Positions 1 to 64,000 of a stretch of 64,000 nucleotides of DNA are shown here, one piece after another (within the stretch, counting starts at the first letter, position 1; every line of letters starts with the position of its first letter). Below the pieces are notes generated by a model. That model did not search any database. It was not told where the DNA came from and worked only from the letters and a program-made list of their open reading frames with translations. The position numbers and the translations under genes were made by a program. The DNA is from Prasinococcaceae sp. CCMP 1430 (Eukaryota > Plantae > Prasinodermophyta), in assembly GCA_013416795.1 (NCBI GenBank), contig RQSC01000806.1, positions 62,001-126,000 of the forward strand, read 5' to 3'.

Positions 1-1163
1 CGATGACGATGAGGACGATGAGGGCGATGAGGACGGCAGCTTGGCGCCAGCTGCCACGGCGCGCGGTGCGGCGGCGGGTTGGAGGCGCGCTGACGAGCCA
101 GCGCTCGCTGAGGTGGATGTGGGGTACCTTGCCGCTATCACGCCAGCTCTGACGTCTGACGGCGTGGCGGCGCTCGACCGCGCCAACGTAGCCGTGAGAA
201 GGCGATTGGAGGAGAAGGCCGGCACGACCGACGGTGCGCGGCTGCGCGAGCCTTTGGAGGGCGCGCCGGTGCGCTCCGCTATCCCCCGCATACGCGCGCT
301 GCTACGTGCGGTTGCGCTGCGTGTGCTGACGCTCCCGGCCGCCGCTATGCGCCATGCGTGTCTCATCCCGTGCATCCCTATCACAGCGATGGACTCGGTC
401 GAGTGCGCGCATGCGCTCGTTGGCGCGCGAGCGACGCTGGTTGCCGCCCTCGGCTCGGGCCTGCGCAACGATTGCAGCGACGCCTCGCTCGCAATGCGAC
501 AGCGCTTCCGCCAGGCGGAGCAGGCGCTCGAGAGGCAAGCTGCTTCCATGCTCGCTGATGCGCTCGACAACGCGCGCCTCGAAGGTGCGATCGCCGTGGC
601 AGTCACGCCCTCGTGGCGCAGGTGGCTATGAACGCGGGCTCGCTCACAAACGTGCTCGTGTGTACGTGCTGACTCGCGCCGCGCGCGCCGTCATAGGCGC
701 CGGGGCCGACGCGCTGAGCGCGTACAAGACGCTTCGTGGCAACGAGGGCGCGGCTGTGGTGAGCGCCGCGCGGCTGTGCGCTCGCTCTCTTGCTCTCTGC
801 GAGTGGCAAGAGGCGCAGTGCGCGCGCGCCGAGGCCGCCCTCGACGCGACGGACCCGCGCGTGGCAGCCAGCCGCGCCGGAGTCGCGCCGGACGATCTCA
901 GCCAGGCGGCGGCCTCCGCCGCCGCGACGGCCGCCATGGAGTCTGCTGCTGCGGCTGCGAGTGCACTGCACGCCGCCGGCGACACGTGGCACTCAGGCGC
1001 GGGCGGGGCGCTCATCGCTGAGGCGCTCGGCGTGCTCAGCGCGGAGCTCGCGCTGGACGACGAGGTGGCAACCAGCGCGGAGGCGAACCTCTTTGCGGGG
1101 GGGGCGCACGGGCAGGCGATGCGCGCGGCGGAGGCGCTGCGCTCGCTCGCGCCGCAGGCCTGA
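1..1163 (+). CDS. 3' part of an uncharacterised Ala-rich protein; inferred exons <1..584, 697..1163
   Basis: An acidic open frame from the window start joins the 354..1163 frame via GAAG|GTGCGA (585) and CATAG (696) with compatible phase 1; no recognisable domain. Confidence 0.45.
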
Positions 1164-1602
1164 TGTGCGCCGGCGCCCAGCTGCTCACAAGGCCGCGGCG
1201 AGGGCGCACAATGTGCCAGCTCGCGCATTTAATGTCGCCCGTGGTTAATTTAAACACATAATGACGTCGTGTACGCTCACGTCGCTGCGCACTCGCAACC
1301 AGCACACACGTCGGCAGCCAATAAAACATGCAGCAAGACCAAATCCGACCTTTTCCTTTATCTGCTTTTCTTCCTATAAATGGCGTCTTGAACTCGAACT
1401 GATTTTTTTTTTAAATTTTGAAGTGCTTGGCGTTTTCACCTATTCGTGGTTTTCTTTTGCAATTTTTCGTTTTCTTTTTCTTTTTCTTTTTCTTTGCGGC
1501 GGCGGGGGCGCGCGCGCTTCCGCGCGGCTGTTGGGCGCGAGCCCGGCCGGCAGCCGCGGGACGCGCCGCGCGGCGCGCGCGGCGCGGCGCGGACGCGCCG
1601 CC

Positions 1603-3552
1603 ATGGGGCTCGTGAGGGCAGCGCGCGAGTTCGTGCGGCGGATGATCTCCGACGCCGAGGGGATGAAGGTGCTGCTCGTCGACAAGAGCACAGTGATGAC
1701 GGTCTCCGCGGCGTACTCGCAGTCGGAGATCCTGCAGCAGGAGGTCTTCCTCGTGGAGCAGCTGGGCGACGGCTCCGAAGAGGAGATGCGCCACATGAAG
1801 GTGCGCGCTGCGCCCGCTGTGTGCGCCGGCCGCCGCTATGCGGGAGGACGCGAGCAGCGTGGCCCGCACGCTCGAGCCTTCCTGCGCTGCGCCAAGCTGG
1901 GGCTGCCACATTTGGGATTGCGCCTCGCCCGTCTGTGGGGTGTGCGGGGCCGAGCCGAGGCGTGCCGCCCCGCGGCGTGGGGGCCGCGCGTGCGCCATCG
2001 TGCGCCTGCCGCTGACTCGTGAGTACAGGCGGTCGTGTTTGTGAGGCCGAGCCGCCAGTCGATCAACCTGCTTAAGGCAGCGCTGCGCAATCCGCGCTTC
2101 GGGGAGTACACGCTGTACTTCTCGAACGTTGTCAACGAGAGCGATCTGCAGGAGCTCGCGGACGCCGACGAGGGCGAGCTGGTGACTGGTGTTCACGAGT
2201 ATTTCGCGGATTTCAGCCCACTGGACGAGCTGCACTTCGCGGTGACGACGTCGTCGCTCAGCGGCGGCGGCACGGCCGCCCTGCTCGCGCCGTCGCAATG
2301 GGACCCAAACGCATCACAGCTGTGCGTCGAGCGCGCCACCTCGGGGCTGTGCGCGGCGCTGCTCGCGCTGAAGCGCCGCCCGATCGTGCGCTACGCTAGC
2401 CAGTCAGAGACCGCGCGGAGGGTGGCCTCGGGTGTCGCGCGGGCGATCGAATCCGACCCTGTGCTCTACGACTTCCGTGCCCCAGCGGGCTCGGGCGCGC
2501 CGGTGCTGCTCGTGCTCGATCGGCGCGACGACCCAGTCACGCCGCTGCTCTCGCAGTGGACCTACCAGGCGATGCTGCACGAGGTCATTGGCATGGAAAA
2601 CAACACGCTCGACCTGAAGAAGGTAGGCGCGAGTGGGCCCAAGGAGCTCGGCGCACAACTCTTGGTGGCAGCCTCCTCGGATGACTTCTTTCGCTCCAAT
2701 ATGTATGAGAACTACGGTGACCTCGGCGCCAACGTTAAGACGCTCGTCGACGAGTTCCAGTCCAAGACAAAGAGCAACCAGAACATCTCGAGTATCGAGG
2801 ACATGCAGCGCTTCGTGGACTCGTACCCTGAGTTTCGCAAGCTGAGCGGCAATGTGAGCAAGCACGTGGCCCTCATGAGCGAGCTCAGCCGCCTGATTGA
2901 CGAGCGACATCTCATGGCCGTGTCGCAGCAGGAGCAGGAACTGGCGTGCAGCGATGGCCAGTCCGCAGCATACGAGGGCGTGCTCAGCCTGCTGTCCACC
3001 CACAACTTGCGCGAGCAGGAGAAGCTGCGATTGGTGATGTTGTTCGGCCTCCGCTACGAGCGCTCGGGCAGTGCGCAGCTCCGGTCGCTGCTCGAAAGGC
3101 TGGAGGAGACGGGCGTGCCGCGGCGGCGGTGCGGTCTTGTCCGCACGCTCGTGCAGATTGCCGGCGCCGCACAGCGCACGGGCGACCTGTATGGCGATAA
3201 GTCGTTCTTCGGCCGCGCGGCGGGCAGCGTGGCGCGCGGCCTGCGCGGCGTCGACAACGTGTACACCCAGCATGTGCCTGCACTGGCGGGCCACGTGGAT
3301 GGCGCGCGCAAAGGCAAGCTCAAGGAGACAGAATTCCCGTTCGCGGGTGCAGCGCCGCCTGCAGGTGCCACTGAGCGGCCCTCCGAGGTGATTGTCTTCA
3401 TCGTTGGCGGATCCACGTACGAAGAGGCACGCTGGGTAGCCACCAATCAGCAGGGGGGAAGGTGCGTGCTCGGAGGCACCGGCGTGCTCAACTCGCAGGA
3501 CTTCCTTGCCGCCCTCGACGAGGTGTCGGCATCGGAGCAGTGCTACAACTAG
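1603..3552 (+). CDS. VPS45: Sec1/Munc18 family vacuolar protein sorting protein 45; exons 1603..1800, 2029..3552
   Basis: MKVLLVDK..YSQSEILQQEVFLVE; the spliced junction gives HMK|AVVFVRP; LLVLDRRDDPVTPLLSQWTYQAMLHE, NVSKHV, VIVFIVGGSTYEE. AAG|GTGCGC donor, CTGAC branch point, CAG acceptor. Confidence 0.93.
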
Positions 3553-3730
3553 AAGGCTTTGTCCATCTATTTCCCTCCGCAGGCGAGCTTGCGCCGCGAC
3601 ACGCGCCCGGCGGCGTGGCAGCGCTACCGTAAGGTCCAGTGCATGTATGATACACACGCAGCACGCGTTGTGCGCCCGCTCGATGTGGGCGCTCATTACA
3701 ATCGGGGACAAAAGAGCGCATCGAGGCCAT

Positions 3731-5440
3731 TCACTTCTTCTTCGCGCGCGGCTTGGGTGGGGCCCTGGCAATCTTCTTGACTTTCTCAGCCGTGAACGTG
3801 TGCTCAGCGGCCCTCTCTCGCTTGCGTGCCTCATGTTCGCGCCTCCGGAAGTCCTTGGCATTGGGAGCCTCCTTATAATACTCTTTTGTGCGCGCGATTG
3901 AGCGAAGTGTGTCAGCATCAGGCCACCAGGCGCACGACAATCGCTTCGATCGATAGGACACATGAGCACTCGGGGTCTGACACACCTTCAAACTCCTCAT
4001 CGAAGGCCACCAGCCGCGGTTTGACGGGGTGCAGCTTGTGGTCCAGAGAGCGGGCAGGTGTCAGCGCAAGAGAGTCGCGATCAGAAAGGTTGCGATCGGC
4101 GTCTGTTGCGAGCGCGAGCGCATGCGTGCGGGACGAGTCCACACCTTCTTGAAGCGCTTGAAGTTCGGCTCAGCATCGCCAGTGTTGTTGTCTGGAGTCG
4201 GCTGTGCTTTGGGAAGTCGCGTCAGGTCAACCATCTCTACATACTCGATTGTCGCACAGCCCTCCGCAGCAGCCACGTCTGCGCTGTGGGGCGATTTGCG
4301 TTCGTCAGCCGCGTCTACCCCGGCTTCGAGCTTGAGCTCTGGCGCTGGTACGGCGCCGCCTTTGTCACCATGGGCGTCCACGGGCGCCCCTGATTGCGGA
4401 GCGTCATCGGCAGCTCCGTTTGCGTCCAGCATTGCCTCCTCAGGCACCTGCGTCTCATCTTCAGTAATGTCCTCATCCGTTGCGCCTTCTGTCCGCACCT
4501 CAATGTGCTGCATCGCCTCCGCCGGGCTGCTCGTGCCAGAGGCCACCGCGACGATGGCATCACACAGTCGACCTGGCGACGTGCGCCGCCTTCCGGGCAC
4601 GCAGTCACAGTAGCTCTCCTCGTCGACGTGCATGACACCGGAGTCCACTGCCGCCTCCACGATGACACCTCCGGCTGCCTCAATCAGCGCGATGACATCT
4701 GCTCGGTCACCCAAGCCATGTCCAACGAAGAATCGCTCATTGCGCAGGAGCGTCGCAGCCTGTGCTCTGCCTTCCGCGTTCGCCCCGCCCGCCGCTGGGT
4801 CGAGTGAGTGCTCTGCTGCGGGCGGCAGCGGCCAGTTTGCCGGCCCCGCCGATCGCGCATCAGCAAGCGCTTGCAGCCATGCCGGTCGCACGAGCGTGGC
4901 GCCTGTCACAGCGCTCAGAGCTCGAGCGGCGACGCCAGGTTTCTTTCCGCTGCACACCAAGTGCGTCACTCCGTGCGTCCATTGCTGCTGAAGACTCACG
5001 CCACCTGCCCTTGCGCTCTGTTGCACAGCCGCAGCTGCGGAGGCATCAAATTCGCCTGAGCACGCTGCGCATGGCACAGGCTCGCGCAGGACCTCGTACG
5101 CAGTCGCATTGACCCCGAGCCGAATGACGTCTTTGTCTTGGAGCTCCGAGACGCCCCCCTTTGCCAGCTTGTCCCATGCGGAGTTGACGCGATTTTGGAT
5201 CCATGTGCCATACTTCGAGCCGAGGTCGGTTATGGTCAGGCCGGGCGCTTCGTCCACGCCACCAGCGGGGCGCGCCGAGAACTGCGCGTGCCGGCGCGAG
5301 AGACTCTTGTCCTCGATGAATATGTCCACGTCGTCGCGTCGCTTTCCGCCCTTGGAGGTGTCGGGCTCGCGCCCGACGACGACGTCGCCGCGCTCGCGGT
5401 GGCCCGCGCCGCCAAGGCCGCCGCCGCCGCCGTCCGACTC
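3731..5440 (-). CDS. NBS1: Nibrin/NBS1 (FHA + BRCT, Mre11-binding motif); inferred exons ~5440..4145, 4034..3986, 3882..3731; start codon not located
   Basis: FHA motifs VVGR..SLSRRHA..DLGSKYGTW; BRCT-like THLV..LVRPAWL; NFKRFKK motif; in-phase spliced C-terminal exons end ..RERAAEHTF..KKK*. Confidence 0.85.
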
Positions 5441-5559
5441 CTGAAGCGCGCAGCGCGCGCCGTGTGGCGCCGGGGGCGCTCCGCCGCCGCGCGGCCTCTG
5501 CGCGTCTGAGGGCCGCCTCCGCCACCCGCACGCGCGAAAACGGCCGAGAATGCGCCTCT

Positions 5560-5717
5560 ATCAAAACGCATTCAAGATTCGATAGCGCTCGCATTCCTTC
5601 GCAGCGCGATAAATCCCCATCAAAGCGCATTCAAAATACGACGGCGCTCGCATCTCTTTTCTGGGCAGCTCGATAAATCCCCATCAAAGAGCATGCCAAA
5701 TTCGAAGAGCCGCTCGC
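5560..5717. repeat. Degenerate ~60-bp triple tandem repeat in the NBS1/AAA-ATPase divergent promoter
   Basis: ATCAAA at 5560, 5619 and 5683, each followed by GCAT..CAA..T.CGA..GCGCTCGC-like sequence; GATAAATCCCCATCAAAG occurs twice exactly. Confidence 0.8.
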
Positions 5718-5918
5718 GGTGCTGCCTTCGCCGTCAGTCGAGACAGCGCGCGAACGCGCGCCACAGCAGCGCGCGGCGGCGGGCGCAGAGCCCCCCCGTC
5801 GCCACCGCCGTCACCACACACGCCGGCCCGTCTGCGTTCGGCGCACCTGGCGTGTGGGGATCCTTCCTCGCAGGGGAGTCCGATTGCGTGCGGGCTGCGG
5901 GGGCACGCGGCGGTGCGA

Positions 5919-8900
5919 ATGGACGCGCCAGGCGGCGCGCGCAAGCGGTCGTTCGTCGTTCCGAGCCGGGGTGGACAGGACGAGGGGGCGCGGGAGGGCA
6001 GGACACAGCGCCAGGGGCATGGAACATCAGAACTGTTTCAGCGTCTCTGCCGCAACTCTGGCAGCAATGCCGCTGCAGCATCATCTGACCGTGCTGACTC
6101 GGTCACGCGCTCGAGAAGCGCCAAGGTCGGCGAGCCCGACAGGATGCAGCTGAGCACCGAGCCCGCGGATGGCATGACAGTGCCGGTGAAAATGGATGAA
6201 AAGCGAGCCTGCCCCCCTGCACAGCGTGAGTGCACTTCGCAGGAGCATCATCCAGCAGCGGTGACAGCGGGAGTGGGGGAGAATCAGCTGCCAGTGTCGA
6301 ATGACATGTTTTACGCCCTGCTCGAGGAGGCAGGTAATAGGCACGCCGATGGCCACCCCTGCGCTGACGACGACGACACCCCTATGGACGAGGACGAGGA
6401 CGGAGATCGTGCCAGCGCTGACCTTGACCGTACAAACGCAGACCGCATCGCAGCAGCAGAGATTGCTGCCGCCCCTCCCGCGTCGTGCACGGCCCAGCTT
6501 CATTGCGACGAGCAAAGGACGGGCTCTTGTCAGCCAGCACCCACAGAGGCAAAAAGAATGCAAAGTATTGACTGCGTTAGCCCACAGCCAGCGCAAAGCG
6601 ACTCGTCGCAACGCGTATTGTCTGAGTCACGACGCTCGCCTGCCGAGGACACAGGCGTCAACACGCACATCGCGGTCGCAGAGCTCACCGCAGAGCCGTC
6701 GAGCGCCTGCGCAACACTGGGTCCAGACACAGCGCGGATCGTGCCAGCATTGAAGGATCAAGACGGCGAATTCCCTCGACCCATTGATCGGCTGGTTGCA
6801 GCGTGCAGGGAGACGAAAGAGGAGATGGATCATGGCGCTGACGATATGGCAGAGGATGACGCAGTCATCGCGGGCCTCGACTCAAACGCACGAGCAGGCG
6901 CTGCAACCGGCGAGAGCGACAAGCAAACATCGCCAGGCGAGACTACGGACTCAGCGAAGGAAGAGCACGCACATCCACGCGTACATTCTCAGGCAGTATC
7001 TACGCATGAACCTCCAACTGGTGGCTGCACCACGGCAGCGCCGGAGCAGGAGCCTCGCGGTGTCCTCAAAAAGACCCGTGGGTCGGAGGCGCCGGCACCT
7101 GTGGAGCAAATCGTGCCGCTGCTTCCTCCTCTTGCGGCGGGCGCTCCTTCCTTGACCAAGGATGCGCAGGCACAAGCAGTGCATTTCCCAGGAGCGGCGG
7201 TGGGCTCTGGCACATCTCTGCCGCCTCTTCAGCACGGGGCACTTGCTCCCCCCACAACCGATGGAAGCGCTCCCCTCGCGCCCTCGCTCTGCCTATTCAG
7301 GATGCTCAGTGCAGCACGGGACACTCGCGACGCCGCAGCCAGAGCGGCTCGCGCAGAAGATCGGGACGACCTCGCGGAAGCTCTTGCGGCGTATGGACAG
7401 GCAAGCGAGGCGGCGGGCACGTACATGCACTACCACCAAGAACTGATCACCCAGGCAACGACGCCAGGCGCGATGGATCCCAACGATTGTGGTGGCGTCA
7501 AGTCCGTGGACACGCCCCTGGCTGACGCGAGCAAGCAGTTCTCCCTCCTTACATCGGTAGTGTTGAGCTCTCGGCAAGTGTTCGGTGAGCGCGCGGAAGT
7601 CATTCGCCATCTTGCTGCTGAGTACGCATATGATGTAGTGCCGCAGCCGCAGGTAGTGACGATGCAGGCAATCGGCAGAGGTGAAAGCTGTGACGGGAAT
7701 GACAGGTCTTCTCCAGGCATTAACCAAACTACCTTGGCCTGGAAGGACGCAAACGGCAGCGAGCTTGACGGTGGTCCCATCATGGTGCCCGTGACTCGCC
7801 CGCACGGGGGTTACGCTTTCTACCAACCCAATGCCGCTATTTCCAATGGAGGGTACGACCCTGACTACGACAGCCAGTACGCCGATGTAGCTCAACAGTC
7901 ACTTCACGAGCCGGTTGTGACCTTTGAGGACATCTCTGGGCTCGACGAGCTCAAGACTGAGCTCTACGAGAGCGTCGTCCTGCCCGGTGTGTGGCCCGAG
8001 GCATACGCGGCTCCGTTGCGCGCAGCGAGTGTCGCTGTGCTCCTTCATGGCCCACCCGGAACGGGCAAATCAATGCTGGCCGAAGCAGCCGCCAACGAGG
8101 GTGGTCTGCGCATGCTCCTCGTCAAACCGAGTGTGGTCCTTTCCAAGTACTTCGGCGATAGCGAGAAGGGTACGCTGTGCGCATGAGCGCGCGCTAAATG
8201 TGCATAGTCACTAGTGACTATACACGGTCTGGCACCTTTGCGAGCTCTGACCATTGTTGACATGCGATCTCGATCACCTGAATCCGGGGTGAAGTGATCC
8301 GCTCAATATTCTGCCTGGCCCGCTCCCTCGCGCCTGCCTGCGTGTTCTTCGACGAGATCGACGCTATTGCCACTTCGCGCGGTGCAGATGGCAACAGTGA
8401 CGACACTGCATCGCGCCGACTCTTGTGCGAGCTGCTGCTGCAGCTCAACGACCTGCGATCGGAGAGATCGAGCCACACCGCGAGTCGTAGCGCGGGAGCG
8501 AGAGACAGCAAACCGCCGCACGTCGTCGTGCTTGCTGCCACCAACGACATCAGATCGCTTGACGAGGCCTTTTTGCGGCGCTTCGATAAGCGCCTCGCCG
8601 TCCCAATACCCGGCGAAGACGCCCGCTGCGATCTCATCACGCACATGCTCTCAACTGGGGGCGTTGAATACGAACTCACCGCCGCAGACATTGCTGCAAT
8701 TGCCTGCGAAACGAACGGGTATTCGGGGAGCGACTTGCGCTGCCTGTGCCGCCACGCAGCCATGGCGCCCGTGAGAGAGGCCGTCGAGCAGTGCGGGATG
8801 CACCTATTCGAGCACGGCCTCGACGATAGCGACCGCTGCAGCAGAACGCCCTCCCTTCGGCCTTTGCTGCTTTCCGACTTCATGGCTGCTCGCAACGCGG

Positions 8901-8983
8901 TGCCGGCGAGCACCGCCAAGGCGCCTGGCAAGGCATCTACCACGCAGGGCCTGACCCTGCCCAGCAATAGCATGGAGATATGA
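5919..8983 (+). CDS. Meiotic-clade AAA ATPase (VPS4/katanin/spastin-like) with MIT-like helical segment and long disordered N-terminus; exons 5919..8169, 8295..8983
   Basis: VTFEDISGLDELK, Walker A LLHGPPGTGKS, SKYFGDSEK|VIRSIF across the intron, Walker B VFFDEID, VVLAATN..LDEAFLRRFDKR, GYSGSDL. Confidence 0.88.
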
Positions 8984-9379
8984 CGACCTTGGACCGCCAT
9001 TGCGTGCAAAAGACTACCCACCTGACTCTGCTACATACCAGACGGCATGATTGCACTACCCGCAGCATCTGCTCATTTCTATTGACTTTCTTCGTTTGTA
9101 GAGTGACCTTCGTGTTCTGGACCGCCCTTCTGCAACGTTTTGGTCTGCGCGAAAAGTGCGCTCAGTGCGAGGCAATGCAATGCGCGCGTCCGGCGCACGG
9201 CGACACACAGGCGCCACACCGCGCGCCCCGCCCACGCCTCCATCCCGCGCCGCGCCCGTCGCTCGCTCGGGCCGTGCGCGCCCTCTTCTTACCGCACCTC
9301 CCCTCCTACAGGCGCCGGCGCGCGCGCGTGCGTTGCGCGCGCGCCGGCGCGAGGCGCGTCTCTCTCGTCCGAGGCGTGG

Positions 9380-10709
9380 ATGCCAGCTGCTGCGCCCGGA
9401 GCGATGCCGCCCACGGCGCTGCCGGCGCCGCGCGCCCTGAGCGTGGCCGAGGCGGAAGCGCTGGCCACCCGTGCGATGGTCGCGGCAGGTGCGCCACCGT
9501 TCGTCGCCGCACCTCTTGCGGCATCCCTCGCCGCCGCCGAGCGCGACGGCTGCCACTCGCATGGTCTGCACCGCCTGCCGCAGATCACCGCGATCATGCG
9601 ACGCGGGCGCGTTGCGCTGCACGCGAGGCCCGTCGTCACCACACCGCGCTCAGGCGTCGTGTGCGTTGATGCGGGCGGTAATCTGCTTGCGCCCGCGCTC
9701 GACGCCGCGTTTCCTGCGGTAGCGGCCGCCGCGCGCGCCAATGGTGTGGCTGTGGCGTCCGTTGCTGGGTGGCGTGGTATCGGCGGCACACTGTGGCAGC
9801 CGGCGGAGCGCCTCGCGGTGAACGAGGGCCTGGTGTGCTTGCTCGCAGCCAACACGCCGCCGTACGTCGCGCCGCACGGCGGCAGAGAACGGCTGCTAGG
9901 TACCAACCCGTTCGCGTTCGGCTGCCCAGGCGCGCCGTGTGATGATGGCGCCGAGGCCGAGCCGCAGCCGGCCTTCGTCTTCGACTTTGCGACGGCGGCA
10001 TGCGCCCGTGGTGAGATTGAGGTGCGACGGAGAGCCGGCACGCCACTGGATTCTGGATGGGCGGTCGACTCATCCGGCGCGCCTACGCGCGCCCCCGCCG
10101 CGGCACTGGACGGAGCGCAGCTACCGTTCGGGGGACACAAGGGATCAGCAGTGTGCGCCATGATAGAGCTCCTCGGAGGCGCGCTGCTTGGTACCGACCT
10201 CGCCATCGACTGCCAGCCAGGCGACGCGCTTGAGGACATGCGGCGGGGCCTCACCATCATTGCAATCGACCCAGCGGCCACCACCGATTGCGGGAGGTGA
10301 GTGCATCAGTCGCGCGCGCAGGTGTGCCCCAACGATCCCACGGAGTCGCGGCAATGCTGCGCGCACACACGTGCAGGCCTCGATGTGCGTCTGTAACGGC
10401 GCCGCGAATGCTGACGCGCGCGCGACGAACGCACGCGTGCGCATCCACGTCCACATTGACTCGGCACGCGCGCGCACGCGCGCGCGCCCGCACACACGCA
10501 CACACAGTGCTTCCTTTCGGCAACGAGCTTCAACGTTTGCCGATGCGCTGCGCGCTGACCTGGCGAGCTGCGGCGGTCGGCTCCCGGGCGACCGCCGCCG
10601 GCAGCACCGGCGCGAGGTCGACGCCGGGGAGCGGCGCATCGAGATAAGCGCCAAGCTCATGGCCGAAATAGAGGAGCAGATGGAGGAGAATGCTGCATCC
10701 ACACATTGA
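9380..10709 (+). CDS. Malate/L-lactate dehydrogenase type-2 (Ldh_2) family NAD(P)H oxidoreductase, DpkA/ComC-like; exons 9380..10296, 10508..10709
   Basis: AERDGCHSHGLHRLP, LGTNPFAFGCP, FDFATAACARGEIE, LPFGGHKGS; the second exon supplies the typical RLPGDRR C-terminus in phase. Confidence 0.85.
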
Positions 10710-10744
10710 CAAGAATGCGCCCCCGGCGGGGATTTTGTCTACCC

Positions 10745-11461
10745 TCACATGAGCACGCACTGCGAGCTACCACTGTCGTCAGAGCTGGCCTTGCCCTTGC
10801 CCTTGCGCTTCTTCTTGGTTGGCTCCTCCACCCAGCCACTCTCGAGCTATCCACGCGGAGGCCAAGAGGAATCGCGCGCGCGCGCCATGCACACATGTGC
10901 GCGGGCGCATACCCGCGTGTCAGCTCGCGCACGGGTGCACGCGAGCCAACCAATCGAACGCATCCGCGCGGCCTCGCAAGAGCGTGCGCCCAGGCGGCGC
11001 ATGCGCAGCGGCACGCACGTATTTGCCCTCAGGCTGAATGTAGGCCTTCCTCTTGCTGGCAAATCCCGCGGCACCGCCCGAGGAGGACTTCATGCCCTTG
11101 GCCTTGTTCGACTGGGCGAGCTCGGCCAGCGTGCGCGGCTTGCCAGAGTTGCTGGCACCGCCCTGCGGCTGGACGCGGCGGAGCGCGACGGGGTACCCAC
11201 CGCACCGGGTGCAAAGCGCGTCAGTCAGCGGCTGCACACGGGACAAGGAGGGTGGAGCGTCGCAGGCGCCACATTCAGGCAGGACCATCCAAGCACGCGC
11301 ACGCGAGAGTGTGCGCGAGCGCGCCAGCCCTTGAGCCCGTGACCGCGCCCCGCGCCCGCCCCGCGCGCCGCTTCCGCCCGCCCCGAGCGCGCGCGCGAGA
11401 GAGAGAGCCGCGCCCGCCCGCCCCCGCCGCGCACCTTCTTGAAGCCGTCGAACAGCCCCAT
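10745..11461 (-). CDS. Small uncharacterised protein with polybasic stretch and C-terminal CaaX (CVLM); inferred exons 11461..11435, 11231..11019, 10846..10745
   Basis: Three phase-0 exons with canonical sites give MGLFDGFKK|PLTDALCTRCGGYP..QPEGKY|LESGWVEEPTKKKRKGKGK..SSQCVLM*; the N-terminus may extend upstream. Confidence 0.6.
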
Positions 11462-11832
11462 CGACGTCACGGCGCGCATCGCGGACGCGGGCATCGCCGC
11501 CGCAGGAAGGGCCACGAGCGCGCGTGCCGGGGGGGGGGAGGAGGCGGGTGGCTCCTGTGGCGCGCCTCGCTGCGCAGCGCCAGCACGAGCGGATAAGGGT
11601 TTAGATGGCGTGCGACGATACATTTCGCGGAATTTTCGAACGCGAAACTTACATCCGCAAAGTAACCGAAATTCTGTCGGTGCGAGCTCCGTCGCGCGCG
11701 GGGCGCGCCCGGCTTGAGCGAGCGCGCACGCGGACGCGCGGGCGTCGAGCGTGCATGCGCGCGCCCGCGCGGCAGGCACGCGGCGGCAATTTACGTGGGC
11801 CAGCCGGCATGGCGCGGGGCGCGCGCGCGCCA

Positions 11833-14800
11833 TCACGGCCGCGGCGGGGCTCCGACGGCCAGCCCAGCCGCGACCGCCTCCTCGAGTACGGGGTGTATCA
11901 TGCGCCTCGCGAAGGTGGTGGCGTAGTCGACAATGGCCTGCACACTGTTGTAGGCGGCGGCATTCCGCGCGACGCTCCAGCAATCGTGCGCGAACGCCGC
12001 CAGCGTGCGGTAGTACCCGTTCTGCACGCGGCTGCGGATGAGCTGCGACTCCATGGGCACGGCGACTATGTCCGCATACCCGGGCAGCTCCACCCACTGG
12101 TCGGCCGTGTCGAAGTAAACGGCACCATGGCAGGTGTTCACTGCAGTCTCCATGGCCTGCAGCAGCTCTGGCGCGCGTGCGCTCACGTCGGGGTAGGTGA
12201 AGGCCTCGTGCAGGCCGAGGGCATCAGGGCCTGGGTCACGCAGCTCCCAGAAACTGTGACGCATAGCCGCCTCTGGCGGGTCGCCATCGTATTGCACGTG
12301 TATGGCCTGCCAAGGGCTCGTGCTGTAGCCTGGGTCGATTGGCTCCACCTTCAAGACAATGCCAGAGTACAGGTCCCCTTTGCTCGTTTGTCCCTCTCGG
12401 CCCCACCACACGTGACAGGGCTGACCGGGCAGCCATCGCCCGCGCAATACCGTCACGTCGTAGAGCTTGGCATGCACGATGAAGTCTGGATCTTCGGAGG
12501 GTTGCAAGGCGACGTCGAACTCGCTGCCAGCGAGAGGGCTTCCCGCTGTGGTGATACGAAGCTTAAGTTGCGCGACTGCTTTGCCCGTGATGTCATCGAC
12601 ACCGTACTCCATCCCGAACACCTCACACCGCTCCACCGGCTGCAGCTGCCGCCTTTCGGCGCCCCGCAGGGTGTTCCAGAGCGCGGAGCGCTCCGCGGCC
12701 ACATCTTGCGTGTTCTCGAGCACCTGCTGATGACCCTGCCAAAGATACACCACTTCGTCCCCTAGCTGGGGTATGTACAGCGGGCCGTCCGGGCAGTCAT
12801 CGCGGCGCAGCCAGCCAAAGTGGTCGAACGTTCGCGCACCGCGAAAGTTGGTCAAGCGGCGCCCAGGCGACGGTCCCTGAGCCTGCGCGGTAGTTTCCGG
12901 CACGTACTCGTCCTCCGTCTCGCCTTCCGACACTTCGTAGTACATGGAGCGCGCGCGCCGGCGCCGCTTGCTAGCCCTTGCCGGCACACCCTCCTCCCCC
13001 TCGTCTCCAGCCTCCGCGTCTTCGTCGTCCGATTCAACACGCCGGCGACGACCGCTGCGACTGCGCGAACTTCCAGCCCCACCTGCCCGCGAGGAACCAC
13101 CGCCTGACCGCGAACGGCCACCAAGCCGCCTGCCCCTGCCACGACGCCTGGCCCTTGAAGGGGCATCGTAGTCGTCGTCATCGTCGTCGTCTTGATCGAT
13201 CAGCTGATCATAGTCGTCGTCGTCCTCCTCGCTATGACCGAGGTGCTCAGCAGCGACGTCAGGGTCGTTCTCCTCATCGTCGTCGGAGTCGCGGTCCTCG
13301 ATGTCAGCGAGGGTCATCATGCGGGGACCCGTGGTAGGGCCACCAGCAACGGCGGCCGTGCCAGCCGCCCGCTCGACGGGCGCGGCGGCGCCTTGTGCCG
13401 GCGCCATGCCCGCGCCATTACCGCCCCGAACTATGCCCGCCCCGGCGTTCGCGCCCCACACTGCTTCAGCGGGGTTTACCGCCGCTGCCAGCTCCTCGGC
13501 GACGGACCCACGAGTGCCACCAGTGCCGCGTGCCACCGCGATCCGCTGCTGTGGCGTGAGCTCCGGTGCACCCAATAGGCGCCTGCTCTGGAACGTCGAC
13601 TGCACGGGGTCGGGGTACGGATCAAAGCTGTGGTCACAGAGCAGCTCGGCAGTTGGCTCGTTGTCTGGCTCCATGCCACTCGCCTCGTGGAACGCCCGCC
13701 CGTCGCTGCTGCGTCGTATCGGATCGAAGTCGCGCTGGAGGAATTGCTCGACGGGGGCAGACGTGTGCCCCCACGCCTGAGGACCGCCGCCCGGCGCACA
13801 ACCAACGTCAAGCGTCTCCCAGTAGCCGACATTGTCTGAGATGAGGACATACGTCCCGTCATTCGACCACCTGCCGTCGTACACCTCGTCGCAGTAGGCA
13901 CCGCGCCCCTTCGCAAGCGCCGACCCGGTGAGAATGTCCCAAATGATGACCTGCCCGTCGTAGCCCGCACTCAGAATAAGGCGAGGATCGTACGGGTGAG
14001 GATTGACGACGAACACATCTTTCGCGTGCGCCTTGAGGGTGTGCTGCAGATTCCCGGTCGAGGCGCACCACACGCGCAGAGAGTGATCCGAGTACGCCAG
14101 AAAGATGTGCCGGTCGTCAACTGTCCAAGCGCCAGTCTGAATCGCCAGGTAGGTTGGGCGCGGGCCCTCGCGCCGGCGGTCGCGCCGCCGCTCGCCGCCG
14201 TCCTCTCCAAGCGCGTTTGGTGCCGGCGCTTCGACCGCGAGCACACCCGCGCACTCCCAGCCTGTGGCGATCACGTCGCCTGCCGCTAGGCGCGGCCGCC
14301 ACACGCGCGCAGTCCCGTCCTTCGACACAGTCAGCATGGAGTCCGTGTTGTTGGCCCACTCGACGAGCGTGACGTCGTTCTTGTGGCCGCGAAGAGTGAA
14401 GAGAAGTTTCTCACTGTCGCGACGGATGTCCCACACCTTGACAGTGCAGTCCTCGTACGCAGCTGCCATGAAACGCGCAGTCATGTTGAACACCGTAATG
14501 TACACCTCGTTGGTGGCCGACGCAGGCGCGGCCGCTGGGCGCGCCGGCTTGAGCGTCCGCAGCGAGTCACGCGCGTACTTTCTGCAGTCCCAGAGCTTGC
14601 ACGAGCCATCGTCACTGGAGCTGGCCAGCACGTACTCCGCCGGTGCGCACATGGGGGGCGCGCTCCGGATGGCCTCTTCGACGACGAATGCGAGGCTGGT
14701 CACAGGGCCCAGGTGCCCCAGGAGCACCGCGACGCACCGCCCCGAGGCTAGCGACCAGACGCGGATGCCGCCGTCGTTGGCGCTGCTGGCGACGTATTCA

Positions 14801-15501
14801 TTCGTGGCGTTCACATCCAGCATCGTCACGTCGCCGTCGTGTCCCTTGCACGAGTGCAGAAGGTACGCGCTGTGTGTGTCCCAGATCTTAACGATGCGGT
14901 CGTCCGACCCGGTGATGATGCGATCGCCGGTCTTGTCGAAGGTGCAGCAGTACACAGCGTTACGATGGCCCAGGCCGGCTCGCACAGGGGCGAGTGCACG
15001 CACACCCAGTGCGGTGGGAAATGCCGTCCGCCCGAGGGCGCGCGCGCCGCGGCAGGCGTCGCCGCGCTCGCGCGCGCGGAGCGCCATCGCACAGCTCGCC
15101 AGCGGCCGCAGCGGCCAGTGCAGCGAGGCGTGCCACGCGGGGGCGGGCCTGCCGCGGTTCACATCGCCGCAGAGAGCCCCGGGCACGCCAGGGGCTGGCT
15201 GGTTGCTGTTCGCGCTATCGAGGGCGACGGTGGCCAGCCGCGCGGCTGGCGCGTGGCTGTATCGCTCGACGAGCTCGCCGAAGGGCACTGCGTGGCGCCC
15301 TCCGAAAATGTCGTAGCGCTCCGGCAGCAGGCCGTAGCGCGCCGCCTCCTCGCGTAGCACCTGAGCGGCGCGCAAGCACGGCCCTTCTCCGAGGAAGCGT
15401 GCCATGAGGAAGTACAGCTCCGCGTGCTGCTCGTCGCTCAGCCCGGGCGGCGGCGCGCCGCGGGAGAACGCCGGCGGCGGCGGCGCGGCGACGATGCCGC
15501 C
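11833..15501 (-). CDS. BRWD: Bromodomain and WD40 repeat protein (BRWD/PHIP family); 5' end lies at or in the N-gap
   Basis: ELYFLMARFL N-terminal motif, multiple GH..V..WD repeats, YIPQLGDEVVYLWQGH, and a C-terminal bromodomain (VPMESQLIRSRVQNGYY..AAAYN). Confidence 0.9.
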   Translation of the reverse strand, partial: GGIVAAPPPPAFSRGAPPPGLSDEQHAELYFLMARFLGEGPCLRAAQVLREEAARYGLLPERYDIFGGRHAVPFGELVERYSHAPAARLATVALDSANSNQPAPGVPGALCGDVNRGRPAPAWHASLHWPLRPLASCAMALRARERGDACRGARALGRTAFPTALGVRALAPVRAGLGHRNAVYCCTFDKTGDRIITGSDDRIVKIWDTHSAYLLHSCKGHDGDVTMLDVNATNEYVASSANDGGIRVWSLASGRCVAVLLGHLGPVTSLAFVVEEAIRSAPPMCAPAEYVLASSSDDGSCKLWDCRKYARDSLRTLKPARPAAAPASATNEVYITVFNMTARFMAAAYEDCTVKVWDIRRDSEKLLFTLRGHKNDVTLVEWANNTDSMLTVSKDGTARVWRPRLAAGDVIATGWECAGVLAVEAPAPNALGEDGGERRRDRRREGPRPTYLAIQTGAWTVDDRHIFLAYSDHSLRVWCASTGNLQHTLKAHAKDVFVVNPHPYDPRLILSAGYDGQVIIWDILTGSALAKGRGAYCDEVYDGRWSNDGTYVLISDNVGYWETLDVGCAPGGGPQAWGHTSAPVEQFLQRDFDPIRRSSDGRAFHEASGMEPDNEPTAELLCDHSFDPYPDPVQSTFQSRRLLGAPELTPQQRIAVARGTGGTRGSVAEELAAAVNPAEAVWGANAGAGIVRGGNGAGMAPAQGAAAPVERAAGTAAVAGGPTTGPRMMTLADIEDRDSDDDEENDPDVAAEHLGHSEEDDDDYDQLIDQDDDDDDDYDAPSRARRRGRGRRLGGRSRSGGGSSRAGGAGSSRSRSGRRRRVESDDEDAEAGDEGEEGVPARASKRRRRARSMYYEVSEGETEDEYVPETTAQAQGPSPGRRLTNFRGARTFDHFGWLRRDDCPDGPLYIPQLGDEVVYLWQGHQQVLENTQDVAAERSALWNTLRGAERRQLQPVERCEVFGMEYGVDDITGKAVAQLKLRITTAGSPLAGSEFDVALQPSEDPDFIVHAKLYDVTVLRGRWLPGQPCHVWWGREGQTSKGDLYSGIVLKVEPIDPGYSTSPWQAIHVQYDGDPPEAAMRHSFWELRDPGPDALGLHEAFTYPDVSARAPELLQAMETAVNTCHGAVYFDTADQWVELPGYADIVAVPMESQLIRSRVQNGYYRTLAAFAHDCWSVARNAAAYNSVQAIVDYATTFARRMIHPVLEEAVAAGLAVGAPPRP

Positions 15502-15581
15502 NNNNNNNNNNNNNNNNNNNNNNNNNNNNNNNNNNNNNNNNNNNNNNNNNNNNNNNNNNNNNNNNNNNNNNNNNNNNNNNN
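15502..15581. other. Assembly gap (others at 35256..35386, 39011..39050, 51453..51604, 61776..61937; single N at 21932, 44960, 50596, 63121)
   Basis: N runs in the sequence, all within extremely GC-rich context. Confidence 1.
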
Positions 15582-16659
15582 CTGTGGCGCCGGCGCCCGC
15601 GCGCACCGCGCGCGCGCGCGCGCGCGAACGCGCACACGCACGCAAAACAAACAAACAAAAAGTTTTTGTTTTCAGCCTTTTACAGTAATTTGTTTTCACA
15701 TCGGAGGAAAAAGGAGATGGATGGAATGCACTGCCACACACCACACACAAACAAGTTTTTATTTTATTTATTATTTCTTTTATTTATTCTTTTCTCTCTT
15801 TTATTTTCTTTCGTTCGTTTTGACCTCAGTTCGTAGTTGCGAAGCTTTTTCTTTGCTGCGAAACCTCGTTCAAAAATTTTCAAAATTTAGAATAAAAGTT
15901 TGGTTTCCGAGGCTTCGTTTTCATATCGGAGGACAAAAGAGGATGCACGGGATTCAATGCGGTGCGGGGCGCGCGTTCGAAAAAAGCGCAGCCCCGCCCT
16001 AATAACGCGAGCGCGCGCGCGACGCCGCGGAGGGATCCCCGATAGACCGGGGTTCCTCCGGTCGAATGTGCGCCAAAAGCTCGCGATCGCCGATCATGGC
16101 CCAGGTCAGTCCGGGGGGCACACCGGGGTTGCGAAGTTCGAGCAGGGTCGTTGGGGGAGGTCCTCTCGGTCGGACCTCGCGCGTTTTTTTTGTTTTTTTT
16201 TTTGAAAACGTTAAAAATACGCGGCGGCGCGCGCGCGCCGAGTGCGCGCGATCCCACATCAAAACGAATTGAGATCCCTCCGACTGCCGCACGAAAAAGA
16301 AAAAGAAAACAAAAAAACAAAAACAAAAACCAAACAAATCAAAAAGTGACTCCAGTTCAAAACGCATGACGTTTTTTCTTTTTTTTTGTTTGGGGGGAAG
16401 GGGGCTTTCTGCACCTTTCGTGTGCTGAGTCTCCCTTCGCGCGAACGGCTACTTTGCCCACGACGTGCTCCCCCGCGCGGGGCGGGTGCGTTTTGATGGC
16501 GCGTTTTTTTGAACCCGCGCGCGCGCGCGCGCGAAACGCGCCCGAGCGGCGCGTGTGCGCGTGGGGCGACTGCTGCAGTGAATGGGAGAATTGCGAGAAC
16601 AAGTGGCTCGGCGACACGCCCTCACCACCACCACCACCCGCCAACGCCCGCCCTCACCA

Positions 16660-16915
16660 CGCACCACACGCGCACACGCACGTGCACACCCCGTCCAGTG
16701 CCCTCCACCTCCCCGCCGCCGCTCGCCGCGCGCGGAATGCCTCTCCTCCCACCCCACACTCTCCGACCACACACGCACGCACACGCGCGCGCGCGCGCGC
16801 GCGCGGCCGCGCGCGCACACACACACACGGTACACAGGCACACACACACGTGCACAGGCACACACACGCACGCACGCACACACACACGCACACACACGCA
16901 GTCACACACACAGTC
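16660..16915. repeat. Imperfect (CA)n/(GC)n microsatellite region
   Basis: Runs such as cacacacgcacgcacgcacacacacacgcacacacacgcagtcacacaca are visible directly. Confidence 0.9.
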
Positions 16916-17137
16916 CCCCCCCCCACACCCACCTTCCCTCCGCTGCGCCGTCCGCACTCGCGCGCGCCGGCCCAAAGTCCTCGTCGCGCCACACGTCGCG
17001 CGCGCACGCAGCGCGCGAGAAAAAAGATAGAAAAAAGAAAAGAAAAAAAGAAAAAGAAAAAGAAAAAAGGTCGTGTGGGTTCGGTGACGTTTGGGTTCAT
17101 GTTTGGGGTTGGATGTTTAATAGGGTTAAATGTGTAG

Positions 17138-19036
17138 GTCAATGGGCATGGGGCGCGCCGCGTCGGGAAACTGGTGGCCGCGGCGAGCCGGCGGGGCGCG
17201 CCACTGCGCGAGCGCGGCGCGGCGCCGCTCGACGCGCGGCCGAGCTTCAACTCGTCGACGAACCCGAACTCGTCGGCGACGCCCGCGAGGGCCGCGAGGC
17301 CCTCCTCGGCGCACGAGCCCGCGTCGGCCGCGCGCACGCGACCGGGCAGTGCCCTGTCGCGCCGCTCGTCGATTTACAGCCGCGGGCCGGTCGCGCGGGC
17401 GGACCCACGCCCGACATCGGACAAGGCCTACACGCAGCAAGGCATCCGCACGCTCATCGCGTACCTGTCATCGCACGGCTATGATGCGCCCATCTCGCCG
17501 AAGCTGCTGGCCGCGCCAACCTCGAAGGACTTCATGCACATCGTGAGCTTCCTCTTTCGCCGGCTCGACCCCAACATCAAGTTCGTCGGCAAGATGGAGG
17601 ACGAGGTGCCGCAGGTCTTCAAGCGGCTCCAGTACCCGTTCCAGATATCCAAGAGCGCACTGTACGCCGTCGGCTCCCCGCACACGTGGCCCGGCCTGCT
17701 GGCGGCGCTGGTGTGGCTCGTCGAGCTGCTAGTGTACGAGGAGCGCGCCGAGGAGGCCCGCGCGGCCGGCAGCAGCGGCGAGGACGCGACCGCCCCGGGC
17801 CCGCGCCAGTTCTTTGAGTACGTGAGCAAGGCCTACGGCGCGTTCCTCGCGGGCGACGATGACACATGCACGGCGCTGGAGGAGGAGCTGGGCGAGACGT
17901 TCCGCCAGCGCGACGCCGCGGCTGCTGACGAGATTGCGAGGCTGGAGAAGGCCAACGCGGCGCTCAAGGCCGAGATCGAGGCGGCCGACACCGAGCCTAC
18001 CCCGCTGGCGCGCGCGCAGGAGAAGCGCGCCAACATGGAGGGCGACGTGGCCAAGTTTCAGAAGCTCATCTCGAATCTGCAGACCCACAAGGCGCAGCTC
18101 GCCAAAAAGTGCGGCGAGCGGATGGCCGAGGCCGAGGCCAAGGCTGCGGAGCTCAAGGAGGCGCTCGCGGTTGTGGACAACCTGCGCGCGCGAGTGGCCA
18201 ATCAGGCTGTCAGCCAGGACGACGTCAAGCGCATGCAGCGCGACCGCGCGCGCATCAACGACGAGCTGCGCGGCGCGGTGGCGTCGCACGAGGATGCCGA
18301 GCGCCAGGCGGACGCCAACGCGGCCGCCGTGGCCGCCAAGTCCGAGGAGCTTGAGGCCATCGCTAGCGAATACACGTCCAAGGGGGAGGCGTTGCAGGTG
18401 CTGCCGGCTGGTGCGAAGCGCGCCAATGGCGTCGACTTCACCTTGGTGATGAACCCCAACGGCGCCGACGTGTGCGCGACGGACCTCGAGGGCTCCGTGC
18501 GCCCTGCGCTGGCGGATGTGGTGGAGGAGTACGCCCAGCGCACGCGCGAGGACAGGCGCGAGCTCCTCGACCTGCAGGAGCAGCAGCACAAGACAACGGA
18601 GTCCCTCGCCGAGGCGCGTGAGGCGAACGCACAGGCGCGCTCCGAGCTCATGGCGCTCGAGGAGAGATACACGCTGGAGAAGGAACGCGCGGACGCCGAC
18701 TTCGCGCAGCAGACCAGCGCTGCTGCCAGTGTCGAGGAGGAGCTACGCGAGGAGCAAACGCGCTCGGCGCGCGAGGCTGCAGAGGCGGAGGCGCGTCTGG
18801 CGTCGGCCATGGCCGAGCACGAGCGCGCGACCACGACGTGCGAGGAAGAGCGGGAGAAGCTAAACTCGCAGTTGCTCAATGCGCTGGACGCGCTCATGAG
18901 CCACAAGGCGTACCTGCAGGACACGCTGCAGAAGGTCGTTGAGATGGCGGTCAGCACGGCCGACGAGGCCATCGCAGCCGGCGAGCCGGAGGCTGCCACG
19001 CCCGTGCTGTCCGGTGTCGCCTCTACGCCCCGGTAG
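17138..19036 (+). CDS. NDC80: Kinetochore protein NDC80/HEC1; true start codon not identified (the frame opens after TGTAG at 17137, a possible splice acceptor)
   Basis: DPRPTSDKAY..LIAYL..PTSKDFMHIVSFLF..LQYPFQISKSALYAVGSPHTWPGLLAALVWLVEL CH domain followed by a long coiled coil. Confidence 0.9.
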   Translation, partial: VNGHGARRVGKLVAAASRRGAPLRERGAAPLDARPSFNSSTNPNSSATPARAARPSSAHEPASAARTRPGSALSRRSSIYSRGPVARADPRPTSDKAYTQQGIRTLIAYLSSHGYDAPISPKLLAAPTSKDFMHIVSFLFRRLDPNIKFVGKMEDEVPQVFKRLQYPFQISKSALYAVGSPHTWPGLLAALVWLVELLVYEERAEEARAAGSSGEDATAPGPRQFFEYVSKAYGAFLAGDDDTCTALEEELGETFRQRDAAAADEIARLEKANAALKAEIEAADTEPTPLARAQEKRANMEGDVAKFQKLISNLQTHKAQLAKKCGERMAEAEAKAAELKEALAVVDNLRARVANQAVSQDDVKRMQRDRARINDELRGAVASHEDAERQADANAAAVAAKSEELEAIASEYTSKGEALQVLPAGAKRANGVDFTLVMNPNGADVCATDLEGSVRPALADVVEEYAQRTREDRRELLDLQEQQHKTTESLAEAREANAQARSELMALEERYTLEKERADADFAQQTSAAASVEEELREEQTRSAREAAEAEARLASAMAEHERATTTCEEEREKLNSQLLNALDALMSHKAYLQDTLQKVVEMAVSTADEAIAAGEPEAATPVLSGVASTPR

Positions 19037-19349
19037 GGGCTGTGAAGCCGCGCTGCCTCCTGGGGTCGAGCGAAGACGCTGGCGGGGCACACCCACTGTA
19101 CATACAGGGCGGCAAGGTAGAGAGAGGCAAGATGCGCGCCCGCACGCCCTAAAACATAAGCTCCACGCGTACGTACACGAGCAGGCCCTTGATTCGTCCA
19201 CATGTCGCGCGAGTATTGTTGTTTTTATGGTACACGCGCCTACGCGTGGCGTGGCGCAAGCGCTATGTCAAAAGCAGCCAGCTAGGAGCACCGAACAGTC
19301 CGCAGGGGGGCGCCGGCGTGGCTGCCCACCAGATGGCGCCTTGCAGCAC

Positions 19350-21300
19350 TCAGCGGTGCTGATACCCGCCACCCGGCCCTGGCCTCGGCGGCGGCCCGCC
19401 TCGCTGTCCAGGTGGTTGGTTGCCATGCTGCTGAGCACTGTAAGGCGGGTGGGCCCCGCGGCCACCGCCATAGGGGGCGGGCGGGTATCCACCAGGACCT
19501 GCAGCGGGTGGATGGCCGTACGGCGCGGGCGCCCCCCTCTGCGCGCCCGGCGCGGCCACCTGCGGAGCGTAACGCCCAGCTGCGGTTGACGGCGCGGCGC
19601 CGTAGCCGCCTGCCGCGGACTGAGGTGCATAGCCTGGACGATAGCCACCGGCAGCTGCAGCAGCAGGCGGGACCCCGTAGCTCCCAGCGACAGCCGACTG
19701 CGGCTGTGAATGGGGCGCGGCCGACGCGGCCGCCGCCGTCGCTGTTGGGGCCGGCATGTAGTTGGCCGCGCGTGCGCGCTTCGCCGCCGCCCCCGGGTTC
19801 GCGGCGTTGCGCTTCGCCTCCTCCTTGCGCTTCTTGGCTTGGTACTCGTGCGATGATTGCTCGTACCGGGGCAGGTCCTCGGGCTTTGCCATCTTGTCAC
19901 CGGTCCAGAAGTAGTCGTCATCGATCGCCTCTTTAGCTGAGATGCGTTTGGAGGGGTCGAGCTCGAGCATCTTGCTAATGAGGGTGAGCGCCTTGGGAGG
20001 AAACTTCTGGAATACCTCGTTGAGCCTCCCAGGCTGTGCCTCCTGATCCTGGAAGAGCTTCCAGTTCTTGAGCTTCGTCACGCCCGGCCAGTTGCTCTCG
20101 TTGGGCGTGCCGCACAGACGGAAGATCAGCTGGAGCTGCTCCACATCTTTCTTTCCCGGAAGGATGGGCTTGCCGTGGATCAGCTCAGCGAAGATGCAAC
20201 CCACCGACCACATGTCCACGCCCGGCCCGTACTTGTCTGCACCGAGCAGCAGCTCCGGAGGCCGGTACCAGAGCGTGATCACCTTGTTGGTGAGCACGTG
20301 CGACTCCGTGTAAGGACGTGCCAAGCCGAAGTCCGCAATTTTGAGGTTGTTGTCCTTGTCGATCAGCAGATTCGAGCCCTTGATGTCGCGGTGCAGGATG
20401 TTGCTCGCGTGGCACGCATTCACGCCCCTGAGGAGCTGCATCATGTAGCACTTGATCGCGTCCTGCCCGAACTTGATGCCAGGCGTGTCCGCGAGGCCCG
20501 TCAGGTCGTGGTCCAGGTACTCCATGACCATGTAAATGGAGCCTTTCATGGCGTTCTCTGCACTTGGTGCGCTCACCACGATCTCCTTGAGCTTCACGAT
20601 GTACGGGCTGTTGAGCGCCTTGAGGATCTTTATCTCCCGGATGGCCGTGATGGGTACGCCTTCCTTCTCCTTGTCCATGCGCACCTTCTTCAGCGCCTGT
20701 GTGTGCGCGCGGCAGATGTTGGAGGGAACGACCCGAGGTGCAAGCGATCAAGAAACAGGGGCACCGGTCACATGCATGTGCGGGGCGGTGTCAGTGACCG
20801 AGGAGCCTCTGGCGCTCTCTTGGCGGTGGCCGCGGCTGACGCGTAGCGCGGAGGCGCATTCAACCCCACTCCGTCGGCAAGGACCGCAGCTCACGTACCA
20901 CTATCTCCCCTGTCTCCTTGTCCCTCGCCATGTACACCATGCCGTACGTGCCCTCGCCGACCTGTTCAATACGCTCGAAGTTGTTCTGCGTAGAACGCGC
21001 GCGCGCGGGCAGGCGAGCGCCAGCGTTAGGGCGGTGCGTGGCGGGCAGCGAAAGACCCCAACGCACCGTCGCGGGAGGCGACCGCGAGCGCAGCCGTATC
21101 GGCGCGCGCACGCGTGGGTCGGGCGTGCTGCTCACGCCGGATCACATCCCCCCCTCCCCCCCTCCACCACACGCACACACACACACACACACATGCAATC
21201 GCGCGCCCGCGGCGGCGCATGGCGACGCACCACGCTGCGCGTCACCCATGGCGGCCTGCGCGTGATCGCGCCGCCGCTCACCAGCTCGATGCCCTCCTCC
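19350..21300 (-). CDS. CDKC: C-type cyclin-dependent kinase (CDK9/12-like, PITAIRE); exons ?..21231, 20985..20899, 20696..19350; start uncertain
   Basis: WVTRSV|NNFERIEQVGEGTYGMVY..GEIV|ALKKVRM..GVPITAIREIKIL, HRDIKGSNLL, DFGLAR, VITLWYRPPELLLG; Pro/Gly/Tyr-rich tail. Confidence 0.93.
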
Positions 21301-21663
21301 TGCAGCTTGGCGGCAGGGGAGGCGGGACCCACCCTGCGCGCGCGTTGTGGCGCGCCGTCCCACCCATGTCGGGCCACCCCCCAAAAAAGGTGGCTGCGGA
21401 GTGTGCGTTCTTGTCGCTGCGCGCACGCACTCTACTGCACCAGCAGCCTCGCTGGTGGCACTCCTCACTGGCCTCACCCCCCGTGCGCCGCCGCTGCCGT
21501 CCCTTCCCTTTCCCTCGTCTCCCCGCGCCCTGTGCAGTGCTAGCGCGCCGGAGGGGGGGGAGGGGGGGAGGAAGGCGGGGGTCGCCGTGCTGCATCGCGC
21601 GCGCCGGCCGTCGATGGTGGCCTCCCTCACGTGCCTGTGACGCCGCGCTCGGCGCCTGTGGCG

Positions 21664-23819
21664 ATGGCGAGCGGCGTGCCCTTGGTTGAGCTGTTGTCCA
21701 GCTCGAGCGACGACGAAGAGGGGGTTCTATGCGGCGGCGAGGCAGCGCGCGGCAAGGATGCTGCGCGCGGCGATGCGGCCGGCGAGGTTGCAGAGCTGTC
21801 CGCGCAGCTCGCGTCCGCGGAGGCGGCTGCGGCCGCGGCGCATGCGCGCGCGCGCGCGCGGGCCGACCATACCCCAACCTCACCAGTGGGACTTGGTTGG
21901 GGTGCACGGTGTTCAGGGTTTGAGCCTTTGGNGCGCGCGCGCGCGCGGCGCAGCGCGACGCGCAGGCGGCCGAGGCTAGCGCAGCGGAGCTCCGCACGGC
22001 GCTAGCGCGCGCCGAGGCCGCAGCAGCGCAGGAGGCGCCAGACTACGCGGAGGGTGACTTCACATGGTCAGCATCGGCGCAGCGGGCTCTCAGCAGCGTC
22101 TTCGGGCTGCGCCAGTTCCGCGGCTGGCAGCGGGCAGCCGTGAACGCCACGCTGGCGGGCCGTGACGTCTTTCTGGTCGCGCCGTCGGGCGGCGGCAAGA
22201 GCCTGTGCTACCAGTTGCCGGCGCTTGTTGACGACGCCGCAGCGCGCCAGGCGGTCACGTTGGTCGTCTGCCCGCTCGTGTCGCTCATGCAAGACCAGGT
22301 GTCACAGCTGGCGGCACGAGGCATGCGCGCCTTTGCGCTCAGTGCGGCCACGCCTCGCGAGGAGCAGACGATCTGCTACCGGGCGATGGCAGGCGAGAGC
22401 GACAAAGCCTCGGCCGAGCAGCGCGACACGCGGCCAATGCTCGTGTACGTCACGCCTGAGAGGCTTGAGAAGAGCAAGCGGGTCATCGGCGCGCTGCAAA
22501 AGGCGCACTCTCAGGGGCGGCTTGCGCGGATCGCAGTGGACGAGGCGCACTGCCTCTCGGCCTGGGGACACGACTACCGGCCAGACTATCTCAAGCTCAG
22601 CAAGCTTCGCGAGCTGTACCCGAACACGCCCATCCTAGCGGCCACCGCGACGGCCACGCCGCGTGTTGTCAAAGACTCGGTCAACCGCCTCCGCATGCAC
22701 GGCGCCCTGGTGTTCAGGCACAGCATCGACCGCCGCGAGATCGCATATGCAGTCGTGCGAAAGCAAGCCGACGCAGACGAGTTTGCTTCGGGTCTGTCGG
22801 CCTTTATCAAGACGCAGGCAAGTGCGGGCATCGTGTACGCTTGCTCACAGGCGGAGACGGAGGGCCTGGCTGGCAAGCTACAATCGCGCGGCGTTGTGGC
22901 CGAAGCCTACCACGGTGGCATGTCTGAGCACGAGAGGAACGCGGCTTACATGCGCTGGGTGACGCACAAGACGCAATGCGTGGTGGCGACGGTCGCGTTC
23001 GGGCTCGGCATCAACAAAGCAGATGTGCGCTGGGTCGTACATGCTACACTTTCGAAGGCGCTCCTTGCCTACTACCAGGAGTCTGGCAGAGCGGGCAGGG
23101 ACGGCAAGCCAGCGCGCGCCATCCTGTGCTACAGGCCGAGCGACGTCGCGCGGTGGTCTCCACTGGTGATGAGCTCGGGACAGATAGACGAAGAATGTGC
23201 CTCGGCCCTCGAGAACCTCTATTCCTGCGCGCGCTACGCGCGCGGGGGCTGTCGCCGCGCTGCGCTGCTTCGTCACTTCAACGAGGCCGATGCCATCGGG
23301 CGGCTTTGCGGCGGCGAAAACTGCTGCGACGTATGCGACAAGGGCACGCACAAGTGCGCCGCCGCTCCAGCGTGCGACTCGTCGCTCGTGGCGGACGCGC
23401 TGGCGGTGATCGCAGAGGCCGCGCAAGGGGAGAAGGCGAGGCCTCTGACCATCAATATGGCTGCCGACCGCCTTGGCAGGAAGGCGACTGGCAAACAGCT
23501 GAGCAAGCCGGCGCGCGAGTGCCTCTTCGTCGATCTTCTGCTCGCGGGCGCCCTTCGCGAGACGTTCTCCGCGACCAGCTTCTCCATCAATGCGTACCTG
23601 GGCCTGTCGCGAGCAGGGGGCGCGGCCGTGCGTGAACACGCCGAGCTCGCAGCTCTCGCGAGGCGCGTGCCGTGCCCTTCAAGTTTCGTAGCCAGTCCTA
23701 CTCTCACCGACTTGGCTGCTGTTACCAGCAAGCCAGGCGGGAGCAACGGCGCACAGCCTGCGTGCAAGAAGCAGCGCACGCTTGGCGGCACTGTCGAGGC
23801 GGTGCCACCCCCGAGATAA
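21664..23819 (+). CDS. RECQ: RecQ DNA helicase (RECQ1/RECQL2-like); exon 1 from 21664, exon 2 21966..23819 (donor not resolved)
   Basis: FTWS..VFGLRQFR, APSGGGKSLCYQLPAL, VDEAHC..WGHDYRPDY, ATVAFGLGINK, YYQESGRAGRDG, and the RQC zinc ligands CRR..CCDVC. Confidence 0.92.
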
Positions 23820-24554
23820 TATTTTAATACGCTCGAGAGCTAGAGTGGTGCTTGCGTGATGGCTGCACGTGCGCTCGCTCGCTCGCGTGCGCGCCAGGGC
23901 GTGGCGCCCCGGGTGTCGCGGCGCAGGTGCCGTGCCTGTGTGCGCTCGCGCGTCGAGCGCCCGCGCGCGAACCGGCACCCGCCCCTTCAGAAAAAAACAC
24001 AAAATCAAAAAGTCATAAATAAATAATAATTAAAAAATCTGCGCTCGCGTGCGAATTTCCGCCGCGCGCGCGCGAAACCGCCAATCGGCCGCGCGCGCGC
24101 CCGGGTGCGCCCGAGGCGGGCCTCGCCCGCGCGATCATGGACATTAGCGAGCGCGGCCACACGCGCCTCCCACCCTCGAGACCCGACCCCTCAGTGCCTC
24201 TTGCGCGGCCGCACAGCGCGCCCTGTGCAGCGTGTGGCAGCTGCGCCCGCGCGCGCGTGCGGCACCGTGTGGCGCACCGAAGGAGCAGCAGCCGGGGCGT
24301 TCGAAATTTCGAACCTGATTTTCGGAGATGTGAACCCTGATCTCCGGATGGGATAAATCCCTAATTCTGCGTTATCGAGGGCTTTGGGTCAAGCGGGCTG
24401 CGAGCTCCGCGGCTGAAAGAGGCCACGCAGGCCGAAGGGGACTGACCGCCGAGCCCTCCTCCCCCGCCGAGCCCTCCTCCGAGCCCGCCTCCGCCGAGCC
24501 CTCCGCCTCGCCCCGGCCTCGCCCGCCCGCCCGCGCCCGCCTCGCGCGCCCTTG

Positions 24555-24839
24555 ATGCCCCAGAAGCCGCTCAAGTCGGTGAAGAAGAAGGGCGCGGGGG
24601 CGGCCAAGAAGCCGTCGGCGGCGGCCGCGCGCAAGGCGCACAAGCAGTCGAAGAAGACGGCGCGGGGCGGCCCGCGCGACAAGGTCCAGAAGAAGTTCGG
24701 CGCCAACCCCGCGGGCAAGCACCACGCCTCGGTGTCGCGCCAGGTGACCAAGACCATCAACAAGCGCAACGAAGAGTCGGCGCTGAACCGCGCGGCGGCC
24801 GAGGGTGGCCTTACGCTGCTCAAGCCTTCGGGCAAGTAG
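24555..24839 (+). CDS. Small Lys-rich protein, UPF0390/DUF2462 (C19orf53-like)
   Basis: 94 aa, basic, with C-terminal TKTINKRNEE..RAA..GGLTLLK pattern typical of the family; strong coding-like codon bias. Confidence 0.65.
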   Translation: MPQKPLKSVKKKGAGAAKKPSAAAARKAHKQSKKTARGGPRDKVQKKFGANPAGKHHASVSRQVTKTINKRNEESALNRAAAEGGLTLLKPSGK

Positions 24840-24913
24840 CCCGGGCAGGGGCACGCGGGCCGTGTGGGAACTCTAGGTCGGAGAGGGCGCCCGAGCGCGC
24901 GGTGGCGCCCGCC

Positions 24914-26335
24914 ATGGATCCGTCAATGATGACCCCGGAGATGATGGAGATGGCGCAGAAGATGATGTCGAACATGACACCCGAGCAGATGGCGAACATG
25001 CAGAAGATGGCCAAGGGCATGGGCATGCCGGGCATGCCCGCCGGCGCTCCCGACCTGACGCCCGAGCAAATGAAGGAGCAAATGGAACAAGTGAAGAACA
25101 TGGACAGCGCGACCATGCAGGCGCAGATGCGTCAACAGGCGGAGATGATGTCTCAGCAGCAGCAGTACAAGTACAACGCCGCCAAGATGCAGAAAGAGGA
25201 GGGCAACAAGTTCGTCAAGGGGGGCCAGTACAAGGATGCGATCGAGAAGTACACTCTTGCGCGGACCAACCTCGAGGGCAACTCGAGCAAGGACGCGGTA
25301 GACGTGCGGCAGGCGTGCACGCTCAACCTCGCGCTGGCGCACCTGAAACTGAGCCAGTGGGACGACGCGATTGGCGCCGCGAGTGACGCCATCGGCGTGC
25401 AGAAGGACTGCCGCAAGGGCTTCTATCGCCGCGGACTTGGGCACAAGGGCAAGGGCGACCTGCAGAAGGCGGCGGCGGACCTGCGCAAGGCACTTGAGCT
25501 GGACGAGTCCGACTCGGCTGTGCGAGCGTCACTCGAGGAAGTGCGTGCGTCGCTCGAGGACAGTGGTGAGAAGGAGGACACCAGCGTGGCGGCTGAGATA
25601 CCCGAGGCGCCCGCCGCGTCTTCCCCTGACATGATGAAGCAGATGAGCGAGATGATGGAAAAGGACCCCGACGTGATGAAGCGCGCGGCGGAGCAAATGG
25701 CCAACATGTCGCCCGAGCAGATGGAGGCCATGGCTGCATCGGCGCCGACGATGCCGGGCATGCCGAAGATCACGCCCGAGATGGCCAAGATGGCGGCGGA
25801 GACTATGAAGGACATGAAACCCGAGGACATGAAGCGCATGAGCGAGATGGCAGCTTCGATGAAGGGTGCGGGCGGGATGGACGGCAGCGGCATGCCTGAC
25901 ATGGCGGCCATGCAGAAACAGATGGCGGACCCGAAGGTGCGCGAAGCGATGTCTTCGATGATGAAGAACATCAAGCCCGAGCAGATGACGGAGATGGCCA
26001 AGTCGATGGGCATGGACATAAGCGAGGAGCAGGCCAAGCAGGTGTCGAGCATGATGGAGAACATGGACGAGAAGACGATGGAGCGCCTCATGCAGTTGTC
26101 GCGCTACGCCACCGGCGCGGTCGCCAAGTTTCAGCAGGCCAAGGCCTTCCTGGCGACGCCGACTGGTCGCAAGCTGTTCATGGCGCTGAATGTGGCCGGC
26201 CTGGCGCTGCTCGTGCGCTGGCTCTACCGCTGGCTCTATCCGGAGCAGGTGCTTCCCGAGGAGGATGTTGTCGAGGAGTTCGGTTTCGATGTCGGGGAGG
26301 CCGACGAGGCCGAGTACATCGCGCGCGTGGAGTAA
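24914..26335 (+). CDS. OEP61: OEP61/TPR7-like tail-anchored TPR co-chaperone receptor
   Basis: Met-rich MxPE repeats, clamp-type TPR (KEEGNK..AIEKY..CTLNLA..YRRG..DL.KA), STI1-like Met-rich repeats and a C-terminal hydrophobic segment; intronless. Confidence 0.82.
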   Translation: MDPSMMTPEMMEMAQKMMSNMTPEQMANMQKMAKGMGMPGMPAGAPDLTPEQMKEQMEQVKNMDSATMQAQMRQQAEMMSQQQQYKYNAAKMQKEEGNKFVKGGQYKDAIEKYTLARTNLEGNSSKDAVDVRQACTLNLALAHLKLSQWDDAIGAASDAIGVQKDCRKGFYRRGLGHKGKGDLQKAAADLRKALELDESDSAVRASLEEVRASLEDSGEKEDTSVAAEIPEAPAASSPDMMKQMSEMMEKDPDVMKRAAEQMANMSPEQMEAMAASAPTMPGMPKITPEMAKMAAETMKDMKPEDMKRMSEMAASMKGAGGMDGSGMPDMAAMQKQMADPKVREAMSSMMKNIKPEQMTEMAKSMGMDISEEQAKQVSSMMENMDEKTMERLMQLSRYATGAVAKFQQAKAFLATPTGRKLFMALNVAGLALLVRWLYRWLYPEQVLPEEDVVEEFGFDVGEADEAEYIARVE

Positions 26336-26417
26336 AGTTGCACGCTGTGCGAGGAGCGGATTATTTAAATGAATCTGTTGGCCGGGGTCGCTTGCACGCT
26401 CGCGCGATTCCGCGCAC

Positions 26418-27860
26418 TCAGCCAATGAACCCGAAGTACTGCGCGCGCGCGCGTGCGCGCGCGGGCAAGGCGGGCGGGCAGGCCGCGTGGCGACGGGTGG
26501 AGGGGCGTGGGGTCAGTGTCCGATGGAGCGTGGGGCAGGGCGCGTGCACGCGCGCGAGCGGGTGCGCCCACCTCAGGATCCTCCTTAGCGAGCCCAGTCA
26601 CGGCGCTGTCGAACCCCGACGTGAGCTCTTCGCCATTCTCCAGCTCGAGTGCATTGAGCTCTGCTAGGATGCCCTCTTTGGTCGGGATGCGCCGCGGCAG
26701 GAGCGCACGCTTGGCCTCCTCCAGGGTGGCGTACTGCGGCAATGGGCGCAACCCCAGCACCTCGGGCAGGCGGTCCTCTTTAGCGCCGACGCGCGTCCGT
26801 CCTGCATGCCTCTCGAAGAAGGCGACCACAAAGTCGACGCTGTCGCCCTCCGGATGGTAGCACTCCCAGTGGTCGCCACCAGGCACGGTTTCGAGCACGT
26901 GCATCGTGTCCGCTGCGGCGACTACGCCGCCATCATCGGCACCCGCCCCGAGCGCCGCGTGCAGCGCCCGCGCGGCGGGCCCCGTCACGCGGTGCGAGTG
27001 CTCTCCGCGGAGGACGAGTGCGGGCACGCGTAGCTCGCGCGCCCGCCTATGAGCGTCCGCGCTCGCCCCCGCGCAGCGCCACCGCGGATCGATGCGGAAG
27101 CGCACGCCACCGTCCGAGGCTGTATCACAGGCCGCCGCGCAGAAAGCTACCGCGTCGAGCTCGGAGCGCGGGCCGTGGCCCCATTGGGAGTGCGCTGCCA
27201 GGAACCTGACAGGATCAGCCAGCCTGTCGAAGGCGACTCCCTGCCCAGGGAAGTAGAGTGGGTGGTCCGCAGGCCAGTTGAGGCTGAGCTCCGAGAGAAC
27301 AACGGAAGCGACGAGCTGCGGTGCGCGCGCGGCGAGGGAGAGGGCGGCGGCGGCGCCCAAGTCGTGCCCCCACACGTAGAGTGGCCGCGAGTACAGGTCG
27401 AGCTCGACGATGAGGGCCATCACGTCGTCCGCGAGGGCATCGATCGAGTACTCTCCTCCTGCCGAGCGTGCCGACCGGCCGTGGCCACGCAGATCCACCG
27501 CCACACAGCGCGTGTCGCGCATGTCACTCACGATGGCTTGAGCGGCGTGGCACCATGCGTCTGCCGCCGAGCCGAGGCCGTGCAGCAGCAGCACAGTGTC
27601 GCGCCGCGATCCGCCCCAAGTTAATGCGCGCAGCCTCAAGCCCGTGGATATGTCCACGAAAGAAGTGCGGGCGCCGAGCGGCGGCCTGTCGGCGTCTCCG
27701 CCGAGGAGCCCGTCGTCAGCGCCGCCGTGGCTGTAGCGCTGCAGCACGTTCAGATGCGGCGCCGGCGCGAGCGCGTCCATGACGCGCGCGGCGACGCGTC
27801 GCGAGACGGCCTCGGCCTCGGCGCCGTCATCGGGCAGCGCCTCGTGCCAACGCAGCTCAG
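26418..27860 (-). CDS. Alpha/beta hydrolase with Asp at the nucleophile elbow (G-H-D-L-G); last exon 26438..26418, preceding exon ends 26572; start uncertain
   Basis: VLLLHGLG, VAVDLRGHGRS, WGHDLGAAAA, LVLRGEHS, GGDH; spliced end KEDPE|YFGFIG*. Confidence 0.8.
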
Positions 27861-28334
27861 TGAGCGTGCCGTGGTTGCGCCGGCGCGGGGCCGCGCGGAG
27901 GCGCGCTGGCCCGCCGCCGTCTCCCGCACGACCGTTCCCGCTGCGCCGGCGAGGCGCGCGTCGCCGCGCCAGGCCCGCGCGGTGTGCCGCTTCGACTTCG
28001 CCCGCCCGCTCGCGCGCGTGCCCGTTGGGGGAACCGAGCGGCCTGACCCGGTCTGCTCGCATCTGAACCGGGTGTGCACACCCCCAAAGACCCGCAGGAC
28101 TGTGCGGAGACCGAGGTGATACCGTGGTCAACAGAAGGTCAGACCGTGTCGCCCTGCATTCAAGTCCGCAGCGTTTGGATAGAGAGCGGCCGCCGACGCG
28201 GTGGGGGTGGGGTGGGGTCGGCGCCACACGGCGTGCGGGACGCGGCGCCGGGCGGGAGGGCGAGGCAGGGCCGGAGCTAGCGCGCGAGTGTGCGACGCGC
28301 GGGGTGGGTGGGAGTGGGCGGACGCGCGCGCGAG

Positions 28335-29144
28335 ATGGCGCTGGCGGGCGGGCTCGGAGCGCTCGCGCGGGCCGGCGCTGACCCGGGCGCGTGGGGCGAG
28401 GCGTTCGCGTGGGCCGAGGGCGAGACGCCCGCGTCGAGCCCGTGGGTGGCGGTGTGCGCTGCGGGGGTGTACGTCGCGCTCGTTCTCGCCGGACGGGCAG
28501 CTAGCTGGTGCCGTGCGCCTGCGCTGGCGCGCGCCGTCGCGCCGCTGCACAACCTCATCCTGTGCGGAGGCTCGGCGCTCATGTTCGCAGGGTGCGCGTC
28601 AGCGAGCTACCGCCGCTCCGTGGAGGAGGGCTCAGCCGCGTGGATGCTGTGCACACCATCGAGCGACAGGGTGGTGGGCTCGCTCTACTTCTGGTCGTAC
28701 GTGTACTACCTTTCGAAATACTACGAGCTCATCGACACGGTGCTCATGGTGTTGAACGACAAGCCGCTGTCGACGCTGCACGTGTGGCACCATTCGACGG
28801 TCATCATCATGTCGTGGCTGTGGTTGCAATACGCGCAGAGCCTGCAGCAGATCGCGCTACTTACCAACACCGGCGTACATGTCATCATGTACGCGTACTA
28901 CGGACTCACCAGCCTGGGATACAAGCCACGGTGGAAGGTCCTCGTGACCAACGTGCAGATCGTGCAGTTTGTCTTCTCGTTCGCCGTTTCCGTGCCGCTG
29001 CTGCGAATGCACTTCGGCGGCGCGGGGCCGTGCCAGGGCTTCAACGCGTGGGGGTTCAACGCGGGCTTCAACGCCTCGCTTCTCTACCTTTTCTGGGACT
29101 TCCATCGGCGCGTGTACCGGAGCAAGAAGGCCAAGCGCGGCTAG
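28335..29144 (+). CDS. ELO/GNS1/SUR4 family fatty acid elongase
   Basis: YYLSKYYELIDT, LHVWHH box, NTGVHVIMYAYY, TNVQIVQF, and a basic C-terminal ER-retention-like tail; intronless. Confidence 0.92.
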   Translation: MALAGGLGALARAGADPGAWGEAFAWAEGETPASSPWVAVCAAGVYVALVLAGRAASWCRAPALARAVAPLHNLILCGGSALMFAGCASASYRRSVEEGSAAWMLCTPSSDRVVGSLYFWSYVYYLSKYYELIDTVLMVLNDKPLSTLHVWHHSTVIIMSWLWLQYAQSLQQIALLTNTGVHVIMYAYYGLTSLGYKPRWKVLVTNVQIVQFVFSFAVSVPLLRMHFGGAGPCQGFNAWGFNAGFNASLLYLFWDFHRRVYRSKKAKRG

Positions 29145-29374
29145 GCCCGACGTCTCTCGACCGGTTCGACGCGAAAACACGCCCCGGTACTCTCGCGCGC
29201 CGATGGCACCGGCGCGTCCTCAACCTGACGACGAGCGTGGGCAGTCGCCGCAGCGGCCAGCTCCTCATCCGCACCGAGGCAATGGACAACATACATACAG
29301 TATCAATAAGTTACTCATCGTAGTTCGTACATGCCGTCGCCGGGGTAGGGTGAGGGGTGAGGGGAACAGGTTGC

Positions 29375-30691
29375 TCATTGATCGGACGCGTGCGCGTCAC
29401 TGACCTCCTCGGTCTCATCCTCCGCCAGCTCGAGCCCGATCCTTTCCAGTAGGAGGCGAGTGAAGAGCTCGACGTCAAACTCGTCGGGCGCCTCTTCTGC
29501 AATCGCAGAGTGCATTTCAGGGCCGTGGTCGATCTCCGCTGCCCCGTCGCCCCCCTCTTGCGGTTGGTTGGCGCCAGCGCGTACCGCGTGGTCGGCGACG
29601 CCCTCGCGCACGCTCCCGTCCTCGCTCGCTGGCTCGCTCGCCCAGCCCGCCTCGGCCGCCGCGTGTCCCACTTGCACAAGCAGCTCTTCGCGCAGCGCGC
29701 CGACGGACCCGGCGCCGTCCTCCGCGCCCGCCTCGGATTGGACGTCCGCGTCCGCGTCCGTGTCTGTGTCTGTGTCTGTGTCGGAGTCGGAATTCGCGGC
29801 GTCCAGCGCGCCGTCCGGCACGGAGGAGGTTGCGGCCACTGCAGCGGCGGTGGCGCGGCCGCTGTCGGGCCCGTCGGCGGCACCCGCCGAGGGCTCTCGC
29901 GCGCACGTATGCGCCTGCGTGTAGCGATACGCACAGTCGCACGCGTCCCTCTCTGGCGGCACCACGTGCGTGCGACACACAGGGCAGGATCCCTGCACCT
30001 GCAGCCACTCGTCGATGCACTCCATGTGGTAGATGTGGCAGCACCCCGGTAGCTCCCGGACGATCTGACCCGGTCGGCACCGCCGCAGGCAGATGGCGCA
30101 CCGCGTGCTCGCAGGGCGCGCGCCACCGTCGCCCTCGCCGGCCACGCTCCCGCCACCGAACTTCTCCGCCGGCGCCGCGGGGATGCGCGCGACCTCGTCG
30201 GCGCTCAGAGGCGGCGTCGGCCTGTTGCCAGGAAACCTTTCGTAGAGCTCCTCGTAGGACATGGAGTCGATGTCTATCTGCCACTCGGAGCGGCCCGAGT
30301 ACGCCGCGTACGCGGCATAGCGCCCGGTGCGCCGGCCCAGCCCGCCCCCCACGCCGATGGCGCGGCCGAAGCGCTCCAGGCGTTGCAGCTCGCGCGCGAG
30401 CTCCTCATCGTCGCGCACCTGCTCGCTGCGGCCACCCGCAAACCTGCGGCGATGGCGCTGCTGCTGTGGCTGCGAATCCTGGCGCTGCTGCTGCGCGCTC
30501 GAATTGGTGGAGCGCCCCCGCCGCCGGGCCGCTGCAGGCCCGCGGGCGGCTCCGCGCTTCCTCCACGCCAGCCACGGCCGGCGCACCACCAGCACCTCCA
30601 CGGCCGCGAGCGTGCCCGCGGCGGCGCGCACCCACGGCGGCGCAGCCACGACCAAGGGCAGCGCCGCGCCCGCCACAAACGCGCGCCACAT
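29375..30691 (-). CDS. RING-H2 E3 ubiquitin ligase with MIU-like motif and acidic C-terminal region; 5' structure uncertain
   Basis: CAICL..LPGCCHIYHMECIDEWL..CPVCR (C3H2C3), preceded by IDSMSYEEL and DDEELARELQ. Confidence 0.8.
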   Translation of the reverse strand: MWRAFVAGAALPLVVAAPPWVRAAAGTLAAVEVLVVRRPWLAWRKRGAARGPAAARRRGRSTNSSAQQQRQDSQPQQQRHRRRFAGGRSEQVRDDEELARELQRLERFGRAIGVGGGLGRRTGRYAAYAAYSGRSEWQIDIDSMSYEELYERFPGNRPTPPLSADEVARIPAAPAEKFGGGSVAGEGDGGARPASTRCAICLRRCRPGQIVRELPGCCHIYHMECIDEWLQVQGSCPVCRTHVVPPERDACDCAYRYTQAHTCAREPSAGAADGPDSGRATAAAVAATSSVPDGALDAANSDSDTDTDTDTDADADVQSEAGAEDGAGSVGALREELLVQVGHAAAEAGWASEPASEDGSVREGVADHAVRAGANQPQEGGDGAAEIDHGPEMHSAIAEEAPDEFDVELFTRLLLERIGLELAEDETEEVSDAHASDQ

Positions 30692-31737
30692 GCCCTGTGC
30701 CCCGGCCGCTCCTCGCCCGAGAGAAGGGTGTTGCGCGTGAGCTGCGCCAGCGGAGCCAGCAGCGCGAAGAGCGCGCGTCGGCGCTTGTGTCGCACCAGGA
30801 TGGCCTCGGTCGCGAAGCCATAGTTGGTTCCGAAGAGCGCCGCGCCTGCGCCTTCCCGCGCGGGGCGGTGCGCGGGTGCGGGTGCGCGCGCGCGAGAAAG
30901 CGGCCCACTTCCTCCAGGCGGCTCTTCCCTCCCCCACGGGAGGCGCCGGCGCCGGCGCCGACGGGCCGACCGCGGCACCTGTGCCACCCCTGTCCCTGCC
31001 TGCTGCAGCGGCAGCGCCGCTGCCACCACCCCACGCACGCGCGCGAGGCGCTCGCGCGCGCCGCGCCCCTCGCGCAACCCCCCTTCCTCCACCCACACGC
31101 CCCGCAGGCGCGCGCGAGCGCTGCTGTCCCCCTCCTCTTCCCCTTTATACCCTCCAAACGACTCCCCTAGGTGTGTGCGCGCGCCTTCCCCTTCCCCTTC
31201 CCCTTCCCCTTTCCCTCCACCACCCACCGAGCGCGCGCCGCAGGCGCGCGCGCGCGCTGTGTGGCGCGCGCGGGGACCACGCGCCGCCAGCTTGGCGCGC
31301 GGCACCTTTACGGTGGATACAAAAAACAGGGTTTATTTATCTCATCAATATACATTACACAATTCTCGCTTCGCGCCCGGCGGGGTTCGGGTTGACGCCG
31401 GGCGCGCGCGCGCGCGCGCGCTTCTTTTTCGGGACCCATTTGCGGATGGGGATTCCGCCCCGCGCGCGCGCGCGCGCGCGCCCCGCCGCCGCCGCCGAAC
31501 CCCGCGACGAATGGGCGGCCCCGCGTCCGACGCGGCGCGCGCGCGCGCGCGAAAAAAAAGAAAACAAACGGCGGAATCCCGAATCGATAACGTGGGGCGC
31601 AGGACCGCCCGGAGCCTTTCTTGGAGCGAAGCGACGCGACGCAGTCACCCCCGGCCAGCAAACGCCGACGCATTGCACACTTGAAATTCTAAAAGACGTA
31701 TAATATACCCACGGGCGACAGCTCATCATCGTGCGCT

Positions 31738-31950
31738 TTGCGTCTGCGGCGCGTGTAGCTGCTGCTGAAGCTGCTGCTGCTGCTGCTGCTGCTGGTGGTG
31801 TTGGTCCTCCTTTCGAAGCGTGCGGGCCGCAGAGCTTCCTGCTCGTGTTCGCCCCCCCCTCCCGCTGGTTGGCCTCTGCTGCGCGTGCAGCTGCTGCTGA
31901 AGCTGCTGCTGCTGCTGCCGCTGCTGCTGCTGCTGCTGGTGGTGGTCACC
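31738..31950. repeat. Two copies of a ~70-bp (CTG)n/(CAG)n-rich unit
   Basis: GCTGCTGCTGAAGCTGCTGCTGCTGCTG..GGTGGTG is present at ~31760 and ~31890. Confidence 0.85.
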
Positions 31951-32669
31951 TGCCACCCTCGGCTTGGTTGGCAGCAGCCTTCTTCGCGCCTTGTTGTCTC
32001 GACAGGCTCTCCCGGTTCCACCGGGTTCTTTCCCAGGTCATCCACATTTTTTCGCTCGACACCGGCGTACATCCCAGAAATACTTGGGCCGGCGCCGGGG
32101 GGGGTGGTGGGCCCGGGTCAGCAGCGCAATGCTGGGATCAAACGCGCGCGTAGCGAAGTACCCGTAGTACGGGGGTGCGGGTCCCAGCCCCGGTTCGGAC
32201 CTCCTGGATGTGTTGGGGCTGATTGTATTGTACCAGGTAAACGACTATGCCCATTCCTATTCCCACCCCGACTCCGCCTGGGGGCGGGCGGCACGCGCGC
32301 GGCGCGCGCGTGGCGCGTGCCCCGAACCGCAACGCGCGCGCGCGGCGCGCCCCCCCCCCCCAACCGGCAACGAATGGATCTAAAAGACGTCAAATGAAAC
32401 CACGGGCGACCGCTTTCGAAACGCGCGTCGCCGCGCGCTTCTTCCCGCGCGCGGATTTGGGGTTTGTATGTAGGGTCCACAACGTGCCGTCGAAAGGGTG
32501 CGATGTGACGCGAATTGAAGGGGAGAGGGGTTTGGGTTGGGAAAAGAAACGGCGCGCGCGCTCGCCACACGCCCTCGGTGCGCGCGGGGGGACGCGCGCG
32601 CGGGTGTGGGCGGGTGAGTGTGGGCGCGCGCCACTCGGCGGGCGCGCTGCCGCGCGGCCGCGGCGCAGG

Positions 32670-33325
32670 CGCAGGGGCCGCACGAGGTGCTCGGCGTGGA
32701 CTACGGCGCGTCGCGCGAGGAGCTGCGCGCGGCGTTCCGCCGACTCGTGCGCACGCAGCACCCGGACGTGGTCGCGGCCCGAAGCGGCGAGCAGGCGCAG
32801 CGCCAGGCGAACGCGCGCTTCATCGAGATACTGGGCGCGTACGAGGCGCTCATGGGCGATGGGCGGCGGGGCGACTGGCTCTCCGAGCTGGACATCGACG
32901 CGCCGAGGTGGACCGTGAACGGCGGCCGCCACAAGGGCCGGTGGCGGTCAGAGGAGATCGAGTTCTACCCGATGGAGCCCACGATCGAAAACCGCGCGTA
33001 CGACACGCGGAGCGACGCAGAGATGCAGGCCGCTGCGAGCGCCTGGATGGCGCACCAAGAGGAGCGCGCGCGGGCGAAGGAGGAGCGCGAAGCCGCCCTC
33101 CGAGCACAACGAGATGCACAGCGCGCGCGAGCGAGGCAGGCGCAGGCGCGCCAGTCTAGCTCCGCGGGCGACGGCATGATGATGGCGTTCGTCGGCCTGG
33201 CAGCCTTCATGGCGGTGTCCACGTCGAGTGGCATGCCAGCCAGCGGCAACGATTCGCGTCCGGCGGGCATGCCGGCCGCCGGGGAGTGCCGCGAGCGGGG
33301 CGGAGGGCTCTGCCGCTTCCTCTGA
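32670..33325 (+). CDS. DnaJ (J-domain) protein with C-terminal hydrophobic segment; start unresolved
   Basis: PHEVLGV..SREELRAAFRRLVRTQHPD..FIEILGAYEAL; MMMAFVGLAAFMAV near the C-terminus. Confidence 0.82.
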
Positions 33326-33494
33326 GCAGCACACCCGCACGAGGAACGCGGTGCGTGTGCGAAGGGCAAATAGAATTACATGCTTGCACTGCCGACCAGT
33401 ATTTGGTCTCCTCATCCATTTTTGTATACATTGCGTAGTTGTTTGTCGCCCGTTGCGCTGCTTTCGGATGCGCCATGCGCGCTCGAGCATGCGG

Positions 33495-35386
33495 TCAGTT
33501 TTGCGCGTGCGGAAGAGAGGACGCGTCGCCGGCGCCCCCTGGCTGAGTGACGACGGTCACGGAGGGGCCCAACAGCGCGGAGCTCCCTCCATTCGCGCGG
33601 CCGCGGCCGGAGTGATCGCCGTTGCTGCCGTCCCTGGAGTGCGCGCCCTCGTCGTCGCCCGGGCAGCAGTCGTTGAGATCGCATCGCTGCACCGTGATGG
33701 TGTCCACACGCCGCTTGTCCGCTTTCACGACGGTGACAAGCCACTTGGCACTGCGGCTCTCGCCCACGTCCTGCCCCTCGTCGTGGCCGTCCACGTCTTC
33801 CGCCGCCATGGCCTCTGCGGCATCCCAGTTGAGCTCGACGACCGCGCGCTGGCCCGCCTGAGCGATGTACCCGTTGAAGGCGGCGCTAATCGCCCACCCC
33901 GACACCATGTCGTAGTCACCGTCTGGCGGGGATACGCCGAGCATCTCACTGAAGTCGTCCATGCGCGTCTGCCAGGCGTCGCGCACGGTGGCGGCGCTCG
34001 GACGCCCAGCGGCGTCGCGCGCGTCCACGGCGACCGACGCCAGGTCACGCTGCGCGCGGTTCGCCTCGCCTTGCTTCTCGTCGTAAATCTCCCCGACCAG
34101 CGACTCGAGCACGTCCTCCAGCGTTGCGATGCCTACCACCCCGCCGCTCTCGTGAACCAGGCACGCCATGTGCAGCCGCCGCTGCTGGAGCTCGCTGAGC
34201 AAAGCCATGTGCGACATGGTCTCGCTCACGAACACAGCCTCATGCATCAGGTCCCTCACGCGCGAGTCGAGCGAGATGCCCGCCAGCGACGCCCGCGCGG
34301 CCCCCCCGCCGCCGTGCTCTCCCGCGTGCGTCGCACTCGGCCCAGCCATCGCGCGCGCGACGCCGTCGCCCCCAACCTCCGCGTCAGACTCTAGCTGGAG
34401 GGTATCGACGAGCTCGAGCAGGTCCGCAGCGAAGGCGATGCCGATGACGTTGTCCACGCGCTTCGAGTACACGGGCACGCGCGAGAAGCGGTGCTGCCGC
34501 CAGAGCTCGTACAGCGCGCCGAGCGGCGCGTCCCCGTTGACGGCCACCACGTCGCACAGCGGCGTCATGCACTCGGCCACGGGGCGGCTGTCCATGTCCA
34601 TGGCGCGCTCCACCAGCGCCTGCTCCCCTACCGACAGCGAGCCCGCGTCGCCCGCGCCGGCCACCACCAAGCGCAACTCCTCCTCCGACACCTCGGGATT
34701 GGCGTCCGGGTCGACGCCGAACAGCCTCAGCAGCACGTTGGATCCCGCGGTGAGGCAGCGCGACAGCGGGTACAAGGGCACGCTCAGGGCGTTCACGGCG
34801 GGCAGCAGCAGCCGCGCCAGCGGGGTTGCGAAGGTCACCGCGATCGTCTTGGGCACGATCTCGCAGAACACCAGCACCACCACCGCGAGCACCGCGGCGC
34901 TGATCGCCACGCCCTTGGGGCCGAACATGCAGCCCGCAAGGTACGCCGCCAGCGTGGATGTGGCCACGTTGGCCAGCGTCGAGCCGATCAGGATGGTCGA
35001 CAGGAAGCGCGACACGTCCGACACGGTCGCCGAGAAGACCCCCCTCTCTCCGCGCTCCGCCTCCTCGCCGGCCAGCTCGCGCATCTTCCAGGGCCACAGC
35101 GTGGTGAGCGCGATCTCCACCAGCGAGAAATACGCGTTGACGAAGAGCAGGGCCACCAGCGCGGCCAGCGCGCCCATGTCGAGCGCCGCCCAGTCGATCG
35201 CTGCGGCGGCGCGCGCCTGCGGCGGCGCCGCGGAGGCCGCCCCCACGCAGCCCTCNNNNNNNNNNNNNNNNNNNNNNNNNNNNNNNNNNNNNNNNNNNNN
35301 NNNNNNNNNNNNNNNNNNNNNNNNNNNNNNNNNNNNNNNNNNNNNNNNNNNNNNNNNNNNNNNNNNNNNNNNNNNNNNNNNNNNNN

Positions 35387-35417
<31 letters not shown>

Positions 35418-35501
35418 TGAGAGCGTGCGCGGCAGCGCACCGCCTGCCTCCTCGCTCCGCGCGCGGTCACTCGCCCGCGCGCGCCGCGCGCGCCACATCA
35501 C
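33495..35501 (-). CDS. CNNM/DUF21 + CBS pair + CorC_HlyC metal (Mg2+) transporter-like protein; N-terminal part interrupted by a gap
   Basis: NAYFSLVEIALTT, STILIGSTLAN, VFCEIVPK, VSEEEL, CMTP..FSRVPVY..DNVIGI, GIATLEDVLESLVGEIYDE, and a CorC-like C-terminal domain. Confidence 0.9.
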
Positions 35502-35762
35502 ACCTTAATCCTAATTTCATATAACCACGGGAGACTATCTTTCGCCTGACCCAGGTTCGCACGCCGTCACGGGCGCATCGCCCCGGTCTCTCACCCCCCC
35601 CTCCGCCGCTCGAACCGGTCCATCACCGGGTTCGGCGTCCGCGCATCCGGGTTCGCCGCGCCGCGCCGCGGGCGCGCCACGTCGCGCGCCGCGCGCCACT
35701 TGGCGCCGCCCAAAGCCCTCGCGGCGCTGGCCAGTATGAAATATTTTTTAAAAAAAGCTATA

Positions 35763-35885
35763 TCGAACCTCATGTGAAAGAGCGCTATTAAATACATTTA
35801 AATGGCGAGATCAAACCTGATGTGAAAAGAGCTATTAAATAAATAAAAAAAGCTTTTCTGTCGAACCTCATGTGAAAGAGAGCGA
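35763..35885. repeat. Triple ~49-bp tandem repeat with core TCRAACCTSATGTGAAA
   Basis: Cores start at 35763, 35811 and 35861; the first two units share GCTATTAAATA downstream. Confidence 0.85.
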
Positions 35886-36573
35886 TGGAGCTCGGCGACA
35901 TGCGGGCGGAAATGCGGCTGCGCGCAGCATGCGGTTTGGTGTGAGACACGGCCACGGGAAAGAGACGCAGCAGAATGCTTGCACATCGCGTGTCACGTGC
36001 GATTCTCTCTCTTTATGGAACCCTCTTTTAAAGCACCCAAACAACGCACGCCTCAAACCTGAACCGCGGCGCTCGACCGAGGGCGCCCAGCTCCTTTTTT
36101 TGTAGCCGTTCGACCCGAATCGCCAAAAAATGTATTTACGGAAGATCGACCCCAAATGTGTCCTACCGAGTTTTATCTATCTATATCTGATATACATTCG
36201 GCGGAAGATGAGCTCGAATGTGCGACGCCGCTCTGCCGGTTCCCCCCCCGCGCCCACCCAGCCCGCGCACCCAGCCCGCGCGCTCAACAGCCCAGGCCGC
36301 ACCTGAAGTTAACAACGCAATTCTTATTCGGCGGAAATTAAATATTGAAATATTTTGAAGTGAATTCATTCTAATGTTATTAACGGAATTGTAGAGCGCG
36401 GAAAACGCGCGTTTTTTGCGGGACCCTTCCATTGCCACCATTGGCGCGCGCGCGAAAACGCGCGCGCGCGCCACAGCGCGCACGCGTGCACGCCCGCGGC
36501 GCCACCGGCACGCGCCACCGCCACCGCACTGCCACCCATCCGCGCCAGCTCCGTCTCCACCCCACCGCTCGCG

Positions 36574-37329
36574 ATGCGCCACAACCACAACCAGAGCCAG
36601 ATCTCGTTCGGCGAGGAGCCGGTGACGTACGGCATGCGCTCGGACGCCCGCGCCAACAGCAGCAACGCCTACGCCAACGGCGCCGACCAGAACTGCGGCA
36701 ACTTCATCACCGACCGCACCACCAGCCGCGTGCTCAAGGCGCCGGGCGGCGGCTCGTCGATCTCCTTCGGCGACGAAGCCCCCGCCGGCCAGCTCCAGCA
36801 GCAGGCGCCGACGCGCCGCGGACCGCCTGCCTCGCAGATCTCGTTCGGCTACGACGAGGCCCCCGCCCCGGCGCGCGCGGCCCAGCCTGAGCAGGCGACC
36901 TACGGCATGCGCTCGGACGCCCGCGCCAACAGCAGCAACGCCTACGCCAACGGCGCCGACCAGAACTGCGGCAACTTCATCACCGACCGCACCACCAGCC
37001 GCGTGCTCAAGGCGCCGGGCGGCGGCTCGTCGATCTCCTTCGGCGACGAAGCCCCCGCCGGCCAGCTCCAGCAGCAGGCGCCGACGCGCCGCGGACCGCC
37101 CCCCGCGTCGCAGATCTCGTTCGGGGGGGAGCCGACTACCTATGGCATGCGCTCGGACGCCCGCGCTAACAGTAGCAACGCCTACGCCGACGGAGGCAAC
37201 CAGAACTGCGGCAACTTCATCACCGACCGCCCCACGAGCCGCGTGCTCAAGGCTCCGGGCGGTGGCTCTTCGATCTGCTTCGGCAGCGAGAACGTCAACC
37301 CCCAGCACACCGGCCATTGGACCCGCTAA
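36574..37329 (+). CDS. SPIRAL1-like (PGG-motif) microtubule-associated protein with three tandem repeats
   Basis: Three copies of YGMRSDARANSSNAYA.G..QNCGNFITDR.TSRVLKAPGGGSSI.FG, matching the SPR1 C-terminal motif QN(C/T)GNF.TDR.ST.V.AAPGGGSS. Confidence 0.75.
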   Translation: MRHNHNQSQISFGEEPVTYGMRSDARANSSNAYANGADQNCGNFITDRTTSRVLKAPGGGSSISFGDEAPAGQLQQQAPTRRGPPASQISFGYDEAPAPARAAQPEQATYGMRSDARANSSNAYANGADQNCGNFITDRTTSRVLKAPGGGSSISFGDEAPAGQLQQQAPTRRGPPPASQISFGGEPTTYGMRSDARANSSNAYADGGNQNCGNFITDRPTSRVLKAPGGGSSICFGSENVNPQHTGHWTR

Positions 37330-37665
37330 ACGAGGCGTCCCCTAACTGCGGCGCGCCTCCATTGCGCAGCCGCATGCATCGCTGGCCACCAGTAGTCCTT
37401 AAGTCCTAATGACGCTCGCGACCCGAGCATAACGCCACCGCTCTTTTCGAGCGCATCGACCCGGCGGCGAGCGCGTCGCCACGCCCGGCGCAGCGGTCAC
37501 TCGCGCACGGCGCTCGGCAGCCGGGGGTCGTTCTGTGAGTGCAAAGAGTGTCGTGCAACATTATCGCGCGAGGCATGCCCGCCAGCGCTCGCGCGGGTCG
37601 TCGAAGCAGGAATCCCGCGCGTGCGCGCCCAGCCACCACCCCCGCGCGCGCGAGCGCCGTGCTTG

Positions 37666-38337
37666 CTAGCTCGCCAGCGCCTCGAGCACGGGGTCGAAGC
37701 TGGTGACGAACCAGTCCGCGCCCTCGCGGATGACGTCGCGCGCCACGACCCCTCCGTAGCCAATGAAGACGTCCGCACCGCCCTCCGCGCGCGCCTCGAG
37801 GTCGGTCGCGCCATCGCCGAACATGAGCACCGTCTGCTTGCCACGAGCCGCGCGAATGTGCGCCACTGCGGCCGCCTTGCCACCGCTGCGGCTGGTGAAC
37901 GCCTCCTCGTCGAAGCCCGCGTACGTGCCCGCGGGCTCTTCTCCCGCGCTGCCGCCCTCTCCGTGGAAGAGGATGGTGTTCGCGAAGATGTTGTCGTGCG
38001 GCACGCCGAGCTCATCCGAAACCGGCCTGATCATCTGCGTAAAGCCGCCAGACACGAGGAAGACCTCAGTGCCGCGAGCCTGCAGCGCTGCGACGAGTTC
38101 CTTGATGCCGGGCGACAGACGCGGCGGGTTGTTTGCGAGGAAGTCGGCCAGCTGCGCCTCGGTGGGCTCGATGAGCGAGAGGCGCGCGGCGAGCGCCTCC
38201 CGGAAGCCCACCGAGCCGCCCATGGCCTTGGCCGTCCACGCCGCGACGGCCTCGCCCGCGCCGCAGGCTGCCGCGAGCTCATCGATGCCCTCGTCCACGC
38301 ACACGGTAGAGTCCACGTCGAAGCACGCCGCGTCGGC
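37666..38337 (-). CDS. PSP: Phosphoserine phosphatase (HAD superfamily); native 5' end unclear
   Basis: [68 protein letters not shown]. Confidence 0.92.
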
Positions 38338-38655
38338 GCCGCGCAGCGCCGCGAGCAGCTTTTCCTTGAGACCGCCGATCGGCAGTACGCGACCGCGCAG
38401 CGTGACCTCGCCCGTCATCGCGATGTCCTTGCGCACCGACACGCCGGTGAGCGTCGAGACAATCGCGGTGACCAGGCCGATGCCGGCGGACGGACCGTCC
38501 TTGGGCGTCGCGCCTTCCGGCACGTGGATGTGGATATCGCTCTTTTCAAACACCTCGGACTTGATGCCAAGGCGGCTGGCACGACTGCGCACCACGGTGC
38601 GCGCCGCTTCGATCGATTCCTTCATCACGTCGCCCAAGGTACCGGTGCGGATCAC
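38338..38655 (-). other. lon: Bacterial-type Lon protease C-terminal proteolytic-domain fragment (~106 aa), in frame with PSP
   Basis: [64 protein letters not shown]; no Lon ATPase domain nearby. Confidence 0.92.
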
Positions 38656-39050
38656 GTACTCCGGGCGGTGGCTCTTCGATCTGGCGCGGCGCGCGCGCGC
38701 GCTGTGGCACGCGCACCGAGCGATCGGCCCCAGGCAGCCCGCAACGGAGTTTCGCGGAGCGACGCGCATTTCGGAGCCGTCTTTACGCCCCCCGAGCCTC
38801 GCGCGTCGTCTCATTTCACGGAATAATTTGGGAGGCGGTTCGGGCGTTCGCCCGAGCTGCCGCCCGCGCCGCAAAAACCTGCGCGCGCGCGGGTGCGTTT
38901 TGACCTGCGAATCGGATGTGAGTCGCCCGTGGGTAGATGTGATGGTGGTGTGGGAGTGTGGAGGGCGCGCGCGCGCGCGCGGGCCGCGGGCGCGCGTGGG
39001 CGCGCCAGAGNNNNNNNNNNNNNNNNNNNNNNNNNNNNNNNNNNNNNNNN

Positions 39051-40571
39051 GCGGCGGCGGCGGACGGCGCGCGCTCGGGCGCGGCGGCGGGCCCCGGCAA
39101 GGCGACGGGAAAGAGCGTGGATCTCAAGCCGTGCCGTGGCACGCGCGACTTCCCGCCCGAGGAGATGCGCACGCGCAGCTGGCTGTTCGGCGCGTTCCAC
39201 GACGTCGCGCGCGCGTTCGGCTTCGAGGAGTGGGACGCGCCCGTGCTCGAGAGCGAGGAGCTGTACACGCGCAAGGCGGGCGAGGAGATCACGGGGCAGC
39301 TCTTCAACTTCGAGGACAAGGTGCGCGCGGGGAACTGAAGGGCGCGCCGCTCGGGGGCGCGTGCTGCGCCGCGCCTTCCCCCCGCACACTGCGCCCCTTC
39401 CCCCCCCACCTCCCCATCTCCCCCCAGGCGCGCCATGCACGCGCGGCTGGCTGACGCGCCCGCCCGCCCCTCACCCCCGCACTCCCGCACACGCTCGCAG
39501 GGCGGCCGGCGGGTGAGCCTGAGGCCCGAGCTCACGCCATCGCTGGCACGGATTGCGCTGTCCAAGGGGAAGGCACTGTCGCTGCCGGCGAAGTGGTACG
39601 CGATCGGCCAGTGCTGGCGATACGAGCGCACGACGCGCGGGCGTCGCCGCGAGCACTATCAGTGGAACATGGACATCATCGGTGTGCCCGGCGTCAGCGC
39701 CGAGGCCGAGCTGCTCTCCGCCATCGCGACGCTCTTCGAGCGCCTAGGGCTGAGCTCGGCGGACGTGGGCATCAAGGTGTCCTCTCGCAAGCTCCTCCAG
39801 GGCGTCGCGGCAAAGTACGAGGTGCCGGACGAGCTCTTCGCGCCCGTGTGCGTCGTCGTGGACAAGCTCGACAAGATTGGCGCCGAGAAGGTGGAGGCGG
39901 AGCTCGCCGAGCTCGGCGTGGGCGCCGACGCCGCGCGCGGCATTTTGAACGCGCTCGGCATGAGCTCCATCGACGAGCTCGCGGCGGAGCTGGGTGAGGA
40001 GGCTGAGGCCGTCGTCGAGCTGCGCGAGATCTGGTCGCTCTGTGAGGGGTACGGAATCGCCGACTGGCTAGTCTTCGACGCCAGCGTCGTTCGCGGCCTC
40101 GCGTACTACACTGGCGCCGTCTTCGAGGCGTTCGATCGCAAGGGTGAGCTGCGCGCCATCTGCGGCGGCGGCCGGTACGACACGCTGCTGCAGACCATGT
40201 CGGGCGGCAAGGCGGGCGTGGGGCAGCCCATGGTGGGGTTCGGCTTCGGCGACGCCGTCATCATGGAGCTGCTGGCGGACAGGAACCTGCTGCCGGAGCC
40301 CGCGGCGACTGCAGACGACGTCGTGGCCATCATGGACGAGACGCTGCGGCCGCAGGCGCTGGATGCCGCGCGGCGGCTGCGCGCGGCGGGGCGCAAAGTG
40401 GACGTCGTGCTTGAGCCCAAGAAGTTCAAGTGGATCATCCGCCACGCCGAGCGCTCTGGGGCGGAGCGGTTGGTGCTGGTGGGCTCGCAGGAGTGGCAGA
40501 AGGGTTGCGTGCGCGTCAAGGACCTCGCAAAGCGCGAGGAGCAGGACGTGCCCCTTGACGAGCTCGTCTGA
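39051..40571 (+). CDS. HisRS: Histidyl-tRNA synthetase, probably organellar; exons <39051..39320, 39501..40571 (N-terminus in gap)
   Basis: [33 protein letters not shown]|[54 protein letters not shown]. Confidence 0.95.
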
Positions 40572-40818
40572 GCTCACCCGCGCTTAGGTAGCCATGTGTG
40601 TTTATATCATTTTTGTGTACACATCGACGTAGAGCGACCACCGCCGAGCGGCGAGCCCGGCGAGCCACTCCGGCACACGTCCGCGCGCGCAGCTGGCGGC
40701 GCGCGCTCACGCGCCGTCCGTGGCCGGCCTTGCGAACTCGCGACGCGTAAGGATTCGTTACGGCGGAGCGAACACAGGCGAAGGCGCTGCTCTCGCTTCC
40801 TGAGGTGCCCGTGCACGC

Positions 40819-41180
40819 TCAGGCGCTGAGCATGCTGATCACGTACAGCATCGATGCGGCCGAGATGAGGCCGGAGGGCATGAACTTCTTCGATGACACG
40901 AAGCGCTTCCCCATGAACAGCATCAGACCACCGCCAACCGCCAGTGCAAGCGGCAGGCCAGCGCCCTCGAAGCCGATGAGACCCGCGGCCATGAGGAGGG
41001 CAACAGCGCCGAGCGAGAACGCGAGCGACTTGACGCTCTGAGCCTTGGCGTAGCCGGCGAAGCCACCAGCCGTCAGCAGGGCGGCGTACATCAGCGTGAA
41101 ATCGTAGCGCCTGCTCTCGCTGCTGTCACCGCCGCCGCCGCCGCCGCGGCCGCCGCCGCCGCCGCCGCTGCGGTGGGAGG
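40819..41180 (-). CDS. TMEM14/FAX family small membrane protein with upstream Gly-rich segment; start unresolved
   Basis: YDFTLMYAALLTAGGFAGYAKAQSVKSL..MGKRFVSSKKFMPSGL..SMLY is the TMEM14 signature. Confidence 0.85.
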
Positions 41181-41415
41181 CGCGGAGCGTGCGGTGCGAG
41201 GCGTTGGGCTGTTGGGTGGGGTGGTGGGGGCGCTGCGGCTAGCAGCTGCGGCGGTGGGAGAGAGAGGGTGCGCGCGTGCGCACTCTTGTCGTTTCTGCCG
41301 CAATGGAATCTTGGGCTGCTCGCTTTGTGTGCCCTGCTGACGCGACGGCGCCATGCCATGCTCCGAATGCTGTGCACGCTGCGCGCGGACGGCGCGCGCA
41401 TGGGCAGCGGCAAGC

Positions 41416-43113
41416 ATGGCTAGCGGCGGCTACTCCGAAGACGGCGGCATGGACGAACTCCCGCTCTCGCAGGCCGACGTGGCGGCGCTGCGCACGCCTG
41501 CGGCGGCGCTAGCCATGGAGCGCCGCCTGCACGGCAGGAAGAACGGCGATGCGAATGACGGCCCGTCCAAGGCGAAAATGTTCAACGACCCCGTCCACGG
41601 CCACTTCCGCGTGGACCCGCTACTCGTGTCCGTGATCGACACCCCGCAGTTCCAGCGCCTGCGCGACCTCAAGCAACTGGGCACGTCGCATTTTGTTTTC
41701 CCGGGCGCCGTGCACACGCGCTTCGACCACTCACTGGGCGTCGCGCACCTCAGCGACGTGTTTGTGCGGCGCATCGAGGTTGGGCAGAAGTCGCTCAACA
41801 TCACTTTTGACGACATCCAGGTCGTGCGCCTTGCCGGCCTCGTCCACGACCTTGGGCACGGTCCGTTCTCGCATGTGTTCGACAACGAGTTCCTGCCAGC
41901 GGTCGGCTTCCCGAAGGGGGGGTTCGTCCACGAGAAGATGTCGTGCGACATCCTGGATTTGCTGGTGGACGAAAACAACATCGACATCGACAAGGACACG
42001 CTGGATCGCGTGAAGGAGGTGGTAATGAGCTCGGAGGTGGACATGATAGGGCCCGACGGCAGGCACAAGTGGGGTGACAAGGGTTTCTTGTGCGAGTTCG
42101 TCGCCAATGGGCGCAACAGCATAGACGTGGACAAGTTCGACTACATGATGCGGGACTGCTTCTACTCTGGTGTGAAGGCGAGCTGCGATTTCAGCCGGCT
42201 TATGGAGCAGGTCAAGGTCATCGGGGGCGAGATGTGTTGGAAGGCCTCCGAGGCAGACAACATCTACGAGCTCTTCCACACGCGTGCCTCGCTCCACCGC
42301 CGCATCTACACGCACAAGAAGGCCAAGGCCATCGAGTTCATGGTCACCGACGCGCTCGCCGCGGCCAATCCGGTCCTGAGGATCACCGACAAGGTGAGCG
42401 ACCCCCGAGACTTCTGGAAGCTCGACGACACTGTGCTCAAGCAGATCGAGCAGATGCCGGAGGAGCCGGCGCTTGAGGACGCGAAGGGAATCATGCACCG
42501 CATTCGCACGCGCGATCTGTACACCCACGTGAACGAGGTCGTCATCCCGCCCGAGAGGCTGCCGCATTGGCTGAACAGGAAGGTGTTGCCCGAGGAGATT
42601 ATCACCTGCACGCCGCACGAGTTCGCGGACGCCAAGCTGACCGCCGCCGACGTGCGCGTGAACAACATGAAGATCAACTACTGCAAGAAGGACGCGCACG
42701 GGCGTTCGATCAACCCAGTGGACTGCGTGCGCTTCTTCTCGGACATGACCGACCAGACCTCGTTCCTCATCCCGAAGGACAAGGTGTCCTCGATGATGCC
42801 CGCGCACTTCGAGGAGCGTCGCGTGCGCGTGTACTGCTCGACCAGCCGCAAGTCGGACGACTACCAGCGCAAGTGTGAGGCGCTGGCGGCCGCCTTCGAG
42901 AAATTCCAGGAGCAGGAGGGCATGCGAGACCAGCAGGTCCACAGGACGCCCTTGAAGCAGCAGCGCAAGCGACAGCGCAGCGACGCGTCGCTGGCGGGCC
43001 CGGGGGAGGACACTCCGCACAGCGCGCACACGGGCACGTACGTGGGTGATCGCCAACGCCAACTCCAGGGCCAGCGCCTCTTCGCGAGAGGCCTCGGCAA
43101 CGGCATGCAGTGA
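41416..43113 (+). CDS. SAMHD1: SAMHD1-like HD-domain dNTP triphosphohydrolase (VEN4-like, no SAM domain)
   Basis: FNDPVHG, IDTPQFQRLRDLKQLG, HTRFDHSLGV, LVHDLGHGPFSH, IDVDKFDY, IYTHKK; intronless. Confidence 0.93.
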   Translation: MASGGYSEDGGMDELPLSQADVAALRTPAAALAMERRLHGRKNGDANDGPSKAKMFNDPVHGHFRVDPLLVSVIDTPQFQRLRDLKQLGTSHFVFPGAVHTRFDHSLGVAHLSDVFVRRIEVGQKSLNITFDDIQVVRLAGLVHDLGHGPFSHVFDNEFLPAVGFPKGGFVHEKMSCDILDLLVDENNIDIDKDTLDRVKEVVMSSEVDMIGPDGRHKWGDKGFLCEFVANGRNSIDVDKFDYMMRDCFYSGVKASCDFSRLMEQVKVIGGEMCWKASEADNIYELFHTRASLHRRIYTHKKAKAIEFMVTDALAAANPVLRITDKVSDPRDFWKLDDTVLKQIEQMPEEPALEDAKGIMHRIRTRDLYTHVNEVVIPPERLPHWLNRKVLPEEIITCTPHEFADAKLTAADVRVNNMKINYCKKDAHGRSINPVDCVRFFSDMTDQTSFLIPKDKVSSMMPAHFEERRVRVYCSTSRKSDDYQRKCEALAAAFEKFQEQEGMRDQQVHRTPLKQQRKRQRSDASLAGPGEDTPHSAHTGTYVGDRQRQLQGQRLFARGLGNGMQ

Positions 43114-43508
43114 AAAGCTAATAGTGCTACCTGACGGCGTGGGCTCGCGGCAGCCCTGTGGTGGCGCAACGTACTTGCAGAGTAGAGGTGCTGACTTTAC
43201 ATAACTTTTTTGCTCGCGATGTTATCAGGTAGTACACTTGTCTGCGCTGCGCTTGGGGACCGCGCGCGCCACGCGGCGCAGCGCCGCCGCACCTCGACCC
43301 GGTGTCCTCACCCATGCCCTCGCGCGCGCATGCGCCCGCGCGGTCGCGTGGAAGCATCAGCCAACTCTCCAATCTTATGACTTGGCAGATCGCGTGGAAG
43401 TGCCCGCCTGGGCGGTGCCGAATGATGGCCGCGCGCGAACAAGAATCTGCTGCGTGCGTGCGCGCTCGCGCATGCGCGCGCGCGCGCGTGCAGCCGCCTC
43501 GGAGTCGC

Positions 43509-44950
43509 TTAGTCCGAAGCGTGCTTCTTGGCAGCGGAGAGCTCCTCGACGGTGTCCCACTCGGCGGCGCAGTCCTCCGTGCAGCTCTGCGGGCGTCGGA
43601 ACAGGCCGCCGCGATGTGCGCACGTGCGAGCGAACGAGCAAGTGTAGGCAGCGCCCCGTAGCGTACGCTCGCGTCAGCAACGTGGGATGAGGGTGGGGGT
43701 CGGGGGTGGGGTGGGGAGGAGCTGACAAGCATGCTCGCGCCACCGAGGTTTCGCGCGTGCGCCTTCGCGCGGGCGCACCTGCGCGACCGCAATGGCCTCA
43801 GCGAGCGCGTCCTCGATGCGCTTGAGCTTCGAGGTGTCGGCAGAGCCCGCGGAGCGCTTGGCCGAGGACGCGGTCGCCGCAGCGTTCTCGATGGCCCGGA
43901 TCGTGTCCATGTCGAAGGTCGCGGCGCTCTGGGCCTCGTCGATGAGCGCGCGCGTCTCCTTGATGTACGCCTCGGCACCCTGCGAGCGCGTGTGCGCGCG
44001 AGCGAGTAAGAGCGCGCGAGCGTGCGCGAGAGGAGGGCGACGAGCGCATGCGGGGCGCGGCGATCGGAGACAGTCAGCGGTGGCATTCCCCGCTGGGGCA
44101 GGGCGGGGTGGGGGGCCGAGGCGCGCGACAGGGCGCGCTCAAGCGCGCACGCGCGCCACACGCGGCGCACGCGCATGCACGCCACACGCGATGCACGCCA
44201 CGCGCGGCGCGCACGCACACTCCGCGCAGCCGCACAGCGGTTCGCGGATGCGCGCAAGCGCAAGAGGGCTCCCGGCGCACCTTGGGGAGCGTGGCGTTGT
44301 TGTTGGCCTTGGGCGCGTCCTCCTTGCTCGCCGCCGCCGAGAGCTCCTCAACCGTGTCCCACTCCACCGCGCAGTCGTCCTCGCACTCCTTGGCGAGCTG
44401 TGGGGCGCGACGCGCGAGGCTGTGTTAGCGACCGCCGTGCCGACGCGATCGCAGGCGCCCTCGCGCGAGTGCGCCCACGCTGCTCACGCAGCCGACGACC
44501 GCGTGGCAGCGGCGCGAGAGCAGCGCGGGAGCGCGGGTGTTGGTGGTGGGCGGGTGGGTCGGTGGGGTGGGTGAGGGGTGGAGAGGCGCAGGCGGGGGTG
44601 CGCGGGCGGAGTTTGGCGTGCGTTTGTCGCGACGCGTGTGAGGTGGGCGCGCCGCGTGCTGGCGTGGGGCTCGCCTCGCGCCCGGCCGCCGCGCGCACCT
44701 CGAGCGCCTCCGCCAGCTTGGCCTTGAGATCGTACTCGACCTCGGGCAGGTGCCTCAGCCAGAAGGCGAGCACCTCGTCGGCGTGCTCCGCGGTGAACTC
44801 GTGCGCCGCCCAGGCGACGTTGAGGGCCTCGGAGAGCGGCGAGGCGTCGGCGGCGAGGCCGTCGGCGGCGGAGGGCGGCGCGGCGCCCGCGGAGCGAAGC
44901 GCCTCGCGCCACCGCGAGGCTCGCGGGTCCTCTGCGCGGAGCGCGGGGTC
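43509..44950 (-). CDS. Protein with two CP12 N-terminal-type motifs; inferred exons ?..44699, 44397..44281, 43979..43779, 43586..43509
   Basis: Four phase-0 exons with GTGCGC donors give KLAEALE|LAKECEDDCAVEWDTVEELSAAAS and LAEAIAVAQ|SCTEDCAAEWDTVEELSAAKKHASD*; start not located. Confidence 0.75.
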
Positions 44951-45408
44951 GGGGGCGCGNCTTTTGTGTGTATGCGCGTGGCGTCTCTTCGGTACAATTT
45001 GAGGGGCCAGTTAGCGCGGCTCGCGGCTTTTTCCCCTGTTCCCCCGCACCCGGGCGCGAAGCCGCACCATTGAGGTATGTAATTATTAGGGTTGTGTATT
45101 CTCCGCTCAAGGGATGCATTTTGACGTTTCATCAATGCGAGACGCGTCGGCGCGAGGTTGAGGTTTCAAGCGACCGCCCGGCGCGCGCGCGGCGGCGCGC
45201 CGATGAGTGCCAGCGAGGCGAGCGGCCGGCGCGCCCCGCTGGCGACCCTCGCAGCGACCCTAACTGATTTGAGGTTTTACCGCAAGCCATCGATGGGCGA
45301 GCGTCGAATGGAACGCGAAGGTCATTTAAAATGACGAACGAATGAAAAATGAGTAGACCCTCATACGACGGCGCGGCGCGCGCGGCAGCGGCGAGGGAGC
45401 GGAGCGGG

Positions 45409-45438
45409 CCTAAACCCTACCCCTAAACCCTAAACCCT
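45409..45438 (+). repeat. Short interstitial plant-type telomeric/telo-box tract (CCCTAAA)n
   Basis: CCTAAACCCTACCCCTAAACCCTAAACCCT read directly. Confidence 0.8.
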
Positions 45439-45658
45439 GAGGCCGCCCGGCCGTGAGGACACACCGGGCCGTCAGGGTGCCGGCGAGTGAGGGCCGGCCG
45501 GCGGGGGTGTTGAGGGCGTGCTCGATCGATTCCAGGCCGCGGCCGGGGCTGTTGGCTGGGGCGCGGATGGGCGGAGCTCTGCTGAGCCCGTCCGCGGCGC
45601 CCGCTCTCTACGTTCAACAATGGGGCCCCATCCACGGTCCTTACACCAACCCCAACCC

Positions 45659-45691
<33 letters not shown>

Positions 45692-46207
45692 GTGCGGGCG
45701 GCCGCGGCGCCGCTGCTGCTGCTGCGCGCAGGCCGGCGGGTGTGGGCGGAAAGGGAGGGGGGGGGAGGGTTGCTGCTGCTGCTGCTGCTGCTGCTGCGGT
45801 GGCGATGCCTGATAGTGTTGGTCTAGCGAGCATCAGCGCAGTCCATCCGTGGAGGTCGCTGGCCTTGTTCGCGTCGGCGCGTCCGCCGCGTCCGCTACGC
45901 CGCGCGGCGAGACGGACACAGCGCGTGACGCGTGTGGCGCGGCGGTCGTGCACGTGCAGCGGCCCAGCGTGAGGGGCGGGGCGCCCACCGCCGGGCGCTC
46001 GCGCACCGACCTCCAAGGTCCGCGCGCTGACACTGACAATGCCGGCCTCTCTTGTCGGGTCGGCATGCTTCGAAACTCCAGCAAATTGAATTTGCCGTCA
46101 ATTCACCCGAAGCAAGCAAAAGTTGCTCCCTTCTGACAACGGCTAATATGTACTGTAGCTGTTCCGTGGATGGGCCATGGACATTTCGGCTTTAGGATGG
46201 GACTCAG

Positions 46208-46247
46208 TCTATATAAACCCGGGTATTTCTATATAAACCCGGGTATT
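46208..46247 (+). promoter_or_regulatory. Perfect 20-bp tandem duplication containing a TATA box, upstream of peroxiredoxin
   Basis: TCTATATAAACCCGGGTATT x2, ending 22 nt before ATG 46270. Confidence 0.65.
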
Positions 46248-46269
46248 CCATACCGTAAAGACTCATTTT

Positions 46270-47424
46270 ATGGCGTCGCGTCCTGGTCCAGCCAATAGTA
46301 TCAGAACGAGCAAGAGAGTCTGCTCGTCTACTCGAGTACATGGTCACAAACGATTACGCGGTCAGTTCGACGTGACCCCTCCCCCCCTTCGCTTTCGAAG
46401 CTTTCAGGGTCTGGGAATGGCTGTGACCGAAGTGTGTTGTGATGGTACATTTGCCTGGGCGACAGGGCGACATGGCTTCTTAACCCTTAAAAACCCCGGG
46501 TTCGGTGCCACCGCGTGCTCGCTACCAGCGGCGGGCGGCGCGCACGCGCTCATGCCGAGGCAGCAGGCGCCCGCGTACAAGGCGACGGCCGTCGTCGGCG
46601 AGGCGTTCCAGAGGGTCGACTCCGAGAGCATGAAGGGATCCTGGCAGGTGTAAGTGCGCACGCGTGCGGCCCGATCGCGCGCGCCCCCAGGAGGCGCAGG
46701 CTGGCAGCGGCTGACACGCGGCGCGGGCGCGCCCAACGCGGCCCGGCGCGCTCGGCGCCCAGGCTCTTCTTCTACCCCTTCGACTTTACGTTCGTGTGCC
46801 CGACCGAGATCGTGGCGTTCTCAAACGCCGTGGACGACTTCGCGGCCATCAACACGAAGGTGGTGGCCGTCAGCACGGACTCAAAGTTCACGCATCTGCA
46901 GTGGGTGCGCACGCCGCGCGACCAGGGCGGCCTCGGCCCGGTCAAGCTGCCTCTGATCGCTGACGTCAGCAAGGACATCTCGCGCGCATATGGGATGCTC
47001 GTCGAAGATCCCGAGGATGAGCTGTACGGGGCGGCGCTGCGGTACGGCGCGCGCGCGCGAGTTCGCGAGCGCGAGCCGAGCGAGTTCGCGAGCGCGAGCC
47101 GCGAGAGCGCCGCCCCGGCCCTGGAGGCCACCGTGCCGCGTCGCCAGCGCGTTGCGGAGGAACTGACACGGACGGCGGTGGCGCCCGCGGTCCACCAGCG
47201 GCGTGTTCATTATCGATCCTCAAGGAACGATTCGCTCCATAACCGTCAACGACGAGGCCGTCGGGCGCTCGGTCGACGAGGCCATGCGCATCGTCAAGGG
47301 CTTCCAATACGCAGACGAGCACGGCGAAGGGTGCCCCGCCAACTGGCAGCCAGGCGCCAAGACGATCGTGCCCGACCCTGACGCGAGCAAGAAGTTCTTC
47401 GGCGAGTGGTCGAAGGAGGTATAG
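46270..47424 (+). CDS. PRX: Typical 2-Cys peroxiredoxin (AhpC/TSA); exons 46270 (or 46417)..46649, 46763..47041, 47199..47424
   Basis: WQV|[23 protein letters not shown]|GVFIIDP, GRSVDE, and the resolving GCPANW; all junctions are in phase. Confidence 0.93.
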
Positions 47425-47637
47425 GCGCACGGCAAACAAACGAGCACGCAAGAGCGCGCGCGCGAGCGAGCTGAACAAGCGTGGGTGTGGCGCGCCGGGT
47501 ATACATCGATTTTGGCGTTACTCGCAGTGCTGGAGACGCGCGTGCGGATCGGATCGTGTGCGCGTGGCGCGCGCGCCCGAGGCAAACAGGAGTGACCGCC
47601 GCTTGTCGGCTACGAGCGCCGACGCGAGTGCTCGCAC

Positions 47638-50562
47638 TCACGCGTATCCCGCATCGCTCCCCTCCTGATCGGTTGCCTCCGCCGCGGCGACCCTGGCGGC
47701 GGCCTCCGCGTCCAGCTTAGACGCAGGCGCAGCCTTGCCTGCCCTTCTCCGACCGCTTGCTGCTGTCCTTTTCTCCGCCGCTGCTGCTGTCACTGTGGCC
47801 GCGGTCGCCGCGGCTGCGGCGGCTGCAGCAGCGGCGTCGGCCGCGCGCTCGTGGTCCCATTTCTCGCCCGGCGGCAGCTGCTTGACGAACTGGCCCCGGT
47901 AGCGCGGGCGCTGCACCGCGAGCCGCTGCCTGCTCGCGTAGCGAACCTTCTTCTCGAAGCAGCGCATCTTCTTCTTGCGCCTGTACTTGGCGAGCGCCGC
48001 TGCGCGCGCCTCCTTATCCATGCGCACTGGGAGCACCGTCCCGTCGGGGGCGGTCGCAGGAGGGGCGTGGTCAGACGAAGTCGCTCCCGCGCCCGCAACC
48101 CCAGCAGTGCTCGTGCCTGCGCCGGTACCGTCGGAAATGCCAGAGGGTCTCTGGATTCTCCACGCGCGACGCTCCTCCTCGGGTGTGCCGGCATCCGGTT
48201 CTGCAGCCGGCGCCGCCGGTGGGTCGGACATTGCGCGCGCGTCTGGGCCGGCTGTGTCCTGGAGTGAGCCTGAGGCGCAGCCGGACGCGCCCGCCCTTCC
48301 CGCTCCCGAGTGTGTCACCGCAGTTTTGGTCGGTGCCGGCGTGGCGCCGGGGTGGCTCTTTAGCGCCTTAGCACGGTTGCGCACGCCGCTCGGGCCCGAG
48401 CGCCCACGCTTGGTAGCCTCCGACCCGCCGCGCGCGCCGCCGACCGCAGCTAGCTGCTTGCCACCGCGGTCGAAGCGCTTCGCAGCGTCCCTCGCGGGGA
48501 GGGACTGCAGCGAAATCATCGACGACAGAGCGTTGGCGCCCATCGAAGAGGCGAGCGCGGCGGCGTGCATAGGCAATGTGCCGATAGGGTAGCCGTACGG
48601 CGCGCCCGGGGCGACCGGCATCACTGGGGGGAAGTTCGCAAGCCGGCGTGCGGCGTCGGCGATGGCCGCCTGGGCCGCTGCATCAATGGGAAGGCCCGCT
48701 GCACCGCCGCCGTTGCGACCGCTGTCGCCATTGCCGCTGCCACCGACCTCCTCTGCCTTGGTGGGGTCGCTCTTCGGATTCGACTGGTCGGCGTCGCCGC
48801 TCCTCAGGGCTCCCGGGCCGTCATTCGCCTGACCGGCGGCGCGCTTGGGCGACTGCGGCACCGGGCCGAACGCAGACAGCAAGCCTGAGCCGAGTTTGCG
48901 CTGCCTGTCCTTCGACGAAAGGAACGACAGCCGCCCGGGCGCGGGCCTGCCTGCGGCGCTGTCGAGCGCCTGAGACTGCGGCGTGCCTTCCTTCACCTCC
49001 CGCTCGTACACGCTCTTGGCGCTCTTCGCTTTGGCGCCCTCGCTGCTATTCTTCTTGGTATCTTCTGTGGCCTTCGCAGCGGCGTCGGGCCCGTCTGGCT
49101 GGCCCTGCTGCTGCGCTTGCGGCGGGCGTTGCCCTTGGCCACGCCACTGCCAGACATGTGCACCGCCATGACCCGCCACCACTGCGGCCTCGGCGGCCTC
49201 GAGTGCCTGCGCGACCGTGACGTTCTTCCCTCCGCCCTCGCCGTCCATGGCGCGCGCCGCCGTGCCCATGCTCTTCGCGACGAGCTCGCCCGCGGTGGAG
49301 CCGTACATGATCGCGCCGATGCTATGCGCCAGGCGCTTGACGTCCTCGGCCGTGGCGGCGGCCTCCACGGCAGCGGGGACGGCGTCGTCGCCGCCGGCAG
49401 CGTGTGCAGTCGCCGCGTTGTGCGTGTTTTGCTCGCCCGCCTTGGTACATAGGTTTCCGCTGCCCGCATTCGTGCCGTTTTCCGAGCCCGAGCCCGCCTG
49501 CTCGCCGCTGTGCCCTGCGCCGCTGCGGCTCTTGCCGTTGCTGCCGCCGCTGCCCACCGCGTCGCCGGCGGCGGCCTCCTCCTGCTCGCAGCGCCCGCAC
49601 GCGCCAGCGTCATTTGAGCCGTCGCTGCCGCCGCTGCCAGCATTTCCATCGCCCGCGCCGCCGTCGTGCGCACGCCCCGCGCCACCTCCGTCTGTGGCGG
49701 CGTCGCCCGCCGCCGGCCTGTTCTTGCGCTGCTGGCGCTGCTGGCGCCAGATGTGCTGCCAGAGGATGGTGAGCTCGTTGGTGCGCACGGGCTTCACCAG
49801 GTAGTCCGCCGCGCCCGCCTCGAGCGTGCGCATGACCGACGCGGGATCGTCGTCGTCGGACATGCAGATGAAGGGAATGCGCGGGAAGGGACCCTCGCGC
49901 ACGGCCTTGAGCACGTCGAGGCAGCGCTCCGTTTGCTGCTCCTCGCTGCCGCTGCCGCTCTCTGTGAGGATGTTGCCGCTGCCGCTGCCCGCGTTGCTGC
50001 CGTTGTGGCTGACGGGCCCACGCAGCTGGTCGCACAGCACCAGGTCAAAGGGCGCTTCCTGCGCGTCCTCGTCGTCGCCGGCCACCGTGGCCTCGAGCAC
50101 CTTGATCGCCTCCGCCGCGGACTCCACTGCCGTGACGGTGTACCTGCACGCTTCGAGCATCTCCCCGGTGCGCCTGCGCGAGGCGGCGTCCTCCTCGACC
50201 AGCATGACGTGTAGCCGGCGCGTCTGGTCGGCCGAGGAGAGCGAGCGCGAGCGGGTGGCCTTCTCGGCGGCGCGCCTCCTCTTCCCCCCTTGTGACAGCT
50301 GCTGCCTCCCCTCGTCCGAGGGCGGCCTGCCCGACTGCTGCAGGGCGAGCTCGTGCTGGGGCGCCTGCTGCGGCGGCGGCTGCGCCGGCTGGGCCTCCTG
50401 CGCCTGCGCCTCCTTCGCCTCCCGTGGGCCCTGCGGCCCGTACTGTTTTCCTGTCCCCGCCTCTTCCGGGGTGGCGCGCCGCCCCGCGGCCGCGCCGCGC
50501 TCGCTGGCGTGCATGTGCTGCAGGTGCAGGATTTGCTGGCGCTCGCTGCGCCGCCTGGGCAT
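47638..50562 (-). CDS. PRR: Response-regulator receiver + CCT domain protein (PRR/TOC1-like clock component)
   Basis: HVMLVEED..FDLVLCD..GAADYLVKPVRTNELTILWQHIWR receiver; CCT RAAALAKYRRKKKMRCFEKKVRYASRQRLAVQRPRYRGQFVKQ; intronless 974 aa. Confidence 0.9.
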   Translation of the reverse strand: MPRRRSERQQILHLQHMHASERGAAAGRRATPEEAGTGKQYGPQGPREAKEAQAQEAQPAQPPPQQAPQHELALQQSGRPPSDEGRQQLSQGGKRRRAAEKATRSRSLSSADQTRRLHVMLVEEDAASRRRTGEMLEACRYTVTAVESAAEAIKVLEATVAGDDEDAQEAPFDLVLCDQLRGPVSHNGSNAGSGSGNILTESGSGSEEQQTERCLDVLKAVREGPFPRIPFICMSDDDDPASVMRTLEAGAADYLVKPVRTNELTILWQHIWRQQRQQRKNRPAAGDAATDGGGAGRAHDGGAGDGNAGSGGSDGSNDAGACGRCEQEEAAAGDAVGSGGSNGKSRSGAGHSGEQAGSGSENGTNAGSGNLCTKAGEQNTHNAATAHAAGGDDAVPAAVEAAATAEDVKRLAHSIGAIMYGSTAGELVAKSMGTAARAMDGEGGGKNVTVAQALEAAEAAVVAGHGGAHVWQWRGQGQRPPQAQQQGQPDGPDAAAKATEDTKKNSSEGAKAKSAKSVYEREVKEGTPQSQALDSAAGRPAPGRLSFLSSKDRQRKLGSGLLSAFGPVPQSPKRAAGQANDGPGALRSGDADQSNPKSDPTKAEEVGGSGNGDSGRNGGGAAGLPIDAAAQAAIADAARRLANFPPVMPVAPGAPYGYPIGTLPMHAAALASSMGANALSSMISLQSLPARDAAKRFDRGGKQLAAVGGARGGSEATKRGRSGPSGVRNRAKALKSHPGATPAPTKTAVTHSGAGRAGASGCASGSLQDTAGPDARAMSDPPAAPAAEPDAGTPEEERRAWRIQRPSGISDGTGAGTSTAGVAGAGATSSDHAPPATAPDGTVLPVRMDKEARAAALAKYRRKKKMRCFEKKVRYASRQRLAVQRPRYRGQFVKQLPPGEKWDHERAADAAAAAAAAAATAATVTAAAAEKRTAASGRRRAGKAAPASKLDAEAAARVAAAEATDQEGSDAGYA

Positions 50563-51668
50563 GCCGCCCGCGCCGTCCCATCCGGCGAGCGCCGCNTACG
50601 CCTACGCCGACGGCTACCATGTCAACGACCTTGGTAACGCCCACCCGCTCCCCTAAGCAAGCACAGCACCACACGCCCCTCATGCGCGCGCGCACCCCTG
50701 CGCACAGCGCCGCCCGCCGCCGCCTGCCGCGCGCTTTTCCCTCGGCGGCCGCGCGTCCTTCCGCTTCCCCCCGGATTCGCCGCCCTCCTTCCGCGAGACC
50801 GCCCGCCCCTACCGAATCCGTCCCCACCTCTCCGCGTGGTGGCGCTTTCGCCGGGCAAAAACTCCGCGAAAAAAAAGACGCGCGCGGGCGCGCGCCGCCC
50901 CAGGCGCGCGCCCGCCCGCAGAGATATTTTCTGCAACTTTTACTTTTTGTTTTTACTTGATGCTCCCTTTTGCGCAGACACGCATGCACAGACGGGGAGA
51001 CAGGCACGCGCCGTTCAACAAGAAGCAGCACGCCAGAGTCCAGCGGCGGGGGGCGGCAGCAACATCAAACTCACGCTGTATCACGGTGCCATCATCGTGC
51101 CATCATTTATTTCATGGGAATGCCCGCTGCTGCAGCCGCAACCGACCGAACCGACGAGGCTCCCGACCCACAGACCGAACCCGGAGACAGCCACAGCCAA
51201 TCAGCCGACCGACCGAGTGGGCGTGCGCGGTGATTCGTTTTTGTTGCGCCCACATCCTATTGGACCATTGCCGTTTTCGTCGCCGGCCGGTGCCGGAAGG
51301 AAGGGCGGGCCTTGTTTTGTCCATCGTTTTCGGGGGTTCGACGGCGACGTTTGGCGCGCGCGGCGCGCGCTCTTTTTTTTTCGGGCGCCGCCGCTGCGCG
51401 CGCGCGCGCGCGCGCGCTTTTCGCCTGGCGCGACAGGGCGGCGCGCTCGCGGNNNNNNNNNNNNNNNNNNNNNNNNNNNNNNNNNNNNNNNNNNNNNNNN
51501 NNNNNNNNNNNNNNNNNNNNNNNNNNNNNNNNNNNNNNNNNNNNNNNNNNNNNNNNNNNNNNNNNNNNNNNNNNNNNNNNNNNNNNNNNNNNNNNNNNNN
51601 NNNNCGCCGCGTTCGACGGGTCGGTGCGGGGGTGGTGCGGGGCGGGGCCGTGGGCGCCGCGACGCGAT

Positions 51669-53131
51669 ATGGCCGAGCTCGGCGCGCACTGCCACGGCAA
51701 GGGGCGCGTGCGCGTCGCGCGCCGCTGGCCGGCGGCGCGCTCGGGCACGGGCCGCGATGAGGTGAGTGGACGCGGGCGGCGCGCGAGCGCGGGCCTGGAG
51801 GCGGGGGGTAAGGGGGAGCGCCGGCGACCCCCAGCATTCGTTCGATGCGATGTGTGCGCCACGCCTCGTCACGCGCGCCTCGGAGTGCGCGCGGGCCACT
51901 GACGCGACCAGCCGCGGCGCACCGCGCCGCACCGCGCGCTGGCGCACGCAGGTGCGCGAGTGGAACGTGCAGGTGCTCCTCGAGAGCGACGCGAACAGAG
52001 TGAGCTACACGCGTGGCGACAACAGCCCGGTGGTGGCGACCGACTCGATCAAGAACTCCGTGTACGTGACCGCGAAGTCGCTCGTGACTCCGACCTCCGC
52101 CGAGGACTTCGCCGCGCTCGTCGCGGCGAGCCTGCTCAGCCGCTACCCACGCCACTCGCGCGTTGTTGCTGAGGTCAGCGAGGTGCCTTGGGTGCGCGCA
52201 AACGGCGGCGTCGCCGGTGACGTGCCGCACGACCACGGCTTTGTGAGCTGCGGCGCCGGCGGGGTGCGCACGGTCACCGCAGAGGCGCGGGCGCTCTCGC
52301 CCGCGATGGGAGAGGTGGAGCTCACGTCGGGCGTGCGCGAGCTGCGCGTGCTCAAGAGCACGCAGAGCGGCTGGGAGGGATTCGTCAGGGACGGGCTCAC
52401 CATGCTGCCGCCCACGCGCGAGCGGATGCTCGCCTCGTCGGTCAGGTGGGTGCGCCGCGTGGCTGGCGTGCCGATGGGCGTGCGCGTAGGATGTGTGGGC
52501 GCAGGCGCTTTCAGGTGGAGGGTCCGGGAGACTGACGTGCGGCGCGCGAACGGCACGCGCGCTCGCCCAACCGCGCGCGCGCCTCGCAGGGCCACGTGGA
52601 CGTACGCCGCCGGAGCTCGGCGCTTCGCGCGCGGCGCGGAGCTCCCGGTCATCTCCCCGGACGTGTCGGTGGGCTGCTATGAGCGCCTGGCCGGCGACGT
52701 CGTGCGCGCGCTCAAGGGCGCCTTTTACGGCCCCCCAAAGGGAGGCCACTACTCGCCGGGCGTGCAGGCGACGCTCTACGAGATGGGTGCCGCCGCGCTC
52801 GCCGCAACTCCTGCGCTGGCGAACATCACGCTCGCGATGCCCAACCTGCACTTCAATCCTTGCCGCATCGGCGCGCCCGTGAGCGTCGTCTTTGAGGTGA
52901 GCCGGCGAGCGCGCCTGGCGCCCCGGCCCGCCGCGCGTCCTTGCAGTCGCGGACGCGAGCATCCTGCCGCGCCTAAGTGTACCGCGGTGCGTGAAACCGT
53001 CCCGGACGGACCGCTGACCGCCGGCGCGCGCCCCTGCTTCCCCCTCCCGGCAGGACGACATCTTCGTCCCGGTCGACGAGCCGCATGGCATGATCCAGGC
53101 GACCGTGCAGAGGCCTAGGGCGCGCATGTGA
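51669..53131 (+). CDS. UOX: Urate oxidase (uricase) with PTS1-like C-terminus; exons 51669..51761, 51952..52445, 52590..52896, 53054..53131
   Basis: HGKGRVRV, GDNSPVVATDSIKNSVY, LKSTQSGWEGF, SPGVQATLY, MPNLHF, IFVPVDEPHGMIQATV; ends ARM*. Confidence 0.93.
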
Positions 53132-53608
53132 GCGCCGCGGCGCTACGTTCGCGGCCGGCGCGCCGCGTCGAGGCGCGCTGGAGCGTTGCCGAGCAGCCCA
53201 GGGGGTTGCGAGGCGCGCGTTGTAGGCGGACTCGCGAGCCTCCCCCTCCCCCCCTCCCTGTACACAATTTGATGTAAAAATGATGCCATTGCGTCAACAG
53301 CCGCGGCCGCGCTGCCCCAAAAAAAAACGCGGCGAGTAAATTTGGAGGATGTCGTTCCGAGACTCATATTGATATGTGATAAGACCACATTTGCGGAATA
53401 AGCACTCATTTTCGTGGCGAGCGTCGTTTTCCAACAATGAGCGCGCGCTCGTCGCACGCTCGAGGCGGGGGAGGGGGCGCCACATGCCGCGCGCGCGCGG
53501 CACGCGGCGCGGGGGGGAGAGGGGGGGGCGTGCGCCCGCGTGTCGACGGCTTGAGCAGGACTGTGTGCCTGCCGCTTTCGCGGGGCTGTAGTGGTGCTGC
53601 CTGTTGCC

Positions 53609-54195
53609 ATGGGGACGAGGCGTCCCGTGAAATGGAATCCGCTCGCGGCGTGCATGCCAGAGCCTGGAAGCGAGTCTATCGCGGGCAACGCCGGCGCTCG
53701 GGCGGGCGGGCCAGGAGGGGCTACAGACGCGCCGCCTGGCGCTGAGAGCATGGCGCGCGTTCCCGACGACCCGACGGTGCCAGGGGAGCCCGCGCCGGGA
53801 CCACGAACGGTGCGTGCTGCCAAGCTGCCACTCGCGAACGCGTGCCTCTCGCGCTGTCGTGCGCGCGTGCCGTGTCGCTGACGATGCGCACGCGCGCGCT
53901 GCTCTTGCCCGCGCGTGAGCAGCCCGAGTGGTGGCGTGCTGAGGCGCTGCGCCTAGAGAAGGAGCGCGAGGCGCTGCAGATCGAGCTTTCGCGGCGCGAG
54001 GAGGTTCTCAACGACCTGTTGGCCGAGGACCGAAAAGATGGGGTCCGGCTCGTAGAGCTCGAGGCCGAAGTCAAGGCCATGGACGAAGAGCTCGCGCAAC
54101 TTCGCCAGCGGCTTGAGCAGGCCTCGCTGGCTCAGTCAAGGCGCGAAGGGGCCGGCGGCTGGAGGAGGTGGTTAAGCGGAGGAGGGGCGGCGTGA
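53609..54195 (+). CDS. Small uncharacterised coiled-coil protein; inferred exons 53609..53809, ~53920..54195
   Basis: Phase-0 ACG|GTGCGT donor and GAG/CAG acceptor; heptad-like EALRLEKEREALQIEL..LAQLRQRLEQ. Confidence 0.55.
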
Positions 54196-54242
54196 ACGCT
54201 TCGCACACAAAAAATAATGCTGCCATCGTATTGTCGCGCGCA

Positions 54243-57038
54243 CTACGCCCTGTTGACGAACGCACGCAGGCGCTCCTCGAAGGTGGGCCCGAGGGCTGCG
54301 ATGCGCTCCGCGAACGCGCCACTCCAGCGCGCGTACATCTCTTGGTCGAAGGGCGATATGCGGTCGACGAGCGCGCGCGCCTCGTCGGGCGACGGTGCCA
54401 GCGCCTCGTTCCCCGGACCCGCGAGGCCCGAAAAATTCACGGCCGGTGCGATCTCGCTGTGATCCCTCTGGACCGTCTCCTTTCTGCTGTTGGCCCTCTT
54501 GTATGCCACATGCCTGAGCCCCGTCGCATCGGAGAGCAGCAGCATCGTGGCATCGAATTGCTCCGTCGTCCCAACAATGTCAAACAGTTCCAAGCCCTCG
54601 TTCAGAGCAGTGAGCATAGTGCGATCGGAGACCAAGGACGAGTTGGCCGCCTGCCGCGCGAGGTACAGTGGCGTTGTGCGTTCGCCCGTCGACTCGTCCA
54701 CCTTGTATGCCTTTGCCCGCGACGGGAAGCCTACATTTGGGTCATGCAGCAGAGTCAGCGTCTGCAGGTTTGGTATTGCCCACTCGTGGAAGGCGCTGCC
54801 GTAGGCCAGCTCGTGCCTCGCGCCTGGAGCTTGATACTGCTGCACGAAGTGGTGGTAGTACGACACGTAGAACGCCCGTGGCTCGCGCACTATCGTCAGG
54901 AGCACCGTCTTGCACGCGGACCCGCTTCGCCTCTCGCGGTCGCGCAGCGCTGCGATGCGCGACAGGAACTTGTCGTCTGCTCGCATGGGCTGCGGCGGGT
55001 GCAACTCGACGAATACGCGCGGATGCGCTGATGGGTCTTTCTCGATGTCCGTCAGCAGCCGCGCCAGCGAACACCGGCGCTCGCCCTTGGCCAGCTTGTA
55101 AACCGTCCCGCCTTCCGTGGAGGCCCTCGTGCATGGCACGTCCTCGTGTACGTCGGCTGTGTTCATGGTGTTGGAACCCCAATAGACAACATCGTCCCAC
55201 ACCCCCAGTCGGCGGAACATATTGCGGACCGTCGTGCCACCCGTCTTCTCGACGTGATAAAAGAAGACTCGGACGCATTCGCTCGGAGCGGTGATGACTG
55301 ACCCGGGCGGAGGCTCTTGCGGTGGCTGCTCCTTGCACGCCGAGGGCGGCACAGGCACCAGCGGGGGAGAAGCCAGCGAGGGCGACGGCCCTTCGGAGCG
55401 CCCGCTCGGTGCACCACCGTCCCGGCTGGCTGCATGCTCGGCGGACGGCCACCGTTCAAACTTGCGCTTTGCGCGCTCGCCAAGCACCTGAAGAAGCACG
55501 CCGACGGCGTCGTTATCGAACACGGCCGCGGCGGAGATGCGATCGCCGATGGCTTCGGTGCCGCGCGGCGTGTGGCCGCTGCGCGTCGCGCTCATTAACG
55601 GCTCCCGATACAGGCTACTGTACAGAAGCTTCTCCCAGACGCGTGCTTTCGCCATTGCTGCTTGCATGCGCTCCACGTCGGAGCTGTCGAGTGCAGCCAA
55701 GCGCCCTGGCAGGTGCTCCACCTCGTCGAGTGCCGCGCTCAAAGAAAACTCTTCCCACGTGATTCCCCCGGGACCGGAGAGCGGGGGTTCAACGCGCCTG
55801 CCAGCGCGACCCCCGCCCACGAATACGGGGAGGCACCCAAACAGTGCTGCGTGCAGCAGTGTTGCCTCGTCGCCCCCGAAGGTTGTGCGAGGCACAACGC
55901 AGAAGACCGCTCGCCGCATCTCCTTCGCCATGTTTGCGCGCACCGGCCGCCTGCAGCTGCCGACAGTGGCCGATCCCGCCGCTCGCAGGGCCGCAATGCC
56001 GCCGACTGCGACTGGCCCCGTGGCTCCGCCGCTGCGGCTGTCGCCGATGCCTGCGCGCGCCATCTCACCCTCGCGGTAGGTTCGCAGCAACTTGGCGCAG
56101 CACGCTGCCTGCTCGTGCTCGCGCGCCTCCTGGCAGTCCAGGTAATTGAGCACGCGCGCCCCCGGCATCGTGCGGAGACGATTCCACACGTGTGCGGCGC
56201 CCGTCGCGACCGCGTTTCCGTCCGCGCTGCCACCTGCGCCTCCCTCGTCCGCATCGCATATTTGCGTGCCCCTCATGACGCCTGCGTAGAACAGACGCGT
56301 GTCGCGGGCTGGACCTCGACTACCCCCCGCCTCCTCCCAGCCTGTCGGCCGCTGCTGTTCTGGAGTGTACGGAGACCAGAGCAGCAGTTCCTGTCGTGTG
56401 TAGCCGCCATCGTTAGGCAACAACGCCGGCGGCGTATCAAGCGGCGGGAGTGCTACGTCCTTGCCCGTCTGGAAGCACGCCCGGCAAGGGACGAGGCTGG
56501 CAGGCCCTGCGTATGTGCGCGGCTCGCCGCGCGCAGTCACCCCACCACCGCGAGCCGCCTCGGGGCCGTCGCGGAGGCCAGCGGGCGTGAGGTGCACCAG
56601 CGCGCGCGTGGGCGAGGCAGGGTCGTAGTGGGAATTCGACGATTCGAGCAAGTCGACGCCAGTATCCGAGATTGGCACACTGCCGCCAACGTCTCCCCGG
56701 GGGGTGTAGAGCACCAAGTGCCTCGCCTGCCCAGCCGCAGCCGTCCGGTTGAAGAATGGGTAACGTCCTCGGACGTAGTCGAGAGTCGCGGCTCTGGCAC
56801 CGGGGTGGGCCAGGGCCGGCAGCGGCACGTACCAGTAGTCGGCCTCCTCGGGGTTGTCGACATGCGCCGCGTCCGATCGCAGCCGGGTCACGAGCGCCTC
56901 GCACTCGTGCGAGGCTGCGCAGTGCGTGTGCAACGCAGGCGGCAGCGAGTACACGTACACGCGAGCAGCCGCAGGTGCATCCCCTCCCGCGGCGGCCACC
57001 GCAGCCGCCGCAATCGAGACTATGGAGAGCGCCGCCAT
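54243..57038 (-). CDS. Secretory-pathway exostosin (GT47) glycosyltransferase fused to a C-terminal sulfotransferase-like domain
   Basis: Signal-like MAALSIVSIAAAAVAAA; GT47 motifs RVYVYSLP, NPEEADYWYVP, MRRAVFCVVP, GCLPVFV; sulfotransferase motifs FFYHVEKTGGTT, TIVREP..YVSYY, FDIVGTTEQFDATMLLL; single 931-aa frame. Confidence 0.82.
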   Translation of the reverse strand: MAALSIVSIAAAAVAAAGGDAPAAARVYVYSLPPALHTHCAASHECEALVTRLRSDAAHVDNPEEADYWYVPLPALAHPGARAATLDYVRGRYPFFNRTAAAGQARHLVLYTPRGDVGGSVPISDTGVDLLESSNSHYDPASPTRALVHLTPAGLRDGPEAARGGGVTARGEPRTYAGPASLVPCRACFQTGKDVALPPLDTPPALLPNDGGYTRQELLLWSPYTPEQQRPTGWEEAGGSRGPARDTRLFYAGVMRGTQICDADEGGAGGSADGNAVATGAAHVWNRLRTMPGARVLNYLDCQEAREHEQAACCAKLLRTYREGEMARAGIGDSRSGGATGPVAVGGIAALRAAGSATVGSCRRPVRANMAKEMRRAVFCVVPRTTFGGDEATLLHAALFGCLPVFVGGGRAGRRVEPPLSGPGGITWEEFSLSAALDEVEHLPGRLAALDSSDVERMQAAMAKARVWEKLLYSSLYREPLMSATRSGHTPRGTEAIGDRISAAAVFDNDAVGVLLQVLGERAKRKFERWPSAEHAASRDGGAPSGRSEGPSPSLASPPLVPVPPSACKEQPPQEPPPGSVITAPSECVRVFFYHVEKTGGTTVRNMFRRLGVWDDVVYWGSNTMNTADVHEDVPCTRASTEGGTVYKLAKGERRCSLARLLTDIEKDPSAHPRVFVELHPPQPMRADDKFLSRIAALRDRERRSGSACKTVLLTIVREPRAFYVSYYHHFVQQYQAPGARHELAYGSAFHEWAIPNLQTLTLLHDPNVGFPSRAKAYKVDESTGERTTPLYLARQAANSSLVSDRTMLTALNEGLELFDIVGTTEQFDATMLLLSDATGLRHVAYKRANSRKETVQRDHSEIAPAVNFSGLAGPGNEALAPSPDEARALVDRISPFDQEMYARWSGAFAERIAALGPTFEERLRAFVNRA

Positions 57039-57677
57039 GAGCGGGAGCGGCGGAGGGGGCGACCGTCGCCGCCCGCATGGCCGCCGCGGCCACGGCAGCG
57101 CCGCTGCGCGCGGTGTCATCGCGCGTGCGGCGCGCGCGCGCTGGCGGGGCGCCCGCAGGGCCGCGTCCCCCCACCCCCTGGGTGTGCGCCGGGGAACGGC
57201 CGCCCTCTGAGAACGATCGCGTCTCGGGCGCTCGCGCGTGTGCACTAGTCTCCCGTGGCTTGATATGTTTGCATTTCGATTGCATACCTATTCGTCGCTG
57301 ATCAGTCCGTAGACCGCAGAGGCATGCCGCCATCGGAACCGGCGTTGCGCGGCGCGAACTCGTCACCGGCGGAAGTTTTTCCGGCGCGAAAGAAAAGAGG
57401 GAAGCGCCGCGCAGGGGAGGCGCGCGGCGGCGCCACAGCGTGCACGCTAGGTGCGGCAGGGGTGGCGCGTGGGACGAGCATCGAGGACGAGCGAGCCGCC
57501 TTGGGGATCGAGCCTCGCGGGAGAAGGGGCCACGCAGCGGGGCGGGCCTGGAGCCGCCGGCCGAGCGCTGTGCCGCCGTCGCGGCAGCCCGCGCAGCGCC
57601 GCCGTGTTGAGAGGGGCGCCGCAGTACACATTGTTGTCGCTCCATCCGCATTTGAAAAGTCGGCGCTGCTGAGGGAG

Positions 57678-58124
57678 ATGGCTGCGGCTGTCGCCGACGA
57701 GAAGGCGGCTGTGCTGGCGCATGTTGAGGGCGCGTCGGGCAGCGGTGTGCCCACTGCGGTCGAGGTGGAGCCCCCGCCGTCTGACGCCGCCCATCCTGAT
57801 CAGGGCCCTGCGGACAACGTCCCGTTCGGCCACGTGCAGGCCCCACGCGTGGACCTCGCCAGAGGCGAGACGCTCGTGTGCCCCGCGGGGAAGCCCAAAT
57901 TCATCGGCGCCACGCGTGGCAGGCACCCCATCCAGGTTTATTGCGAGGGCGGGTGCGGCTTTCGAGGCGAGGCGCGCATGGAGAAGCGCTGGGGCGGTGG
58001 GTCCTGGATGTGGAGCTTGATGACACTCGGGATCGGCGCGCCGTGGGGCAAGTGCGTTGCTGGCGACGTGGTGCACGTGTGTCCTCAGTGTGGGCGCGAG
58101 CTCGCGGTGAGCGCGATCTTTTAA
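57678..58124 (+). CDS. LITAF-domain protein
   Basis: C-terminal P.QVYCEGGC..GGGSWMWSLMTLGIG..DVVHVCPQCG.EL: a Zn knuckle pair flanking a hydrophobic segment. Confidence 0.75.
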   Translation: MAAAVADEKAAVLAHVEGASGSGVPTAVEVEPPPSDAAHPDQGPADNVPFGHVQAPRVDLARGETLVCPAGKPKFIGATRGRHPIQVYCEGGCGFRGEARMEKRWGGGSWMWSLMTLGIGAPWGKCVAGDVVHVCPQCGRELAVSAIF

Positions 58125-58251
58125 ATGAGCGCGTGCCAGCTGTGCGTGGTACGAGGAGTGAGCGAGACGGAGTCTCGAGCCGAGAGAGGAGACCGGAGGC
58201 GCTACGGTGTCAATGGGGACCGACGGGGACCGTTTGGTGCGTATTCACTTT

Positions 58252-59881
58252 TTACCCGATGAGCCCCGTGAAGCGAGCGACGATGAAGAATACTGCGACG
58301 CCGATGCAAACCAGTATGACCAAGCAGATGAGCCTGTATCGCTGTGTGGACAACTGGAACTTGCGCGCCTTTTGCACCTGCACCTTCGCCTCGAAGGTGT
58401 ACTCCGTCGCCTTGGAGACGTGCATCTCTATATTGTCGATCGTCTCGCCCTGCCAGTGCGTGCGCGCTAGCGTCAGCTCGCCCGCCAGAGCGCAGCCGGC
58501 GTAGGCGAGGCAGGCGAACTTGTATCAAGATGTCGCAAGCGTGGCAAACAGCCACAGCAATGGGCCGCGACAGTGGCGCCGACCACCGATATAAAGTGAC
58601 ACATTCGCGCTGTCTCTTCCCGCGCGTTGCGACCACGCGCCATCGCGCCGCGTTTTTCATCGCAACGCATGCCTCGGACGCTCACGCCGCCCACCATTGA
58701 CCACTTCACCACGTACCTGCTGATCCACCAATGTGGCGAGGTCTGTGAACATCTGGTGCAGCGCGAGCAGTCCCTGTTCAATTTCCTTGACTGCCTCGTG
58801 CCGCTCGTGGATCTCAGCTACGGTATCCATCACCTGCCCCCTGCCCTGCTCGAGTATGGCCTTCTCGAAGACCTGCTCAGACTCGCCAGTGTCGATGAGC
58901 TCCTCGAGCTCTTCGTCATCAGGCCGCTCACCGGTCACCGTAAACACGCGCCGCTCCACTGTCTTTTTGTAGTCCTCCTGAATAGCCTGGCGTAGCTCGA
59001 TGAAGTCTACCATCGTCGCCCTCAGCCGCTTGGCCATGGTAACTGTCAGCGCCTCGCGCGAGCGCATGGCGGCCGTGTACTTCCCGTCGTTCTCTGCGAT
59101 GAGCTCGGCGTTCTCTTGGGCCAGTGCCTCGAGCTTTTTCTTCGTGGCGGCACCCAGCGCGCTAATAGCGCCCATCTCCGAGCGGCTCTTCTCGCGCAGC
59201 TCGGCGACCGCATCAGCGCGTACAGCCGCATTCGCCTGTTCGTGCAGCTCGCGCATCTTTTGCAGCTTCGACCGCAGCGTGGCATCGCTCTTTTTCACCT
59301 CGGCCACCTGGCGCATGAACGCGTGCATCTCCTTCGACGACGCCGATGCAGCCCCCTCAGACTCATCGGCCTCGCCATTTATCTCCCCATCGCCGCCATC
59401 GCCCCCGTCCACCACTTCTGCCACGGGGATCTCTGTGGCCGCGGCCTCTTGCTCAGCCGCGCGCGCCGCGGCTACAGCACTCGCTATATCCACGGCACTT
59501 GTGTCACGACCGAAGGGCTCAGCCTCGCTCTCCGGTGGCTCCACGGCGTTGATGCTGATGCTCACGTGGTCGCCTTCAAATGTCATGCCCGTCTTCACAT
59601 CGTTCTTGCCCCTGCTCGTTCCCGCCCCAGCGCGGTCACTCGTCCGCTGCACAAGGACGAGCGCGCGCGCGCGCGTGCGTCAGCGGCGCGGTGTACACGT
59701 GACTCCCGGCGCCACCCCACGCCATGATCGGCACCAAGTAGCCATTGTCTAATCAACGCACCGCCTCCACTCGAGCATCGGCATCTGCCACCCCCGTTGC
59801 CCACGCAGGCGTGCCTCCCCCCCCGCCGCCAGTCAGATCGCCGAAAGGGTTGCTGCTGCCACCACCGAGCAGGTCGTTCAT
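58252..59881 (-). CDS. SYP1: Plasma-membrane-type Qa-SNARE syntaxin (SYP1-like); exons 59881..59762, 59646..58717, 58449..58252
   Basis: MNDLL start, Habc helices, TVTGERPDDEELEELIDTGESEQVFEKAILEQGRGQV, IHERHEAVKEIEQGLLALHQMFTDLATLVDQQ|GETIDNIE, C-terminal TM. Confidence 0.92.
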
Positions 59882-60423
59882 GGTCGCGCAGATGGCCCGC
59901 CTTGCCCCCCGTGCACCGTGGCGGCACGCCCCTGGCGCGTCGCGGCGCCTCCCGTGCGAGATCCAACGCCTGCGGCGCGGTCGGCGCACGCCTTTGCGGC
60001 GCTGCCTGCGCCGCGGCCGGTGCGGCGCGCGCGCGCGCGCAGTGTGGTGGTGGTGGGTGTTTGGCGTTTCCGCCGTTTATTTTTCCTTTGAATCTCTTCA
60101 ACTTTTGACACGCGCGCACCCGGAAGGTCAAGGGGCTGGTCGTGCCCCCCAGCATGCGCCTTGGCGCGGGGGGAGGGTGTGGGGGTGTGGGTGGGAGTCC
60201 ATCGGCGGCGCCCGACGTTAGGTCGGCCTCATCAGCGAGCCCGCCTCCCCCTCCCCTCCCAGTCGCTCCCTTGCATCGAGGCAGAGAGAGGCGCACACGC
60301 GCGTGGCTGGCAGCGCCGAGTCCGGGCGGCGCCCAATTGTACTTGACTTAATCGAGCGAGCTATGGGTACAGGTACAGGTAACACAAAGTACAAGGCGCG
60401 GGAGGGGCGGCGAGGGCGCGGCT

Positions 60424-61378
60424 CTAGATGAGGAGAACGGCCAGGATCATGCCGGCGGTCATGACCACGAAGAGCGCCGCGGTCCAGCCCGCGAGACCGC
60501 TGTCGGCGATGGCTTCGCGCCCATCACCGCCACCGCAGTCGTAATTGCACAGGGCGGCGAGCACCCCGCGCCCGGCGCCGATCATCTCGTGCACGACGTC
60601 GAGCGCCGGCCGCAGATTTCGCACGACGAGCGCGAGCACAAGCATGCCCACTAGTCGCATGTCGCTGTACTTCCCCCCGCCGCTCTTGTAGTACTGCGGG
60701 GCAGGCGCGGGTCAGCACGAGCCCCACGGAGCGCGCAATCGTCTCGGGCATGCAACAGGCCCAGGCGCGTGCGCCTACGCAGCTTCACCCGGAGGCTCGC
60801 GCGCGCTCAAGTACTCAGCAGCAGCGCAACGGCCTCACCAGCGTATCGAGGTCGTACTTCTGCCTGGCCGCCCTGTCGCTCACGACAGCGCCGTCGCCGC
60901 TGCTCGTACTCTCGCTGTCGAGCTCGCACAAGAGCGCCGCCAGCGCGTGCAGTCGCGCTGCACGTGGTCGCGCGCCCAGCAGCCCTCGCAACCGCGTCGC
61001 GCCGTACCGCCCCTGCTGTGCGCTCTTGCCGCCCGCGCCACTGCCCGCCCCGTCACGCACGTTGGTCTCCTCGACGGTCGGCGCGCGCCCGCGTCCGTGC
61101 ACCGGCACCACGCCCTGCCGCCCCACGGGCGCCTTGCAGGCAGGGCACGTCGGCTGCGTCGCGTTGCGCTCGTTCGCCACCTGCCACGCGCCGAGGCACT
61201 CCCAGCAGAACAGGTGTCCGCAGGTGGTCACCACGGGGTCGCACGCGGCCTCCATGCACACGTAGCATTCCCACATGCCCACCGCGCCGTCCCCTCGCGC
61301 AGCGCTGGGCACGCGACGCAGCCCCCCCACGTCGGCGCCTGACGAGACCTCCCCGCCCCTCTCGCTTCCGCCCACCAT
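60424..61378 (-). CDS. C3HC4 RING E3 ligase, RNF5/RNF185/RMA-like, with C-terminal hydrophobic segments; exons 61378..60839, 60693..60424
   Basis: WECYVCME..DPVVTTCGHLFCWECL..CPACKA..VVPVHGRG; the phase-0 intron joins a hydrophobic final exon. Confidence 0.82.
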
Positions 61379-61440
61379 CTCGGCCACCGCCGTATCCGCG
61401 CGCTGACCGCCCTCGTCCGCACGCACCGCGCGCGCAGCAC

Positions 61441-62085
61441 GTCGAGCGCGAGGAGGAGGCCGCGCGCGCCGAGCGCGAGCAGGAAGAGGAGGGCGACAAG
61501 ATGCGCGCGCTGGAGAACAAGACGAAGCAGTCCAAGCGAGAGATGGAGCTGCTCGAGGCGCTCGACGAGATGACGCACCTCCGCCGCCGGCAGGAAATGG
61601 CCGGGCCCGAAGCGGCGCTGCGGGCGCTCCACGCCGCGGAGTACGCCAAGGAGCCCGAGGGCGACACCGAGCTGGAGGCCGTCGGCGGCGTCGGTGGGAG
61701 CGAGGGCGCCGGCGGTAGCGGCGGCGGCGCGGACGCCGGAGCGCAGGCGGCGGCCAGCCTGGCCGCCGAGGCTGANNNNNNNNNNNNNNNNNNNNNNNNN
61801 NNNNNNNNNNNNNNNNNNNNNNNNNNNNNNNNNNNNNNNNNNNNNNNNNNNNNNNNNNNNNNNNNNNNNNNNNNNNNNNNNNNNNNNNNNNNNNNNNNNN
61901 NNNNNNNNNNNNNNNNNNNNNNNNNNNNNNNNNNNNNCGCCGCCGCGGCGGGTCAGTCGGCGCCGCCGCCGGCGCCGCGCCCGTTCGTTCGCGAGCGGCT
62001 GACCGAACGGGCGCAAAACGCAGAGGATGCGTGCAAAAACACAAGGGGCACAGTTTCTGGCATCTCTGTTGCGCACACTCATTAA
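61441..62085 (+). CDS. YJU2/CWC16 (CCDC94)-like C-terminal fragment lacking the N-terminal zinc domain; possibly a pseudogene
   Basis: EEEGDKMRALENKTKQSKREMELLEALDEM resembles the CCDC94 coiled-coil motif; interrupted by the gap 61776..61937. Confidence 0.55.
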   Translation, partial: VEREEEAARAEREQEEEGDKMRALENKTKQSKREMELLEALDEMTHLRRRQEMAGPEAALRALHAAEYAKEPEGDTELEAVGGVGGSEGAGGSGGGADAGAQAAASLAAEAXXXXXXXXXXXXXXXXXXXXXXXXXXXXXXXXXXXXXXXXXXXXXXXXXXXXXXXAAAAGQSAPPPAPRPFVRERLTERAQNAEDACKNTRGTVSGISVAHTH

Positions 62086-62173
62086 AAACACCCACGGGAA
62101 CACACAATGAGTCATACAGTGGCGCCAGGGTAGTAGGGTGTCACAAAGCCTATGGGTCGATCTAGCTAGCTAG

Positions 62174-62900
62174 CTAGCGCACGCAGCAGACGGCCATGCC
62201 GTCGCCGACGGGCGCGAGCGCATGGTCGACCCGCTCGTCGGCGTACACGAAGTCGTTGAACTCGCGCAGCGCGGCGGTGGTCTTGTCATCCACGCCGGGG
62301 TCGGCGCACTTGCCGTACCACAGCACGTTGTCCACGATGATGAGGCCGCCGGGCCGCACGAGTTTGAGACACTGCTCGTAGTAACCCATGTACCCCCGCT
62401 TGTCCGCGTCGATGAACGCGAGGTCGAAACTCGCGTGGTTGTCCTCGTCGTCCAGAAGCGCCTCCAGCGTGTCCTTTGCAGGCCCGAGACGCGCGTCGAT
62501 GCGATGCGCGAGGCCCGCCCGCTCAAAGTGCGCCTCGGCCTCGGCCATCGCCTTCGGGTCGCGCTCGCACGCGACGAGCGTTCCCCCCTCCTCGAGCGCG
62601 TCAGCAATCGCGAGCGCCGAGTAGCCCGTGAAGACGCCCACCTCAAGTGCCCTCGTGGCGCGCAAGGACCTCACCAGCACTCGCAGCAGCGCGCATTGCT
62701 CGGGCGCGCTCAGCATGTTGGCGCCGCGCTCCTTCGCTGCCGTCTGCTCGCGGCACGCGGCCATGGCCGGCGGCTCGCGCGTGTGCGACAGCACGTACGC
62801 GTACTGGCGCGACGGCGCATCCGCCTCGAACGCAGCCGTTAGCGCCGCAGCGTTCGAAGGCGTCGAAGGCCCCTCGAGCTTCTTGTGTGCCTTGCCATCC
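62174..62900 (-). CDS. Class I SAM-dependent O-methyltransferase family 3 (CCoAOMT-like); N-terminus unresolved
   Basis: YVLSHTRE, PEQCALL, ALEVGVFTGYSAL, FDLAFIDADKRGY..YYE, GGLIIVDNVLWYG, PVGDGM. Confidence 0.92.
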
Positions 62901-63121
62901 CCACCCGCCTCACTGCCTCCCGCATCGCGATGCGCCGCCCACTTGCGCTGGCCGCTGCCGAACGCGCCGCTCCGCGCGCCGACGCCCAAGCCGCCACAGC
63001 CGCCTCCGCCTCCGCCTGGGCCTGAGCAGGGCCCGAGCCCGCCTCTCCCTCCAGCGCCACGCCCATCGCCTCGCCCACCGCGGACACTGCTGCTGCAGGC
63101 TCGCCGGCGGCGCGCGCCGCN

Positions 63122-63606
63122 CCGGCGGTCGCGCGCGTGCGCGCGCTGCTGGGCCGGCGGTGTCGCGCGACGCTCGCAGACGGCCGCGCGCTCGAGGGCG
63201 CGCTGCACTGCGCCGACAAGCAGGGCAACATCATACTCACCGACACCGTCGAGACGCGCTCGGCGCCTGAGGGTGCGCACGCGCGACGCCCGAGCGATAA
63301 TGGCGGCCTCGCCCCAAACCCCCGAACCTCTGCGCGTTCGCGTGTCGCTCGCGCACGCATGCGCTGGCTGCCGCGCGCACGCGTGCGCGCACGCGTGCTG
63401 GCACGCTCGCGGCGGTGGATGGGTCTCTGCGCACCTTGTGCGTGTGGCTGACGCGCGCACTCACGCCTCGCACAGGCTCAAACGCGGCGGAAACGACGCA
63501 GACGCGCACGCTCGGCATGGTGCTCATTCCCGACAAACATCGCGTGGGCTTCGAGGTGGAGGCGACCGACGAGGAGCGCCTGGAGTGGATGTCGCTCGGT
63601 GACTGA
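63122..63606 (+). CDS. Sm-like (LSM) domain protein, NAA38/LSMD1-like; exons <63122..63272, 63476..63606
   Basis: LLGRRCRATLADGRALEGALHCADKQGNIIL (Sm1) and RTLGMVLIPDKH (Sm2), joined in phase 1. Confidence 0.75.
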
Positions 63607-64000
63607 TGCTTGGGGAGCGCGCGCCACACTCGCCGTTCACCTCGGCCAGGGCGCCTCCATTGTATATATATTTATGTGGTCCCTATTTCCGTCGAGGACG
63701 GGCCAGGGCGCGCGTCTGTGCGGGCGGTGGCGCGCTGTCCGCGCTCTCATCACACGCGCCGTGCGCGGGCGCAAGGCTCTGGTCGCATCCATCGCGTGGA
63801 CTTACACGAGCGCAAGCGCAGAGGCGAGCCGCGCACCCTGTTCCAGCACCGTCTGCCTCCACCGCGGCCAGCCGCCCACTCGCCCAAAACATCCACCCCA
63901 CGCTTAGGACGACGAAATTGCGACTAAAACCTAGGGCATCTCGGCCGCCTTGAGCTCGCTCGAGAGCGCGATCCACTTGTCGAGAACCTCGCCGGCCTTG

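Follow-up and report, generated by a model that had tools for sequence, protein, structure and literature searches.

Bacterial Lon proteases of the LonA type (endopeptidase La, MEROPS family S16) combine an AAA+ module with a complete Lon_C domain. Their Ser-Lys dyad lies in two conserved motifs, PKDGPSAG (with GPSAG at its core) and GGLKEK (GLKEK).

Eukaryotic phosphoserine phosphatases (PSPs), such as human PSPH and the plastidial PSP of plants, are HAD-IB proteins of the SerB/PSPH type. Their HAD fold contains the DxDxT nucleophile motif. The plastid PSPs of land plants carry an N-terminal extension of about 70-100 residues.

A third structure to be compared is a by-product of sequencing. 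Draft genomes can contain chimeric patches that stem from the reagent "kitome". In such patches, sequences from Oxalobacteraceae and Sphingomonadaceae are joined within conserved stretches, an N gap lies nearby, and a GC-rich stretch has been displaced.

The locus described here can be read against all three. It lies in a window of 64,000 nt from Prasinococcaceae sp. CCMP 1430 (contig RQSC01000806.1), in which a fragment of Lon_C appears to be fused in frame to a PSP. The 325 nt at 38358-38682 are almost certainly an assembly or gap-fill artefact, a patch made from trace bacterial reads that is not part of the alga's genome. The Lon-PSP protein does not exist, and the locus represents neither horizontal gene transfer (HGT) nor a functional fusion. 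The features of the locus are collected in Table 1.

Table 1. Features at and around the apparent Lon-PSP frame, in window positions. X1, X4 and X15 are contigs of other sequencing runs; L003, L081 and L083 are Lon loci.
Feature	Position	Strand	Evidence or remark
ORF of 251 aa with three tandem repeats of ~80 aa (…YGMRSDARANSSNAYANGADQNCGNFITDRTTSRVLKAPGGGSSISFG…)	36574-37329	plus	just downstream of the PSP gene
Stop-free ORF as assembled, 402 codons/aa from TTG	37666..38874	minus	contains the Lon_C part, then the PSP part
Genuine algal PSP, 3' part, 230 codons to ...EALAS and the stop at 37668-37666, intron-less	37666..38357	minus	PRCOL_00003809-RA; contigs X1, X4, X15; human PSPH
21-nt stretch coding (L)LAALRG(A), native PSP, also matched by sphingomonad Lon	38337..38357	minus	site of the Lon-to-PSP joint
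Foreign patch part 2, Sphingomonadaceae-type Lon_C coding sequence	38358..38478	minus	protein and nt identity; missing from X1, X4
Crossover zone of two bacterial sources, codes PKDGPSAGI (Lon catalytic-serine motif, common to both)	38479..38505	minus	informative sites
Foreign patch part 1, Oxalobacteraceae (Massilia/Duganella)-type Lon_C coding sequence	38506..38656	minus	informative sites, aa and nt identity
Garbled 5' end of the patch	38657..38682	minus	comparison with L083, L081, L003; X1 and X4 match again only from 38683
True algal DNA preceding the PSP gene, intergenic or 5' region	38683..39010	minus	X1, X4 with 0 differences
Run of 40 N (scaffold gap)	39011..39050		330 nt upstream of the patch; eight further N runs lie elsewhere in the window
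Histidyl-tRNA synthetase gene	39435-40571	plus	tRNA-synt_His (E 2e-31) and anticodon-binding domain; divergent from the PSP gene

As assembled, the frame passes from the Lon part to the PSP part with neither a stop nor an intron between them. Pfam places Lon_C on residues 74-179 of the ORF (106 residues, window 38655..38338, E 1.7e-52), but the match spans only positions 56-161 of the 205 in the profile. In NCBIfam the same residues match endopeptidase La, and across Lon_C and TIGR00763 the E-values are about 1e-49 to 1e-52. The PSP part follows with a HAD/Hydrolase match at residues 181-365 (Pfam), a SerB match at 176-389 (NCBIfam) and an alignment with human PSPH (1l8l) at 177-398 (E 7e-57). 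Neither an AAA+ domain nor a Lon N-terminal domain was found in the 402-aa ORF by Pfam or NCBIfam.

The original prediction had described this frame from the letters of the window, with its strand, its Lon_C span, its lack of a Lon ATPase domain and of introns, and the passage through KLLAALRG directly into PSP. Each of these points is confirmed for the assembled sequence. The Lon_C span is exact as a domain boundary, but the foreign DNA as delimited by independent contigs is slightly longer, 38358-38682.

Both dyad motifs can be read in the translation of the ORF, although they come from two different bacterial sources. In other respects the patch is unlike LonA: it is a piece from the middle of one domain, accompanied by neither AAA+ nor N-terminal domain and put together from two sources, and it is missing from contigs of DNA (X1, X4) and RNA (X15, X16) in which the PSP part is found.

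These contigs come from Logan assemblies of two DNA runs, belonging to different studies, and two RNA runs, which were compared with 37340-39010. The comparison covered assembled contigs, and Logan contigs demonstrate presence rather than absence.

In both DNA runs, which are of the same organism, the two flanks of the patch stand on a single contig (X1 record 1, 4057 nt; X4 record 18, 4034 nt). Each contig matches 37340-38357 and 38683-39010 with 0 differences, and 244 other letters replace the 325 of the window between them. A wider sample points the same way. Twelve studies supplied 14 DNA runs of the alga; each run contains 0.77 of the sampled words of 37500-39010, and the missing share, 0.23, equals the size of the patch. 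In the runs of the organism, depth falls to zero in the bins 38404-38571, which are touched only by short fragments of the marine metatranscriptome (2-4 mismatches), as is expected of conserved bacterial Lon.

One of the DNA runs also contains a 4986-nt contig (X1 record 2, depth 6.3) that matches the window over 38 nt with one mismatch, at 38348-38385 only, in a conserved coding stretch. The patch does not stem from this contig, which probably represents the Lon gene of a bacterium present in that run at a low level, as contaminant or associate.

Transcripts of the PSP gene lack the Lon segment, which answers a question raised when the fusion was first described. A contig of the same organism, whose label as RNA is a guess (X15), matches 37572-38357 with 0 differences, and a contig from a marine metatranscriptome (X16) matches 37550-38357 with 5 differences. 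Both diverge from the window at 38357 and continue with the same unrelated letters. On the minus strand this continuation translates as AAAAPAPEH followed by VLAALR(G).

The continuation is the N-terminus of a protein already in EukProt. PRCOL_00003809-RA of Prasinoderma coloniale (254 aa, P0001) begins MAATAARAAAEGAATAAAAPAPEHVLAALRG and is 100% identical to the PSP part over 229 aa. Its N-terminus is encoded nowhere in the window, as judged by tblastn. The annotated start codon falls within the 244 letters displaced by the patch, and along with it the PSP gene has lost its first 24 codons and its 5' leader. This native stretch is very GC-rich, with GCG/GCC runs that code alanine. The 244 letters were read in part only (at most 30-40 letters from contigs), and the stretch across the patch site is predicted to code MAATAARAAAEGAATAAAAPAPEH.

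The real gene is thus PRCOL_00003809, an ordinary intron-less PSP of 254 aa. Its product matches Pfam Hydrolase and HAD, and the part encoded at 37669-38357 can be aligned with human PSPH over its whole length and contains DVDST as its DxDxT motif. The match to TIGR00338 (serB; E 4e-38) scores 131 bits, under the 144-bit equivalog cut-off, and phosphoserine-specific phosphatase activity is a prediction from homology. The PSP relatives listed, among them land-plant and Mesostigma proteins, are 57-68% identical to the algal protein. Instead of the long extension of land-plant plastid PSPs, P0001 has a short Ala-rich one. With the patch removed, the algal PSP shows nothing unusual among eukaryotic PSPs.

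The composition of the patch is a second line of evidence. Compared as a whole, the Lon piece is 83-87% identical to its closest relatives among the matches listed (Duganella, Massilia, Janthinobacterium, Telluria), and its best match among those listed from genome contigs reaches 85% in amino acids and 83% in nucleotides (Duganella, Massilia). Its two halves behave differently. Residues 1-52 agree with Massilia-type Lon at 51 of 52 positions (P0127, P0129, P0130, P0132 and Duganella L001), and with the alphaproteobacterial Lon proteins compared at 27-36 of 49 (Sphingomonas, 27-29 of 49). Residues 55-106 agree with the Massilia type at only 41 of 54 positions, but are identical at 52 of 52 to a Lon from an ENA metagenome (P0243) and 96% identical to the Lon of Sphingomonas sp. 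7/4-4.

There are 33 informative sites. The first 20 are all Massilia-type (20:0) and the last 13 all sphingomonad-type (0:13), a split with a Fisher p of 1.7e-9 at the best breakpoint. The last Massilia-type informative residue is the codon 38508-38506 and the first sphingomonad-type one lies near 38478. The switch between 38506 and 38478 therefore falls in the PKDGPSAG-coding stretch, which is common to all Lon genes.

At the nucleotide level, part 1 of the patch is 83-90% identical to L003 and L083 and part 2 about 90% identical to L082. The best nucleotide matches for either half, in the DNA of the best protein matches (L081-L084), reach about 88-90%. From these similarities the contaminant sources may be placed at family level, as Oxalobacteraceae and Sphingomonadaceae. 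A betaproteobacterial first half and an alphaproteobacterial second half had been suggested, and the identities and the 20:0 / 0:13 split bear this out. Near-identity to extant bacteria, named beforehand as a sign of an artefact, is present in the proteins (98% in the first half, 100% in the second) but not in the nucleotides.

The moderate nucleotide identity of both halves suggests that the sources are unsampled species, and it could be asked whether they are one species, a single unsampled bacterium with a Lon that is Massilia-like in front and sphingomonad-like behind. The patch would still be an artefact. Such a source is very improbable, given that the switch is abrupt and complete, that the halves point to different proteobacterial classes, and that none of the 440 Lon sequences compared fits both halves well. 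Nor did a search of 5.8 billion proteins turn up the mosaic in any protein of 221-703 aa.

The joints of the two-source patch can be located closely. Both internal joints, Lon to Lon and Lon to PSP, sit in stretches common to the two partners. At the Lon-PSP joint the native contigs match the window from 38357 downwards, and the alignments with three Lon loci (L082, L084, L045) reach as far down as 38337. The 21 nt between these limits are common to native PSP and sphingomonad Lon, which upholds the earlier proposal of a joint through a shared LLAALRG-coding stretch. No obvious shared stretch was seen at the upstream joint, 38682/38683, where the native letters have been read only in part. A joint with no evident overlap is a difference from chimeras made by k-mer gap closing.

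The upstream end of the patch also accounts for the first residues of the apparent protein. Within 38657-38682 the letters ATCGAAG fit the codons of Lon "IE(A)", and what follows them falls short of Massilia Lon by 8 nt. The Lon frame is therefore broken at the 5' end of the patch, and translation reads through into what appears to be a short basic N-terminal stretch. This stretch is a read-through of non-coding upstream sequence, as is the open frame across 38683-39010. GC-rich non-coding DNA contains few stop codons. Patch and native stretch differ in length by 325 - 244 = 81 nt, a multiple of three, so the phase is kept by chance. The single open frame results from this divisibility and from the upstream non-coding DNA being stop-free in a GC-rich genome.

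A course of events can be proposed. Short-read coverage tends to fail over extremely GC-rich sequence, and it was probably lost over the native stretch. A program that extends or closes gaps by k-mers or overlaps, which appears to be the type involved, may then have left the PSP gene via the 21-nt LAALRG-coding stretch and entered sphingomonad Lon reads. It would have crossed to Oxalobacteraceae Lon within the near-invariant PKDGPSAG-coding stretch, and the result would finally have been butt-joined onto the other flank.

The surroundings of the patch are those of a draft. The window has nine N runs (15502-15581, 21932, 35256-35386, 39011-39050, 44960, 50596, 51453-51604, 61776-61937 and 63121), four of them a single N, as is usual in short-read scaffolds after gap closing. 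The few hundred bases around each N run could contain other patches of foreign or misplaced sequence. The genome of P. coloniale CCMP 1413, a PacBio/NextDenovo assembly, is described as 22 chromosomes (PMC7455551). The window's assembly consists of at least 184 pieces with N gaps, and so appears to be a different and more fragmentary one.

Recurring sequence surrounds the upstream flank. At 38684-38739 and 38964-39010 the summed contig depth is 4,000-14,000, compared with about 30-80 elsewhere, and there are many short joints. Both stretches are GC-rich and of low complexity (GCGC/CGG), and they recur genome-wide, which accounts for the many spurious "joints" in the read comparison. These recurring stretches probably explain the assembly trouble at the locus.

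Massilia, Duganella, Janthinobacterium and Sphingomonas are not known as typical marine companions of cultured algae. All four genera appear on a list of reagent contaminants (PMC4228153). The patch is like the kitome chimeras of other drafts in its two families, its joints in conserved stretches, its nearby N gap and the GC-rich stretch that it displaces.

A real and recent bacterial insertion, specific to the clone or strain in the sequenced culture and replacing the 5' end of the PSP gene, would be a non-functional case of HGT. It would fit the frame being open across the whole ORF, and the evidence against it rests on contigs of other runs rather than on reads of the window's own assembly. 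The patch has a GC3 of 0.84, not far below the 0.89-0.91 of neighbouring algal genes, a difference too small to decide. However, the flanks show 0 differences in 1346 nt to the contigs with the native sequence, which argues for the same strain, and the words of the patch are missing from the 14 DNA runs. The insertion would also have displaced 244 nt, and with them the start codon of apparently the only PSP gene in the window. Finally, a mosaic of two classes with joints placed exactly in conserved stretches is the product of an overlap algorithm and not of integration. Such an insertion is very improbable.

That the alga makes a functional Lon_C-PSP fusion acquired by HGT was rejected and has a negligible probability: the frame does unite GPSAG, GLKEK and an intact PSP, but the organism's transcripts and the published gene model have no Lon, Lon_C is cut at both ends, joins two classes and lacks an AAA+ module, and a HAD domain is absent from all of the 120 best-scoring Lon_C matches listed in the search of 5.8 billion proteins.

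Of the two readings offered by the original prediction, the genuine domain fusion is unsupported. Independent DNA contigs have the native 244 letters in place of the Lon stretch, and two donor classes occur within 300 nt. The reading towards which it leaned, a multi-source assembly or gap-fill chimera, is supported by DNA contigs, transcripts, gene model and mosaic alike.

The genes on either side raise separate points. The repeat protein at 36574-37329 matches Pfam JUPITER (Jupiter/HN1 microtubule-associated) as a whole (E 3e-10; 40.5 bits, cut-off 27), although no single stretch of it passes alone. From its sequence, it looks like an algal Jupiter/SPIRAL-like repeat protein. On the other side, the histidyl-tRNA synthetase gene may start near 38958, ahead of the N gap. 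The ORF 38958-39338, which spans the 40 N, codes for N-terminal sequence resembling that of the synthetase, and the gap therefore lies within or next to the 5' portion of the gene.

For the biology of the organism the patch has no import, since the alga has an ordinary phosphoserine phosphatase. Its importance is one of data hygiene. From this assembly, a gene caller or HGT screen would credit an early-diverging green lineage with a fusion of bacterial Lon to PSP, and the true start of the PSP gene is missing from the assembly. The pattern, a mosaic of reagent-type bacteria about 300 nt long next to an N gap, may recur elsewhere in the genome. Findings of bacterial fragments in this assembly need comparison with independent contigs before they are read as HGT.

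Follow-up and report, generated by a model that had tools for sequence, protein, structure and literature searches.

A predicted single-chain GT47-sulfotransferase protein in the prasinodermophyte alga Prasinococcaceae sp. CCMP 1430

Gene Structure and Reading Frame

The window analyzed here is a stretch of 64,000 nucleotides from Prasinococcaceae sp. CCMP 1430 (assembly GCA_013416795.1, contig RQSC01000806.1, positions 62,001 to 126,000 of the forward strand), and all coordinates refer to it. Its minus strand carries an open reading frame that begins with an ATG at 57036–57038, ends with a stop codon at 54243–54245 and runs without interruption between them, as stated in the initial annotation of an intronless ORF encoding 931 aa. 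From the N- to the C-terminus, the product consists of a hydrophobic start, the GT47/exostosin domain, a Pro/Ser-rich linker of 56 residues and a C-terminal domain of ~346 residues (Table 1).

Table 1. Features of the 931-codon gene and its product, with positions in the window and the evidence for each.
Feature	Position	Strand	Evidence and remarks
Whole CDS, 931 codons + stop	54243..57038	minus	Uninterrupted; identical 931-aa product also encoded on several scaffolds of TARA ocean metagenomes and in Logan assemblies
Possible 27-codon N-terminal extension, Arg/Pro-rich	57039..57119	minus	In-frame upstream ATG at 57117–57119
Hydrophobic N-terminal segment, residues 1–19	56982..57038	minus	Kyte-Doolittle 19-residue mean 1.9–2.2
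GT47/exostosin glycosyltransferase domain (predicted), residues ~25–520	55479..56966	minus	Pfam PF03016; low-complexity Gly/Ala-rich insertions mid-domain
GT47 profile match 1, residues 25–100 (profile 5–101 of 293)	56739..56966	minus	E 7e-5 alone
GT47 profile match 2, residues 364–445 (profile 216–288 of 293)	55704..55949	minus	E 2e-4 alone
Pro/Ser/Gly-rich linker, residues 530–585	55284..55451	minus	Crossed without a joint by a metatranscriptome contig
PAPS-type carbohydrate O-sulfotransferase domain, HS2ST/HS6ST-like (predicted), residues 586–931	54246..55283	minus	Profile and structure
5'-phosphosulfate-binding loop, residues 592–603 (FFYHVEKTGGTT); H595, K598, G601	55230..55265	minus	Near-invariant columns; aligned to HS6ST loop
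E678-L-H680, candidate catalytic base	54999..55007	minus	H680 aligned with HS2ST His142 and the matching HS6ST histidine
3'-phosphate-binding motif, residues 718–726 (REPRAFYVS); R718 invariant, P720, S726	54861..54887	minus	Family columns; HS6ST/HS2ST alignment

The region has a G+C content of 67%, long ORFs arising by chance are common in it with many overlapping ones in the ORF listing, and the other frames hold chance ORFs of 450–670 codons. Only the 931-codon frame is backed twice, independently, by homology at the level of a domain, which rules out a chance ORF; we take it to be a single intron-free gene.

The hydrophobic N-terminal signal and the Pro-rich linker described in the initial annotation were both recovered. 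The 19-residue Kyte-Doolittle mean peaks at 2.2 over residues 1–19, which are predicted to form a signal anchor or a signal peptide, and the upstream extension, if used, would lengthen the protein by a tail on the cytosolic side of the membrane anchor. This hydropathy peak and the optional basic upstream tail match the type II-like anchor or signal looked for in Golgi GT47 enzymes.

Transcripts and Recurrence of the Reading Frame

Metatranscriptome contigs (X16) were colinear along the ORF, and one of them (record 3, 55227–55572) bridges the linker, starting where the GT47 domain ends (residue ~490) and running without rearrangement through the linker to the sulfotransferase motif (residue ~604). 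Transcripts showing two separate genes, which had been named in advance as evidence against a fusion, were not seen, and no splice joints were reported in the ORF among the contig matches. The RNA support consists of short assembled contigs with a depth of 3–11, from which neither the strand nor the ends of the transcript can be read and which may include carried-over DNA; none of them spanned both whole domains or covered the 5' 316 bases. Among the metatranscriptome contigs matched, none reached the possible upstream extension (57039–57119) and none fell in the flank at 53600–54183.

The same 931-aa product is contained in an 18-member cluster (at least 90% identity) from TARA metagenomes and Logan. 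A further contig, L001 ("chicken_3", coverage 1.2), was first taken as a relative with 60–83% identity that had kept the fusion, and was then rejected. Using detailed tblastn it proved near-identical wherever it was in frame, with repeated frame hops, so it was judged to be a badly assembled sequence of the same species and was dropped as independent evidence.

The GT47/Exostosin Module

The GT47/exostosin domain claimed for the N-terminal part was confirmed by the Pfam model PF03016, which scored 37.9 bits with the full protein and 39.9 bits with the N-terminal 600 aa (gathering cut-off: 33.4). The two matches lie in the correct order and the best-scoring stretch is the C-terminal block; profile positions ~101–216 are unmatched, and residues ~100–365 are divergent with insertions. 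GT47 clusters made up 23 of the 30 language-model look-alikes of this part in the Atlas (best score 0.96). From these matches we assign the N-terminal module to the GT47/exostosin family.

Other searches with this part gave little. The word-based homologue search found nothing, the full-length query returned only the protein's own cluster, and scanning metagenomes with the entire protein brought up no relatives. The phmmer search against the PDB produced chance matches only, the solved exostosins not being matched directly, and the NCBIfam scan of the protein yielded no match. The single-sequence AF2 model of the GT47 part had a pLDDT of 34.5, too low to be used for the GT-B fold.

The Sulfotransferase Module

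The C-terminal domain was searched exhaustively with HMMER using residues 580–931 as query, which returned 190 homologues (representatives) at E ≤0.001. A profile of 48 homologues matched HS6ST3 (5t03) over profile positions 11–300 of 306, and the same profile matched HS2ST at E 9e-4. The AF2 model of the domain reached a pLDDT of 81.4 and a pTM of 0.85, with low-confidence insertions at residues ~620–660, 780–800, and 855–880. The top seven Foldseek matches of this model were HS2ST/HS6ST chains (probability 1.00), and VIA-align placed HS2ST (3F5F) over 225 aligned residues at an rmsd of 3.8; HS6ST (5T05) followed with Z 11.5 and every other sulfotransferase scored at most 8.4. Fold matches in the Atlas were to eukaryotic and bacterial Sulfotransfer_2/Gal-3-O-sulfotransferase clusters (TM up to 0.71). 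The lack of any HMM or structural sulfotransferase match, which the initial annotation had offered as a refutation, is thus contradicted by the matches to HS6ST (E 7.9e-15) and HS2ST (Z 15.2).

No curated Pfam sulfotransferase model scored above threshold with the protein; Sulfotransfer_1 reached 12–14 bits (cut-off: 22; E 0.03–0.1), and this sub-threshold match lies at the 3'-phosphate-binding motif. The Sulfotransfer_2/Gal-3-O-sulfotransferase models that had been suggested for this domain gave no direct match to the protein and hold only for a few homologues, weakly: in the Pfam scan of 50 homologues PF06990 was found weakly in six and PF03567 in two.

Both cofactor-binding motifs that had been proposed (5'-PSB-like and 3'-PB-like) are present and fall on invariant or near-invariant columns of the family (H595, K598, G601, R718, P720, S726). 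K598 and G601 of the phosphosulfate loop occupy columns conserved in at least 90% of the family, as do P720 and S726 of the 3'-phosphate motif, in which R718 is invariant; the K598, G601, R718, and S726 set matches the defining sulfotransferase residues listed in a review (PMC11625862). H680 falls in the profile column of His142, the catalytic base of HS2ST (PMC6094399). The three closest sulfotransferase relatives have Arg at this position, and the role of H680 in the subfamily is therefore not certain. The structure prediction that had been recommended as a check gave, on the sulfotransferase side, an HS2ST/HS6ST-like fold; the PAPS-binding lysine, the Arg/Ser pair and the histidine are all present in the sequence. 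Judged by profile, motifs and predicted structure, the C-terminal domain is best assigned to the PAPS-dependent O-sulfotransferases of the HS2ST/HS6ST structural class.

Distribution and Putative Origin of the Fusion

The joining of GT47 and sulfotransferase was not found in the other organisms searched. A GT47 domain was absent from the best 150 of the 190 sulfotransferase relatives, from the 50 homologues scanned with Pfam (including 14 of the 15 matches of at least 600 aa), and, again by Pfam, from the 10 longest ORFs of 35 related metagenome loci. The search pattern for these loci was taken from a six-sequence alignment (A3), the broader alignment (A2) being too diverse. A local phmmer comparison of the GT47 part with the retrieved sulfotransferase relatives also gave no match. 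The homologue and metagenome searches turned up no diverged orthologue that shares the fusion, so evolutionary conservation lends the architecture no support. The literature search found no described fusion of a sulfotransferase with GT47 or with another glycosyltransferase, and none of the terms GT47, exostosin and sulfotransferase occurs in the parts of the supplements of the Prasinoderma genome paper that were available.

P0017 and P0019, the nearest relatives among the sulfotransferases, stand alone and carry a segment resembling a membrane anchor at the N-terminus. In our reading the protein unites two enzyme types known from the Golgi in a fusion restricted to its lineage. The gene probably goes back to a free-standing type II sulfotransferase whose anchor and stem were lost and which became attached to the end of a GT47 gene.

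Proposed Function and Alternative Explanations

The explanation that we favor, and hold to be fairly probable, is that one gene encodes two catalytic modules that couple the elongation or branching of a glycan with its sulfation. The product would be a membrane-anchored, lumen-facing protein of the secretory pathway, probably of the Golgi, with both modules in one chain. The GT47 module would transfer a sugar from a nucleotide-sugar donor, and the PAPS-dependent sulfotransferase module would sulfate a sugar hydroxyl. The flexible linker of ~55 residues may tether the modules and keep the sulfotransferase at the growing chain, so that the most likely mode of action would be elongation or branching coupled to sulfation of the same extracellular glycan. 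Candidate targets are a wall or mucilage polysaccharide or the glycan of a glycoprotein.

That the fusion is an artefact of the gene model, with two adjacent genes, or exons with an unrecognized in-frame intron between them, mistaken for a single ORF in stop-poor, GC-rich DNA, we regard as very improbable. The chance ORFs on the other frames of the region would fit such an error, as would the linker, which has no codon-position G+C contrast (residues 532–561: GC2 0.77, GC3 0.73); however, the RNA contig crosses the linker colinearly with no joints reported, many independent assemblies carry the same ORF, and the start of the sulfotransferase domain has no in-frame ATG with an anchor of its own.

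The remaining alternatives accept the single chain and question the coupling of two activities. The GT47 module may have lost catalysis and serve in glycan binding, oligomerization or Golgi retention, presenting the sulfotransferase, then the only catalytic module, to its substrate. The middle of the domain, which lies outside the Pfam profile match and is broken by Gly/Ala-rich insertions, is consistent with this, a precomputed public annotation rates the GT47 match as merely faint, and the search turned up no GT47 homologue similar enough for an alignment. We nevertheless think it distinctly unlikely, as the GT47 profile is still matched at its two ends, including the best-scoring C-terminal block, the language-model features score as high as given above with GT47 clusters, and there is no sign that specific catalytic residues were lost. 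Lumenal enzymes are often clipped at disordered linkers or dibasic stretches, and the chain could likewise be made as one and work as two enzymes, either after cleavage at or near the linker or with the modules acting on different glycans or in unrelated steps, the fusion then ensuring only co-expression and co-localization. The linker is long and probably disordered, a dibasic stretch (residues 522–527) stands just before it, and the closest sulfotransferases stand alone. This too seems unlikely to us: no evidence for cleavage was found, and a cleaved sulfotransferase part would be without an anchor, unlike its nearest relatives.

Significance for Sulfated Glycan Synthesis

We know of no green-algal polysaccharide sulfotransferase that has been matched to its substrate, of no characterized algal GT47 enzyme, and of no polymer identified in the thick wall of this alga. 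The sulfotransferases expected for rhamnose, xylose, arabinose, and galactose have yet to be identified in green algae (PMC11625862), and according to the Prasinoderma genome paper, synthases for cellulose, mannan, xyloglucan or xylan were not found (PMC7455551). In a natural fusion a particular GT47 comes with its particular sulfotransferase, which means that donor, acceptor, and product can be sought with a single recombinant protein. The fusion offers a testable entry and a direct lead into the synthesis of sulfated surface glycans in a lineage of unknown wall chemistry.

Algal sulfotransferases are described as lying outside current Pfam models (PMC11625862), and the homologues retrieved here form a sizeable algal family that is invisible to these models. 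As a consequence, fusions of this kind would carry no annotation other than "exostosin." For work on the enzymatic synthesis of sulfated oligosaccharides, too, a coupled transferase-sulfotransferase would be of interest. A more speculative extension, which we consider rather doubtful, is that the alga builds a sulfated, glycosaminoglycan-like surface polymer through a set of single-chain glycosyltransferase-sulfotransferases, of which the GT47 fusion would be one and in which addition and sulfation would be physically coupled. If true, the deepest branch of the green plants would make such a polymer by a biosynthetic principle so far undescribed among sulfated polysaccharides.

Comparison with Known Systems

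Among GT47 proteins, EXT1 and EXT2 are animal two-domain enzymes (GT47 and GT64), and MUR3, IRX10, and ARAD1 are wall enzymes of plants. Like EXT1/EXT2, the algal protein joins GT47 to a second catalytic module, but the partner is a sulfotransferase and not a GT64 transferase. With the exostosins and the plant GT47 Golgi enzymes it shares a PF03016 domain behind a hydrophobic anchor; unlike in these, the middle of the algal domain is divergent with insertions. NDST likewise has a C-terminal sulfotransferase in a bifunctional Golgi chain that modifies glycans, but the sulfotransferase domain of NDST fits the model less well (Z 8.0–8.4) and is of the N-sulfotransferase/3-O-sulfotransferase class with a deacetylase as partner, whereas the algal domain is 2-O/6-O-like and is paired with a glycosyltransferase.

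Brown algae have a fucokinase-GDP-fucose pyrophosphorylase fusion, and Nemacystus decipiens a fusion of a sulfotransferase with an alpha/beta-hydrolase (PMC6418280). These resemble the protein described here as algal fusions of consecutive or related steps of sulfated-polysaccharide synthesis with transcript support, and differ in their partners and lineage. A glycosyltransferase-sulfotransferase fusion is described neither in that paper nor in a brown-algal survey (PMC11468063) or the review of polysaccharide sulfotransferases (PMC11625862).

The closest comparison for the C-terminal domain is with HS2ST (3F5F, 4NDZ) and HS6ST3 (5T03, 5T05), with which it shares the predicted fold, the Lys/Gly phosphosulfate loop, the Arg...Ser 3'-phosphate motif, and the position of the catalytic histidine. 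It differs from them in its extra insertions, in having no Pfam model that reaches threshold and in following a glycosyltransferase on the same chain; the animal HS2ST and HS6ST are stand-alone type II proteins. Orthology to animal EXT, HS2ST or HS6ST was not supported, given 13–18% identity to the sulfotransferases and no direct match of GT47 to the solved exostosins. From this comparison of sequences, the fusion protein is best regarded as one that would work like the heparan-sulfate enzymes and not as a member of the heparan pathway.

Reading frame and domain layout

The fusion gene was read as an uninterrupted ORF of 931 codons on the minus strand (54243-57038; ATG at 57036-57038, stop at 54243-54245), in agreement with the intronless ORF of the initial annotation, whose N-terminal hydrophobic signal and Pro-rich linker were also recovered from the translation (see table). 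Because long chance ORFs are common in this window (G+C approximately 67%; overlapping ORFs of 450-670 codons in the region), the length of the ORF is by itself no evidence; it is the two independent domain-level homologies that single out its frame. Codon-position G+C was coding-like over most of the ORF and uninformative in the linker. A second in-frame ATG 27 codons upstream (57117-57119) is a candidate start that would add an Arg/Pro-rich tail before the hydrophobic segment, and initiation there would give the predicted protein a classical type II topology.

Predicted layout of the protein encoded by the fusion gene
Feature	Residues	Frame	Basis
Hydrophobic segment	1-19	minus-strand ORF	19-residue hydropathy mean up to 2.2
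GT47-like region	~25-520	minus-strand ORF	translation and Pfam
Pro/Ser/Gly-rich linker	530-585	minus-strand ORF	translation
C-terminal domain	586-931	minus-strand ORF	translation

Assignment of the C-terminal domain

The sole Pfam match of the C-terminal domain was a sub-threshold hit to Sulfotransfer_1 over the 3'-phosphate motif (12-14 bits vs. a cut-off of 22). An exhaustive search with HMMER, run with residues 580-931 against 1.84 billion cluster representatives, retrieved 190 relatives at E ≤ 0.001 (42 at ≤ 1e-10); weak Pfam matches among the 50 homologues scanned were to PF06990 in six and PF03567 in two. R718 was invariant in an alignment of 48 relatives and the query (A2), and H595, K598, G601, P720, S726, and G840 were conserved in at least 90%, as was E678 in a wider homologue alignment. 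PAPS sulfotransferases are defined by a lysine and glycine of the phosphosulfate loop and an arginine and serine binding the 3'-phosphate (PMC11625862), and these residues are present among the conserved columns; the 5'-PSB-like and 3'-PB-like motifs initially proposed correspond to H595, K598, and G601 and to R718, P720, and S726, respectively.

The A2 profile matched zebrafish HS6ST (5T03; E-value 7.9e-15, profile positions 11-300 of 306) and chicken HS2ST (3F5F, 4NDZ; E-value 9e-4). In these profile alignments the H680 column pairs with His142 of the HS2ST "HGH" motif, a putative catalytic base whose alanine mutant is inactive (PMC6094399). Arginine occupies this position (54999-55001 in the window) in the three closest stand-alone relatives (P0017, P0018, P0019; six-sequence alignment A3), while the query, like most members, has histidine; this subfamily may use a different base or be inactive.

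An AlphaFold2 model built from A2 was confident (pLDDT 81.4, pTM 0.85), and its seven best Foldseek matches in the PDB were HS2ST and HS6ST chains (probability 1.00). With VIA-align the Z score was 15.2 for HS2ST (225 residues, rmsd 3.8) and 11.5 for HS6ST, and at most 8.4 for all other sulfotransferases, in comparisons that included NDST structures. A fold search of the Atlas retrieved eukaryotic (haptophyte, chlorophyte) and bacterial Sulfotransfer_2/Gal-3-O-sulfotransferase clusters (TM up to 0.71). Together, the profile, model, and fold matches and the conserved residues uphold the sulfotransferase assignment and place the domain among the carbohydrate sulfotransferases of the 2-O/6-O-like class. 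Its likeness to both HS2ST and HS6ST makes no prediction of the sulfated position. The domain sits in an algal branch outside the current Pfam models.

Putative function and alternative explanations

The best-supported reading of the sequence is a bifunctional, membrane-anchored, lumen-facing enzyme, in which the GT47 module would add a sugar and the tethered 2-O/6-O-like module would sulfate the same glycan with PAPS. A rival is that the GT47 module is inactive and only binds. Its placement in the GT47 family is sound: PF03016 (Exostosin_GT47), proposed in the initial annotation, scored above its curated cut-off of 33.4 with the full protein (37.9 bits) and the N-terminal 600 residues (39.9 bits). 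A sub-piece scan gave two separately significant stretches in the correct order (residues 25-100, profile 5-101; residues 364-445, profile 216-288 of 293), and the residues between (~100-365), where Gly/Ala-rich insertions occur, had no PF03016 match. Of the 30 named clusters that lay closest in a protein-language-model search with residues 20-530, 23 were GT47 families (best score 0.96; 207-211 of 256 features shared with the three best). Direct comparison of the GT47 part with solved structures gave no match, a word-based homologue search found no relatives, and a model predicted from the single sequence was too poor to use (pLDDT 34.5).

Returning to the bifunctional enzyme, the least likely alternative is a gene-model artefact. 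The identical 931-residue product represents an 18-member cluster at ≥90% identity in ENA and Logan assemblies, and several TARA ocean metagenome scaffolds carry the gene between the same neighbours, syntaxin and uricase. All 14 contig pieces from four marine metatranscriptome runs, which are short, assembled, and of low depth, carry no strand or transcript-end information, and may include DNA carry-over, were colinear with the genome and none had a joint. They span 54184-56722 with small gaps, leaving the 5' 316 bases of the ORF uncovered, and no piece from these runs fell in the flank 53600-54183. One of them, of 346 bases (55227-55572), reaches from residue ~490 across the entire linker to residue ~604 in the sulfotransferase loop. 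Two separate genes did not emerge from these contigs, and where the sulfotransferase domain begins the translation revealed no ATG combined with an anchor. Both homologies and this linker-crossing contig support the proposed single-chain architecture; a further rival accepts that chain and would have the two modules cleaved apart or acting independently.

A 1190-base metatranscriptome contig (X16 record 2) meets the region only in two matches of 18-28 bases on opposite strands (54364-54381 and 57405-57432). Rather than a joint in a transcript, this is probably chance similarity of GC-rich low-complexity sequence, or else the contig is chimeric. The uricase (51112-53127) is broken by a run of N (51453-51604) in the window and was called as two pieces (149 and 226 aa) in metagenome scaffolds (L002:7917-9185), which suggests an intron or assembly gap rather than two genes. 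Two plus-strand flanking ORFs, 53842-54195 (117 aa, coiled-coil-like) and 57324-58124 (266 aa, Cys-rich C-terminus), had no Pfam family recorded in these scaffolds. No tie of the syntaxin and uricase neighbours to glycan synthesis was found.

Distribution and significance of the fusion

Among the best 150 of the 190 sulfotransferase representatives 15 had at least 600 residues, and Pfam scanning of 14 of these, among 50 proteins, detected no GT47. No likeness to the N-terminal domain occurred among retrieved proteins outside the self-cluster, and a JGI metagenome scan with the whole fusion protein gave no match. A scan with the six-sequence alignment yielded 35 loci (all 58-74% G+C), the ten longest sulfotransferase-bearing ORFs of which lacked GT47. 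The closest relatives share 33-36% identity, stand alone, and are 360-448 residues long; P0017 and P0019 have N-terminal anchor-like segments. Since the sulfotransferase-side searches gave no second fusion and the nearest relatives stand alone, the fusion looks derived and restricted to the lineage of this alga. Some relatives (A1 homologues; L028:3144-5021) carry no glycosyltransferase but EF-hand domains or, at the C-terminus, a ShK domain, and the algal family thus recombines with several partner modules.

One metagenome contig (L001:1-3074), a candidate for a more distant relative with the fusion retained, was rejected as such; it stems from the same species, with many frameshifts in its assembly, and therefore gives no independent support. 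The assembly it belongs to bears a chicken-sample label (ENA ERZ28548065, record "chicken_3__NODE_79419", coverage 1.2), and the gene on it is near-identical where in frame, with repeated frameshifts. Contamination may account for the algal DNA, as may an origin in feed or water; the assembly is prone to errors at this low coverage. The contig's 325-aa fragment (P0001) was the best match of the representative search, the 931-aa protein (P0002) being absent from the matches listed, and apparently stands for the fusion gene's cluster at 50% identity.

Prasinoderma coloniale, whose published G+C (69.8%) is matched by that of the window, is reported to have thick walls of unknown chemistry; its genome paper (PMC7455551) recovered none of the enzymes for cellulose, mannan, xyloglucan, or xylan and makes no mention of sulfotransferases. 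No description of a glycosyltransferase and a sulfotransferase on a single chain was found in the literature searched, and the novelty of the predicted protein is the fusion of two known enzyme families, GT47 and 2-O/6-O-like sulfotransferases. For the synthesis of sulfated glycans in algae it is a concrete lead, and one that can be expressed. Golgi precedents for a pair of catalytic modules on a single chain are EXT1/2 (GT47 and GT64) and NDST (deacetylase and sulfotransferase), and the predicted fusion protein resembles both in joining two putatively catalytic modules.
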